From Cyanophora paradoxa CCMP329 (Eukaryota; Plantae; Glaucophyta), in contig QPMI01000062.1 of the NCBI GenBank assembly GCA_004431415.1, positions 372,001-436,000 on the forward strand: DNA of 64,000 bases, in the 5' to 3' direction. The translations under genes and the position numbers were made by a program. Below are positions 1-64,000 of the stretch, piece after piece; positions within the stretch are counted from its first letter, which is position 1, and each line of letters starts with the position of its first letter. Below the pieces are notes generated by a model. That model saw only the letters and a program-made list of their open reading frames with translations, did not search any database and was not told the origin of the DNA.

Positions 1-710
1 ACAGCCGCTGAGCTGCAGTGAGTGCCGCCGCGCGCGGCGGCCTCATCGGGGCGGCCTTCCAAGTTCAAACTCAGTGACTTGAAAGCCAATGTGCAAGTGA
101 TCATGATGATGATCATGATCACCTACCAGTACATCATGATCACGGAGTTAGTCTGCAGCCTGGCAGCTGGCGTGGCCTAAAGCTACTAGCTAGCCGCTGA
201 GCGCTATCGAGGCTATCGCTATCGATATATTTAGCTAACGAAGGCGCTACGTAATATACGACACTATGCACACTAAATAGCTGCCTATAGCTAGTCACGA
301 TAAACGACGTGACTGCTGAATAACTTAGAAATACGATGCCATGATGATCAGAACACTGAGCCATGCATACGCCAATGTGACATGTGTACACATGATGCAC
401 TAATCAGAACGTGGCCTAGATCAGGGGCAAAACGAAGAGAACAGATCAGCAAATTCAGAGGAGGGACATTAGCCACGCCGCTACTAGCCTAGTAGGCTAT
501 GGGGGACATTGATCATGACCAACGTTGGCGATGCGAGGCGAGCGGACTTCTGGTCCTAAAGCTTGGGATCTAAAGAAACGGGATCCTGATGATGGAAAAA
601 GAAACTCGAGATCAAAGTTCGTCACCGAAAACTGGACCGGAGGTTCGAATTCAGCGCTTTGATTCGGAAAGGGGCCGCAGCGGAAGATGGGTTGCGCTCG
701 AGAAATGCCG

Positions 711-3700
711 CTAAGGAGGCGGCTCGCGGTTGTACGGGGGTGCCGGGGACCCCGCCGCGGGCCCCGATCGCGACGTCGATGTCCTGGGAAGAGTGGCGGC
801 GCATCCGGAGGCGCCGGCGGCGCGAGGGAAGCGGCTCGAGGGGACTTCCTCCCGGGCCCAGGCGCCCTCCGGGGCGTGCCCGTGGGGGGCGGCGGGCCGG
901 GCTCCCGGCGCCGGCGCCGAGCTCGAGGGCGCGTGCGCTTGGCCATGCGAGCTCGAAGAGAAGGGCGGCAGGTGGAGCGCGCTCAGCTGCCACGCGTCAG
1001 CAGACGCCGGCGCCGCGCAAGGCGGGGGTACAGCGTGCGGGACGCACCGGGGGGTAGGGCAAGGCCCAGGCGCCAGGTGCGTCCGAGGCGGGCACGTGCG
1101 CGAAGATGTGGTAGGGGAACGGCAGAAGGGGCGCGGCGGGCAGGCCGGGGGCGGTCCGGAGGGGCGTCAGGGAGACGGGGTGCGCCCCGGGCCAGACGAT
1201 GCGGGGGTACTGGAGGGGCGGGGGCAGCCCCGGGAGGGCGAAGGCGGCGGGCTGGCGATTTGCGTGGGGCCCCGGCAGGCCGTGCGCCGCGGCCGGCTCG
1301 CGATCGCGCGGGGGCCCGGGCCCGGGACCGGGCGCCGGGCCCCTCTTCCGCCCCCGCTTCCGCTGCGCGGCCGCCGCCCCCGCCGGCTCGCCCGAGGCCG
1401 GCGCCCCGGGGCCGGCGGCTGGAGGCGCGCCGGCGGGGCAGCGGCCGCGGAGGGGCCGGGGCCATCGCCCGCCGAGGGGCCATCGCCCGCCGAGGGGCCA
1501 TCGGGGCGGCGCCACGGCTCCCCGTCGGCCCCGCCCTCCGCGCCCTCCCCGTCGCCCTCGGGCTCTCCGCCCGAGCCCTCGCCGGCCTCCGAGCCGCTCT
1601 CCCCCCCCTGCCCCGCCCCAGCGGCCCCCCGCCGGCTCCGCACGCTCCTCCCCCGCTTCTTGTTCGTGACTGCGCGCGCCGCCGCCCGGGGACGGGTCCC
1701 TTGGTCAGCGGAGGCCCCCGGGGCGAGGGCGAGGGCGAGCGGGGCGGGGGTGACGCTGCACGGACACTTGTGCCCCGGGTGCTGCGCTTCGAAGTCCTCC
1801 TTCATCGTCTCCGCCAGCGCCTTGAACCTGCCGCCCCGTGCCCCGCCGTGTCAGCCCCGGCCCCGCCCGGCGGCCTGCTGGCCGAAGATTTCTTTTGTTT
1901 CTTTTGGAGGGGCGGGGTGGCGGCGGCGGGAGGCCTAGAGTGCGAGGGCGAGGGGGGTGGGCGCGGCGGCACGCACTTGGCCCGCTCCCCGTCGGGAAGC
2001 TTCTTCCACTCCTGCCGGGGCGACCGCGCGCGCGCGCGCGTGTCTCAGCGCGCGCCCCTCCAATCCCCCAAAGAGAAATAAGGGATGAGGGAGGGAGGGA
2101 GGGGGGCGCTGCCGGCCGCGCTCCCGGCGCTCGAATCTCCATGGCCAGCCGGCGCACCTGGCCCAGCAGCCGCGAGATGTTCACGTTGGGCAAGTCCTGC
2201 CCCCGCACTCTTAGTCAGCCAGCCAGAATTCATCGCAAAACAACGGGCGAAGCTGACCGGGTTCTGGGCCGCCAGCTGTTTTCGATACTGCAGGAACCCG
2301 GTTAGCGGCCGAGAACTAGGCCTATAGCCAGGAGGGATCCAAGAAATAGACGGGAAAGCCGATATCGATGGAAGCCACAAGGGCGACAACGGGTGCAGAG
2401 GTAAATAGATGCATGTAGCGACAAGAACTGCGACGCTGCAGGCATATATCCGGCCAAGAAATAGGGGTAATCTAAGCTATAAAGATCGGATGTATAGAGA
2501 AAGAAATGACGAGAGGAAGGGCAACAACATATTATGCAGAGGTATACGTAGCTATAGGTAGGTGGATGGCGACGAATGAAATGGAAGGAGCCGGGAATGG
2601 GCGTTGGGGGCAACCCTATTTTCGGGTTCGTTTCTCGCGATCGCGAGTGCTATGTGCGCAAATGGGAGTGATGCGGTATCGGGAGTTAAGAGTCCTATGA
2701 GCGGGCTCGCGACTCGCTAGCTATAGGTGTTGCTTGGTGTCGGCCATGCCTTCTGGCGAACGCCTGTAGCTAGAACTAGAGCTAGAGGTACACGTAGTTG
2801 TACACGTAGAACTAACGCGCGAGAGAGGGTCCTTGTGTGGAGTGGAAACTTAGATCAGTCGACGCATAATTAGTTGATGTTCAGCTGCTATTGGATGCAC
2901 ATGTGTGAGGAGAAATTGAAGGGCGCACAACATTGCTGAAAAGCATCTGAGGCGCAGGAAGGAAGTAAGTTAGGGCGAATGAGCGCAGGGCTTGACGCGC
3001 TGCACGCACGAAAGCGTTACATCTGCCGAGAAGAGGTCAAGTGAGTCGGACGAGATCTGCAGTTGAGATGGAAGGCGGAAAGGGCGCGCACGGTCTGCGG
3101 AGGCGGCCGCGGGAGAGGCCGCCCACGACGCCGCTCCTGCCGGCGTACACGCGCAGGGTCTCCACCTTCAGTTCCGAGAGGGCCGCGGGGAGAGGCGGCG
3201 CCGCGCTCGGCGGCGGCGGCGGCGAGGCAGGCGGCGGCCACGCGGCCGTCACCCGCGGCGGGCTCCTCGTGATCGCCCGGGGCTCTCTGGCCGGCGCCCG
3301 TCCGCGATGGGCGGAGGCGGTGGATCGGGATGCGGGGACGGGGACGCGGGGGCGGCCTCCCGCCGGGCCTCCGCTTCCTCGAGCTCCACCGCCGCCTCGA
3401 GGCCGCTGGGCGCGGCCTCGCGGTCGGAGGTCGCCGCAGCGTCGGGCGCGTCGCCGGCCGTGCAGCCGCTGAGCACCGAGAGGGCGATGCTGGGGCGGGC
3501 GGGGCCGCAGCCTCCGCCTCCGGCGGCGGCCTCGCCGAGCTGCGTGCTGACCCGCGCGCTCGACGTCGAGCTGTGCGAGCCGCGCCGCGAGCCCTTCAGC
3601 AGCCGCTCCCGGTTGATGTGCGCCGCCAGCCGCGCCGCCGCCGCCTCCACCTCCCGCCCGTACGGGCCCTCCCCCGCCGCCGGCGCCTCTGCCCCGCCAG

Positions 3701-4212
3701 GCGCCGCCCGCGGGAGCCGGCCCACCTCGGTCTCGTGGGGCGAGCTGCCCCCGGACGCCCATACGGGCGGGGCCCGGGCGCGGGAGAGGCCGCAGGCTCT
3801 CGCCCGGGGGAGGCCGACGGGGCCCCCGAGGTTGGAGGCGGCGGCCCAGCTGCTGACGTTGCTGTAGAAGGAGGGGGCGCCCCACGCGCCGCCGGGCAGC
3901 TGCAGCTCCGGCCCCCGCGGCGCGCTGCCCGGGCCGCCGGAGACGGGCGCGCCCGGGTCGACGCCGCCCCAGAACTCCTCACCGAGCCCGAAGCCGGGCA
4001 GCGGGTGGGCGTACAGCGGGTGCGTCCCGTCGACGAGCTTCAGCCAGTCCTCATCGGTGAGCGCCGCCGTATCGGGAGGGGGCCCTCCAGCTCCGCCTAA
4101 CCGCCCCGCGTCGCGCGACGAACCCGATCCTGCCGCGCGTACGTCGGATTGTGCAGCGTAGCCGCGGGACGGACAAACGGCGAGATAAAGACCGCGTACC
4201 TCGTGCATCCAT
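711..4212 (-). CDS. Sequence-specific HMG-box transcription factor (SOX/TCF/MATA-like), multi-exon; 5' and 3' ends approximate
   Basis: Splicing GT-AG exons (..3092, 3022-3010, 2946-2929, 2287-2258, 2196-2158, 2011-1977, 1827-1766, 1669..) gives GRLRRPCNAFMLFSNVYRKQLAAQNPDLPNVNISRLLGQEWKKLPDGERAKFKALAETMKEDFEAQHPGHKFTNKKRGR, a complete HMG box with basic tail. The low-complexity flanks need frame corrections (about 3300 and 1400), so start and stop are tentative. Confidence 0.8.
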
Positions 4213-4931
4213 TGCTCGGAATCCCGGAAATCTACGACCATCCGACTAGGCGCATTGCGGCAAGCTCCACGTGCACTCCCGTACGCGCACGGCCAGCTGA
4301 GCAGCACATGTAACACATAACTCGAACGCTCGAGGTGCGAGAGGCTCGGATGCGGCGTCTCAAGCCTGGCAAGGCAGCATTCGCCGACTTCCGACCCGGC
4401 CGGCTTCTACTTAGCTTTCTCAAACTTCGGAATTCGAATGCTGTTGGAATTCGCCGTCGCGGCTCTCTACTACGACTCCGGCCTAGGCTAGGCAAGGCGA
4501 AATGCGCAGGCGCTCGTGCGTGGGCGCCGTGGGGCAGCCGCTCGCTGCTGGCGCGGTATATGCATGCAAATTTCAATTTGCGCGTGTACCCCCCCGCGAG
4601 CTGCAAGCTGAACAGGACTCGCGTTCGGAAGAAGCAACGAAGTCCGCGATCGCGATCGCGCGAGCGGACGGCGGACGCGCAACTTCAGCAGCGAAAAAAA
4701 GTTCAAAAAACGCACTTGAATAAGCGCCGTGAGGGCCCGTGACCTGTGTTCATGAATCCAGTCCATTGCAATTGTAGCTATAGAATCTTTGAAGTCCTAT
4801 TTGCCGAGGATATCGCGATCGATTGTGCAGACGATGGCGCCGGCGCGGCGCCGGCGGCCCGGCGCGCGCCGGGCGCGGAATCGCCGCGGATCGGATATCG
4901 ATCGATCGATATCGCGCAGCGACGCGCATGC

Positions 4932-5441
4932 CAGTGATGTTAACCTTACCAGTAATATTCTGTAATATACATTATAATAATGCATTATAATAATATTATT
5001 GTAATAGTGCCACTTTCCGGGGTTACCGGTAAGGTGTATTACAGGTTGGAAAGACCCCCTTAGTTCACGAGCAGCAGCGCTCTGCGACGTACCTACACGT
5101 CATTTAACAACATATAAGCTATATTTGACAGGTCTGATGACCAGGAAGCTCTTTAACAGCCCCGTTCGACCTTGCTTGATGGGGTACCCCTGTTGCTTGC
5201 CTCAAAAGGCCTCTTGAACCATGTTAGCAATAAGCTTAAAGTCACATCTTGCATGTTTCACGTGATAAGAGAGTGTTTCGGACAGATTAGCATCAAGAAT
5301 AAGCAGCGCAGGGCTGCGGGAATGGGGTTTCTATGAGGTATTACAGGTAATATAGTATAATATTAGTAAGGTTTATTATAATACCATTAAACATTACCGG
5401 TAATAGTGCATTTTTGGGATTAATTAGTAATAACATCACTG
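4932..5441. mobile_element. Non-autonomous hAT-superfamily MITE (510 bp)
   Basis: 11-bp TIRs CAGTGATGTTA (4932-4942) and TAACATCACTG (5431-5441). Identical 8-bp flanks GCGCATGC (4924-4931 and 5442-5449) match the hAT-length TSD. AT-rich body with subterminal TTACCGGTAA, GTAATA and TATTAC motifs; no transposase ORF. Confidence 0.9.
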
Positions 5442-5865
5442 GCGCATGCGCACAGTAACGCGGCGCACTGCGGCCCATGGCCAGTCTGCGGCGCATGCGC
5501 AGTGCGCACATGCTTGGGTAAAAAGTTGGGTTTCGGCCCCCCAACTTTCGGGCCAACTTTCGCAGTCTTTCGGCCACAATTGTAATTTGTAAGGCCCACA
5601 ACTTCAATTTCATTCAAGATTCGGGAGCTTTCGGTGCAAGCTGCTAGCTACTGTAGTAGCTTTCAAGTTTAGCCTTCAGCCGCGTAGTAGCATAGTATGG
5701 CGGGCCTACTAGCGGCTAGGGCCCAGGGGGACCGATCTTCCACGTGCACTGTACATGTGAAGCTGCAGGCTGCAGCTGGCTACGTTACGTCGACGTCCGT
5801 CATCGCCGATCGCGATGATCGATCCGTGCATCGCGCGCCATGTCCATGTCTTACGACTCGGCGAA

Positions 5866-8846
5866 TCATTGCTGCCCCCACTGGGCTTGCCAGCCGGAGG
5901 GGGCGGGGTAGGCGCCCCCGTTGGGCGGCGCGGGGGACGTCGAGGGCGCGGCGGGGGCCATGGGGAAGAAGCTCGCCGGCACCGCCGCCGCCTGCGCGCC
6001 CCGGAGGAGTCGGGGCGCCTGGGGGCGCCCTGGGGGAGGCGAGGGGGTGGCGCGCACCTGCTGCGGGGCGGGGGCGGCCTGCGGGGGGGCGCCCTGCATG
6101 GCCTGCATGGCCTGCATCTGCTGCATCTGCTGCATCATCATCTGCATCTGCTGGAACTGCGGCGCCGGCGGCAGCAACGTATCAGCGGCGCGCGGCGGTG
6201 GGGGAGGGGGTGGGGAGAGGGACCTGTGCCATCATCTGCTGGTATGCCGCCGGGTCCGGTGCTCCAGCCGCGGGGGCGGCGGGGGCGGCGGGGGCGGCTC
6301 GGGCCGGGGCGGGAGCCGGGGCGGGTGCGGCGTTGCGGGCGGGGAGGGGCGGTGCGGGGGCGGCGGGGGGACGGGGGCGGAGAAGGAGGGCTGGGCAGAG
6401 ACGGGGGCGCTGGGGCCCTCGGAGCGCGGCGAGTCCTGTCCCCCCCCCCTCAGCTGGAGGCGGGGGGCGGGGCGGGGCGGGGGCGGGGGCGGGACGGACG
6501 GGCTCGTTGTCGAGGCCGGGGAGGGGCGGGAGGGGCGTGTGCAGCGAGGAGAAGGCGTCCGCCTCGAGGCCCGTGAAGCGCCGGCACAGGTTCGGCAGGT
6601 CCACGTTCAGCGACTGCCGCCACAGCCGCCCCGTCGCCCGTCGGCTCCTCGCCTCGGCGCCGAGCGGGGCGGGGCGCGGCGGGGCGGGGCGGTCGCACGG
6701 AGTCGAGCAGCTCCATGAGCTGCGGGGCGGGTGAGAGGGGGGGGGGGCGGCGGGGCGGGGGAGGGGGCGGGGGCCGGGCGGGCCTTCTTGTCGAGCTTGG
6801 GGAACTGCTTCTTGAGGTCGAAGAGGGCGAGCTTCTCCTTGAAGCGGTCGATGTGCGGGAAGTCCCCCTGCCGCCCCGTGAGCGGGAGTGGCGTGGACCT
6901 TGATCGACGAGCGCGGGGGCGCACCGGGGGGATCTGGGTGGCGACGTGGATCTTCATGAAGTGCTGGTCGAGGTGCGCCAGCATCTCCGCCTGGGCGCTC
7001 TTCTTCCCGAACAGCGCCGGCATCTGCTCGCCCCCCCGCCCCCCCCGCCCCGCTCAGCCCAGGCCGCCCCCGCTCCACCCTCGCCCCGCTCGCCTGCTTG
7101 CGGAGGTAGTGGATCTGCCGGTGGGCGGGGCGCCCGGGCCTCAGCGCCGCGTGCGGGGGCGGGTGCGGGGCGGGCGGACGATGTAGGCGTGGAGGCGAGC
7201 GAGGCGGGCGCGCTTGACCATCTCGTTCGTCTTCCGCACCGCCGCCATCTTCTGCGGCGGGGGTCGGGCCGGCGCGCGCGCCCGAGGCACCCCCGGCCCC
7301 TCTTCGGGCAGGCCCTGTCCCTCTGGGAGCTCTCTGGCGGGGCGGGTCGGGGGCGGGGCGGGGCGGGGCGGACGGGGAGGGACTGGAGGTCGCGCATGAG
7401 GTCGGCGTGCTCGCGGCGGAAGAGCTCCGCAAGCTCGGGGTTCCGGCACGGCTGCTCCCAGAACGACCCCATGTACACCCGCATCACCTGCCGCCGCTCT
7501 CAGGAGGCGGCGGGTGGGGTTGGCGGGGTGGGGGGTGGGGGGGGAGGGGGGGCGCCTCTGGGGTCCTGACGACCTTGCCAAGGGCCCACATCATCGCCCC
7601 GTAAACCCGCATCAGCTGCTGCGTCGAGACCTGCCGCCCGCCGCGCGGCGCGCGTCGCTCGCCCGGGGCGCCCTGAAGAGCCTGGGCGGGGGGCCGGGCG
7701 CGGACCTGGTCGGCCTTGTTGAGGACGACGCGGATCTTGTCATCGTTGCCCTTCAGCGCCTCGATCGCCCGCTTGAACTCTGCCCCGCCGCCGCTGAGGC
7801 GTCCGGCCGGGCCGGCGGCCGGCGGTGGCGCCGGCGCGGGGCCGGACCGTCGGAGATGTCGAGCTTGTAGGCGTCGAAGAGGAGGAGGATAAGGTCCGCC
7901 TTCTCCGCGAACCACTCGATCACCTGGCAGAAGTCGTACCCCCGGTCCAGCCGCTGCTTCTCCCCCGCCAGCACGCCCGGCGAGTCGATGAGCTGCGGGG
8001 GACGCCGGTCGGCGCGAGGAGATGGTCGCACGGCGCGGGGCGGCGCGGGGCGGGCGGCGCACGGTGATGGACTTGAGGAGGGGCGCCGGCAGCTCGCTGC
8101 TCTCCATCCGCTGCAGGAACGAGGTTCCGAACTTCTGCAGGCCCCTGCCCGCACCCGCTCGCCGGGCCCGCGGCGCTCCCGCCGCGCGCGGGAGCACCGG
8201 AAGGGCCGGTCGGTCTGCACGGAGAGCGCCGCGCCGGGCGTGCGCCGCTCCTCGTTCCCGTGCATGATTGCCATGAACCGGTCGGTCGTCGGCTCAGGCC
8301 CGATGTGCTGCGCGATTGTCAGCTGCGCCGCGAGCCTCGCATGCCCGCAGTGGCGCCAGCTCGTCTAATGTTTATGAGAACGGAGAGGCGCCCACGAACC
8401 GCCCTGCGAGCAGAAAAGCGACAGTTCAGCGACAGGACGAGGAGGGGACAGGCCTGGCTCGGCAAGCGCACCCCGGGAAGTCGCGGCCGAGAAGGTGCTT
8501 GACAAACGTGGTCTTCCCCGTGCTGTACCTGGAGGGCGGGCCTCAGGCGTGCGCCGAGGAAGCGAGCGAGCTTCCGCGCACTGTCCGATGAGCAGGACGA
8601 GGGGCTTGGCCTCGATGTCCGCATCTGTCAAAGTTTGGCTGGAATGCGCAGCGTCAGAGCATGCGAGCACATGCGCGTGGGGAAGGGCGCACCTGTAAAA
8701 GTCGCCGTAGCTTGTGGAATGCGCGGCTCAGATCAAGCGGGCATCGACGTGTGCCGGCAAGCGCACCGGTAAGCAGTTTCAAGCGGCTTGATCTTCTCCG
8801 CGTATGTCTTCTTGAGGCCTGCAATAACTGGATCCACCGGGTCCAT
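5866..8846 (-). CDS. EHD: EHD/RME-1 family dynamin-like ATPase with Pro/Gln/Met-rich C-terminus, multi-exon
   Basis: Spliced product: [33 protein letters not shown]/..[17 protein letters not shown] (P-loop), [77 protein letters not shown]. These are EHD hallmark motifs. Confidence 0.93.
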
Positions 8847-9098
8847 GTCTACTTGGCGCTGATACGCGCCAGCCAGCGGCGTCGGCGTTCCCAGCGTGGT
8901 GTTTCGAATGACTCGCGCTTGAGGCGCGCCGGACGGCTGGAGCGGCTCGCTGTGCTGCTTCGAAATCGCTCAAGAGCGTTGTTTCTTGGCTGGCGGCTCT
9001 GCCGCTGCGAGCTGTGGCGCAGCCGGTGCTCGAAGGGGGGGTAGTGTGCGATTCGAGCGCTCTGGCCCGCTTCTGAAGCGGCCCGCCTGTCCTTCGAC

Positions 9099-10970
9099 AT
9101 GAGCTCTTGCGCGCGCCGGGTATGGAGGATCGCCAGTCGATCGCTGGATAGCCTGCGCTGCGAGCCGGACGTCCTGCAGCCTCCGCCGGCGGGGCACGCG
9201 CGCATTGCGGTGCGCGCCATCGGCCTGAACTTCGGTGCATACGTCGAGCCAGCAGTTGTTCCACGATCAGGCTAACGCGCTCCCTTGCGCAGCCGACATC
9301 TTCGCTTGCCTCGGCCTGTACGCGGCGACGCCCAAGGGCGAGTTTACGCCGGGCCTGGAGTTCGCGGGCGTTGTCGATGAGATCGGGCCGGCTTCAGCGG
9401 AGGGCAGTGCGGGGCTCGCCGGCGCCGACGACGCGCCGCTGCGGCCGGGGGACCGCGTGATGGGTGAGCTCGGCCTGGCCTGGGCCGCCCGCTGCCGACG
9501 TCGACTCGCGCACGCGCCCCGCGCGCGCAGGCCTGACGCGCTTCGGGGGCTACGCGACGCACATCAACGCGGACGTGCGGTACCTGCGGCGCATCCCGGA
9601 GGCCTGGTCGTTCGCGGAGGCCCGCCCGCCCCCGCGGGGCCGCGAGGGCCGCGCCGGCCTCCGACGCGCCCTGCAGGGCGCGGCCTTCCTCGCGCAGGCG
9701 CTGACCGCGTGGTACGCCCTCGTCGAGCTCGGCGGCCTCAAGGTGACGCCCAAGGGCGCCCAGCGGCCCGCATGGCGGCCCCCGCAGGCGCGCCGCCCGC
9801 CCCGCCGCCCAGCGCGCCGGCCGCCCCGCGGCGGCTTGACGGGCGCGCGCGCAGACGGTGCTGGTGCAGTCGGCGGCCGGGGCGTCGGCCTTCTCGCCCT
9901 CGAGATCCTCAAGAAGGCGCGCCGGGCGCGGGGGCCCGTGCCCCGGCCGCCCTGCGCCGGTGACGGGGGCGGGGCGCAGACGGGGGCGGCGCGGGCCGTG
10001 GCGGCCATCGGGAGCGCGTCCAAGGCGCCCCTCCTCAAGCAGCGCTTCGGCCTCCCCGACGTGCGCGGCCGCTCCCCCGCCGGCCGGCCGGCGGCGGCCG
10101 AGCGCGCGGGGCGGGCGGGCGCAGGCGCAGATCATCGTGCGGGACCGCAAGCGCTTCGCCGAGCAGATCGACGAGGCCCTGTGCGCCGCCCCGCCCCCCG
10201 GCACCTCAAGGGCCCGGCCTCGCGGTGAGCGGGCGTCGCGGGGGGCCGGCGCAGCTTCTCGATGGGGCTCCCCTCGAGCGGCCTCGACCTCGTGCTCGAC
10301 TCCGTGGGGGGCGACTTCTTCGCGCCGGCCTTCGACCGCCTCGCGCGCGGCGGCCGCGCGGTCGTCTTCGGCGCCGCCGACTTCATGACCAGCGGCGCGC
10401 CCCGCCCCGGCCCCCTCCCCGCGCCCCGCGCCGGGTACACTGATGAACGGGAGGGAGGCAGGCTCGCGCCCGAACTGGCTCTGGATCGCGTGGCAGTACC
10501 TGCGGCGGCCCAAGATCGACCCCTTCCAGATGATCTCCGACAACAAGGCGGTGCGCCCTCCCGTACCCCCACCCACCCCCACCCCCACCACTCACCCGGC
10601 TCGCCCTCCGATCCCCCCGCAGGTGATGGCGTTCAACCTGATCTTCCTGTGGGACAAGGTGGACGAGATCGGGGCGATGCTGGGAGACATCCTCGCCCTC
10701 GGCGGCTGGTCCGAGACGTGCGCGCCCCGCCCCGCCCCTCCCGCCCCTCCGCCCCCTCCCGGCCTGAGGCCGCGCAGGCCGCCCCTCGTGGGCGCCACCT
10801 TCGCCTTCGAGCGGACCGTCGATGCGATGCGGGCCCTCCAGGCGCGGCCCCGGCCCCGCGCGAGGCGGCCCCGCCGCCGCCGCGCCCGGCGCCCGGCGCC
10901 CCTGACCCGCCCGCAGAGCGGATCGACCGTCGGCAAGGTCGTCGTCGAGGTGCCCGAGGGGCGCTTGTGA
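9099..10970 (+). CDS. VAT-1-like / quinone-oxidoreductase MDR family protein, multi-exon
   Basis: AVRAIGLNF/ADIFACLGLY..TPGLEFAGVV, LTRFGGYATHIN, ALTAWYALVELG, LVQSAAG(G)VG (one G missing in a run near 9880), DLVLDSVGG, GSTVGKVVV; stop at 10968-10970. Confidence 0.9.
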
Positions 10971-11101
10971 GCCCCGCCCCGCCCCCGCGCTCGACTGTGG
11001 GCGCGGTGTGTACATAGCGAAACGCAAAGTATAGCACGACGGGGGCCGGGCGGCCTGGCCACTGGGGCCGGGGTTCGAAAGGGGTCCGCGGGGGCCGCTC
11101 C

Positions 11102-12554
11102 TCACCGCTCGCGGACTGCGCGCGCGAGCGGCGCGCGTCAGAGGCGCGGGGCGGGGGGCGGGGGGCGGGGCGGGGCGGGGCGGGGCGGACGGTCGAAGAC
11201 GGAGTTCATGAGGTCGGCGAGGGCGCGGCCGACGGCGCGGTTCGGGTGCAGGAACTCCCCCTTCCGCCGCACCAGCTCCTTGTTCCGCTCCAGCTCCGCC
11301 ATCCCCAGCGGCCCGCCCAGCCGCCCGGGCTCCCACGAGGCGGTGAGGACCCCGACGGCGAACATCATGGGCCCCGAGACGAGCCAGAGGAGGCCGGCGG
11401 CGGCGGCGGGGACGCGCCAGGAGCGCCACCACGCCTCCGCCTCCTGCATCGCCGCCAGCGCCGCCGCGTCGTCGCCCATCGAGGCGGCGCCGCCGGCGGC
11501 GGCGCGGGAAAGGGCGTAGGAGGCGGCGACGAGGGCGGGGAGGAGGAACTGGAAGGCGAAGCCGCGGGCGAGGATGCCCGTCACGAAGAGCAGCGTGTCC
11601 CGCCTCGCCAGCAGCTCTGCCCTGTCCCGTCAGCTCGGCGCGCGTCGGACGAGAGGCCGGCGGGGCGCACCGCGGCCCTTGTCGGCGACCTCGAGGCTGC
11701 GCCGCTGATTCCCCTCCATCTGCTTCTGCAGCTGCTCGATCTGCGCCCCGAGCCGCGCCGCCTTCTGCCGCACGCGCGCCGCCGCCGCGAGCACCCCCGC
11801 GCGCTCCGCCTCCTCGCCCTCCGAGGCGCCCTCGCGGGCCGGCCCGGCGGCGGCCTCGGCGCGGGCGGCCTGCACGTTGAGGATCGCCTGGTAGAGCTGG
11901 TAGTTCTTCTGCATCACCTCCAACTCCGCCAGCACAGCGACGTGGCACGCCTTCACGTCCTCGATGAACTGCGGCCGCGAGCTGAGCCGCCCCCCGCGCG
12001 GCGCGGCGCCGTGCGGCCGGTTTGGCGCGGCGCGGCGCGCACCTCTCTCCACCAAGGGAGGCCCAGCAGCAGGCCGTAGATGAGCACCTCCGAGGGGACC
12101 TTGACGTGCCGTACACTGTCGAAATGGCCCACCAGGCGGTCCTCGCTCGCCTTGATCTTGGCGCTCAGCTCGTCCCGGATGGCGTCCATGTTCTCGAGCA
12201 TGAACTTCGCTGCGAGAGATTCAGAGGCGATGCTGGCCGACGCGAGAGGCGCGGCTCGCCTGCCGCGTCCGCGTTGGCGCCCGCGCCGCCCTCCGCCGAC
12301 GCAGCCAAACTGACCGCCCCGAAGCGCATGCACTTGGCATTGCGAACGGTAGTCTGGAACCTCCTTTGCAGCAGCTGAGCGCCGGCGCCATGGAAGCTGC
12401 TGCTCGGGAGGCGGGACGTCGTCGGAGATCTGAGTTGATCGAATCTGCGAGTCTGCGGAGCGCGGTGGCAGTGGGCCGAGGAAGTGCTCGGAACAGCTGC
12501 CGCCGCCAACGGAGCGCTAGCTAGGGCCGCCGCGAAGAAGGGCGAGCGCGACAT
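11102..12554 (-). CDS. Uncharacterised, probably plastid-targeted protein with coiled coil and about 2 TM segments
   Basis: Ser/Ala/Arg-rich N-terminus with early Phe (MSRSPFFAAALASAP...), a coiled-coil exon (AARLGAQIEQLQKQME), hydrophobic segments (ILARGFAFQFLLPALVAASY; GLLWLVSGPMMFAVGVL), and typical short introns. Confidence 0.65.
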
Positions 12555-12973
12555 CGTGCTGGGCCCGGGTACAAATACCTAAGTTGGTGCGAACGAAGTG
12601 TAGAGGGTAGGATGGGGGGGTCGAGAAGTAGGTCGAGTCGCGACCCTGAGCTCCTTGTTAAGACACTCGCAACCTCGGCGGTACCGGCGCTGCGGCGGCG
12701 CACCGCGCATGCACGAGCTCGAGATGCGCAGTTGATCCAAGATCGAAGCTTGCAATTGTCGAACCAAGAAGAAGCCAGGGGGCCGGCCTTCGCTGATATC
12801 GATCGGCTAGTTCGTACGCTTGAGCCGATCGATCTCCCAAGCCAAAGTTCCCCGCGGCCGTTTGCATCTCAGCTAGATTGCTCTTCGGGAGCTCAGCTTG
12901 CAGTTTATCCTCGCCGACCCCGCCCGAGTGGGCTAGCAGAGTTTCCGCGACCGGCAACCGCTGTCAGCTCGCT

Positions 12974-13829
12974 ATGCCGGACGGGCAGCACGCGTCGTAC
13001 GATGTTCAGCCGCAGTTTGACGGCGGCGCACACTCCATTAAAGTCCGAGTATTGAAGGCCGAAGGCTGGGCGCGTCATGACCATGCTGTTCAAAGCCGTG
13101 GCACTGGTACCGTGCTAACGCGCCGCGCGACAGGTCCCCAAGAGCAGATTGCACAGGACCCGTCAGTACTTCGTGGAACTGCATTACGGCGAACCGCTCT
13201 TCCACCTCATGACGCCCAAATCGACCGCGGTGACGAAGACCAAGAGCCTCGAGTGGGACGAGGAACTTTCCTTCCGTGTCGAGTGCGGCACGCCCTGCGA
13301 CCTGAAGGTCGTCCTGCTGCGAAAGCGAAGGCGCGGGGGCTTCCCTAAGCTCGTTGGCTCGGCAAACTTGGCCGCCGCCCGCGTGCAGGTCCGCCTGGCC
13401 TCCCCAGCCCTGCATGCGCTTGCGCCTCTCAAGCTCGAGCTTCCTAACGCGCTTGGCCGGCGACGGCAGGCGGCGAGCGTGGCGCCGGAGGCGGGCTGGG
13501 TGGCCCTCGAGCGGCCGCCGGGCAAGAAGCACGCCGCGCACGCCGCCGACGAGCTGCGCCTCCTCCTCCGCCTCGCCGTGCTCCCCGAGGCGCCCCTCTC
13601 GTCCGCGGCGCCCGCCGCCGACGCCGCGACCGCCAAGGCCCAGCCTCCTCCCGCACCCGCCGCCGCCGCCGCCCGGCGCCCTCCAAAGCCCCCGCCGCGG
13701 CGGCGCCTCCGGATCCGCAGGGTGAGCGCAAGGGGCCGGGGCATCTACGCGCGCGATCGCCGTCCTGCCCGGATCCCCTGCCGCCCCCGCGGGACTCGGG
13801 CGGCGCCCCGACGCTCAGGCGGCGGCTGA
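12974..13829 (+). CDS. C2-domain-like protein
   Basis: HSIKVRVLKAE...QYFVELHYGE..TPKSTAVTKTKSLEWDEELSFRVE..DLKVVLLRK..KLVGSANL..GWVALE..LRLLLRL follows the C2 beta-strand pattern. The 3' end is uncertain. Confidence 0.6.
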
Positions 13830-14665
13830 GCTCGGCGCGGAGGACGCTGAGCGGCGCCCTGGATGCGGTCGTGGGCCCGTTCCGGGCCCGCTCCAGCGGC
13901 CCCGGGGCTGCCCGCGAGGAGGCGCCCGGCCACGTGCACGTGCGGGCGTGACCGCGGCCCTCGGGCGAGCCTCTCCGAGTCTCACGATTGCTGCTCCGGT
14001 CCGATTCTCCCATTCTACTTGCCACCCTTTTTCTTGGCCAGCTGCAGCGGCTGCTCCCGCTCTACGTATACTTGCACATGTACATCAGGCTTGACCCTCG
14101 GGCGTGGCTCCCGGCCCCCGGCTCAGCCTCGGAGCGCGAGTCTCAGCGATCACCCGCCCTTTAATTTTCTCTTGTCTCTTGCATCAGGCTTCGTATCGGC
14201 TTTTTATATCATAGAGCAGAGCCTCGGAGCTCTCACGGTCTATTTAGATTTGATCCGATTTCCCGCGTACGCATACTATGATACCTTGATCATGATCACC
14301 ATGATCGATCACTGATCACCGAGTCAGCTGCATCATTCTTCTTTCAGATGCTCTAGTCTTTGAGCCTCGGAGTGTGGAGCCCACCGTGGCACACGTATCA
14401 TAGTACATACTCGAGCTCGACCGGAGTCCGACGGTCCAAGCTTACTAGTCAAGGTTCATGGACATCGATTAGCAATCATGAATAATCCACAATAGACACT
14501 AGTACTAACTAGCCTAGTAGGTGCATAGGTTAATTGTAATGACGACGTAATCACGGATGCAGGTAACATGTACAATCGGTACAGTAGGTTAACTATATTG
14601 GATGTGGTTTGTGATGGTTAGGTTATGCGTGCTCTTGGTAGTGCTGTAGGCGGACTTTCAAAAGT

Positions 14666-17600
14666 TTAATATCGCGTCTCGAAGAAATTGAACCGCTGTT
14701 TCGAGCTCCTGGCCCCGTCGCCGAGATCATGATCGGCATCGAAGCTCCGCTCGCTCGCGCCGGGGCCGGGGCAGCCTGGAAGGGAGCGCCACCCTTGCTG
14801 CCCCCGAGGGGCCGAGGCGGATTGCGATCGTGAGGCGGGCGGCGGCGGCGGCGGCCAGGCGGCGGCGTCGGCTCGGAACTGGAGGTCGCCGGCCCGGCCG
14901 CGGCCGAGCGGGGCGTGCTCCTGCGGCCACCCGTGCGGCGCCGGCGGCGAGGGCGGCCGGCTCGCGACAGGGCCGCCTCCGCGATCCGGGAAGAAGCTCG
15001 CCGGCGGCGGCGCGAACTCGAGCTCGGGGCGGTGCGGCGGCCGGAAGGGGTCGGGGCTCGGGCAGGAGGCCCGCCGCGGCGGGGCGGAGAAGGCGGGCGC
15101 GGGCGGCGGGCGCGGGGGCGGGGCGGCGGCGAAGAGCTCGGACTCGAGGGGCAGGAGCGAGCTGGAGCGCCGGGGGGCGGCCCGGGGGGAGGCGCCGGGC
15201 CCGCCCCGCCCCCGCCAGAACCGCTGCTCCAGATCCGAGCGGGGGTTCCCGAACGGGTTGAAGGGCGCCGGCGGCTCCGGATGCGGGGGCGGCGGGGCGC
15301 CCCAGGCCCCGACGGGGGCCCACCCGTCCTCCGCGTCCTCCTCGCCCCGCCAGCAGTGCCGGTCTTCCGCATGCGCCTCCGGCTGCGCGCCTGCCCAGGG
15401 GCCCCAGGGGGCGTGGGCGCCGGGGCCGGCCTCCTCCCGCCCCTCCCGGCCGTCGACGTCCTCTGCCCAGACCTCCTCCGGCCAGCGCCCGCCCATGGCC
15501 AGCGGCCCGCCTCCCTCGTACTCGTCGAGGTCGCCGTGCCCCAGCCGCCACACCTCGCCCCCCGCCACCCCCAGCGGCGCCCCCGCCTCCTCCGCATCGC
15601 ACGCCTCGCGATCGGCGCCCCAGGACGCCCTGCCCCCGGAGAGGGGCCGCTTGCGGCTCGCGGAGGGGTACGCGGCGCCGGGCGTGGGGGCTGGCGTCTC
15701 GTCGGAGCGGGCGGGCCAGGGGGCCTCGGGAGACCCGAGGGAGCCGCCGGGGCTCGCGGGGTGCTCTTCGCGCCCGCGCCGCGCAAAGGCGTACTGCGAC
15801 CAGAGGCCCGGCGAAGACTCGCCGCCGCCGCCGCCGCCGCCGACAACATCGGCGACAGCGACGCGGTGCTCGCGCCAGTCGGAGGGGCCGGGGTCGGGCG
15901 CCGGGGGCCGCTCCTGGGCGCGGCGGGCGGCGACGCGCTCGGCGAGGGCCTTCACGCGCGCCGCGAGGGACGACGAGGCGCGCGAGCCGCCGCCGCCCCC
16001 GCCGCCCGAGGAGCGGCGCTGGGAGGAGGGGCCCGCCGAGGCGCACGCCGCGGGGAGGCCTCCAGGGTCGCCGCCCGCGGCGGCTTCGGCGGCGGGGGCG
16101 GGGCGGCGGCGGGCGTCCCTGCCGGGGGCCGGCCGTCAAGCAGGCCCGGGGCGCCGGGAGGGGCCCCGTACTGCTCGGCGCAGCGGGCGAAGAAGTCGTG
16201 CCGCTGGCCGTCCAGGGTCTGCCCCACGATGCCCAGCTTCCGGCACACCATCGGCCTGCCCGCCAGCACGCGGCCGCCGGCCTCAGCGCTAGCCGGGCGG
16301 CGGGCCGGGGGCGGGGCGGCGGGCCAGAGGATGTCGTCGATGGTGCCGTGGGCCACCAGGTAATGCACGTGCGTCGCGCAGCTCTGCCGGCCCCGAGGCG
16401 CCCGTCAGCACGGGCGGCGGGGCGGGGCGGGGCGGGGCGGGGCGGGCGCGCCTGGCCGATGCGGTGCACGCGGTCCTCGGCCTGGAGGAGCGTCCCCGGC
16501 GTCCACGTCAGCTGCGCGGCGCAGTCAGCGGCCGTCGCGCAAGGCGGGGCACGCCCGGCGGGCCTCGGCGATGACGACGGTCGAGGCGGCGGTGAGGGTC
16601 AGCCCGAAGCCGGCCGCCGTCAGGCTGCGCCGTCCCAGGCTTCAGGAGGGAAGGAAAGGGCCGACGGGCGGGGGGCGGGGCGGGCCTGAGGACGGCGAGG
16701 CGGCAGCGGGAGGAGGCCTGGAAGTGCTCGGCGGCCTCAAAGCGCGCCTGCGAGGGCGTCGAGCCGTCGATGCGCACGTACTCGCCCCCGCGCCTCTGCC
16801 CCCGGCCCGCCCCGCGTCAGACCCTCCGGCGGCACTCTCGGCAGGAGGGCGGGCGCGGCGGGGCGCGCCATGCCACGGGAGCGGAGGGAGGCCTCGACGG
16901 CGTCCAGCACGACGGCGTGGTGCCCGAAGAGCAGGAACTGCCGCCCCCGCCGGCGCCTCAGCGCGCGCAGCGCAGGCGGGTCGGAGGGCGCGCCTTGCAC
17001 TCCGCCTCCAGGAGCGTTGCGACGTAGCCGACGATGGCGCTGGCCTTGGCCGCCCCGGACTGCTGGTAGAGCTGCACCATCCTGCCCAGCCCCGCGTGAG
17101 GCGGGAGCCCGAGGGCCAGGGGGACGGAGGACGCCGACGACGCACCCCGGGGAGGCGGTGACGCGGTCGACACCGGCGCCGGGGGACTCGTCGTCGGAGG
17201 CGTCGGGGTCGGAGGGGGTGGGGGCGGGGCGGGAGCCGAAGAGGTCGGGGCGGGAGGCGAGGGCGGGGGCCATGCGCTCCACCGCCTCCGCGTCCGCGCT
17301 CACGATCACCTGCCGCCCGCCCGCCCGCCCGCCCGCTCAGCCGCGGCCGCCGAGGAGAGGCGGGGCGCTGGAGGGGGCGCGCCCGCTGGCGGAGCTTGTC
17401 GGGGAGCTCGGCGAGGACGTCCTTCTTGAGGCGGCGGACCATGACGGAGCAGGTGAGCAGCAGGTAGAGCTCCTCCGCGTGCGTGCTCCCCGTCGCCACC
17501 GCCCCGCGCCGCTGCGCCCCCGCCCCCGCGCCCCCTCGGTCGCCCCTCCGCTCCGACCGCGCCGCGAGGGGGGGAGGGGCGCGCACGAATCCGCCCCGCC

Positions 17601-19109
17601 CGCCGCCGCCGCCGAAGCTGCCCCCGCCGCCGAAGCCGCCGCCGCCGCCGGAGCCGCCGCAGTAGCGGTCCGCGAAGGCCTGGAACTCGTGGAAGAGGTC
17701 GGGGCGCACGGCCTGCAGCTGGCAGAAGAGCTCCGAGGGCCGCGAGAGCGCCGGCGTCCCCGTCAGCAGGATCGCCCGCCTCGCGCTCTGCACCGGTCCC
17801 GTCGGCCACGAGCGAGGGCGTGAGTGCAGGCGCGGCGCCGGCGGTACCTTCAGCATCGGAAGGATAGCCTTGGTGCGCTTCGTCTTGTAGTTCTGCGGCG
17901 GGCGGGGCTCAGAAGCGCTGCGAACCCGCGTGCAGGTGGGACGCGGGCCGCGGACCTTGAGAGCGTGGCTCTCGTCTGCGATGATGACCTGCGGGGCGGG
18001 ACAGGCCGGTCACCGAGGGCGGGGGGCGGCGGGTGGAGGCGCTCGCCTTGAACCGGCACGCGCCCAGCTCCTCCTCCCGCTGCGTCGCCTCGTCGTAGCT
18101 GCCAGGAGCGGGGGCGGACCGGGGTCAGGTCTAGAGCGGAACGAAAGGGAGGGAAGAGGCCAGCGCGGGAGCGGGCATGCACCTAACGATGGCGACGCGG
18201 GCGCGGGAGAGGAAGACGTGCCCAAGGACTGACCCCGAGACGTACACGTCGTTCGCGGAGACCCACGGCGCCCACTGCTGCACCGCCTGCGCATCGCGGG
18301 CTCACGCGTAGCCTGCCAGCACGGGGAAGCGCGGAAGCCGACGCGCCTCTAGCCACGTGAACCGCAGAGCCGCGGGGACAATGATCAGCAGCGGCCACTG
18401 CGGGCGCCGGCCGCGGCCGGCTCTGGTCAGGGGGCGGTCGAGAGCGAGCTCCATAACCAGCGGCGAACCTCATCGAAGAACTGGGATGCGATGGCGATAG
18501 CTTGGATCGTCTTCCCGAGCCCCATCTCGTCCGCGAGGAGTATGCGCCCGCCTTTCTTGATACCGAAGCTGCGAGAACCCATCGTGCGGGCGATGAGCGC
18601 CGAGACCGCTTTGCAAGGCGACTGCCGGCAACTGCTCACCGGACGCCTTCGCGTTGAAAGGGCTTGAGTGCGTCCCGCAGCGACTGCGGAATCCTGGACT
18701 TCTCCAGCGGGTCGGCATCTGCGAGCGGGATCGCGCACGGAGCCAGCGTACACCAACTGAAATCACCTCGTTTTTGGGAGCTGGAGCTCGGCAGGAGCGG
18801 ATCTGACGCGGCCGCCTGCACTGCTTTTCGCACGAACGCTGGGAGAGGTCGCAGCCCGTCGGCGAGCCCCTCCGCCCGAAGGCGCTTGATCAGTGCGAAC
18901 TCCGAGGCCAATGGAATTCGCCATTCGTCCTTGTCCGCATCTTCGACCGCCCGGGTTTTCCGCTGCTCGCGCGCAGGACCCAGATCAAATCACAGCGCAC
19001 CGTGGGTCGCCCCGTGCACGGAGGAGATCACGCGGGCGGCGTCGTCACCGACACCTGTGATGCCCAGCAGCGGCGGCCACACGCTTACAACGCTCATCTC
19101 GCCCGCCAT
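14666..19109 (-). CDS. SMARCAL1: SMARCAL1/HARP-like SNF2 annealing helicase, multi-exon
   Basis: HARP-like GATH/DADKDEWRIPL; LKPFQREGVR/FGIKKGGRILLADEMGLGKTIQAIAIA (motif I); WPLLIIVP; IIADESH; ILLTGTPALSRPSELFCQL; MVRRLKKDVLAELPDK; FLLFGHH; RIDGSTP; TWTPGTLLQAEDRVHRIGQ. Confidence 0.9.
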
Positions 19110-19261
19110 CGCCCGAGCGCCCAACCAGCCTTGCGGGCCGCGCTCTTCCTTTAAGTATGCGCTGCTCAACGCTGCAAAGCCCTGCAAGCCTCCAGAGACA
19201 CCGCTGGGCCACGGGTTTTCCGCCGCATCGCGGCGACTCGCGCACTGTACCCGTCGAAGCG

Positions 19262-21012
19262 ATGTTCGTCGCGGTCGTAGCGCCCGCACAGGCGATCCGC
19301 AGTAGCCAGTTGACAGAGGCGGCTACGAGGAGCACACAACAGCCCAGCCAGCGCACTCCGGTGCTCAGATCGGGCCGCAGGCCGGACTCGCTCAGGGGCG
19401 CTTTCTTGGGCGAGCAGCGCCGCCGCTTCTTCGCATACGCGGATCTGCGACAGAATCCAGGCCCCTCGCCATCGCAGCGCCCGCCAGCCCTCGTTCCGAT
19501 GATGTCCTCTCGAGCGGAGCTCGACAGGGCGATCGAGGACGGGCTGGATAAGTGCCTAACAAAGACCGACCTCCCGCTCCCGTCGAAATACGAGGGCAAG
19601 GTGCGAGACACGTACGATCTGGGCGACAAGCTCCTGCTCGTCACGACCGACCGCCAGTCCGGTGCGTCGCGTGAGGCGCGCGTACGCTGTGCGCGGCGTT
19701 AGCTATGAATTCTCGAGAGTAGGGTCGCGCCGTCGCGCCTCGCGCGCGTCTCACGGGCCGCCCGCAGCGTTCGATCGCGTGCTGGCGTCCATCCCGTTCA
19801 AGGGCCAGGTGCTTAACCAGGTCAGCGCGTGGTGGTTCGAGCGGACCAAGCACATCGTGGACAACCACGTCATTGACATCCCGGACCCGAACGTGACGGT
19901 GGCCCGCAAGGTCCAGATCTTCCCCATCGAGTTCGTCGTGCGCGGCTACATCACGGGCACGACGGACACGAGCCTGTGGACGCAGTACAAGAAGGGCGTG
20001 CGCAACTACTGCGGCCACGACTTCCCCGAGGGCATGAAGAAGAACGAGCGCCTCGCCCGTGCGCCCCGCGGCCCGCGCCCCACGCCCCGTGCCCGCCGCC
20101 CCGCAGAGCGGGCGGGCAGGGAACGTGGTGACGCCGACGACGAAGGAGACGGCGCACGACCGGCCGATCTCGGCGAAGGAGATCGTGGAGGAGGGCTGGA
20201 TGAGCGCCGCCGACTGGGAGGAGGCCTCCGCCAAGGCCCTCGCCCTCTTCGAGTTCGGCCAGCAGGCCCGCGCGCCCCCGCCCCCGGCCCCCGTCCCCCG
20301 CCCCCGGCCCCCGTCCCCCGCCCCCCGCCCCTTCCGACCCGGCCGGACTCGCGGCAGACGGCGGCGAAGCACGGGCTGCTGCTGGTGGACACGAAGTACG
20401 AGTTCGGCAAGGACGCCGCCGGCAACGTAGTCATCGCCGACGGCCCGCCCCCGCCCCGCCCCGCCCCTCGTCGCACGGCCCGGGGCCCTCACCGCCGCGC
20501 CGCCAGAGATCCACACGCCGGACTCGAGCCGGTACTGGATCGCCGCCTCGTACGAGGATCGGATGCGCGAGGGCAAGGTCCGCCTCCGGCTGCTTGCGCC
20601 CCCCTCCGCCCTCTGACCCGCCCCGAGCAGGAGCCCGAGAACATCGACAAGGAGTTCCTGCGGCTCTGGTGCGCCGGCGTTCTGCCCCCGCGGCGCGGCT
20701 CGCGTGGCGGCTAAGTGACGGGGCGGGGCGGGGGCGGGCGCGCAGGTTCGCGGCGAACTGCGACCCGTACAAGGACAAGGTGCTCCCCGACGCCCCCAAG
20801 GAGCTCGTCATGGAGCTCTCCAGGCGGTGCGGCGTCCCAGCCCGCGGCCCCGACCGAGCCCCGCCCCCGGGTCCCTCTGATCGGCCGGCCCGCCCCGCAG
20901 ATACATCCAGCTGTACGAGACGATCACGGGGGAGAAGTTCGAGCCGGCCCTCGCCGGGCCCCACGCGAGCCTCAACGACCGCCTCCGCGCCAACACCGCC
21001 AAGTACGCGTAG
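19262..21012 (+). CDS. purC: SAICAR synthetase (phosphoribosylaminoimidazole-succinocarboxamide synthase) with plastid-type transit peptide
   Basis: KYEGKVRDTY, VTTDRQS/AFDRVLASIPFKGQVLNQ, PIEFVVRGYITG, TPTTK, LLVDTKYEFG, D/EIHTPDSSRYW, NIDKEFLRLW; N-terminal extension MFVAVVAPAQ... Confidence 0.96.
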
Positions 21013-21629
21013 GAGAAAAGCTCTGAAGCAAAGGCACCGTGCGCATGCACGTGACAGCAGCGTCGAGCAAAAGACACCGAGATGGAGGGGCGCGCGCGGG
21101 TAGCACGATATCGATCATACGAGTGCGAGCGCGCGAGCGCAGAGCGGGTGATGCTAGCGCTATAGCTCCGTGGCTCCTGCGTAGTCGGCGTGCAGAGCGA
21201 TCAAATTCGCGGGGAACAGTGTACCCGGGCCGGCGCAAGTGGTTCCAGTGCCTGCGGCAAACAGCGTCGTTCGAGCGTTCAGCTGCTGACAGCCGCGTCC
21301 CCAAGGTTAGCACGCAGCCCCGGCAGTCCCGGCAGGCGCCGGGCCACGAGCGCGGTTGCCTTGCCTGGGTCGGCGGTTGCGCGAGCCCGCGGGCGTGGCT
21401 AAGTACAGTGCTTCGGATCAATGCTTACTCTGGCTCACGGCAGATCAGTTCGGGCGCGAACATCTTCCGCGCGGTGTGTCTTGAGCAGCGAGCCAGGAAC
21501 TCCGCTCAACTGATCCTGAGCCTTGTCGGCGAACAGATATTCGATCTCTAGTTGACCGGGAGGCCGGTATCGCGTCGCCCTCGCAAACCACTGTTGCCGC
21601 GTTCGCCTGGCGGGCAATACCGAGTTTCG

Positions 21630-24600
21630 ATGAATGATCCTTATCCAACGCCGTGCGCGCGCGTTCCCGCATCGCCCGCGTTCGCTTCCGGATCCCCCTT
21701 GACTGCGGCCGATCAGATCATGGGTTGGATGGCCGCCTGCAGCCGGGGCAGCGAAGTGAGCGCCGTGTGCTGCCCGAGACCCGCGCTCTTTGACCGTGTT
21801 GCAGGACTATTGATCTGGACGACGATCACGAGGCGGAGCCCGAGGACGGCGGCGCCCCCACGCGCCCGATCAGCAGCCTCTGGGGCGGCGCCAACCCTCT
21901 CGCCTGGGGCGCCTGGGGCAGCGGCGGCGGCGGCGTGAAGCGCAGCCACCAGGCGGTGCGTGGGCGCCGGCCGCTGGCGGCTTCGCGCCCGTAAACCGCG
22001 CCGCAGGCCGAGGAGGGGGCGGAGGCGGGCGGGGGGGACGAGGAAGGCGGGCAGGAGGAGGAGGAGGAGCACGCGGGGGAGGTCGGGGACGCCGGAGAGG
22101 AGGCCGAGGAGCGGCAGGAGGAGGAGGAGGAGGAGGAGGAGGAAGAGGAGGAGGAGGAGGAGGAGGAGGCGGGCGGCGGCGGCGGGGCGGGCGCCCGGGG
22201 CGGGCGGGCTCTTCGTGTGCCGCAAGTGCGGGGCGGACGACCTGCGGAACAGCCGAGGCCTCGACCTGCACGAGGCCCGGTGCGCCGGCCCGCGCCAGCG
22301 TGCAGCGCGGCGGCGGCCCTCGCAGACGCGGCGGCAGGTGCACGGGGTCTACGACGCGGCGGCGGCGAGGGAGCGCGAGCTCCGCCGCCGCGAGCGCCTC
22401 GCCGCGCCCGCGTGCGCCCTGTCCCGAGCCGCCGCCCCTTGCGTGCCCCGCGACACCGCTGAGCGGCCGGCGCAGCCGAAGGGGAAGAAGCGGCGGAGCA
22501 AGGGGGCCAGAACTCCCTCCAGTCCGTCTTCAAGAAGCAGGCCGCCCGCAAGGTCCGCCCCCGCCCCGCCCGCACGGGCGCCCGACGCAGGCGGACGGCG
22601 ATGACGGGGGAGCAGGTGGCGCTCGCCGCCCGGCACGCGGCCGCCGCCTCCATCTCCTCCTCTCCGCCGCCCCCGCCTGCCGCCGCGCCGCCCCGCCGCC
22701 CGCGCCGCCGCCCCGCCGCCCGCGCCGCCGCCCCCGCCGCCGCCGCCCGCGCCTCCTCCAGCTCCTCCTCCAGGTGCTCTCTCTCCCCCGCCCGCCCCGC
22801 GGCGGCCGGGGCCGGGGCCGGGGCCGGGGCGGGGGCTGAGGCGGGCGCTGCAGAGGCGGCTGGTGTGCAAGACCTGCGGTGACGACAAGTTCCTCCACTC
22901 CACCGGCCTCAAGGCCCACGAGGTGCGCCGCCCGGCCCGGCGCCCCGGGGCGCCCCCCCGGCCTCAGAGGCGCCCCAGGCCGCCTGCGACGGGAAAGCGG
23001 ACAGCAAGAAGGTGTTGCGGCGCATCGTGCGCGCCTCCCCGTCGGCTCTTCTCGCCGGCGCGGGGCGGCCCCGCCTGAGGGCCCCGCAGCGCCTGCAGGC
23101 GTGGCGTGCCAAGCGACGCGGGAGCAGCGGGGCCTCCCCGGCGGCGGGCGCCCGGGGCGACGAGGAGGTGCCTCCACTCACGGCTGCGGGGCGCCGCCCA
23201 GGGGCGGGGCGGCCCCCGACGCCGGCGCAGGGCAGCGGCGAGGGGGAGGGCCAAGAGAGCGGCGAGGAGGAGGAGGATGGGGAGGGGGAGAGCGGCAGCG
23301 AGTCGCCGCCGCCGCCGCCGCCGGTGAAGAAAGAGGTGCGCGGGGGCGGGTCGCGGGGGCCCCGGGCCCGGCCCTCCGCCGAGGCCGGGGGGCGGGGGCG
23401 CAGAAGCCCGAGCTGCGCTGCGAGCGGTGCGGCATGGTCGGGTTCGCGAACGCGGGGGTCCTCGGGCGCCACCGCGTCCGGTCCGCCCCGCCCCCTCCCT
23501 TCGAGTGGCAGGGGGCCCTGAGGCGCGCGGGCGCGCGCGCAGGTGCGCCAAGGCGGCGGCGGAGGGCCGGCTGGGCGGGGCGGGCGGGGCGGGCGCGGGC
23601 AGCAAGGCGAAGCCGAAGGGGCGCTCGGCGGAGCTCGCGCAGAAGGCGCTCGGGCGCGCCAAGGCCCAGGGCCGGCCGGCCAAGCCGCTCAAGCCGGCCA
23701 AGCCGCTCAAGCCGGGCAAGGCCCTCAGGCTCGGCAAGCAGGCGACGACCGGCATGCGCTACGCCGCCAACGGGAAGCTGACCGCCGTGCGCCGGCCTCG
23801 CCTCGCTGCCGCGGGGCATCCGCTCGACGGGGCGCGGGGCAGGGCCCCGGGATGTTCCCGTGCAAGACGTGCCGTGCGGCGGTCTTCGACACCTCCCGCG
23901 GCCTCTCCAACCACCTCCGCAGCTGCGACGGGGTCCCCAGGAAGAGGCCCGCCCCGCCCCCCGCCCCGCCCCCTCGCCGCGGGCTGACCTCGCGGCGGGC
24001 CGCGTGCAGGCGGAGCGCGAGCGCGCAGGCAAGGCCGGCCGGCAGCGAGGAGGGCGAGGAGGAGGGCGAGGAGGAGGAGGAGGAGGAGGGGGAGGAGCCG
24101 ATCGAGCGGGAGCTGGTGCGGGGCGGCGGCGGTCGCGGCCGGCCTTGCTTGCAGGGGCTGACGGGGGGCGCGGGGCGGGCAGGAGGAGGAGGAGGAGGGC
24201 TCCTCCTCCGAGCAGGAGGCCCCCAAGAAGGCGCGTGCCGTGGGCCGGCCGCCGGCGGGGAAGCCGGCCCCGGGGGCGGGGCGCGGCAAGCACATGCGGG
24301 CGACGATGCCCCAGCCGTGCCCCATCTGCGGCAAGTCCATCATGAAGCGGGTGCGCGGGCGGCCCCTCTGCCCCTCCGGGCCGCCCCGCCGAAGACCGAT
24401 GCGCGGGGCGGTGTGCAGGGCCTCTGGTCGCACATCCAGAGCTGCCGGCGGCAGGGGCCGTCCGCGGGGAAGGGGGCGTCTGCGGAGAAGGCGCCGGCCC
24501 CCAAGCGCCCCCGTGACGAATCCGAGGTCTGCGACGCCCCAGGCCCCCGCGCGAGGAGCCGCGCTGACCGTCCGACGCGAAGGGGGAGGGGGGGGAGGAA

Positions 24601-25184
24601 GAGGAAGAGGAGGAGGAGGAGGAGGCGCCGGCAAAGAAGCCCCGGGCGAGCAGCAGCGTGGCTGTGCCGGCCGCGCCGGCTGCCGCCGCCCTCCGCAACC
24701 GGTCGCGCGCCTCGGCGGTGAGTCGCGGCCGCGGGCACCTCGCTGCTGGCCGCGCGCGAGCTGAGGCTGCGGGGCAGCCGGCGGCGGCGAGCTCGTCGTC
24801 GGAGGGGGACCGGAAGGGGCGGCAGGCGGGGCGGGCGTCGACGGCGCTGGTGCCCGTGGCGTCGGTGGCGATGCTACCCGTGCAGGGCGTCGCCGTCTAC
24901 TGGGCTCGCATCCACCGCCTCGGGGACCCCTCCGGGGAAGCCCACCTCATCCGGGTACCCCGCCGCCCTCGCCCCCCTTCCCGCGCCCAGGGATCGACCC
25001 CCGTGCACAGCTCCGGCCGAACGTGCCGCTGCGGGACCAGCTGCTGGGCGCCGCGGACCGGCACCTGGACGGCCACTTCTCACGCGTCGTCAACGCGTTC
25101 GGGGAGGAGTTCGTGTACCCCAACACGACCCTGGACGAGATCTTCGACGGCGACGAGACCCACTTCGACTTCTTCGTCGTGTAA
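21630..25184 (+). CDS. Acidic, low-complexity protein with about 5 C2HC/C2H2-like zinc fingers and a possible C-terminal ubiquitin-like domain
   Basis: FVCRKCG..GLDLHEARC; LVCKTCG..GLKAHE; LRCERCG..VLGRHR; FPCKTC..GLSNHLRSC; PCPICGK..GLWSHIQSC; poly-Glu tracts; final exon ends PNTTLDEIFDGDETHFDFFVV*. The exon structure is only partly resolved. Confidence 0.7.
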
Positions 25185-25638
25185 CTACTACTGATCATGA
25201 GCCACGGTGGCTAGCCGTTGCTAGCTAAGTCGATCAAGAGGGGCGCGGCATGCACAGGCCCGGCAGGTAGCTGCAGGGCCGAAGTCCCGCTGTTCATGTA
25301 CGTTTATAAACGTACGTATACATGTGAAGTGTAATCCATTCGCTTTCGCTTCATGTGATCATGAGCTGAAGCTTCCCTTATAAATTAAGCTTCGAATCTC
25401 TCAACTTCGTTGAGGCCCGCGGCCGGCGCCGCCGCGTGGAGTGGTGTACGCCACCGGAGCGCTTAGCTAACTCACTTCTGAATTTGATCCCTCGCGCCTC
25501 TTCGTTCATTATTCCCAAGTTCGACGGTACCCCCAGCAGGGAACTTCCCCCCCATCGGGCATAATTGCTTTCTGCGACTTCACGTCGCGCGCATAGGAGT
25601 CGCACTAGCCTAGGGCACGAGCACGCGACTCCAGCACC

Positions 25639-28559
25639 ATGAGCGGCATCGTTCTCCGCTCCCTTGCTGCCCAGGTGTCGCGCTGCGCGGCGGTTGTCCC
25701 AGCCGCGGCCCGCACGTCGAAGCCGGCGACGCGCGAGGTCGGCCGCGTGAATCTCCTCGTCCAGAAGGAGATCAGGAGCGGCGCGTTCGCCACGCGCAAT
25801 GCGGCGCTGGCCGCGAACCCGATGCGCGAGGCGCGGCGACTCATGTCGTCCGTCGGCTCGGCCCTCAAGCGCAGCCAGCGCGCTAAGCCCGTGCCCGTCG
25901 AGAAGAAGGAGGGCAAATCGGCGATGAGCAAGGTCGGCTCCTTCCTGGGCGACATCAAATTCGATCGTGCGTTATTGGCGCGCGCGCGGTCGACCAGACG
26001 GCTTCCGACGCCGCGTCGCAGTCGGCGCGGCGCAGCTTGCCCGCGACTGGAGCAAGCTCATGACGACGGAGAACCTGGCGAAGGACGTCCAGGCCGGTAT
26101 CACCGTCGCCTGCGTGGTGCGACCGGACCCGAACCGCGCGCCGCGGAATCCGTTCCTGACGTGCTGTTCCTCTCTTCCTGCGCTTGTCTATATGATTTCA
26201 GGCCGTTCCGCTGTCTCTCGCCATCGGTGAGCCGCCCATGATTGCCCTATCGGCCGTAGCGGTCAAGGGACGCTGACCGCTTCTCGCGCAGCCCTGGGCT
26301 CCGGCGTGCCTGCTGAGGTCGGCCTCATCACCGCTATCATCGGAGGCGCCGCCGCGTCGATCTTCGGCGGCACGCCGCTCGCCATCTCCGGCCCCGCCGC
26401 CGCCCTCTCCTTCGTCTGCTACGAATGCGTCCAGAAGTTCGGCATCGAGGGCCTCATCATCCTCACCGGCACCTGCGGCATCCTCCAGGTGAGCGGCGCC
26501 GCGCCGGGTGGTCGTCCTGGGCGCCGTGCGCGGGTCCCTGTGCGGGATCAAATTCTTGCGCTTACCTGCACACACGAGCGAGTAAGCTCGGCAACTTAGA
26601 AAAACCGAGTTTTTAAACCCCTAAAAGAAATAATGGAAAACATCATTTTCCTTATTACATATTGCATATAGTTGGCATAGGTGGCCACTATTGGACTTCG
26701 CCCCCCCTCTGTCCCAGGCTCCACCCCCCCCCCTCCCCCAAGGCCTCCCCCTAAGGCCCCTCCCCTTCTCACGCCCCCCGCGCAGATCATCTTCGGCATG
26801 CTGCGCCTCGGCGGCCTCGGCCGCTTCGTGCCCATGCCCGTGCGCCCCGCCCGCCCCGGCGGCGCCCCCTCCGCGCCCCGCGCAGCGCCGCGCCGGCTGA
26901 CGTGCCTCGGCGCAGGTCATCGCCGGCTTCACGACCGGCATCGGCACCATGGTGCTGACGCAGCAGGTCCGCCCCGCGCACGCACGCGCACGCGCGCGCC
27001 GGCCGCCGACGCGCCGCGCCCGCGCGCAGCTGCCGGTGGCGCTGGACCTGCCGAAGCCGCCGTCGAGCCACATCATCGACGTGCTGCCGCACATCGTCAA
27101 GTTCGTGTCGCAGACGAACCCGCACGCCATCTTCCTCGCCCTCGCCACCGTCGCCGTCTCCCTCGTCCTCCCCAAGATCCCCGTCATCAACAAGGCCCGC
27201 CCCGGCCCCGCCCCTCCCCTCCTCCCGCCCCCGCTGACCCGCCCCCGGCGCGCAGTTCCCGGCGTCGCTCTTCGCCGTCATCTCGCTGACCCTCCTCAAC
27301 GTCGGCCTGGACCTCGACGTCTCCATCATCGGCAAGGCGTGTTCGCCCTCCTCCGCCCGCCCGCCCGCCCGCGGCCCTGACCCCGCCCCCCCCGCCCCGC
27401 CCCGCGCAGATCCCCGACTCGCTGCCCCCGATGCGGCTGCCAGACTTCTCGCGGGTGACGGGCTCGCCGGCTGAGCTGATGGGCGTGACTGCCGTCGTGT
27501 TCGGCGTCGCCTCGGTCGAGTCGCTGCTCTCGTCCTCGGCCGTCGACAAGCTCGCCAAGGGCCGCGTGGAGCGCCACGACCCCGACCAGGAGCTCATCGG
27601 CCAGGGCGTCGCCAACGCCTCGGTCGCCCTCTTCGGCGGCATGCCCGTCTCCTCCGTCATCGTTCGCTCCTCCCTCAACGTCAACGTGCGCCCCGCGCCC
27701 CCGGCCCCGCCCCCGCGGCCCTCTCGAGGCAGCAGCTAACCTCGGCGCCTGCAGGCCGGCGGCATGACGCGGCGCTCGGGCATCTTCCAGTCGGCGACCC
27801 TCATCGCCATCGTCTTCGCCCTCGCCCCCTACATGAGCGAGGTCCGGCCCCACCCCGGCTCTTGACGGGAGCGCCGCCCCCTGACCGGCACCGCCCCGCG
27901 CGCAGATCCCGCTGCCCGTGCTCTCGGGCATGCTCCTGACGGTGGCCATCCGCATGCTCTCGCCCCACGAGATCAAGACGATCCTCAAGGTCGACAAGGC
28001 GGAGGGCGCGGTCTGGGCGGCGACGGCGGCCGGCATCGTGCTCAAGGAGGTCATGTCGGGCGTCGGCGTCGGCATGGTCGTCGCGCTCACGCAGGCGGCG
28101 ATGCGCAAGCAGTTCGGCAAGATGACCTACGCCGTCCGCCAGGACATCCCCGTCCGCCTCGAGACCCTCACGCCCCTCGAGCCCATCGACCCCGCCGCCC
28201 CCGCCCCGGCCGCCCTCACCGACGGCTCCCCGATCTCCGTCCCCGCCGGCTGCGAGGCGGTCGACTACGTCGCCCTCGCGGGGCCCGTGACCTTCGTCCA
28301 GTCGGCGACCCTCACCGCCCTCATGGCCGCCGTGGGCCCCGTCGGCCGCACCACGCCCCTCGTGATCAACCTCGAGGCCGTCACGCACCTGGACGTGACC
28401 GGCGCGGAGTTCATCGTCGACATCCTGAACCCCTTCATCGTCTCGGGCCGGGTCGTCCGCTTCACGGGCGCCACCGAGGCCCTCGAGGCCAAGCTCGTCA
28501 ACGTCGACCACTCGCACGTCATGGAGAAGGACAACGTCGAGTTCTACTACCGCGACTAG
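25639..28559 (+). CDS. SulP/SLC26 anion transporter with C-terminal STAS domain and N-terminal organellar presequence
   Basis: KDVQAGITVACV/AVPLSLAI/ALGSGVP, ISGPAAA, VIAGFTTGIG, ESLLS..DPDQELIGQGVAN..FGGMPVSSVIVRSSLN; STAS LAGPVTF..VINLEAVTHLDVTG. Confidence 0.95.
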
Positions 28560-29614
28560 GGCCCCCCCACCTCTGGGCCCCGCCCCTCCTCTCCCCCCGT
28601 TCTTCTTCTTTCCTCCTTGTTGTACTGCTAGCCGGCTGTGCCCCGCCGGCCCCGCCCCTCCGATTTTTCCCTCCCGTTCCGGAGGCGTCGGGCCGCGGAG
28701 TGCCGCGTTCGAGTTCGTAGGCCTAGGCCCCCTAGAGTGACAGAGGCCAGGTTAGTTTCCGAGAGTTCCTCCTACCTGCATTCCGGAATCTGCGGCGCGC
28801 AGATACAGCGTCACGGCGTCTTTGCCCGTGATTTTTCGATGCTTTGCAGACACCCCAGACCCTGAGAGTGGTTTGATCTTTGGCCTTCGCTTTCTTGCTT
28901 CGCGATGAGACCAGTGGTTGCCTTTTTGTAAACTTCATTGAAATTACTAAACAATACATAATGTAATATGACAATCGATCATCGGATCCGAAACTCATGC
29001 ACTGCGCGGCACGCGCGCCCCGGCGGCTATAGACTCGAGCTCAGTGAGCCGCTAGCGGTGCATGCGCATACTATGATATGCATGAGCTCTGGATCCGATG
29101 ATCTAGCTGATGTACCTGCTAGGTATAGGGCCATGACATGGCCATGGCCAGCATGCGCAAGCTCAACCGCGAGCCGCTGAGCTCATGATCATGATCATGA
29201 TCATCATGGCCATGGCAGGCATACTATGATGTATGAGCATGATAGCTAGATCTAAGACTTCGCGCTAGCTCAAGAGGCGCGGCACTGCGGCATGCGCATA
29301 TCCGATGATCGACGTCATGCCATGATCATGATCATGATGATCTGGCGTTGAGCTCCGAGGCTCCCCGCCTCAGGGCCTCCGAGCTCGAGGCGCTCGGTGC
29401 ACGTGGCCCCGGGCCCAGTGGCTTTGGTATGGCAAGGCCGCGAACGACGGGTAAGAATGAAATTCAAAAGTGTACGTATACGATAATTCAAAATCTTTTA
29501 GATGGGTATGCTGCACACAAGGAGCGGCGCGGCAGCAGCGCGGGACTAAGGGGGTCTGCGGGGGAGAGCGCGGGGGAAGGGGTCCGTGTTCGGGTCCGGG
29601 CGCGGGGCGCGGGC

Positions 29615-31883
29615 TCAGGCCTGGGCCTGGGCCTGCGGGGCGGACTCGCGGAGGAAGGAGGAGACGCGCGGGGCGAGGGTGATGCCCGACTCGAGGCAGG
29701 CCCCGAGGGAGACGCCGTTGACGTAGTTGCCGGTGAGGAAGACCCCGGGGTAGTCCTCCTCGAGGGCGCGCGCGCGCTCGAGGCGGGCGAGGTGGCCCTT
29801 GTTGAACTGGGGGATGGCCCGCTGCCAGAGGTGCGCCATGAGCACCTTGGGGCGGGGCGCGTCGGCCTTGAGGACCGTCTTGCGCAGGTCGGCGTCCACC
29901 GCCGCCGCGATCTCCTCAGCGCCCATCTCCGCGATCCCCGTGTCCTGGCCCCGCCCCCCGTCAGCCCCGGCCGGCGCGCGGGGCCACGGGGCGCGACGGA
30001 CCTGGGCGCCGCCGATGTAGGAGGAGATGAGGACGTGGCCCTCGGGGGCCCGCCCCGGGAAGAGGCTCGAGCTCCAGATCGAGCCCAGGGTCCGCACCTG
30101 CCGCCGCCGCCGCCGGTCAGGCGGGGCGCGGCAGGGCGCCGGGCGGGAGGGGCGGGCCTTCTGGGAGCGCGGGATGAGGTTGCCGAAGCCGCGGAGGGGC
30201 ACGCGGGCGGCCTCCTCGGGGTAGCCCAGCGAGACGGCGGCCACGGGGGGGTAGTAGATCTCGGCGAGGGCGTCGGCGGCGTCGGGGTGGAGGGGCCGGA
30301 CGAGCTCCGAGGTGATGTACGCCGGGCTGCTGATCACGATCGAGCGCGCCTCGACCATCCGCCGGCCCTCCGGCGTCTCGAACTCGGCCACGTAGCTGCC
30401 CTCGCCCGAGGGCTGGAAGGAGAGGAGCTTCCAGCCGAGCTGGACGCGCTCCTGCCCGCCGAGCTCCTCGGCGAGGTGCTCGGGAAGCATGTGCAGGCCG
30501 TCGCGGAACGAGGCCAGCTCGCCCGGCTTCGCCACCGGCACGTTCGGGTCCGCCGGCGGCGCGTTCTTCGCCGCCCTGCGCGCCCCGCCGCGCCGCGGCC
30601 GGCGTCAGCGGCCGGCGGCGGGGGCGGGGGAGGGGGCGGGGGAGGGGGCGGGGGCTCCCCGAGGGGACGCACTCGCGGCGCTGCATGAGGAGCTTGAAGG
30701 TGCCTGCGAAGAGCGAGCCGCCCGTCTGCTCCAGCGCGTACAGCTTCGCGAACGCCTGCCCGCGACCGCGTCGGCGGCGGGGCAGGGCGGGCAGCGAGGA
30801 GGAGGGCGGGCGGGCGGGGCGGGTGCGGACGGCGTTGACGGAGAGCTTCTTGGGGTCGCCGGCGTAGACGCCCGAGACGAAGGGGTCGATGAGCTTCTCG
30901 AAGGCCTCGTCGCCCAGGTGCCGCCGCACGAACTCCTCCAGGCTCTCCTCCCCCGCCATCGCTGGCCGCACGAAGCCCATCGCCCCCAGGCCCGCCCGGA
31001 TCTTCCCCGGCCAGCTCAGCAGCTTGAAGCCCACCGCGTCAGCCGGCCTGCGCGGCGCGGAGTCAGCGCAAGCCGGTTTCCTTTTTGCGCCTTCTTTCGG
31101 CCGGTGCGAAGTGCGCACGCCATCGGGAGCGGGAAGAGCTTGTTGTTCCAGAAAACGAAGCGGGGCAGGGTTCCATCAGCGAGGACGAGCTTGTCCTTCA
31201 GGCCGGCGTCCGTGATGAACTTGAGGAGGGTCGGGTTCGGCTGGAAGCTGTTCGGGCCGACCTCCCACGTGTAGCCTGCGCGTCGCCTCAGGGCTCCGCG
31301 CGCTGCGAAACGCGGACCGCGACTAAATAGCTCCGCACCATCCTGGTGGCGGGTCTCGATGCAGCCGCCGACGCGCGGGCGGGACTCGGCGACGAAGACG
31401 TTCACGCCCTCCTTCTTCAGGTTCCACGCGAGGGACAGGCCGGACACACCAGCACCAATGATGAGGGTGTCCACGCTCTGAATGTGCGGTCGGTCAGGTC
31501 GCGCGCGGGTGAAGCGCAACGAGGCCGTCGCAAACCTTGCGCTTGTCGCCGGCGGCGCCAGCCTCGGCGCGCGGCGGCGGGCTGGTGGAGCGCTCCGCCT
31601 CAACGCCAGTAGCCTTCGCCTGAACGCTGCGGCTGAGCCTGCTGCGGGCCGCAGAACGGGACTGGCGGGAGCTGATTGGCCCGCCGACGAACTCCTTGCG
31701 CAGGCCGAACTGGCGCTCCGAGTCCGATTCCGGAACTCGCACGAACGAACGAACAGCCCGCTGCGGCCGGCGGGCGCCCTGCAGCTGGCTAGCTGCGGCC
31801 GACGTCGCCGCACGCTGCTCAGTCGGCACCGAGGGGCGCTCGGCGGTCAGACTGTGGGCCGGAAGGCCGTACGCGAACGCCAT
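29615..31883 (-). CDS. PPOX: Protoporphyrinogen oxidase (HemY-type), plastid-targeted
   Basis: Transit peptide MAFAYGLP..; IIGAGVSGL (FAD binding), [78 protein letters not shown]. Confidence 0.97.
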
Positions 31884-32225
31884 GCCTGTGAAGAGCATAT
31901 ACATCAGCGGCGGCGCACGACGACGGCCGGAACGGCCACGACCCATCAAGCACGGCAGGCGGATGCGCCGCCGACACCGTAGCGCAATTTTAGAAACCTC
32001 GCAGGCGTCTTACCTTGCTTGTGCCTTGCCCAGGACGAGAACCCGCCCGGTTGTGATTTTGCTTGATACTTCCCCCCGACTTCACCCCCCTGTTTGACAG
32101 CTAGGGTACAGGTCGTCAGGTCTGTCGTCGCTGCTCCGAAGCAACCAGAGGTGTTCGGCCGCCCGGGCGATTCAACAGCAGCGGTTGCCGTGGCCTAGCG
32201 AGGCGGCCGGCCCGCTGTTCTTCGA

Positions 32226-34928
32226 ATGGCCTCGCTCCTGCCTCTGCCCGTGCTTAGGGCGTTCCGGCGATACACACGCCTTTTGAGGACCCAGAGACGC
32301 ACGCTATTGCTCCCCCTCTTCCTGTTGGGGGTCATTCTGGTCGCGTTCTTCTTCTTCGGCAGCGGGCGTAGCGCTCCCGCCGCAACGGGCGAGGGTTCGT
32401 GTCGAAGCCCGCACGCGGCACTGCTGCGCTTTCGATTTGCCGAGCCCTCCCCGCAGGGACCGCCAATGGCGCTGGAGCCGCAGCCGGTGGTGCGCCCCAG
32501 GCGCTTGACGCGCGTTCTGTCGCGCGTGAGGAAGCTAATCGAACCCTACTTCAGATGGCAAGGGGTCGAAGGCTCTGACCGATGACCCTGATCTGGTTCC
32601 CGCCCTCGGCGACCCAGCAAGCGAGGGCAAGACCTCGGACAGCAAGGACGGCGGTAGCCTCTCGGACCCGCCGCCACTGAAGGAGCCCGCCACGCGCGCG
32701 CAGCCTGGCACCCGCGCGGAGCCCGCGACCCGCGCGGAGCCAGCGACCCGCGAGCCGGCCAACCGGGAGCCCGCCAACCGCGCGGACCCCGCTCGGGAGC
32801 CGGCAACACGTGGCGCTCCCGATGACGACGCTTCGGGCAGCTCGTCTCGTCCGGCAGGCGGCCACGCGCAGAAGCCGCGGCCGGCGGCGCAACCGGGCGG
32901 GGGCGCGGGGCGGACGCCGGGCCACAGCGCAACGCCGGCGAAGAAGTCGTACGCGGACGAGAGCGCGCTGCAGCGGCAGGAGGCCGTCAAGCAGGCCTTC
33001 CTCCACGCCTGGCGCGGCTACGAGAAGTACGCCTGGGGCCAGGACGAGCTCAAGTGCACCGCCCCGCCCCCGCGCGCCGCCCGCCCCGCCGGCGCCTCAC
33101 CCGCACGGCAGGCCGGTGAGCAACACAGGCGGCAACTGGCTGGGTCTGGGCGCCACCATCGTCGACTCGCTGGACACGCTTCTCATCATGGGCGCGCCAC
33201 GCGCCCCGCCGCGCGCCTCGCCGCGCCCCTCGCGCGCCGCTCACGCTGGATCCCAGGCCTCAACGAGGAGTACCAGAAGGCGCGCGACTGGATCGACACC
33301 TCCCTCAAGTTCGACAAGGTCCGCCGCGCCCTGTGCCTCGCGGCCCTCCCCGCGGGGGCCGAGGCGGGGCGCAGAACATCGACGTGAGCGTCTTCGAGAC
33401 GATCATCCGCGTGCTCGGCGGGCTGGAGGCCGCCTACGACATGTCCTTCGACAAGGCCCGCCCCGCGCCCCTCGCCCCGGCCCCCCTGCCCCTCCCCGAG
33501 CCGCGCGCCCCGCAGATGTACATCGCGAAGGCGAAGGACCTGGCGGACCGGCTGCTGCACGCCTTCGACACGCCGACGGGCCTGCCGATGGGCCAGCTGA
33601 ACCTCGTGACCTTCGCGAAGAGCTGCGCCTCGTGGACGGGCTTCTCGGCGGTGCTCGCCGAGGTGGGGACCGTCCAGCTCGAGCTCCGCGAGCTCTCCCA
33701 CCACACGGGGGACCCGAAGTACCAGGAGAAGGCCGACTCCATCATCCGCCTCATCGACTCCCGCGTCCGCCCCGCCCCCGCCCGCCCCCTGTGCCCCCTC
33801 GCCGACGCGCCGCCCCCGCAGAACGTCGCCGACGGGCTCTACCCCCTCTTCATCGACCCCAACTCGGGCGCCTTCACGACGGGTGCGCGGCCGCCCTCCC
33901 TCCCCCTCCCCCTGGGCGCCGGGCCGAGGGCGGCGGCAGGCTCGGTCTCGTACGGCGCGCTGGGCGACTCGTTCTACGAGTACCTCCTGAAGACGCACAT
34001 CCACTCGGGCAAGTCCGAGGAGACCAAGTTCTACCGGTGCGGGGGGCCCCGTGCCCCGTCGCCGCCCGCCCGCTCCGAGCGAGGGGCCCCCGCAGGCGCA
34101 TGTACGACGTGGCGGTGGAGGGTATGGCGAAGCACCTGATCCAGAAGTCGGACCCGTCGGGGTACACGTACATCGCCGAGTGGAACGGGGGGCGCCCCGT
34201 CCACAAGATGGACGAGCTGGCCTGCTTCGCCGGGGGCATGCTGGCGCTGGGCTCGACGGACGCCCCGCAGCCGGAGCGCGACTTCGAGCTCGGGCGCGGC
34301 GTGACGGAGACGTGCTACAAGTTCTGGGAGAAGCAGCCGAGCGGGATCGCGCCGGAGAACGTGTACTTCCAGTTCGGGCGGGACTTCACGAACGGGGCGA
34401 ACTACTACCTGCTGCGGCCGGAGACGCTGGAGAGCATCTTCTACATGTGGCGCTTCACGCACGACCAGAAGTGGCGGGACATGGGGTGGAAGATCTTCGA
34501 GGCCATCGAGGCCAAGTGCAAGACCCCCTCCGGCTACTCCGGCCTCCGCGAGGCGCCCCGCACCCCCGCCCCGCCCCGCCCCGCCCCGCCCCCGGCTCAC
34601 CTACCTCCCCGGCAGGTGTCGAACCCGAACCCGCAGAAGGACGACTCGATGCAGAGCTTCTTCCTCGCGGAGACCCTCAAGTACCTCTACCTCCTCTTCT
34701 CCGAGGACGACCTCATCTCCCTCGACGAGTGGGTCTTCAACACCGGTGCCCCCGCCCCCGCTTTTCGCCCCCCGGGGCCCGCGCCCTCGTGCCCCCCTGA
34801 CGCCCGCCCCAGAGGCACACCCGCTCCGCATCTGGACGTACGAGCACGGGGAGCGGAACCTCCACCCGCCCCCCGCCCCTCCCCCCCAGGTCCCCGCCCC
34901 CCGCCTCCTCGCGCCGCCCCGCCCCTGA
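32226..34928 (+). CDS. MNS1: Class I alpha-1,2-mannosidase (GH47), type II membrane protein
   Basis: N-terminal TM (LLLPLFLLGVILVAFFFF); AFLHAWRGYEKYAWGQDELK, GATIVDSLDTL, VSVFETIIRVLGGL, GALGDSFYEYLLK, HKMDELACFAGGM, YYLLRPETLES, MQSFFLAETLKYLYLLF, NT/EAHPL. Confidence 0.96.
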
Positions 34929-35388
34929 CCGCTCGCCGGCACCCCGCAGTCCCCGCCGAGCCAGGGCGGCCTCCCCCAAGCCGGCTCCCGCACCGCCTAA
35001 TAGCGCACCTGCTGTAGAACAATATACTAGTAGACAGGCCCTTTTTAAACTGTCCCGACTTGCATGCAGTTCCGTACCGAGGCCTCGAGCCTCGGAGCTC
35101 GCTCACGCGCAAGCACGCGGGCCAGCGCCCGGCCCCTGTGCAGGGCTGTAGTTCTGGATCGTCTAGCCCTTGAAGGTACAAAGCTCACTGGAACTAGCTG
35201 GCAAGGACAGGAAAGGGTGGAGGGCGCTACGGACGGAAGGTTGGCGAAAGGAGCAAATGATGGAGGGGGCGGTTCGGGAAGGGGGCAGCGGGGGGTTTCG
35301 GACGGGCGAGAGGGTGCTCGGGGCGAGGGGGCAATGGGACCGGGGGGAAAGGGAGCGGAGGGGACGGGGCGGGGGCGGGGCGGGGCGG

Positions 35389-37474
35389 CTATTCGGCGGG
35401 GGCCGGGGCGTCGCCGGCGGCCTCCTTCTTGGACTCGGGGGCCTTCTTGTCGCCGTCGGCGTTGACGACGGCCCAGAACTCGGCCTCCGCCTCCTTCACC
35501 GCCGCGTCCGCCGCCGACTGGCCCGACTTGTGCTTCGCCCCGCCCTCGCCCCCGTCCTTCTTCGCCTTGAGGCGCATCTCCTTGGCGCGCGCCTCGAGGT
35601 TCTTCTCCCGCTTCGTCTCGCGCTCCAGCATCTGGTTGATCGCCTGCTTCTCGTTCGCCTGGGGCGTGCACAGCGAGTCGCACAGCTCGATCAGCGTGAC
35701 CGTCCCGTCCGTCGAGCCGGCCGCCACCAGCTTGCCCTGCTCCTGCACCCGCAGGCTCTGCAGGCCCAGGTGCTCGTCGCAGACCTGCCCCCGGTCGCTC
35801 AGCAAGGCGCCCGGCACGGGTCGGGGCGGGCGACGGCGTGCCTGGAGGACGAGCGTGGGGTCGTTCTGCTTGTAGGCGTAGTCCCAGATGTCGAGCGTGC
35901 CGTCCATCTTGGTCGTGAAGAAGACGCCCGGGCGCGTGGGCGACCAGCAGCCGTCCGTCAGGTACGCGTTCAGGTACCGTGTCGCCATGATCGGCGTCTT
36001 CAGGTCTTCCATCCATATCCGTGCAGTCCTGCAAGCAACGTCGGCGCGCGCACGCGGGCCGCGCGGGGCGGGCCCCGCCCGCACCAGTCGCCGATCGTCA
36101 TGAAGTACTTGGGGAAGAAGGGGTGCCGCTCCAGCGCGTAGATGGGGCCGTGGTGCCCCGTGTAGATCGCACCGATCCTGTCCTGCGGCGTCTTCGACTT
36201 CCTGCGCGGCGGCCGTCAGGGGGCGGCGGGCGGAAGGGGCGGCGGGCGCGCGCGGGCCTGTTGCAGGAGAGGACGAGGCCCTGCTCCGTGCCGACCATGA
36301 ACTTGGTCGGGCCTCCCGCCACGTCGTACAGCAGGCTGACACCGCCGAGCACGACGCCGTCGCCCTGGGAGTGCCCCGCGTCACGAGGCGGCGGCGCCGG
36401 ATGCAGCGGTGGAGAGCGCGGACCTTCAGGTCCAGCGACATCGATTCTGTGGGCTCGCCGAGCTTGCGGATGTCCCACCAGAACACCTGGCCATCTGGGC
36501 AGGCGCGAAAAGGAAGGATAAGGGCCAGAAAGGGGCGGAGCTGACGAGCAAGACCGTACCTGTAGAGATCGATGTGCACTCCGTGCCTGTCTTGCTTTGC
36601 AGCCACGCGATGTCGTACACGGGGTCGCGGTGGCTCTTCTCGATGGGGCTTGTGTCGACGGGGGTGTTGCCGCGCCGCAGATCCCAGTACGCTACTAGTC
36701 CGTTGTAAGAGCCGCCGACGAGGATGTTCCCATCCTTTGGCGAGAACTCCAGGCAGCAGAGAGGGGAGGAAGGGACGATTTCGGTCTGGGGGTAGTTGGG
36801 GTTGTTCACATCCCACACGTAAGAGTTGGGCGACATGCCCTCCGGCGCTTGCTGGAACTGCATGACGCTGTATGCGATTGCCACGCGCTTCGGGCCGTCC
36901 CTGCGACGCGACAAAGCGTTAGCTAAAGGGCGCAGCGCCCCAGCGCCGGGCGGGCCGCGCACCAGGAAATCCACACCGCAGAGCGCTTTGTCTGGCACGG
37001 ATCGCGGAACACTGTGAGCGTGCGAGCCGAGGGCGGCTCGGAGGAAAGGTCTGGCCGAGGCATGGAGAAGTACTCCTGGTAGATGTCGATGGTCACGTTC
37101 TGCTTGATGCCGTACTCGATCACATCCGAAAGCGAGTTGAGCGACCGAATGAAGTCCTCGTCCTTCTGGACCTTCTTCCGGTAGCGCTCGCACTGCTCCG
37201 GCTCGCCCGCGTCGATCTCCTTAGGCCAGCCTCCCTCTCTGTGGTGCATGCCGGTGCTCGTGAATTCGAAGCGCTCGGTGTTGACCTCGTGCTCAGAGTA
37301 CTCCGGCACGGCTTGAATGTCGCACGCCGAGGGGTTCTTCACCACGTAGTCCTCATCGAGCTCCTTCGATGGCATGATGGACTCCAGGATCTCTGCCTGT
37401 TTGTCCTTGAAGACAGCGTGCCGCCCGAACTGCTTACGCTGCTTCGTGTACAGGAAATTCACCTCCATATTCAT
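35389..37474 (-). CDS. DNAI2: Axonemal outer-arm dynein intermediate chain 2 (IC2/IC69/ODA6-like), WD40 repeats
   Basis: MEVNFLYTKQRKQFGR, SEHEVNTER, GMHHREGGWPKEID, YRKKVQKDEDF, IKQNVTIDIYQEYF, SHRDPVYD, FWWDIRKL, WSPTRPGVFFTTKMDGTLDIWDY, ERETKREKNLE. Confidence 0.95.
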
Positions 37475-37639
37475 CGTGGCTGGGCTTGCTGGGCGCTGGC
37501 GCGCTCCTAGCGCTAAGCGCTGGCCTGCGGAGGTCTAGCTACGCCCGAGGAGCCCGCTGAACGCCCTTCCTATTCTGGCTTTCGCGCGGCGTGTGTACCC
37601 CGCCAGCCCCGCTTCCCCCGTAGTTGACACGACCGACAA

Positions 37640-39361
37640 ATGGGCTCGCCCGTGAGCGGCATCGACCGCTCGATGTACCGGAGCCCATCAGCATTTGATG
37701 ACGAGTACCGGCTGCGCAAAGTTGACGTGCGCCGGCCGCGCGGCCCCGACGTCAAGCCGCGCAGCTAACGCTAGGGCGGCACAGAATACGAAGAGTATGG
37801 AGATGGCGGAGATTATGGCCGACGAGCGCTCGGTCTCCCTGCTGAGGTCGCAGTTGACCCAGGTTTGCCGCCAGCTGGCCGCCTTCCAACGGCGCTGACC
37901 CGCCACCCGCCAGGTGAAGACGATCAAGTACGAGAACGAGCGCAAGGTTCGTTTCCTCCCGTTTGCACTCGCCTGGCCGCTCACGGACGGTGCGCAGGAC
38001 GAGAGTACGTCGCCTGGATTGGCCGTTTGATGCGCACACCTCCGGTTCGGTTCGCACTGACGCGTAAGCTCGTATTCGTAGTCATCGCTTCGCTGCGGAA
38101 TCAGGTTCGCGCCCCTTGAATTTTCTAGCTAGAAATGGGTGATGGGCTGCCCCCCTTCAGTATGGGGGGCGCTTACCAAGCAGAGAGTCTATCTCCAATC
38201 TAAACTATTGTTTTCGTTTCCGTTCGCCTTTGTGCCGCCTGTCCTTGGCGCTCAGCTGATTTTCGCGGTACAGGTTTCGGACCTGCTGCGCTACAAGGAG
38301 CAGACCCAGTCCTTGAAGCTCCGCATCGACACGCTCGAGGAGCGGCTTAAAATCCGCGAGGCAGAGGCCACCCAGGCGAACCGTGCGCCCGGCCTCGGTC
38401 CCCCGGGTCGCCCTGCGCGGCTTATGCCGCGCAGTGGAGCTCCGGCGGGAGCTGAAGAACCAGGAGCACGCAATGAAAACGCTGCGGGAGCAGCTCATCG
38501 AAACCGAGAAGGCGTACGCATCGCGGGGCGCCGGCGGGACGGCCCGGCGCCTGACGGCCGGCGGGGCAGGCGGCTGGAGGCGGCGCGGAAGCACGCGGCG
38601 CAGCTGCTGGACGTCGAGAGCGGCAAGAAGGCGCTGCACCACGAGGTCGACGTGGCGCAGGGGAAGCTGCAGGCGGCCAACGCGGAGATCGACGCCCTGC
38701 GGCACAAGTCCCGCACCCTCGAGGTCCGCCGCCGCGGCTCGCCCCTCCCGCCGGACCCTCTGAGGTGAGCCCTGGGCGGCGCAGCTGACGCTGGAGGAGG
38801 CGCGGAAGCTGGCGGGGGCGATCGAGGGCCAGCTCGGCGACGAGCGGCGGCGCCTGCACGACGAGGCGGACCGCAACCGCGTCCTGGAGCTTGAGGCGAA
38901 GAAGCGGGAGCGGGAGGCGCAGACCGCCGAGGAGACCATCCGCGCCCTCACCGACGTGCGCCGCCCCGCGGGCGCGGGGCCGCTCCCTCGCCGCCGGCCC
39001 GGGGGCGCTGAGGGGCGGCGGCCGGCAGGCGCACCGGGCGGCGGCGGAGCGGACGCTGGAGCTGGAGCGGCTGCTGTTCGAGGCGCGGCGGGAGGCGTCG
39101 GAGTACCGGGTGAAGCTGCAGGGGGCGGAGATGGAGCTGGGCAACGTGCTGGACGACCGGCAGCGCTCGGCGCGGCAGCGCCTCGAGGTCCTCTCCCTCC
39201 GCCAGCAGGCCGAGGAGGACCTCCGCCACGCCCTCGAGGCGCCCCTCTCGTGCGCCCCCGCCGCGCCGGCGCCGCCCCGGCCCCCTCTCTCCCCGCCTCA
39301 CGCCCCCCGCAGCTACCGCTCCGCCTACGCCGCCACCTCCCCGTACCGCGCCCGCAAGTGA
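37640..39361 (+). CDS. Uncharacterised long coiled-coil protein, multi-exon
   Basis: Spliced product ..KYENERK/DEI/IASLRNQ/VSDLLRYKEQTQSLKLRIDTLEERLK..ELRRELKNQE..LELERLLFEARREASEYRVKLQ../YRSAYAATSPYRARK*, rich in heptad E/R/K/L. Confidence 0.75.
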
Positions 39362-39460
39362 CCGCGCGCGACATAACTATCAGTTATCGTTATTCTTTAC
39401 AGGAGCGAGGAGCGCGAGGGGCGGGCGGGGTGGAGGGGAGAGGGGGGCGCGGGCGGCGTC

Positions 39461-40905
39461 TCATACGGCGACGGGGCGGACGAGGCCGGCCTCGAGGTCG
39501 GGGGTGCCCGCCCCCGCGCTGCCGCCGGGGCCCCGGCCAACGAGGATGCTCGGCGCCTTTTCCCGAGGGCTGCCGGGCGGGGTGGGCGCCCGGGGGCCGC
39601 GGGAGAGGGGCCGGACGAGGGACCTCAGCGCGGGGGCGGCGTGGTGGCGGAAAAAGTAGAGGGCGATGGCGGCTCCCAGGGCCGCCCCGCACAGGATGTC
39701 CGTCATCCCGTGCTTCGCGTCCCGTCTGCCGGCCCGTCAGGCCGAGGAGAGGGGCGCGGGGGCGGCTTGGGGCGCGCAGTCGGCTCGCGGCGACGAAGCC
39801 CGCCAGCGCCTGGGGCGCTAGAATAAGGAAGGACCGCCACGCGTCGGCGAAGGGGTGCCACTGCGGCGGGCCGAGTCAGCGAGGCCGGGGCCTTGGAGCT
39901 CGAGCGCCGCGGCGCGGACGGCCGGCCGGTGGCAGACCTCCTCGCCGTCGGCCGCGGGGGCGTGGGGCGCGTGGACGGCGTGTAGGAAGAGCGACAGGAA
40001 CGTCGCCGCGCTGAAGGCGAAGGAGGCGTGCCCCGACCTGCCCCCGCACGGCCGGACGCCGCGTCAATCGTAGACCACAGAGGTGTGCTGGCCATGGGCG
40101 GGGGCGCACGGCCACGACCTCCGCCCCTCGGCGAGGAGGTTCGCGTCCCCCCCGCACTGTCCCGTACTGCAAAGCAAACAGTCAAGAGAAGGGGCGGGGG
40201 GGGCTTCACAGGGCCTCACTTGTGCGCCCCAGCAGGGTCGGCAGGCGCGCCAGGGCTGAGGCGGCATCTCCCAAGCCAGTCTGCAGTGGATGAGAAAACA
40301 TCTCAAAAAAAAGCGTTAATATGTCGTGGCACCTGGCCTGATCTGGCCCGCTGTGTTCTGGAGAGACGAAGTGAGATTAGCTAGGGGCCATGCGGCGCAA
40401 GCGGCGCTGCCCGGCCTAACCTTCAGCAACTCCGTCATAAAAAGATTCCAGACGATAGTCAACGCATAGGCAAAAAGAAGTACGTAGAGCACGCGCGGCC
40501 CCGACCCCGGCCGCGCACTGTTCAATGCGCGCTGGGTCGGCCGCGCACGCATGCAAGCCGTGAGCCGCCCCCGTACGCATGCCGCAGCTGTAATATAAGC
40601 GCGTACCACGTATATGAGAAAGACGAGCGGCGGCCCGAGGCCGGCTCCGACTATAAGCGCCCAGTTCGGCACGGTGTCGTCGCTCAGGGTCTCGACGGAG
40701 AAGTCGCCCTGCCTACGGCCGCGGGCGCACGCTTGGTCAGATAGATGCACCTCCGTGTATATGAGCGCGCGCTGGGCGCCGCATCGCACCGGAACTCGCG
40801 TGTGGGGAAGGAGACGAGCCGAAGGGGGACGGTGACCGAGGCGACGCCGGCGGCGACGATCCATGCGAGCGCATGCTTAATCCATTTGTTCCTCGTCTCG
40901 TCCAT
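39461..40905 (-). CDS. PAP2-family lipid phosphate phosphatase
   Basis: All three PAP2 motifs appear after splicing: K/NTAGQIRP (KxxxxxxRP), SWP/SGH, and SRLR/DGKHGMTD; several TM segments. Confidence 0.9.
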
Positions 40906-41225
40906 CGCTGTAACAAACCCCCAGCTGCAGCGAGCTGTCAGGCTGGGATCTCGGAGCGCGCTGAGCTCGCGGAGGCTCTACCCCCGACTAAATTGTCCCC
41001 CCGAGTGAAGACCTACGTACCCAGCGCGCGTCACGGCTGACACGGCGCGGGCTTGAAGGGGCAAGACGGGCCGAGGCCCGAGGCGCGAGGCTCAGCAGCT
41101 TCGGTGTGTGTCACGGCTCCGCTCACCGCATAGACCGTAGGTTTTGAGCCCGAGCTCGCGTGCGCAGAAGCGCTACGGGCGCGATCTTGCTCGGCGAGCA
41201 CTGGCGTAGCTAGCGAGGCCTCGAG

Positions 41226-42968
41226 ATGGTGCAGCAAGCATTTTCAGCGTGTGCTGCCGTGCTTGTGAGGGCGCCGTTCGTCCCAGCTGCTAGCACTCTG
41301 CAGCTGCGTCACAGGAGATCGCCACCTAAGCTCGGCACAGGGGCGCGCGCCGGTCAGCGAGCGCATCCGAAATGCTTTGCAACCGCACGTACGCGCGCTT
41401 TCTTCGTAAGCGGCCGCCCTTCTATGTCGGAGGGTCAGGACTCCGGCCGCGGCCAGCTTCAGCTTGAAGTTCCGGGCCAGCGGGAGATGTCCCTGCCAAG
41501 AAACCATGTGCATGTTTTTGTCGAGATGGAGAGCTTGGCGGGGCACGGGGGAGGAGGCGTCGGAGGAAGAGGCAGGAAGACGCGTACGGCGCTCGGCGGC
41601 GAAGACGGCTACTCGGACGAAGAGTTCGCCAATGAGAGGGACATGCAGGCATTTGAGAAGGCGCCGCTCGTCCAGAGCCAGGTCGCTGCCCTCTCCATGC
41701 CCAGCGCGGTTGAAGGTGTGTCGTAATTTTCACCTTGGTGCTTTCGTCTTCTCATCTCACTGCATTCCATTGCGAATTCGAATACAGTCTATCACGGACT
41801 CCTTTCAAGCTACCCGCTCGAGACAAGAGCGATAACAGCTGCTGTGCGCCTCGGATCCGCCCACTTCCTTGTTTCAAGTTTCTGAACCCCGTGCAGCTTT
41901 TTGGGGGCCTTGCCGATATTTTGAGCCAGATCGGAAGTGCCTGCTTGAGGAGAAAATCGCTGGTGCTGAAGTATGGCAGAGTGCTCAGACTGGCCGCGTG
42001 CTGTTTTTTCTTGAATGGCGTCGTGCGCATTCTCAAACGTCGATCGTGCTCTTAGCATTTAATCGCTACTGCTGACGCGTACTGGTGGCCGTGCTGATAC
42101 AGTGCAATCACATGTGGTGAAAAGCTTTTGGTTCTCACCTGTCCCTTCCCAGCTCATCTCTAAGGTTTTTCTTTATTCGCAGGTACAGCTACTTGGATGG
42201 GAGTATTCCTGGGAACGGTGTTCCTGATGTGCTGAAAAAGGTGTGACTGCCTTTCGCTCATGACATTCGCGGATAGACTGCGCTGACTGATGCCTGGTAG
42301 GTCGCACTGGATGAATTCGTGTACAGGTTCCTTTCCCGCCCCCATGCCCGGTCCTGAAAACTGAGTCGACCTCGGGTCGCAGCCTTTATTCGGACTCTGC
42401 TTTTTTCGTCGTGATAGGCACGCTTTTTTTGTAAATGATAAAGCACTTCAAAGCGCCAGCTAACCACGCTATCAGGAATGCTAGAGCAACGCAGTTGGGA
42501 GCACACAATTCGGGTGAGCCCCTCCAGCCTGTGCATGCACTTGGAACTGGCTGTTCATTCTGAGTTGTTGTGCAGCGGTTACAACAGGAGTTCATCCCTA
42601 CGTATCTCGCCGACCTTAGCATCTGGGTGCTTTAGTCATTATTTTCATGCCATGATGCTGTTGATTACGATTACGATTACGGAATTCGCACCGTGTGCAG
42701 CCTGCTGCGCAAATCATCAACTTCCGGTGGATTATCCATGCTTGAGCTTGATCAAAGATATTGTATTCTGATGATGATTCTTATGCAGATTTGTTCCGGC
42801 CCTGTATCGCGTGTTTTATATGAATGTGGTGTCCTTGATGTGGACGTGCTACCTGGCAGGTGTGTGGGGTTTTGTGTCAGCTGAATCGACGCGAGTCTTG
42901 ATGTTTTATGTTGATCAGGGCAAGCACAAAAGGAGGTCCAGCCACGCAGAATCAAGGTCAAGGACTGA
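41226..42968 (+). CDS. Mpv17/PMP22 family membrane protein with N-terminal organellar extension (about 10 exons)
   Basis: YHGLLSSYPLETRAITAA/LFGGLADILSQ..NGV/CNHMW/YSYLDGSIPG..VLKK/VALDEFVY..IW/PAAQIINFR/FVPALYRVFYMNVVSLMWTCYL matches the Mpv17 signature (WP..Q.INF..VP...RV). Confidence 0.88.
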
Positions 42969-43077
42969 AGCCTCCAGCAGCTGAGTTCCTTGGTCAGATG
43001 TACAGCCATCATTGCAGTCCGACGGTCGGATGCATGCAACTTTTTCAAAGAATCTATTTCAGGTAGAGCTATCTATT

Positions 43078-44456
43078 GGGGAAGGGAAAATCACTTCCCC
43101 TGTCCCTCTCCTTAGGGCCCAACCCTACCCCAAATCCTGTTTCCCCGACCTCCTCAAAACCCGGGCCGCGCGGTATATCCTGAAAGCACATCCCAAGGGG
43201 ACCCCGAAACCATGTCGCCCGGTCCCGTCCGACCAAAGGGTGATCCAGGAACGGGCACCAACTCCCGGGACAAAAACGGGTCCAGCGACGCATAGGGAGC
43301 AGATATACGAGCCAAACCAGTTCGAGGTCGTTGCACGCATCATGAACAACATTCCGTACAGCGGGAGCAAGGCCGGATGCGAGCGCGGTTGCGTGGGAGG
43401 ACGCCGCGCGCCCTAGCCAATCACATTGGAGAGTCAGTTAACTTACCCTGAGGAAAGTCTTTTCGCGGACCCCCCCGGCCGCTTTCTCCCTCCCGCTACA
43501 CCGCCCTGGCCAGCGCTTTCTCCTAAGCTTCCCGACAGCCCGGCCGGCCGCGGCGCTCTCTGTCACGCGCGCCTCTCGCGCGCGCGGCAGTCTGCTGTAG
43601 CTAGCCGCGCCATGAACGCCACAGCCGCTCCAACCGCACGCACCCCGGTCGCAAGCCGGCCACAAGCCGGTCGCACTAGCTTGCGCCTTGGGGTCGCATC
43701 AGGTTTGCCCGCGGCGCGCCAGCTGCGCAGGAGCCCGAGGCCATGTCCGCGCCGCGCAATGCCCCGGGCCCGCGCGCGGCCGCGCGCCGGGCGCCCGGCC
43801 GGCGCGGCAGTACGAGCTCGCGCGCGCGCGACGGCCGCGGGGCAATTGCAAGCGCATGCGCAGGTTGCGAACGTCTAGATCTGGCCATGGCCAGCAGCGC
43901 GCCTCGAGCTCCGATCCGATCGATCCGATATCGATCATGCGCACTCGCAACACACGCACATGCCTACCTTCATGCACGGTGCGCTCGCAGCTACGCAGCG
44001 CCCCTTGGTACCAGTCTTTGCCCGCTCAGTTGCATTATCTCGCCCTAGGCCCTCCGGTCCATTCGGCGTGTCCCGCAATCGCGCGCGTGACGTCGACGGC
44101 CTCGCGCGCGCGCGTGACGGGGCATGCGCAAGCGCAGGAGCAGACATGTACATCCACAAGGTTTGCGAGCCATCCCCGGCCCACTGCGCCGCGTCCAACC
44201 TCTTCTAGCCTCCTCTTTCGAATTTTATATTTAGCCTCGAAAACAGCTCGCCTGCAGCTGGCGCCGGCCTGGCGTCGGATGGCCGCGGCCACCGCCTTCA
44301 AGGCTTCTAGATCTGGACCGGAGCCTCGGAGCGCTAGCTCTGCTTTTCTTCCATTTGAATGGACGCAGCGGTCCTTCAAGTTTGCTCCTTTTCCTGCTCT
44401 CTAGATCTCCGGATTCAAGCCATCGCCCCAAATTCGCGAGTGACTTTCCCTTCCCC
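43078..44456. mobile_element. Possible degenerate TIR element or paired transposon ends
   Basis: 18-bp inverted repeat with 1 mismatch: GGGGAAGGGAAAATCACT (43078-43095) and AGTGACTTTCCCTTCCCC (44439-44456). No TSD or transposase seen. Confidence 0.4.
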
Positions 44457-45794
44457 GGACCCCGCAGTGGCGTGCACGAGCACGACCCCTTCCGAGCGCG
44501 CGCCGCAGCGGGCCCTTTATATATATGTATCTATGTTCGTCGTCTTTAATTTTTCAGAGATGTGTAGACTTCCGAAGTTCTTCCTCGTGATTCCCGATAC
44601 CGTGATTCCCGATACCGTGACTTGTATCCTCGTTGTGTACTACGAGTGGGTACGCCCACCGTAGATCTTAAAAAAAAATGTAGACTTCTTTTCAAATCTG
44701 AGTCTAGTTCATTGGACACACATCGCAACTTGGCAACACTGCCGCGTCTGATTGACTTGTCATTGAACACAATCTCTTATACGGCATTTGCATGTGCAGC
44801 CGTATGACTTCTTTGAACAAATTTGCAAATACTATGATACATATGCCCAAGCCCGGCAGGGCGGGAGAATATAGCCCAGCGATTGGGCGGGAGAAGACAA
44901 AGCCCGAGGAGCCCAGCCAGCGTAGCCGAGGACGCGCTAGTCGGAGGATAGAGCAGCTCAGAGAACCTCAGGGAAGCACGGACACATGTGCAGGGGAGGT
45001 CGCCCGGGGGCACGAGCTCGCCAAGCTCGCCCTGCCGTGCGATCCGGTCCCGCATCTCATCCACCTGCGGGCCGCCCCGCCCGGTCAGCTGCAGAAGCGG
45101 AGGCCGAGGGGCGGAGGGGCGGAGGTAAGGTCGAAGCGGCGCTTAGACGAACATACGGCCCGCGCGTGCCTATCCATCAGTCCCGCAACCCTAGGGACGC
45201 GACTTTTTGCATGCGGCTATGGTGTCGTCAAAGTAGGCGATGGCACCACGCCGCGCGTTCTCTGATCCCTCTGCGAAGTGAATCGCCCCGGCCGGTCAGG
45301 CCAGCGCTAGTTCCAGGCCAGGTCGCGCTCGCAGCTCCAGGACTCCAGCTCCAGAGCTTCATTGAGGTAGATGTGACGATCTGGGCGTGCTTAAGCAGCT
45401 CGAGCGCGGGGGCCGCTGAACGCGGCGGCGCTGCATCAACGCGCTGAAGACCCCTCCGCGTCCTTGGAGCAGTAATAGTACGTCGATCACAAAGCTTGGC
45501 GCCGTAGCCGATGCGGGCGCCTGCAGCTCGTTTCCGATCGCAACCGGCCGGTCCTGAGCGCTCAGGGGGCGCTTTTCAAGAGGCTGTTGCTCGCACCGGC
45601 ACGCTGTTGAAGCTTAAGCCGCAGTTCAAGCCGCTCTTTTCAAGCGGCTGTTCAGCCGCTGTTGGTGGACCGGGGTAGAGCTCACTTCCTGCGTGAGTCT
45701 CCAGCCAAGCCCTCCTTTTCCCATAGCCTTTAACCTGGTGCGTAGGCGTTGTATGTTCTCTCACGCTCGCATCGAACACCTTCCGCAGTGCAAA

Positions 45795-46313
45795 ATGCTC
45801 TCTGGAGCACGGCGCAGCATTGCGCAGATCTGCAGGAATTTCGTGCGAGGCGCGCTGTGCGCTTCCCATTCCTCTACCTGGCTCATTATACAAGCAGGCG
45901 TGAGCTCGTCAACGGGGGGCGCAGCGAATGGCGGCTCCGACTCTTCCGTATCCAAGAGCGCCCTCAGCTTCGTGGATCCTAAATTCGTCGGCTCTCTGGT
46001 TCTTCTTTGGCTCGGTGCCGTGGGTGACCGGCTCTTCTTGGCGCGTGGGCTTCTGGATACGAAGCGCGACAAGGAAGTCGAGAACATCGCGGAGTCCCTG
46101 AAGGATCTGGACGCAAAGCGCGGCAAGGACGTCGAGAGCATCACGGGGTCCATGAAAGAGCTCGGCTTTGCGATCAATAAGCAGTCGGAGCGCATCGACC
46201 GCATCTTCGAGCTGCTCCTGCGCGGCGGCGGCGGCGGCGGTGGCGGCGGCGATGGCGATGGCGGCGGCGTCGGCGGACCATCTCGCAAGGACAGCGGCGG
46301 CGGCCGGACCTAA
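45795..46313 (+). CDS. Small protein: mitochondrial-like presequence, one TM, internal 18-aa duplicated coiled coil, Gly-rich tail
   Basis: MLSGARRSIAQICRNFVRG..; FVGSLVLLWLGAVG; LDTKRDKEVENIAESLKD / LDAKRGKDVESITGSMKE; RIDRIFELLL. Confidence 0.55.
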   Translation: MLSGARRSIAQICRNFVRGALCASHSSTWLIIQAGVSSSTGGAANGGSDSSVSKSALSFVDPKFVGSLVLLWLGAVGDRLFLARGLLDTKRDKEVENIAESLKDLDAKRGKDVESITGSMKELGFAINKQSERIDRIFELLLRGGGGGGGGGDGDGGGVGGPSRKDSGGGRT

Positions 46314-46947
46314 CATCCTTCTCCTCTACCCCAGTGCGAATCTCGATAATTGGTGCTTGTATTTCATCCTTTTTCGAACGTAACGAATGAATTGCAGCCA
46401 CTTCTGACTGCCAACATCTGAATTACAGACTTCCACTCTCCTTCTGGAGTTCGGCAGTCACCCTCCCCTTCACTACCCTGCCTCCGGCTATCGCTCCGAA
46501 TCTAATCATCGAGCACGCTGCTGTTTTCTGCCCCGATATAAATAGTTAAAGTAGAAAGAGTTGGTCACTGAGTGTCCTCGTCCATGGGGATGCCCTGCAA
46601 AAATAACCAGCATCTGGCCATGGGCCACTGGGAGCCGCCGGCTTCGAGTCTTGCCCCCCTGCTGGCAGTCGGGGCCGGGGCCTGGGCTGCGCCGCTTTTA
46701 ATTTGCGACTCGGCCTCGGAGAGGAGGGCAGGGGCAGGGGGGCAGATCCGGAAGCGGGGGAGGCCTCGGGGAAGAGGGAGGGAGGGAGGGGGGGCATGAT
46801 TTTCAAGTTTTCTGCCGGAGTATAGATCTGCATCTGCAAGGCCCTGATCGGATCGTGAGGTCCAACTCCAATACGTCACGGCGTATACAAACATGTGGCG
46901 GTGAGGTGCCATGCATATGGCGCAGGTGCCATGCATATGGCGCCGGG

Positions 46948-49334
46948 CTACATATCGAGGGTCTTGAGCCAGGGAAGCAGCGCGGCGTGCACCAGGTCGG
47001 GCCTGCCCGCCCAGTTTCAGGGTCCCGCCGGGGGCGCTCGCTGGGGGCAGGTGGGGACCTGTCGTCGTGCGGGCAGTGGCCGGTCTCGGGGAGGGTGACC
47101 CACGTGACGTTCTCCCGCTGGTCGGAGAGTGTCTTGAAGAAGCGCCCCACGTCGCCCGACGCCGGCGTCCTGTGCCCGGCCCCCGGGTGAGCCGTCCGGG
47201 GGGGAGAGAGCAGGGGGGGCGTGAAGGGTCGGGGGCACCAGGGGTCGTTCTCGCCCCAGAGGAGGAGGATCGGGTTCTCGATCTCGTGGGCGAACTTCAT
47301 GGGGCTGGTGCCCGGGTTGCCCGAGAGGACGGAGGCGAAGACGGCGGGGGCGCCCGGGTCCTCCGACGGCCCGAACAGCATCTGCCGGCCGGCCGCGCAC
47401 GGCTCAGCTGCGGGCGCGCGCGGGTCGGGCCGGGGCGGGCGGGGCGCCTCGACGAGGTCGTCGTCGATGGCCTCCTTGTTCGCGTAGACCTGCTCCAGCG
47501 CCTTCCGAATGTTCTCCCGCGACCGGAACCTGCACCGCCGGCTCGTTCGCGGGGGAGGCCGATCGCCGGCGGGCGGCGGCGCACGAGTTGAAGAGGCGGT
47601 CGCGGATCGGGGGGATGTTCAGGAGCACGTCCAGTCTGAGGGCGAGGGGCAGTGAGCCCGGCGCCGCTCAGGGCCGCTCACGAGGAGAGCGACTGACAGG
47701 GCGAGCATGCCGCGGACGATGAAGAAGCTGGGGGCCTGCGGGGCGCGGGGCGTCGGCGAGCGCCAGACGGGAGCCGGCGGCCTCGCGGGGCGCGCACCAG
47801 GGCCTTGGAGTTCATCCCCCCGGCGCAGTTGAGCCTGGGGCGGGCTCGGGTCGTGGGGGGGGGGGCGTGGCGGGGGGCGGGGCGCGCACAGAACGGAGGC
47901 CTTGACCTTCTCCGGCGCGGCGTAGCTCACGGCGCAGGTGATGAGGCCCCCGACTGCCGCGGCGCGCGGCGTCAGAGGCGGGGCGCGAGGGCGCGCGCTT
48001 CCCCGCCCCCCGGGGCGAGCGCACTGGAGTTGCCGGCAACGACGCAGGGCTCGTGGACAAACTCGTCGATGAAGTCCAGCGTCATCTCCTGCGCCCCGCC
48101 CGCTTGAGGCGCCGCCCTCGGGAGGGAGGGAGGGCGCGAAGAGGCGGGGGAGGCGTGCGCCCGCCTTCCAGAGGTCGATAGAGTACTCGACGTCGGCTTT
48201 GTCGCTGTCCCCGAAGCCCAGCAGATCCAGCGCGTACACCTTGTACCCGTGCTCCGCCAGCACCTGCGCGGGCGCGCGCCCGCCCGTCAGCCACGCCGCC
48301 CTTCGGGCCGCGCTGGCTCTCGGAATCGGGCGGTGCGCACCGGGATGTTCTTCTTCCAGTGGGCGACGGAGGCCCCGAAGCCGTGGATCAGCACGATCGG
48401 CTTGCCGCAGCCCTGCTGGGGGAGGCACGCCGCGGCCCTCGGCTCGCGCGGAGGGCGGAGGAGGGTCGAGTCGGTTCTCGCACCGCGGTCGCATAGTTCA
48501 CGGTGTGCCCCCGCCACTTCCACTTGTGCGTCATGAAGGGGAGCGCCTGCGGGGGCGCCCGCGTGAGGGGCGCGGGGGGGCGCCGGGCCGAGCCCCCAGG
48601 ATGCGGCGGACCTTGAACTTATCGGAGGCAGTCCGCACGGCCGCCGTCAACTCCTCGGGCCTCGTGACTGCCGGGTCGTACTGCACCAGAGCGATGTGGG
48701 GCAGCGAGACCTGTTGACAGACCTGTGCGGTCAGCCGAAGGACTAAGGCGCTTCTGCTATCAGAGGCGCCAAAGAGAGCTTTCGGCCTTCACCTCGGCGC
48801 GCTTGACCCCAGGAAGGCTCCGGAGGGCCTCGAACACGCTCTGCGGCAGTGCTCACTCATCGAGCGCGGGCACGCGCGGCCGAGCGGGCGCTTCTGACCT
48901 TCTCGCACTCTTCGCATTCCATACCCTCGACGCGCATCGATAACTCTGCGCGGGAGCACTGTATTAGCTGAGCCCGGCGTCGACAAGCGCTCGCCGCGCT
49001 TGCCGCGCCAGGAACGGCGCGGGGCGTGCGTATTGTCTAATATGCGAAGATAGAAAACGTGCGCACCTACTTCAGCCAGCGGCGTTGGCATCGCCGCCGC
49101 CGACGCCACGGCCGGCCAGCAGGTCGGCGCCCGTCGGCTAGGCGGCGCGGTTGAAGAAGGAGCAAAGGAGGTAATGGCACGGCCCAAGAAGGAGCGCCGC
49201 TGGCGCACGATAGCCGCTCCGCCGCCTGAGCTCGCCGACTGAGCTCTCGCTGCGGTGGAGCAGTGGCAGGCGCCGGCTCCAGTGGGCGCTCTCCGTAGCA
49301 CCGGAACAAAAGGGGCTGTCGTGAAGGCTTCCAT
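46948..49334 (-). CDS. Plastid-targeted HMA-domain + alpha/beta-hydrolase (pheophytinase-like clade) fusion protein
   Basis: Transit peptide MEAFTTAPFVP..; HMA ELSMRVEGMECEECEK/SVFEALRSLPGVKRAE/VSLPHIALVQYDPAVTRPEELTAAV; hydrolase WKWRGHTVNY, LIHGFGASVAHWKKNI, ALDLLGFGDSDK, GNS/VGG (nucleophile), LLWGENDPW, GHCPHDDR/P. Confidence 0.92.
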
Positions 49335-49340
49335 GTTGCT

Positions 49341-49397
49341 GCGCTCTTCCGCTGCTGCCGCGCTCTTCCGCTGCTGCCGCGCTCTTCCGCTGCTGCC
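49341..49397. repeat. 3 x 19-bp perfect tandem repeat GCGCTCTTCCGCTGCTGCC in a bidirectional promoter/5'UTR (also at 53192-53248)
   Basis: Read directly; lies in the 135 bp between the divergent ATGs at 49334 and 49470. Confidence 0.9.
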
Positions 49398-49469
49398 AGG
49401 CAGATGCCTGCGTCGAGGGGTACAGTCGGGAAGGTTGAGTGATTCGGCACGCGTCCAACCACGTGAGGC

Positions 49470-51040
49470 ATGGCGGCGGCAGCGTACGTGGTGCCGGTGT
49501 GCCCACGTCCTCTCAGCTGCTCGTCTCTGCTCGCCCGGGACGCAGCGCCCGCCGCGCGGCTTTGCCTGAACGCGCCGGAGTCACGCCGGGCGCATGCGGA
49601 CCTGCAGGAGCACATCCGTGCGGCCAGGACCGTCTTTCTGAATGGAGGCAGCAGCTTTGGGGAGGCACCTAGTTGGGCGGTTGCCGAGACGCGGCCATAC
49701 CGGCCAGTGGCGACCCAGGCGGCCAGCCGGCAGGCGGGCGCCAGCACAATGGAGAGAACACGGCCAAGCCGCTCCTCGCCGGATCTCAGCAGCGGCTCCG
49801 CGCGAATCCTCCCGACCTCGCCCGTGCGAGAGGCTCCCGTTCTCCTCACGGCCCAGGAGCTTCAGGCCGCTCTGGACGAGGCGGCGGCTCGGTTGTTGAA
49901 CATGCCAACAGAAACACCTGCAGAGCGCGCGCCTGAGTCGCCGCCCAGGCAGCGGCCAATCATGCCCAGTCAGCCGCCCGGCCAGGCCAAGCCGCGATTC
50001 TACTGGAGCAATTTCGAAAATCTCCGGCGCGAGATCGTCACCTTTATGAGTACACACAGCTTGGAGGCCGTGCCGACTCAAGTTCAGGTATGGGGCACTT
50101 CAGGTTGTCGCCGATCAATTGGTTCTGATGCTCGCTGCGCCCACAGCTGATGCGGCACGGGCGAGGAGATATTTACTACGCAATCAGGAAGCATGGAGGG
50201 TTCAGTTCCGTCGCGCGCCGCCTGGGACTCCCGACTAGCGTGTCTGAGTACTGGTCCGACTTCGAGAACGTGGAGAAGGAGCTCCGGATCTTCATGGCCC
50301 AGCAATCTCTCAAAAAGCTCCCCACCAAGCCGCAGGTTGGCACCTCGTCTGCCTTTTTATCTTCTTCTGTTCTCATTTCAACGGACCCCACAGTTGCTCG
50401 AGGCCGGTCGGAAGGATCTGGTGCTTGCCATCCAGAAACACGGTGGCACTATGGAAGTCTCGAAGCGGATGGGTTTCACATCGGAAGTGCGGGAGAGGGG
50501 GTGCGTGGCTACTGCATCGCTCTCGCTCCCTTGAAATGTCTGACCCCCCACTCCGCAGTTACTGGAAGAAGATGGTGCACGTGGCCGAGGAAGTGAAGAA
50601 ATTCGTCCAGGAGCACCAGCTTCCCCACATGCCCCACAAGCACGAGCTGGAGGCGGCGGGGCGCCATGACCTTGTTGGCGCCATCCTTCGGCAGGGGGTG
50701 CGTTGGCTACTTTCTTGCAGGAATTTTCGCCCCATGCTCATAGTGCTCGCAGGGCCTTGCTGCCGTCGCCGAAGCGGCGCAGCTCGAAGTGAAAAAGGCA
50801 GCTTTGCGGAGGCCCCCAAGCTACTGGGACGATATCTCGAACCTAGAGCGGGAGCTTCTGCAGTTTATCGAGGAGCACGGGACGCCTGGAAGGATGCCAA
50901 CATCCGATGAGCTTAAGCGAAACGGGGCATCGCATCTGCGATATGCCATCGTGCGCCATGGTGGTGCCAAGACCGTTGCACGGATGTTGCACCTCCGAAG
51001 AGCCCATGCTCGGCAAGATGACAGCGAGGACATTGAGTGA
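49470..51040 (+). CDS. Probably plastid-targeted protein with four ~60-aa helical repeats (YW..N...E..F....PT..L...GR.DL..AI.KHGG...VA..L)
   Basis: Repeats: FYWSNFENLRRE..PTQVQ/LMRHGRGDIYYAIRKHGGFSSVARRLGL; EYWSDFENVEKE..PTKPQ/LLEAGRKDLVLAIQKHGG; YWKKMVHVAEE..MPHKHELEAAGRHDLVGAILRQG; SYWDDISNLERE..MPTSDELKRNGASHLRYAIVRHGG. Confidence 0.85.
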
Positions 51041-51726
51041 TCGTTTTCGGAGCAGCTATCATTTACATTTTTGACGTGACAGACACGGCTGCTGGCTTGC
51101 AGTACATCTGTAGAGGACTGTCATTGTAGAGGAAGCTGATGGGATTCACTGGGGAATCGTGAGTGCTTGATGTTTTTGTAGCTGCAGCTTTCGCTTTCCG
51201 CTCGTATATTCTCTTCTAATTATCTTTTCCTGCTCTCTTCTGGTATTGCTCTTCTCTTCTGTTATTCATGTGATTATGGACAGTCTTGGGTGCTTTTACG
51301 AAGATAGAACAAGTAAATAATGCAAAGGATTGTATGATATCAAGTCTGCGGCAGAGTCAGGGCACAGCAGTGAAGGAAGCTCGTGTGATGGTCTGAAAGC
51401 GCAGCTTCAAAAAGGCTTGCGCAGCAAACTTTGAAATTAAATGCTTGCAATTGTCTCTCTCAAGAGTCTACCCCACATAAGCATGTGCGTTTGGGCATCA
51501 TGGCATGTCTTTGTGATCATGACTCAAGATTCAACTTGGCAATGATTACCGTAGTACGAGGCACAATCATTGAATTGTAACCGCCGCAGTGCAAGCTTCC
51601 GAAGTTCCGAAGTTCCAACCGTTGAACTGTACGGTACACGTTGAACTTCCGAAGTTCGGAACTTGCAAGATGCTTGCACACTGCGGTGGCACCATGGCCA
51701 CGGTGCAGCAATTGGAAGTGTGCAAA

Positions 51727-53185
51727 GGCGGGGCGCGCACAGAACGGAGGCCTTGACCTTCTCCGGCGCGGCGTAGCTCACGGCGCAGGTGATGAGGCCC
51801 CCGACTGCCGCGGCGCGCGGCGTCAGAGGCGGGGCGCGAGGGCGCGCGCTTCCCCGCCCCCCGGGGCGAGCGCACTGGAGTTGCCGGCAACGACGCAGGG
51901 CTCGTGGACAAACTCGTCGATGAAGTCCAGCGTCATCTCCTGCGCCCCGCCCGCTTGAGGCGCCGCCCTCGGGAGGGAGGGAGGGCGCGAAGAGGCGGGG
52001 GAGGCGTGCGCCCGCCTTCCAGAGGTCGATAGAGTACTCGACGTCGGCTTTGTCGCTGTCCCCGAAGCCCAGCAGATCCAGCGCGTACACCTTGTACCCG
52101 TGCTCCGCCAGCACCTGCGCGGGCGCGCGCCCGCCCGTCAGCCACGCCGCCCTTCGGGCCGCGCTGGCTCTCGGAATCGGGCGGTGCGCACCGGGATGTT
52201 CTTCTTCCAGTGGGCGACGGAGGCCCCGAAGCCGTGGATCAGCACGATCGGCTTGCCGCAGCCCTGCTGGGGGAGGCACGCCGCGGCCCTCGGCTCGCGC
52301 GGAGGGCGGAGGAGGGTCGAGTCGGTTCTCGCACCGCGGTCGCATAGTTCACGGTGTGCCCCCGCCACTTCCACTTGTGCGTCATGAAGGGGAGCGCCTG
52401 CGGGGGCGCCCGCGTGAGGGGCGCGGGGGGGCGCCGGGCCGAGCCCCCAGGATGCGGCGGACCTTGAACTTATCGGAGGCAGTCCGCACGGCCGCCGTCA
52501 ACTCCTCGGGCCTCGTGACTGCCGGGTCGTACTGCACCAGAGCGATGTGGGGCAGCGAGACCTGTTGACAGACCTGTGCGGTCAGCCGAAGGACTAAGGC
52601 GCTTCTGCTATCAGAGGCGCCAAAGAGAGCTTTCGGCCTTCACCTCGGCGCGCTTGACCCCAGGAAGGCTCCGGAGGGCCTCGAACACGCTCTGCGGCAG
52701 TGCTCACTCATCGAGCGCGGGCACGCGCGGCCGAGCGGGCGCTTCTGACCTTCTCGCACTCTTCGCATTCCATACCCTCGACGCGCATCGATAACTCTGC
52801 GCGGGAGCACTGTATTAGCTGAGCCCGGCGTCGACAAGCGCTCGCCGCGCTTGCCGCGCCAGGAACGGCGCGGGGCGTGCGTATTGTCTAATATGCGAAG
52901 ATAGAAAACGTGCGCACCTACTTCAGCCAGCGGCGTTGGCATCGCCGCCGCCGACGCCACGGCCGGCCAGCAGGTCGGCGCCCGTCGGCTAGGCGGCGCG
53001 GTTGAAGAAGGAGCAAAGGAGGTAATGGCACGGCCCAAGAAGGAGCGCCGCTGGCGCACGATAGCCGCTCCGCCGCCTGAGCTCGCCGACTGAGCTCTCG
53101 CTGCGGTGGAGCAGTGGCAGGCGCCGGCTCCAGTGGGCGCTCTCCGTAGCACCGGAACAAAAGGGGCTGTCGTGAAGGCTTCCAT
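51727..53185 (-). pseudogene. 3'-truncated duplicate of the HMA-hydrolase gene
   Basis: Identical to 47876-49334. It stops inside the intron after KASVL, so it lacks the exons for the catalytic Asp and His. Confidence 0.8.
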
Positions 53186-53320
53186 GTTGCTGCGCTCTTC
53201 CGCTGCTGCCGCGCTCTTCCGCTGCTGCCGCGCTCTTCCGCTGCTGCCAGGCAGATGCCTGCGTCGAGGGGTACAGTCGGGAAGGTTGAGTGATTCGGCA
53301 CGCGTCCAACCACGTGAGGC

Positions 53321-54888
53321 ATGGCGGCGGCAGCGTACGTGGTGCCGGTGTGCCCACGTCCTCTCAGCTGCTCGTCTCTGCTCGCCCGGGACGCAGCGCC
53401 CGCCGCGCGGCTTTGCCTGAACGCGCCGGAGTCACGCCGGGCGCATGCGGACCTGCAGGAGCACATCCGTGCGGCCAGGACCGTCTTTCTGAATGGAGGC
53501 AGCAGCTTTGGGGAGGCACCTAGTTGGGCGGTTGCCGAGACGCGGCCATACCGGCCAGTGGCGACCCAGGCGGCCAGCCGGCAGGCGGGCGCCAGCACAA
53601 TGGAGAGAACACGGCCAAGCCGCTCCTCGCCGGATCTCAGCAGCGGCTCCGCGCGAATCCTCCCGACCTCGCCCGTGCGAGAGGCTCCCGTTCTCCTCAC
53701 GGCCCAGGAGCTTCAGGCCGCTCTGGACGAGGCGGCGGCTCGGTTGTTGAACATGCCAACAGAAACACCTGCAGAGCGCGCGCCTGAGTCGCCGCCCAGG
53801 CAGCGGCCAATCATGCCAGTCAGCCGCCCGGCCAGGCCAAGCCGCGATTCTACTGGAGCAATTTCGAAAATCTCCGGCGCGAGATCGTCACCTTTATGAG
53901 TACACACAGCTTGGAGGCCGTGCCGACTCAAGTTCAGGTATGGGGCACTTCAGGTTGTCGCCGATCAATTGGTTCTGATGCTCGCTGCGCCCACAGCTGA
54001 TGCGGCACGGGCGAGGAGATATTTACTACGCAATCAGGAAGCATGGAGGGTTCAGTTCCGTCGCGCGCCGCCTGGGACTCCCGACTAGCGTGTCTGAGTA
54101 CTGGTCCGACTTCGAGAACGTGGAGAAGGAGCTCCGGATCTTCATGGCCCAGCAATCTCTCAAAAAGCTCCCCACCAAGCCGCAGGTTGGCACCTCGTCT
54201 GCCTTTTTATCTTCTTCTGTTCTCATTTCAACGGACCCCACAGTTGCTCGAGGCCGGTCGGAAGGATCTGGTGCTTGCCATCCAGAAACACGGTGGCACT
54301 ATGGAAGTCTCGAAGCGGATGGGTTTCACATCGGAAGTGCGGGAGAGGGGTGCGTGGCTACTGCATCGCTCTCGCTCCCTTGAAATGTCTGACCCCCCAC
54401 TCCGCAGTTACTGGAAGAAGATGGTGCACGTGGCCGAGGAAGTGAAGAAATTCGTCCAGGAGCACCAGCTTCCCCACATGCCCCACAAGCACGAGCTGGA
54501 GGCGGCGGGGCGCCATGACCTTGTTGGCGCCATCCTTCGGCAGGGGTGCGTTGGCTACTTTCTTGCAGGAATTTTCGCCCCATGCTCATAGTGCTCGCAG
54601 GGCCTTGCTGCCGTCGCCGAAGCGGCGCAGCTCGAAGTGAAAAAGGCAGCTTTGCGGAGGCCCCCAAGCTACTGGGACGATATCTCGAACCTAGAGCGGG
54701 AGCTTCTGCAGTTTATCGAGGAGCACGGGACGCCTGGAAGGATGCCAACATCCGATGAGCTTAAGCGAAACGGGGCATCGCATCTGCGATATGCCATCGT
54801 GCGCCATGGTGGTGCCAAGACCGTTGCACGGATGTTGCACCTCCGAAGAGCCCATGCTCGGCAAGATGACAGCGAGGACATTGAGTGA
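53321..54888 (+). pseudogene. Second copy of the four-repeat gene, with three 1-nt exonic deletions (pseudogene or sequencing errors)
   Basis: atgcccagt becomes atgccagt (about 53816); gagagggggt becomes gagaggggt (about 54350); cagggggt becomes caggggt (about 54546). Each shifts the frame relative to copy 1. Confidence 0.65.
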
Positions 54889-55428
54889 TCGTTTTCGGAG
54901 CAGCTATCATTTACATTTTTGACGTGACAGACACGGCTGCTGGCTTGCAGTACATCTGTAGAGGACTGTCATTGTAGAGGAAGCTGATGGGATTCACTGG
55001 GGAATCGTGAGTGCTTGATGTTTTTGTAGCTGCAGCTTTCGCTTTCCGCTCGTATATTCTCTTCTAATTATCTTTTCCTGCTCTCTTCTGGTATTGCTCT
55101 TCTCTTCTGTTATTCATGTGATTATGGACAGTCTTGGGTGCTTTTACGAAGATAGAACAAGTAAATAATGCAAAGGATTGTATGATATCAAGTCTGCGGC
55201 AGAGTCAGGGCACAGCAGTGAAGGAAGCTCGTGTGATGGTCTGAAAGCGCAGCTTCAAAAAGGCTTGCGCAGCAAACTTTGAAATTAAATGCTTGCAATT
55301 GTCTCTCTCAAGAGTCTACCCCACATAAGCATGTGCGTTTGGGCATCATGGCATGTCTTTGTGATCATGACTCAAGATTCAACTTGGCAATGATTACCGT
55401 AGTACGAGGCACAATCATTGAATTGTAA

Positions 55429-55537
55429 CCGCCGCAGTGCAAGCTTCCGAAGTTCCGAAGTTCCAACCGTTGAACTGTACGGTACACGTTGAACTTCCGA
55501 AGTTCGGAACTTGCAAGATGCTTGCACACTGCGGTGG
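55429..55537. repeat. Small imperfect fold-back (MITE-like remnant); duplicated at 51581-51689
   Basis: Arms CCGCCGCAGTGCAAGC and GCTTGCACACTGCGGTGG, with internal TTCCGAAG repeats and GAACTTCCGAAGTTC hairpin. No TSD. Confidence 0.5.
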
Positions 55538-55839
55538 CACCATGGCCACGGTGCAGCAATTGGAAGTGTACGATTATAATAAACTTGAAATTATAATAAC
55601 GACTCCACATGGGGCTCCGAGGCTCAGCGGCTTGGGCTGCATACTATGACTCAGTGATATATATACGATCACGATTACGACTCAAGCTGCTGGAAACAGC
55701 AGCACATCATGGCATAAGGATCCGGAGGGGCCGGGCGTGCCACCGCTCAGTGACTGTCACACATGTACACTGTGACAGTGACCATATGCATCAGCTGAGA
55801 TTTCACTCTTGATCAAAGCAGCCTAACTATTTTACTGCG

Positions 55840-57915
55840 CTACAGGTTCTTTTTTCGCTTCTGACTGCTCAACCAGTCACTTTCCCAGATGAAAGTGCTG
55901 CAACGCCCCTCGGGAGGGTGTCCCTGGGGTCGTGGGCAAATGAAGAATTTGCGACCTGACTGACGTTGGCAAGGAGCAGCACAGAATAAAGACAGACGAG
56001 CGTACCCATATTTGTACCTTTTTTATTAGTCTTTAGCAATAAGCAAGGCTCGTTGTGGCCCTTGCAGCTGGGGACTGGTGGGGATCCCGACAGAAGACCT
56101 TTCCAACTTGCTGCTGCTGCTGCCTGCTTGCTGGGCGACTGAAGTTCTGAAGGCTGCTGATTAATCTCAACAGCAAGCTCATCAGCAATGCCTGTCTCCA
56201 ATGAGCTCTCTACTCTGGCTCGCTTGCTCAATGGTTCACTGCTTTTCAGCTGCAGCTGTGATCTGGAGGTGTCTGCTGTAGGCTGCCCGAAGAATTTCAG
56301 TAATGTTGGCTGCGCATGCGCATCTGCTGCCTTTCTTGATCTTCTTGGATGCCCGGCGGACTCTAAAGCTTTGTTCACGCTGCTGCTGCTGCAGGTTTGA
56401 ACAGGCTGCTTAGCAGTGCTGCCTTCATCGTCGTCGATTACAACCACTTCAGGGGCGGATGCATGCTGCTGCACTGGCAGGTGCACAGACTCTTCGACGA
56501 AATCCAGACTGGAGTCTTCTTTCTGAGAATCAGGGCTTGCCGATGGTTGGGATTTAGCAGGCTGAAAGAAGGTTGCAAGGGTTCGCTGCTCGCAGCTTTT
56601 GAAGCACAGCGAAGGAGGCTCTTGGGGCTCTGCTGAACCAGGTAACTTGGAAAGATCGAGATCAGCAAAGACAGGTGCATGGTCGCTCCCCTGGAAAGAG
56701 TCAGAAAAGCACTTCAGGTGTCATGTGAGCGAATGCATACCATCACACTGGCAGCAATGTCGCAATTGAGGAAGACACCAGTGTTCACAAGCCCCGAATC
56801 GGCAAGAATGTAGTCGATGCGTGTACCTGGACAGACATCAGATATGGGATGAGTAGCAGAAAATGTCCTACCGTAGTTGGCCTCGCGGGCACGAGTCACG
56901 GTTGACCAGCATGTAAATGCATCACATCGGTCAGGCCAAAACTCTCGAAAAACATCAACCAAGGGCCCCCCACTATCTCTGAGCAAACTTCTCAGCCAAG
57001 CGTTTGCAGGATGACTGTAGCGCGACTCAGAAATTGCAGAGCGATTAGCACAGAAAAAATGCACTCTGTCCAGCTTGAGAGCCCGTGGTCACTCTTCCAT
57101 GTTGCGGCTTCTGCGTGGTCCTTTTCATCTCTCATGGCATTAAAGTCCCTGCTCATGATCAGCTCGATCAATGCTGGTGCCAAGCAAAGAGTAGTGCACA
57201 CACACCCAACAACAATTACATGCCGCCCTGAATCAAGGAGGGCCTTGACACGCAGTTGAACAACAGTCTGAAAGCGCAGCTTAAACGCTTGTCTCTCCCC
57301 ACCATGTGCGTTTGGGAAATAACAGTTGAGCAGGACAAAAGCTCCATGATCTGTGACGACAACTCTTCCCTCGCAGTCAAGGGTGCGCAGTTCGCTGGCC
57401 GAGAATGAAAGGTGAAGGTCGCCATAAGTTCCAACAGCGTCCCGTCTAGATTACGATTACGATTACGATTAGAGAGTTTCGATTACGAGCAACCATTTAC
57501 CGAGTTTCGTATACGCCCGTGGCGCCCTCTTCGGCCTTCGTGGGTATTGCAAAGGGCTTGGCAGAACGGGTGTAGGTTGCTGTTCCCGAATAGCTGCAAG
57601 ATGTTGAGCATGCCCGGCGTTCTGCTTGGACGCTGGGCAAGTAGCTCACGGGCGTCGGGCTCGATCAGATGAGAAGAAGCCGTGATAGCCATCAACAAGG
57701 CCAACGTCAACGTCCACCTTGGTCAGCTTGGTCTCCTGAAGGCAAACGATATCGCTGCGCGTGCGATCGGCTGGGTTTGAGTTCTGGCATGGGAACGGCA
57801 GGCACCCGAGGCCATCCAGAAGCTGTCGCAGGCTCTCGCGCTGCCGGTTCAGTCCGTTCACGTTCCACGTCACGATGCGCAGTCGTTCAGGCGCCTGCGG
57901 ATCTCCCGCTGCCAT
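55840..57915 (-). CDS. APEX2: AP endonuclease 2 (ExoIII family) with PIP box and C-terminal GRF zinc finger
   Basis: LRIVTWNVNGL, DIVCLQETKL, YSGTATY, DVFREFWPDRCDAFTCW..ANYG/TRIDYIL, PIP box QPTLLKFF, Zf-GRF CKGHNEPC..TNKKGTNM/GRKFFICPRP..RCSTFIW. Confidence 0.95.
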
Positions 57916-58026
57916 GCAGGAGCGCCAGCGCCGGCGCCGCCGCCCTCGCAGCGCGGCGCCGCGTACGCGCCTCCCGCCAGGTTATTGCAACGCGTGCCGA
58001 TAGAGCGTGAAGCGCAGCGCTGGGCA

Positions 58027-58074
58027 AGTTGTCACTTAGTTGTCACTGAGTTGTCTCAGTTGTCACTGAGTTGT
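58027..58074. repeat. Degenerate 11-bp tandem repeat (AGTTGTCACTG, about 4.5 units) in the APEX2/biotin ligase divergent promoter
   Basis: agttgtcactt agttgtcactg agttgtctc agttgtcactg agttgt. Confidence 0.85.
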
Positions 58075-58278
58075 GATCAACCTGGGTACACGGCGCCAGG
58101 AGCCGCTTGACTTCCGGCCCGCCCTTCGAGCTTCCGGCGGCGTACGCGGGTGTACGAGTTCGGGTTTAGCTGCTCCCGTCATCTTCCAACTTGGCGAACT
58201 TGCGCGAGCGGAGCGACGGCGAGGTTTTTTGACCGCGTCGCACACGTCGACTTCCGCAGCTGGTACAGGCGCAGAGAA

Positions 58279-59550
58279 ATGTCCTCGCCTGTAGTGCTCG
58301 TGCGCGGCACGGCCGAGTTCGCAAACCGCGTGAAGGATTGGGTTGACCAGCAGCCGTGGGCCAGCGCCGCCAGCGACGACGCCCTTCGGAGTCTGCGCGT
58401 CTTGACTCTGGACGACTGGCTTCGGGAGCGTGCAGCGGCGCCCGCTCCGTCGGGTGCGCGTATGCGAACGCTGTGTTGCAAGCGCTCTCTGGTGCGCATG
58501 CTAACCTTCAGCAGGGCCTGACCGCCCCTTCGACATCGCGGCCTTCTTCTCGTCTTTGCGCACGTCGACGCTCGGCAACATTCTGCTGTATGGACCGCAC
58601 ATCTCGTCGACGCAGGACATTGTGACGAAGACCGTCACTAGCCTGCTCGGGCCGCCGCCGGCGCTGACGCATCGCAGGCACTTCGCCACGTTCCCCTTCG
58701 ATGGTCTCGTAGCACTCGCCGACACACAGACCGCCGGCCGCGGTGCGCCCGCCGCGAGCCCCGATCCGTCCTTCGCAGCATGACGCGGGGGCCTGCAGGG
58801 CGCGGCTCGAACACGTGGACGTCGCCGCCGGGCTGCCTGATGTTCTCGTTCCGCTCGACGGAGACGGAGCCGATGCGGGTGCCCACCGTCCAGCACCTCG
58901 TGTCCCTCTCCATCGCCTCCGCCGTGGCCTCCCTCCCCGCCGGCGAGGTGCCGCCCCTGCGCCTGGGATCGCCCCGGGCGCTGAGCCCCGCCCAGGCGGC
59001 AAAGGTGCGGATCAAGTGGCCGAACGACATCTACGGGGAGGCCCCCGGCGCGGGCCTCGCCAAGATCGGGGGGGTGCTCTGCCACTCGAGCTTCGCGGCG
59101 GGCAAGTTCCACATCACGACGGGGGTCGGCCTGAACGTGGAGAACGCGGAGCCGACGACGTGCCTGCGGGCGATGTGGGGGGCGGGGCCGGCCCCCACGC
59201 GCGAGGCCGTCCTCGCCGCCTTCCTCGCCGACTTCGAGCGCAAGGCCGCCTCGTTCGCCTCGGCGGGCCTGCAGCCCTTCGTCGACCAGTACACCGCCCT
59301 CTGGCTCCACTCGTGCGCCCCGCCTGCCCGGCCCCTCCCGCCTCGCCCCCCCTGCGCCCGAGCGGCGGGGGGCAGGGGCCAAGAGGTGACGGCGGACGGC
59401 GAGGGGGGGCCCATCAAGCTGGTGGTCCGGGGCCTGACGGCGCAGGGGTACCTGCTGGCGGAGGCGAAGGATGGCGGGGCGCGCTACGAGCTCCACCCGG
59501 ACGGCAACTCCCTCGACTTCTTCTCCGGCCTCCTCCGCCGCAAGCTCTAG
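58279..59550 (+). CDS. HCS: Biotin-protein ligase (holocarboxylase synthetase)
   Basis: ISSTQD, ADTQTAGR/GRGSNTWTSPPGCLMFSF, RIKWPNDIY, KIGGVLC, GVGLNV, YTALWLHS/GQEV, GLTAQGYL, ELHPDGNSLDFFSGLLRRKL*. Confidence 0.95.
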
Positions 59551-59761
59551 CGCTCGGTTGGACGCTGCTGTACAGAAACGTATCGGAATCTCAGAAGCCA
59601 TGGCCCCGTTCATGCCCCGCGCTGCCGGCGCCTCCGGATCCAAGACATGGGCCTGGCGGACCTTGGACGGCTCGTCATTCAAACAAAAAACCTAGCTACG
59701 AAGGACGCGTCTCTGTATATCGCAAGCAAAACTGAAGGCACGGGAAGCAGGGGCAGGCCCA

Positions 59762-61320
59762 TCACTTGGTGGGCAGGTACGAGACTAGCGCGACCTGCAA
59801 AGCGCCCAAGGGTCAGAGAGGATCCGCAAGGCAGGGAGGGGTCGACGGGGGCCCGCACCTCGATCTTCTCGCCCTCCTTCTCCTTCACCTCGTACGCGAA
59901 CCTGGGGCGGGGCGGGTGAGCGAGCGACCGAGCAAGGGGGCCGGCGAGGCGGGGTGCGCGTGCGCGGGCCGAGCCCCGGCGGCACGCACTTGGAGTCGTC
60001 GTCGGCGCGGGTCTTCTCCTCCTCGAGCTCGACGGCGACGCGCCAGGGCGAGACCTCGCACTTGACGTTCGGCCCGAAGAAGCCCGCCATGCGCTCCCGC
60101 AGCGACATGAACGTGTCGATGCCGACGTCCTGCCGGCCGGGGTGGGCCGGGGGCCCGGGGGGCGGCGCGGGGCGGGGCGCACCTCGGAGGTAAACATGAG
60201 GACGAGGGCGTAGCGGCCGTCGCGGAGCTCCTCGCGGATGGCGACGAGCACCGGCGGCTCGGTGCCGCGCGGGTGCAGGCCGAGGCGCTTCAGGGTCTCG
60301 TCCAGGTGTTGCTGCGCGCCGGGCCGGCTCGGGCGGGGCGGGGGGAGGCGGGGGGAGGGGCGAGGAGGGAGGGGAGGGGGGGGGGGGGGGCGGAGGGGGG
60401 GGGGGGGGAGGGGCTTCTCGCACCTCGTCACCGTAGCGGAAGCGGGTGACGTCCTGGCGGACCTGCTGCAGCGTGGGCGTGCACTGCGCCTTGCGCGCCG
60501 CCAGCACTTCCTCCGACGGCTCCACGGCGTACTTCGCCGGCTTCAGCTCCGCGTACTGCGCGCGGGCGTGAGCGGATCGCGAGCGGAGAGGGCGGCGGGC
60601 CGCGCGCCTTCATGGAGAAGCCGATGAGCATGATGGGCACGCCGTACGTCAGCTCGAGCGCGGACGCCGCATCGCCCGTCTGCGCGTAGGTCGCCATGCC
60701 GAGCCCGACAATGCCGACGCCGATCGCGCTAACGATGACGCTGCGGGCCGGGGCGGTCAGAGTGCGTAGGCGCGAGATGCCGGCGGCGCGTGATGCTGGG
60801 CTAAGGTGCCCGGCGTGCTGGTGCTCATGCCAGCTGGCACCCTAAATGTGACTGAAAGACCCGCGGCGAACGCTAGCTGCCCTCCCCATAAGTGCCGGGG
60901 AAGGCTGCACGTGCTGCGCGCGGGGGGCCGGCCTCGGCCACGCTGCAAGGCGTCAAACTCACCCCAAAGGCAGCTGGCCGATGAAATAGCCGATAGAGAA
61001 ACCGTCCTTGGCCGGCTCCATCGGCACAATCTTCGGGGTCGCCGGCTTCTCCTCCTCAACCTTCTCCTCCTTCGTCTTGCCCTTGCAGACTATTGCTGGG
61101 GACGCGCATTGGAAGGTCCTGGAGACGCCTACAGGATTCGATATCAGACGGCGAGGGAAGTGGACGCTGGGTCGAGGGGCGCACCGAACGAAGCCGGGCG
61201 CCGACCCAAGAACGCCGGGCGAGCCGCGACTGCGGCCGGCCGCGATGTCCTTACGGAAGGGCTGGCAGGCGTCCACGCAGCACTGCGGGCGAAGACGGGC
61301 GCGATGCTGAAGGCCACCAT
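59762..61320 (-). CDS. APE1: Thylakoid protein APE1 / DUF2854 (acclimation of photosynthesis to environment 1)
   Basis: Transit peptide MVAFSIAPVF..; TYGVPIMLIGFSMK/YAELKP, TPTLQQVRQDVTRFRYGDE/QHLDETLKRLGL, DGRYALVLMF, GFFGPNV. Confidence 0.92.
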
Positions 61321-61602
61321 TTTTCTGCTTCTGGGGTACTGCCTGCGAAGCTTTCGGCGTAGGCGTATAGTCCGCACCGGACCGTAGCGGGCCCCCGCAA
61401 TTGCAAGGGCAGACGCGCGCAGCGTGGGCCGCGGTTGAGACCGAACTAGCGCCTGGCACGGCCTCCGTCATCCTGGCACTTCAGCGCCCGGCGCCGCGTG
61501 AGGACGCGCGTACGCGAGGTCCCGGGCGCGACTGAAAAGCAGTGCACGTCTCTGGAGCGCGGGCGGAAACAGCCGGAGTTTGCGACCAGTTCAAGCAGCA
61601 CG

Positions 61603-64000
61603 ATGGCTGCGCGGGTCACCGAGCCGCTCCTCGATTGCGCTGCACACTTCGAAGAGGCTTTATCCGTGCGTTCAGCCCCCTGTGCCTGTCGCTCGCGCGC
61701 CCCACCTCCGAGCCCGGGAGTGTCGCTCCACAGATGGGCGATACCGCCGGGATGGTTGTAGCGATTACGGAGGTGAAAGTGCTGCTGACGGAGGCCGCGG
61801 AGAGGAACATGCTGTTCGACGTCGGCGTGCTGTCCCTCGTGCACTCGACGTTCTCCCAAGCCTTGGCATCCTCTCGAGTCAGCAAGGAGATCCTGCGTTC
61901 TTGCGCCTTTGTGCTGGACGTGATCCACTCGATGGTTCCTTCCGTACCAGAAGACGACGCGAGCGACGGCCGGAGCAGCAGCGCGTTCACGGTCCGCCTC
62001 GCCCGCCGCACCCGCCCCGATGCAGCCGCCCCCCGCGAGCAGCGCCGCAGGAGAGCTCGCAGCGGCACATTGTGCAGCAGGCGGATGGTGCGCATGAGAT
62101 CCCGCTGCCCCCACCGCTTTCCCCTGCCCCGACCGCTTTCCCGACGCGCTGCTCTGCAGACGCGGAGCCGATGGCCGTCTGCAACTTCCTCGCGGCAAAG
62201 CGCCCCCAGGGCGTGGCCCTCTCTGCTCGTGCGTTGCCCCTGCCCCTCCGACATCGGCGCCGGCGCCGACAGTCAGGGCGCGGCAGTGCCCCTGGACATC
62301 GGCCTCCTGGACACGGCGCGCAGCTTCGATTACGCGCCGGCGGCCGGAGAGTCGCTCCGCCGGCGCTCGGCCGACGCGCAGGAGACCCGCGAGCGCGTCC
62401 GCAGCGTCGCCCTGGAGCGCAAGCGGTGCGCCCTGCGGCCGCTCGCTCGCCACGCGAACACCACCCCGCCCGAGGCGCGGCCGGCAGGGAAGAGCTTGAG
62501 CACTACCGCGAGTCGGGCCAGCGCACCGTCCGCCGGTACGGGCTGCCGCCTCGCGCGGCCCCGGTGGGTCCGGCCGGGCTGAGCGGCGGGGGGCAGGAAG
62601 GGGAGCCGGCTCTTCCAGTACGTCTTCTACCGGCACCAGAAGCCGCTGAAGATCGACGAGCGGGAGGTGCGGCGCGTCGTGGAGGCCGTCCTGGAGCCGC
62701 CCCCGGGCGAGCCCCACGCCCGCGTCACCGCCTCCAAGATCCTCATCAAGGCGCCCCCCGCTGCCCCGCCTCGAGCGCCCCCGCCCGCCGGCCGCCGGCT
62801 GAGGCGCCGGGGGCGCAGATCATGATGGACATGTACAAGGGGGCGGCGGAGGCCGGGGCGACGCTGCCGGCGGCCGGCGAGGGGGCCTTCCTCCTCTCCC
62901 TCTTCCTCGACATGCTCGCCTCCCGCGAGCCCGACACCCGCGCCCGTGCGGCCCCTCCCGCGCCGGGGGCGCGGCGCGGGGCGGCCGCGCCTGAGGGGCG
63001 GCAGACGCCTTCACGCTGCTCTTCAACCTGAGCGTGCACGCGCTCATGTGGGACGAGCCGCCCGAGGAGGAGGCGCCCGGCGGCGCGCCCGGCGGCGGCG
63101 GCTCCGGGGCGGGGGCGCCGAACGCGATCGACGAGGCGCTGCACGGGTACCTCTGCGAGATGCTCCTCGCCGTCCTTCACGCCGACGAGCGCGAGGAGCG
63201 CGTGCGCCCCGCCCCCCGCCCCGCCCTCCGCCCCGCGCGTCGGCTCGGGCCGAGGGGCGCCCCCCCGCAGGTCTGGTCGGCGGCCCTCACGTGCGCCCTC
63301 CACTTCTTGACCCACGACGGCCGCTTCGTGCCCGCCGGTCCGCCCCACCCGCCCCCGCCCCGCCCCCGCCCCGCCCGTCGGGCGACGGGCGGGCAGGCTG
63401 GAGGCGGTGGACGTGCGGGTGCTGGCGGCGCTGGCGGCGCGGGCGCCGGCGCTGTGCGCGCCGCGCGGGGCGTGGACGGGCCTCGCGGGGGCCGACCTCA
63501 TCCACGCCCGCCTCCTCGAGGCCCTCGCCAACCGCCTGTGCGCCCCCTCCCAACTTCCCCCCGCCCTCTGCGGCCCTTTCCGACGCGCTCGCCGCGGGCA
63601 GGTACCGGCGGGGCCCCGGGGAGAACGAGTGGGTGCTGGACGAGGGGGCGCTGGAGGCGGCCGGGGGCGTGGCGCTTCTGGGCGAGCAGCTCGCCGCCGC
63701 CCGCTCCGCCTCCGCCCGCCACAACCTCTTCGCCCTCCTCTGCGACGCGTGCGCCCCGCCCGCCCGCCCGCTCCGCGGCGCAGCCCCGAGCCGCCCGCCC
63801 CGCAGGCTCTTCCTGGCGGCGGGGCGCGGCCGGGGCCGGCCCTTCCCGCCCGAGGAGGGGCCCGTGCTGGCGGAGCTGCTGTGGCGCGTGGGGGCCCCGA
63901 CGCCCTCGCCCTCCTCTTCCGCCTCCCCTCCCCGCCTTCCCCGACGCCGCCCTCCAGTGCGCCCCCGCGGCTCCCCGAGCTCGCTGCGCGCCGCCCCTCA
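61603..64000 (+). CDS. Large conserved plant/algal protein resembling the CLoG1/At3g12590 family (runs off the window)
   Basis: RLFQYVFYRHQKPLKIDEREVRRVVEAV..ASKILIK/IMMDMY..LSLFLDMLAS..AFTLLFNLSVHA..VWSAALTC resembles the family's conserved blocks as I recall them; not verified by search. Confidence 0.6.

Follow-up and report, generated by a model that had tools for sequence, protein, structure and literature searches.

The gene described here lies on the minus strand of a 64,000-nt stretch of DNA from Cyanophora paradoxa CCMP329 (contig QPMI01000062.1, positions 372,001 to 436,000). We refer to this whole stretch, which has a GC content of about 70%, as the window, and all coordinates below are window coordinates. 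Exon 1 (4199..4565) contains the 5' UTR as well as the start codon (4210-4212), which is preceded by an in-frame stop lying 13 codons upstream, and the RNA-type contigs described below reach 4565. A 70-nt intron with GT..AG borders (4129..4198) separates it from exon 2 (3092..4128), which encodes an N-terminal region of low complexity in which Ala, Gly, Pro and Ser abound; at the 3' end of this exon, at 3092, its final residues (RRP) form the start of an HMG box. Six micro-exons follow, and exon 9 (1048..1669), the last exon to contribute to the box, begins at 1669 with the basic tail TNKKRGR and continues into a low-complexity C-terminal region. After a second GT..AG intron, of 61 nt (987..1047), the last exon (300..986) contains the TAG stop (711-713) and the 3' UTR, where its contig continues for about 200 nt below 300. 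Both long exons are covered by contigs, and the joints of the two outer introns (4128|4199 and 986|1048) were present in all three RNA-type runs. The last two exons are likely to be contiguous with the box, although 1576-1637 is not joined to the rest by any one listed contig.

The coding span of the HMG box (1647..3099, minus strand) corresponds to residues 350-425 of a 716-residue reading and is interrupted by seven introns. In 5'→3' order in the gene these measure 69, 63, 641, 61, 146, 149 and 96 nt; all seven have GT..AG borders, and the donor is GTGCG in five of them. Following the direction of the gene, a 13-nt exon (3010..3022) completes the P codon and encodes CNAF, and an 18-nt exon (2929..2946) encodes MLFSNV, both being flanked by AG/GT borders. 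A 30-nt exon (2258..2287) encodes YRKQLAAQNP, a 39-nt exon (2158..2196) encodes DLPNVNISRLLGQ, and a 35-nt exon (1977..2011) encodes EWKKLPDGERA together with the first two bases of a K codon. Finally, a 62-nt exon (1766..1827) encodes helix 3, from FKALAET to HPGHK. An earlier note, made from the DNA sequence alone, had proposed that exons of 13, 18, 30, 39, 35 and 62 nt splice together with a flanking exon on either side to give a hidden HMG box, and this structure was confirmed: when the exons were joined in silico, the translation contained the 79-residue peptide of that note as an exact match. The word "hidden" was also apt, because introns cut all three diagnostic motifs (RPCNAF|M, ISRLLGQ|EW and HPGHK|F), and for this reason no HMG motif in contiguous frames was found when the whole window was scanned in six frames. 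With no second motif in any frame of the window, there is one HMG box per protein.

Ten public runs of one organism contain this stretch, and four of them were compared over 300-5200. One of these, X8, is a DNA run from 2012, in which a single unspliced contig extended across 1626-3130. Because the contigs of the other three (X1, X3 and X7) were spliced, whereas that of X8 was not, we conclude that X1, X3 and X7 contain cDNA; they are called RNA-type here. The joints 1669|1766, 1827|1977, 2011|2158 and 2196|2258 were present in contigs of all three, and in the same runs the 13 letters of the 13-nt exon sat exactly between 2946 and 3092. On the plus strand the borders of the joints read CT..AC, i.e., GT..AG for a gene on the minus strand. 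A check of the junctions against transcripts, which the earlier note had called for, was thus positive in three RNA-type runs for six of the seven box junctions, including those on both sides of the 13-nt exon. For the seventh, no direct join of the 18-nt exon to the 30-nt exon was present among the listed contigs of X1, X3 and X7.

The intron at that position (intron 3 of the box; 2288..2928, minus strand, 641 nt) has a GC content of 51% and was unspliced in the RNA-type contigs. It is unique in the window, where a search for a repeat found no second copy, and comparison with Rfam gave no credible family match. A 701-nt contig, found in both X1 and X3, contained 12 nt of the 13-nt exon, the 18-nt exon, the whole of intron 3 and the 30-nt exon (to 2258), while X7 covered the intron in part. 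The ends of the contigs around it followed a precise pattern. The upstream contig ended exactly after the 18-nt exon, the contig retaining the intron began one word later and ended exactly at the last base of the 30-nt exon, and the downstream, spliced contig began exactly at the first base of the 30-nt exon. Such an arrangement is that of a bubble whose two paths connect the 18-nt and 30-nt exons, as expected if spliced and retained forms were both present; the second path would be a contig of 60 nt, hard to place on the genome. In addition, joining the two exons places the NAF and NP motifs at the distance that is invariant among all printed SOX and MATA cores. Because contigs stop at both borders of intron 3, and because the resulting NAF-NP spacing is the standard one, we infer that the junction of the 18-nt and 30-nt exons is likely to be used. 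Retention of intron 3 leads to a translation stop 15 codons past MLFSNV. The retained form is a substantial one and not a trace. Since intron 3 was crossed by a single listed contig, which was unspliced and similar in depth to the spliced contig downstream, much of the RNA from this gene may be unproductive.

Compared with the Illumina-type contigs, a single base is missing from the window after each of positions 3275, 3747, 3764 and 3805, and an extra G after 1434 was found in the RNA-type contigs only. Both of the missing-base sites that were inspected, 3275 and 1434, lie at homopolymer runs. With the missing bases restored, the ten exons form a single ORF of 716 codons, which opens with the ATG at 4212 and closes with the TAG at 711-713. 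If the base after 3275 is left out, the frame is broken ahead of the box; if that after 1434 is left out, the protein has 584 residues and the box is intact, and the C-terminal 130 residues hinge on this insertion. Ala, Gly, Pro and Ser together make up 57% of the 349 residues before the box and 65% of the 291 residues after it. Asp and Glu amount to just 7% of the C-terminal region, which has no acidic tail.

The N-terminal ORF, used in a word search, matched a single protein, EukProt EP00741_Cyanophora_paradoxa_P021754 (gene tig00000241_g20997.t1, 298 aa), which is without a Pfam domain. This model has the corrected frame at 3747-3805, yet it ends at the false stop created by the base missing after 3275, and because of this the public gene model terminates ahead of the HMG box. 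A few of its residues depart from those of the window, and two of these match SNPs of X8 at 4111 and 4115; because these SNPs are common to X8 and the EukProt model, at least two genotypes or strains are represented among the sources. A full HMMER search with this protein against 1.84 billion representatives returned only the protein itself, and a Pfam search of both flanking exons found no family; judged from these searches, the flanks appear to be lineage-specific. Word searches (117-371 aa range) found no database protein with the C-terminal ORF, and a word search likewise found none matching the read-through of the 62-nt exon. The 62-nt exon alone drew a blank in Pfam and in the PDB, as did the read-through of the 13-nt exon, intron 2 and the 18-nt exon in the PDB.

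The break in the window ORF at 3275, at which the EukProt model ends as well, could be taken as a sign of a decaying or non-productive gene, in which the frameshifts are real, intron 3 is kept and no HMG protein is made. The retention of intron 3, in full (X1 and X3) or in part (X7), in each RNA-type run compared would also fit with this. We nevertheless consider such decay very unlikely, because the Illumina-type contigs mend the frame at all of the breaks to give the one 716-aa ORF, and because six short introns are precisely removed. Moreover, the contig breaks at both borders of intron 3 fit a bubble of spliced and retained forms, and the box itself, at residues 350-425, is free of any stop or frameshift.

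For the class of the box we used as reference set the cores of about 40 residues from Martin et al. 2010 (PMC2999568), which carry the labels MATA_HMG, SOX_HMG (with TCF and HBP1 among its members) and HMGB_HMG. For SOX-TCF and HMGB the counts of words that follow are lower bounds, taken among the cores listed. The Cyanophora box encodes RPCNAFM, i.e., it has the Asn of RP.NAF at the beginning of helix 1, a position held by Ser in HMGB, and the Met that follows NAF is a non-polar residue at the intercalating position of helix 1. The word NAF occurred at least 982 times in SOX-TCF and 111 times in MATA_HMG, but in none of the HMGB cores listed. For NAFM the corresponding numbers were at least 779, 12 and 0 among the HMGB cores listed, so that NAFM is a minority form in MATA_HMG (12 of 111 with NAF). 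The longer word NAFMLF was found at least 28 times in SOX-TCF (TCF and HBP1), with none in MATA_HMG and none among the HMGB cores listed. Conversely, HMGB-type cores had SAF (at least 145) or SAY (at least 242) where Cyanophora has NAF; among the SOX-TCF cores listed neither word occurred, and MATA_HMG had 0 and 13, respectively. The Asn at this key position is not exclusive to one class, since NAY occurred at least 32 times in HMGB, as well as 44 times in MATA_HMG and at least once in SOX-TCF. Two further words were shared by all three sets, EIS occurring at least 510 times in SOX-TCF, 100 times in MATA_HMG and at least 24 times in HMGB, and ISK at least 589, 64 and at least 29 times, respectively.

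The 39-residue core of the box aligned without gaps to SOX, SRY, HBP1 and MAT1-2-1 cores. In hand counts on seven printed cores, it was identical at 19 of 39 positions to rabbit SRY, at 17 to Talaromyces MAT1-2-1, at 17 to Xenopus HBP1 and at 16 to Drosophila Sox102F, compared with 13 for a Monosiga HMGB-type core and 11 each for a sea-urchin HMGB-type core and human TFAM box A. A P.YK[YF] motif near the C-terminal end, with a basic tail behind it, may characterise SOX/TCF/MATA boxes; the Cyanophora box has HPGHKF at this position, and not P.YKY, with the basic tail KKRGR after it. Sequence-specific HMG proteins typically contain one box, and all have the intercalating residue in helix 1 (PMC2691818). 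The Cyanophora gene has both of these traits. At the level of motifs, the N-terminal half of the box sides with the SOX/TCF/MATA family, an assignment to the family and not to one of its subfamilies. The earlier note had placed the box with SOX/TCF/MATA rather than HMGB, and this was supported in part, at the motif level (by the NAF counts, and by identities of 16-19 as against 11-13 out of 39).

An architectural, HMGB-like chromatin protein without sequence specificity, whose resemblance to SOX and MATA would have arisen by convergence or by the keeping of ancestral residues, seems to us rather unlikely. The consensus sequences of all HMG classes are 35-40% identical (PMC2999568), Asn occupies the same position in some HMGB boxes (those with NAY), and low-complexity flanks like those of the Cyanophora protein are found in many chromatin proteins. 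However, the words NAF, NAFM and NAFMLF were all missing from the HMGB cores listed, there is one box and not two, the acidic tail is absent, and by hand count the core is closer to SOX, SRY and MAT1-2-1 than to HMGB.

We therefore favour the view, with a probability of roughly 0.7, that the locus is a transcribed nuclear gene of ten exons encoding a 716-residue protein with a single HMG box of SOX/TCF/MATA N-terminal signature, and that this protein is a putative gene-specific regulator. The elements of the signature are RP.NAFM, N.NIS..LG..W and the basic tail KKRGR past helix 3. We infer binding to DNA, sequence specificity, a role in the nucleus and any control by intron retention; a member of the SOX/TCF/MATA family would be expected to recognise an A/T-rich core of the AACAAT type. 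On such a model the three helices of the L-shaped box would bind in the minor groove of DNA, with the Asn of NAFM contacting bases and the Phe-Met pair of helix 1 wedging between base pairs to bend the DNA. The basic tail would steady the bend, and would probably serve as a nuclear signal too, while the long low-complexity flanks may recruit partners, the protein as a whole acting as a gene-specific regulator of transcription. Splicing of intron 3 might gate the output of the gene, because the form that retains it ends before helix 1 is complete.

Among known systems, the box is like those of the animal SOX-TCF proteins (SRY, SOX, TCF/LEF, HBP1 and CIC) in its RP.NAFM start, its N..IS..LG..W motif, the presence of a single box, the basic tail past helix 3 and the ungapped 39-residue core (16-19 of 39 identical); its word NAFMLF occurs exactly in Hydractinia TCF and in HBP1. 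It differs from them in having Cys instead of Met or Leu after RP, Phe instead of Trp or Tyr after NAFML, and HPGHKF in place of P.YKY. The domains that accompany the box in SOX groups are absent, the flanks are without relatives, and the gene belongs to a glaucophyte, whereas the SOX-TCF subfamily has been described as restricted to animals (PMC3730723). With the fungal MATA_HMG proteins (MAT1-2-1, Ste11 and Rox1) it shares RP.NAF, QNPD, N..IS and G..W. Its ISR is also present in Ste11, and the 17 of 39 core residues counted above are identical in Talaromyces MAT1-2-1. Some members of MATA_HMG, Rox1 among them, lack a role in mating (PMC3730723). Unlike the fungal genes, that of Cyanophora was found without the context of a mating-type locus, and the fungal subfamily has been described as exclusively fungal. 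The HMG proteins commonly reported from Archaeplastida are those of the plant and algal HMGB type (HMGB, SSRP1, 3xHMG and ARID-HMG), and the Cyanophora box resembles theirs in superfamily and overall length. In contrast to the Cyanophora protein, those of HMGB type often have acidic tails or several boxes.

According to two published accounts, MATA_HMG is exclusively fungal and SOX-TCF apparently restricted to animals, while HMGB-UBF occurs in plants, fungi and animals (PMC3730723; PMC2999568 likewise). The suggestion in the earlier note that the class is untypical of land plants agrees with both of these accounts as regards organisms other than animals and fungi. Because SOX-TCF and MATA_HMG are described as confined in this way, a glaucophyte box with a SOX/TCF/MATA signature is phylogenetically unexpected. 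In the openly accessible literature, we found no account of SOX/TCF/MATA-type boxes in glaucophytes.

The same note had gone on to propose a candidate developmental or mating-type regulator. To our knowledge, no sexual cycle has been described in glaucophytes, and a mating-type or sex-determining regulator would imply a cryptic one. In fungi, mammals and brown algae, mating type or sex is indeed specified by HMG-box proteins of this general sort (PMC3730723; PMC11057875), and intron retention could serve as a conditional switch. Such a role nevertheless appears highly improbable for this gene. Over the box region (1626-3130) the window and X8, the two DNA sources compared, were identical and showed no divergence, although X8 differs upstream at 4111 and 4115. 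Because the box is identical in spite of these upstream SNPs, it does not behave as an idiomorph between the two sources, and the presence/absence check across strains that had been envisaged gave a box present, and the same, in both of them. Two studies, moreover, yielded RNA-type runs that contain the gene. The neighbourhood within the window showed no feature pointing to a mating-type region, with no repeat-rich or hemizygous context and only an ordinary MITE-like element upstream. The proposal that the gene is a mating-type regulator is therefore unsupported, given a box that is identical in two DNA sources and a locus without the features of a mating locus.

Two algal cases offer a comparison. 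In Volvox, HMG1f is an HMG-box gene that lies within the mating locus (PMC5882469). [quoted passage not shown] 2024). MIN resembles the Cyanophora protein in being an HMG-domain transcription factor of a photosynthetic lineage outside animals and fungi. It differs in its sex linkage, none being indicated for the Cyanophora gene.

A wider hypothesis is that opisthokonts did not invent the SOX/TCF/MATA class, that glaucophytes have a genuine family that includes this gene, and that the productive form, with intron 3 spliced, is confined to certain conditions, for example a cryptic programme of sex or stress. We put this forward tentatively and regard it as possible, if doubtful. Should a phylogenetic tree confirm the class of the box, sequence-specific HMG factors would have originated deeper in the history of eukaryotes, and the gene would be a candidate regulator in a lineage with a poorly known life cycle. 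The box is missing from the public proteome because of its micro-exons and the frameshifts in the assembly. As the motifs are cut by introns and the assemblies carry frameshifts at homopolymers, censuses of transcription-factor domains in Cyanophora paradoxa are likely to undercount genes of this kind.

Upstream of the HMG-box gene, about 370 nt from the 5' end of its transcript, window positions 4930-5443 (about 514 nt) are occupied by an AT-rich element. Its terminal inverted repeats (GCCAGTGATGTTA / TAACATCACTGGC) are 13 nt long and perfect; it also contains imperfect sub-terminal inverted repeats, and has the heptamer GCGCATG at either flank. Depth over the element in the DNA run X8 was about 5-fold that over the HMG-box gene, and was near zero in the RNA-type runs. 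The element looks like a multi-copy, MITE-like transposon.

Within the gene itself, comparison with Illumina-type contigs revealed that the window lacks a single base at each of four positions (3275, 3747, 3764 and 3805), with a fifth missing base, at 1434, being evident against RNA-type contigs only. Both of the sites that were inspected, i.e., 3275 and 1434 (two of the five), fall in homopolymer runs, and the gap at 3275 is common to the window and the EukProt assembly. All five appear to be errors of long-read assembly, and they disrupt the reading frame.

Intron 2 (2947-3009), which interrupts the HMG-box coding sequence, is 63 nt long and contains no in-frame stop, so that its retention would add 21 residues to helix 1 with the frame intact.

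In X8 there were also two single-nucleotide differences, T>C at 4111 and G>A at 4115, which agree with residue differences near the N-terminus of the EukProt protein model P0001 (EP00741_Cyanophora_paradoxa_P021754), whereas the RNA-type runs match the window at both positions. Two strains or haplotypes are therefore represented in the public data.

As to base composition, several stretches within 42000-46000 and 50000-58000 have a GC content of 52-59%, whereas the remainder of the window is much higher, at 65-80%.

Follow-up and report, generated by a model that had tools for sequence, protein, structure and literature searches.

The Cyanophora paradoxa gene g21014 occupies 16 exons on the minus strand (49334-46948) of the 64,000-nt stretch of DNA analysed here (the window) and encodes an alpha/beta-hydrolase with an HMA domain fused in frame to its N-terminal side. 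The reading towards which we lean, with somewhat more confidence than doubt, is that of a CLD1-family serine esterase of the plastid, whose HMA domain, fused early, would act as a docking or regulatory module. HMA domains and such hydrolases are each well known. The earlier note on this DNA held that their combination was not known: no published description was found in the literature searched, outside which most subscription papers lie, but the architecture itself recurs in green algae and seedless plants, where the cysteines of the HMA domain are eroded.

The 16-exon model has 1341 nt and translates into 446 codons without internal stop. Its introns are 55-121 nt long, and introns 7 and 13, in the hydrolase part, are GC-AG. 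The three small exons that the earlier note had proposed between leader and hydrolase were found at the positions given (Table 1), joined by GT-AG introns that are entered in phase 1, then phase 0, and lead in frame into the hydrolase. The check across these exons was provided by single spliced contigs from three runs of three studies, each of which spans the whole fusion from exon 1 to the 3′ untranslated region in one record (X15, 1533 nt; X17, 1520 nt; X19, 1472 nt), and shows the joints 48840/48899, 48708/48791 and 48545/48611. The interval between exon 1 and exon 14 measures 764 nt in X15, which equals the lengths of exons 2-13 added together. These runs are presumed to be RNA, their contigs being devoid of introns that the DNA run keeps. 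Contig evidence speaks to the main isoform, as rare forms drop out of contigs; with that scope, neither HMA-skipping transcripts nor retention of intron 4, which by frame check would yield an HMA-only protein, were seen in the RNA contigs of the three runs. An alternative exon-1 donor at 49071, 4 nt upstream of 49067, was rejected: it is out of frame with exon 2 and absent from the RNA contigs. By frame check, splicing from the same donor straight to exon 5 would keep the frame and omit the HMA domain.

Table 1. Coordinates in the window of g21014, its truncated copy, the neighbouring gene and the duplication units
Feature	Position	Strand	Evidence or remark
Exon 1, start codon and transit-peptide-like leader	49067..49334	-	RNA contigs cover 49067-49370; composition
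Phe4 of leader	49325	-	features as in PMC4510345
Exon 2, HMA strand 1 and GMxCxxC loop	48899..48945	-	Cys100 48916-48914, Cys103 48907-48905
Exon 3, HMA helix 1 and strand 2	48793..48840	-	RNA joints; predicted structure
Exon 4, HMA strand 3, helix 2, loop 5	48612..48710	-	RNA joint 48545/48611; predicted structure
Exons 5-16, CLD1-family alpha/beta-hydrolase	46948..48546	-	stop ends at 46948
3′ untranslated region	46792..46947	-	X15 contig reaches 46792
Duplication unit 1, 3846 bp	47876..51721	.	self-BLAST 99.9%; DNA depth and junction contig in X3
Duplication unit 2	51727..55569	.	self-BLAST 99.9%; X3
Truncated copy g21016 (tig00000241_g21016.t1, P0001)	51524..53185	-	leader, intact HMA, hydrolase to just past catalytic Ser
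g21015, divergent spliced gene	about 49470-51040; second copy about 53320-54890	+	

The open-reading-frame track does miss the fusion, as had been remarked, but the public gene model already holds both domains. This model (P0003, g21014.t1, 365 aa) starts at an internal Met at 49091 and corresponds to the last 365 residues of the 16-exon model, without the 81-aa leader. At position 4 the leader has a Phe, and Ala, Ser, Arg and Pro are abundant in it; cyanelle transit peptides show the same Phe and Ala/Ser/Arg-rich composition (PMC4510345). The plastid location claimed by the earlier note thus becomes, from the composition of the leader, a product that is probably plastid-targeted; in the cyanelle proteome tables searched (PMC4510345), no peptides of the g21014 protein were found. 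Both untranslated regions carry short repeats, about three units of 20 nt in tandem at 49335-49400 (5′) and two copies of a 22-nt unit at 46900-46945 (3′).

The 5′ two thirds of g21014, together with the divergent gene g21015, form the first unit of a tandem duplication. Since X3, a DNA run of 2024, shows about twofold depth and a contig across the duplication junction, this 3.85-kb duplication is real, and it is recent. The units differ at three single bases, which are probably assembly errors because one unbroken X3 contig covers them at double depth. Location within a near-identical tandem duplication is what might lead one to suspect a chimeric gene model or a mis-assembly of two neighbouring genes. 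To such an artefact we leave next to no chance: contigs from three studies span both domains, the 2024 DNA run shows the junction, at least nine other species have the same architecture, and the RNA joints and DNA depth rule it out. The second unit contributes a truncated copy, g21016, 3851 bp away from g21014 and devoid of the catalytic Asp and His, which would give a plastid protein made of an intact HMA domain and a catalytically dead half hydrolase. A Trinity transcript in the supplement of PMC6704402 holds the g21016 ORF and that of the neighbouring gene with a gap of 483 nt, which agrees with the genome, so that g21016 is probably transcribed. It overlaps the transcript of this neighbour at the latter's 3′ end.

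The assignment of the GMxCxxC motif to an HMA domain was borne out by Pfam HMA (PF00403), which matches residues 12-67 of P0003 with 44.4 bits (cut-off 24.8; E 2e-11). Queries in homology searches were single exons or the database proteins P0001 and P0003; in the exon-by-exon Pfam scan, single HMA exons were too short to score. All 28 PDB matches of the Cyanophora domain are HMA domains, an ATP7B domain among them at about 31 bits. In the full-length AlphaFold model (pLDDT 89, pTM 0.88), a ferredoxin-like HMA fold is predicted at 8-75, with the order beta-alpha-beta-beta-alpha-beta and the CxxC in loop 1. Exon 4 runs into the last HMA strand, and in the model this strand abuts the hydrolase, passing straight into its first strand with no linker, which suggests that HMA and hydrolase are held in a fixed arrangement. 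In the gene, the domain junction is marked by a phase-0 intron.

With CopZ, Atx1, MerP and the domains of P1B-ATPases (ATP7A/B, RAN1, PacS), the Cyanophora domain has in common the ferredoxin-like fold and an intact GMxCxxC; loop 5 has an aromatic residue. It differs from them in standing without linker on an esterase, in the acidic residues around its cysteines (glutamates flank the CxxC) and in its profile scores, CopZ-like profiles matching with 34-39 bits, all far below the NCBIfam chaperone cut-offs of 85-95. Its green relatives differ from them in having lost cysteines. The acidic residue that precedes the first Cys is reminiscent of ZntA-type domains, which prefer divalent ions; we take this as a lead only. 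In the copper chaperone CCS and the mercuric reductase MerA, which came up as structural matches, the HMA domain is, as in g21014, N-terminal in a larger protein. There the metal is used or passed on by the domain to which HMA is joined, whereas a serine esterase has no metal requirement.

The HMA domain might be a plastid metallochaperone (PCH1/Atx1-like), either tethered or freed by alternative splicing, processing or a truncated copy. CopZ-like profiles do match, a transcript retaining intron 4 would encode the HMA domain only, and the truncated duplicate, with its intact HMA domain, is probably transcribed. We nevertheless consider this very improbable, for every chaperone-family score is far under its cut-off, the domains are modelled as joined without linker, and in the RNA contigs, from which rare forms drop out, the only transcript seen is the full fusion and not a stand-alone protein of about 70 aa. 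Moreover, glaucophytes are without plastocyanin and plastid Cu-ATPases (PMC3922081), so that a chaperone would have none to serve. For this reason, copper delivery by the Cyanophora HMA is unlikely, and copper specifically, as put forward in the earlier note, is doubtful (PMC3922081). In fact, the cysteines survive in the lineage that lacks the known plastid copper pathway, whereas they are eroded in those that retain it.

The rest of the protein is, as annotated from the start, an alpha/beta-hydrolase, both by profile (PF00561) and by predicted fold. Its predicted triad, Ser253 (48028), Asp390 (47246) and His423 (47078), is conserved across the family alignment. Of the pheophytinase (PPH)- and CLD1-like relationship initially proposed, membership of the CLD1 family and cyanobacterial origin stand: the nearest rows are CLD1-like and cyanobacterial clades, in trees that contained no verified PPH sequence. 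In trees of the hydrolase domain only, all eukaryotic genes group together beside a cyanobacterial family (SH-aLRT 98 in a tree with outgroups; 100/99 in the main tree of 38 rows). In the main tree, this clade splits into Cyanophora, an HMA-bearing paralogue (100/99) and CLD1-like proteins without HMA (92/89); the angiosperm clade among the latter is presumably CLD1 (At5g38520), judging from Arabidopsis motifs. The Cyanophora hydrolase is 42-55% identical to algal and angiosperm members of this presumed CLD1 clade. The best tree found places Cyanophora outside both green clades, an unconstrained tree puts it weakly with the CLD1-like clade (80/54), and AU tests rejected none of three placements (p 0.155 and 0.586).

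g21014 resembles CLD1 as a probably plastid-targeted alpha/beta-hydrolase with a helical lid in the same eukaryotic clade of cyanobacterial origin; it differs in its HMA domain and in being basal, equally pro-orthologue of the green paralogue and of CLD1. PPH is a plastid-targeted Ser-Asp-His hydrolase with a lid (PMC5853334) and has a similar fold (ESM Atlas row 6, TM 0.70), but forms a separate subfamily without HMA, 27% identical to CLD1 (PMC5853334). CLD1 (in maize listed as Zm00001eb349130, PMC8912576) takes phytol off chlorophyll and pheophytin as these pigments turn over (PMC8621299, PMC5853334). The g21014 hydrolase is therefore best supposed to have this activity or one close to it, and would most likely be a chlorophyll/pheophytin dephytylase or a close pigment-ester hydrolase.

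Inspection of the N-termini of the matches listed disclosed a related domain of 66-77 residues directly N-terminal of the hydrolase in at least ten proteins. Carriers are, in the chlorophyte group, Myrmecia bisecta, Symbiochloris irregularis and one further protein grouping with both, and among streptophytes Gonatozygon kinahanii, whose run was traced through PMC13730384, Closterium, Riccia, Nothoceros, Diphasiastrum, Adiantum and one further protein. Sampling of this paralogue was seeded from Cyanophora, and its members are those among the matches listed. None of the other proteins among the best 120 homologues carries a precomputed HMA label; the Myrmecia domain (P0149), scanned by itself, passes Pfam HMA (33.3 bits, cut-off 24.8). 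The Cyanophora protein is the key that exposes a domain missed by Pfam in most green relatives, and with it a second subfamily of CLD1 type becomes visible in green algae and seedless plants.

The HMA nature of the green domains is supported at several levels. A profile of nine of them, built without Cyanophora, matches HMA chains only at E<0.001, and matches the Cyanophora domain with an hhalign probability of 93.8%. For the Cys-less Gonatozygon domain, the predicted order is beta-alpha-beta-beta-alpha-beta (model pLDDT 95.5), and the best 26 structural matches of this model among 48,161 chains are all HMA (best Z 12.0, 1.4 Å, 72 residues). A streptophyte-only profile against the PDB also ranks HMA chains on top, but with E-values of 0.1 or worse, so that for streptophytes the link rests on fold, profile-profile match and an intron. 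This phase-2 intron, in the same column of strand 1, is common to Myrmecia, Symbiochloris and Riccia and thereby ties together the Cys-bearing and Cys-less green forms. Both cysteines are present in Cyanophora, only the second in two trebouxiophytes and none in streptophytes, whose domains gained a Gly-rich insert; this provides a natural series (two, one, no cysteines) in which to study the passage from a metal site to a pure contact domain. From Zygnematophyceae to ferns, the Cys-less domain has 61% mean column identity, a conservation that argues for selection on the fold, and its long retention without cysteines points to a metal-independent role.

The paralogue clade also contains at least one alga in which the HMA domain is lost (P0139), and an open frame upstream of another member (P0142; L013:1-250) may hold a further decayed form. 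The Myrmecia HMA-hydrolase gene (L009:8405-9661) adjoins a photolyase/cryptochrome gene; a streptophyte cluster of the ESM Atlas named as a photolyase/cryptochrome-domain protein carries a related hydrolase. A fold search of the Atlas gave no HMA-hydrolase cluster, and feature searches for both domains gave no usable match. A word-based search with the HMA region among proteins of 200-640 aa returned the Cyanophora copy only, missing even Myrmecia, and so gives no indication that the domain is absent elsewhere.

As to the origin of the fusion, no HMA domain was found fused or within up to 4 kb at 80 cyanobacterial genome loci, nor fused or nearby at 80 metagenome loci; as a control of sensitivity, the same profile readily finds ordinary CopZ, MerP and PacS domains. 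On these 80 genome loci, a cyanobacterial operon origin was rejected, and the lack of HMA at cyanobacterial loci points to a fusion that probably arose after endosymbiosis. It is probably ancient, dating from early plastid evolution: the HMA domain would have joined a gene of cyanobacterial derivation before the split between glaucophytes and greens, and the green lineage would hold a pair of paralogues, namely CLD1, from which the domain was lost, and another in which the fold persisted as the cysteines went stepwise from two to one to none. Every placement of Cyanophora in the tree is compatible with a single gain. No second glaucophyte or red-algal fusion was identified among the matches listed.

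HMA domains are mobile, and glaucophytes and green plants might each have gained one N-terminal to the same hydrolase family. The Cyanophora HMA lies on its own exons behind the transit peptide, with a phase-0 intron exactly at the junction, as would suit exon shuffling; it has no HMA intron in common with the green domains, and in the unconstrained tree Cyanophora sits with the CLD1-like clade, as described above. In pairwise comparison, the Cyanophora domain significantly resembles all three chlorophyte-group domains (shuffle p ≤0.002), but with streptophyte domains it does not score clearly higher than controls, and it is no closer to green than to generic HMA domains. Against this, domain position is identical, the span to the junction is 66 residues in Cyanophora, Myrmecia and Symbiochloris alike, and the junction strand is shared; two gains would be needed in one small family, with none at the cyanobacterial loci examined; and Cyanophora is intron-dense throughout, so that the junction intron says little. 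Two independent fusions seem quite unlikely to us, and a single early gain remains our preferred account. In the CLD1-like proteins examined, the hydrolase is preceded by nothing but a transit peptide, and HMA is absent. In four algal ones (P0004, P0009, P0011, P0016), a Pro-aromatic pair stands just before the first hydrolase strand; as the last HMA strand in fused proteins looks similar, it is possibly a relic of the lost domain.

If HMA serves as a docking or regulatory module, its fold could hold the esterase at a partner or at a site on a membrane, or tune the esterase; in Cyanophora, the CxxC could additionally bind a soft metal (Zn, Cd or Cu) or form a disulfide, gating this contact. 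In rice RGA5/Pik integrated HMA and in degenerate ATPase domains, the HMA fold is kept as a binding surface. The Cys-less Gonatozygon domain has the HMA domains of RGA5 and Pikm-1 among its structural matches; these proteins differ in being cytosolic immune receptors or, for the ATPases, transporters, and the likeness claimed is one of fold only.

As raised in the earlier note, ester hydrolysis may be coupled to the metal or redox state. In the full form of this idea, HMA would be primarily a metal or thiol-redox sensor switching the esterase, and the green Cys-less copies decaying relics or re-purposed domains. The intact GMxCxxC and the aromatic loop-5 residue in Cyanophora, the second Cys retained in two trebouxiophytes and the fixed position in which HMA is modelled on the hydrolase are consistent with it. 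We hold it unlikely, though to be taken seriously: the strong conservation of the Cys-less domain fits metal-free selection on the fold, and both cysteines are known in one species only. More speculatively, and in our view also rather unlikely, g21014 may represent the first chlorophyll-recycling esterase of plastids, with an HMA switch left intact in glaucophytes only that would tie phytol removal to metal or thiol status, and its green Cys-less descendant would be a second, overlooked dephytylase that could stand in for PPH in the four plant groups discussed next.

Ferns, lycophytes, hornworts and liverworts are reported to have no PPH, and the enzyme replacing it is not known, according to PMC9306834. 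The named land-plant members of the HMA-bearing paralogue come, among the matches listed, from exactly these four groups, and none comes from a seed plant. The Cys-less paralogue is therefore a testable candidate for the phytol-removing enzyme in land plants reported to lack PPH (PMC9306834). A fern copy of CLD1 proper is also in the tree, so that plants lacking PPH may have CLD1 too. The second subfamily would also change the history of chlorophyll recycling, the domain-less CLD1 of flowering plants becoming the derived form.

The divergent neighbour g21015 starts within about 60-110 bp of the g21014 transcript start. It encodes repeated short helical units, had no Pfam match in the pieces scanned, and has a Galdieria hypothetical protein as best match (PMC6704402). 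Its contig depth is far higher in X17 than in the other runs.
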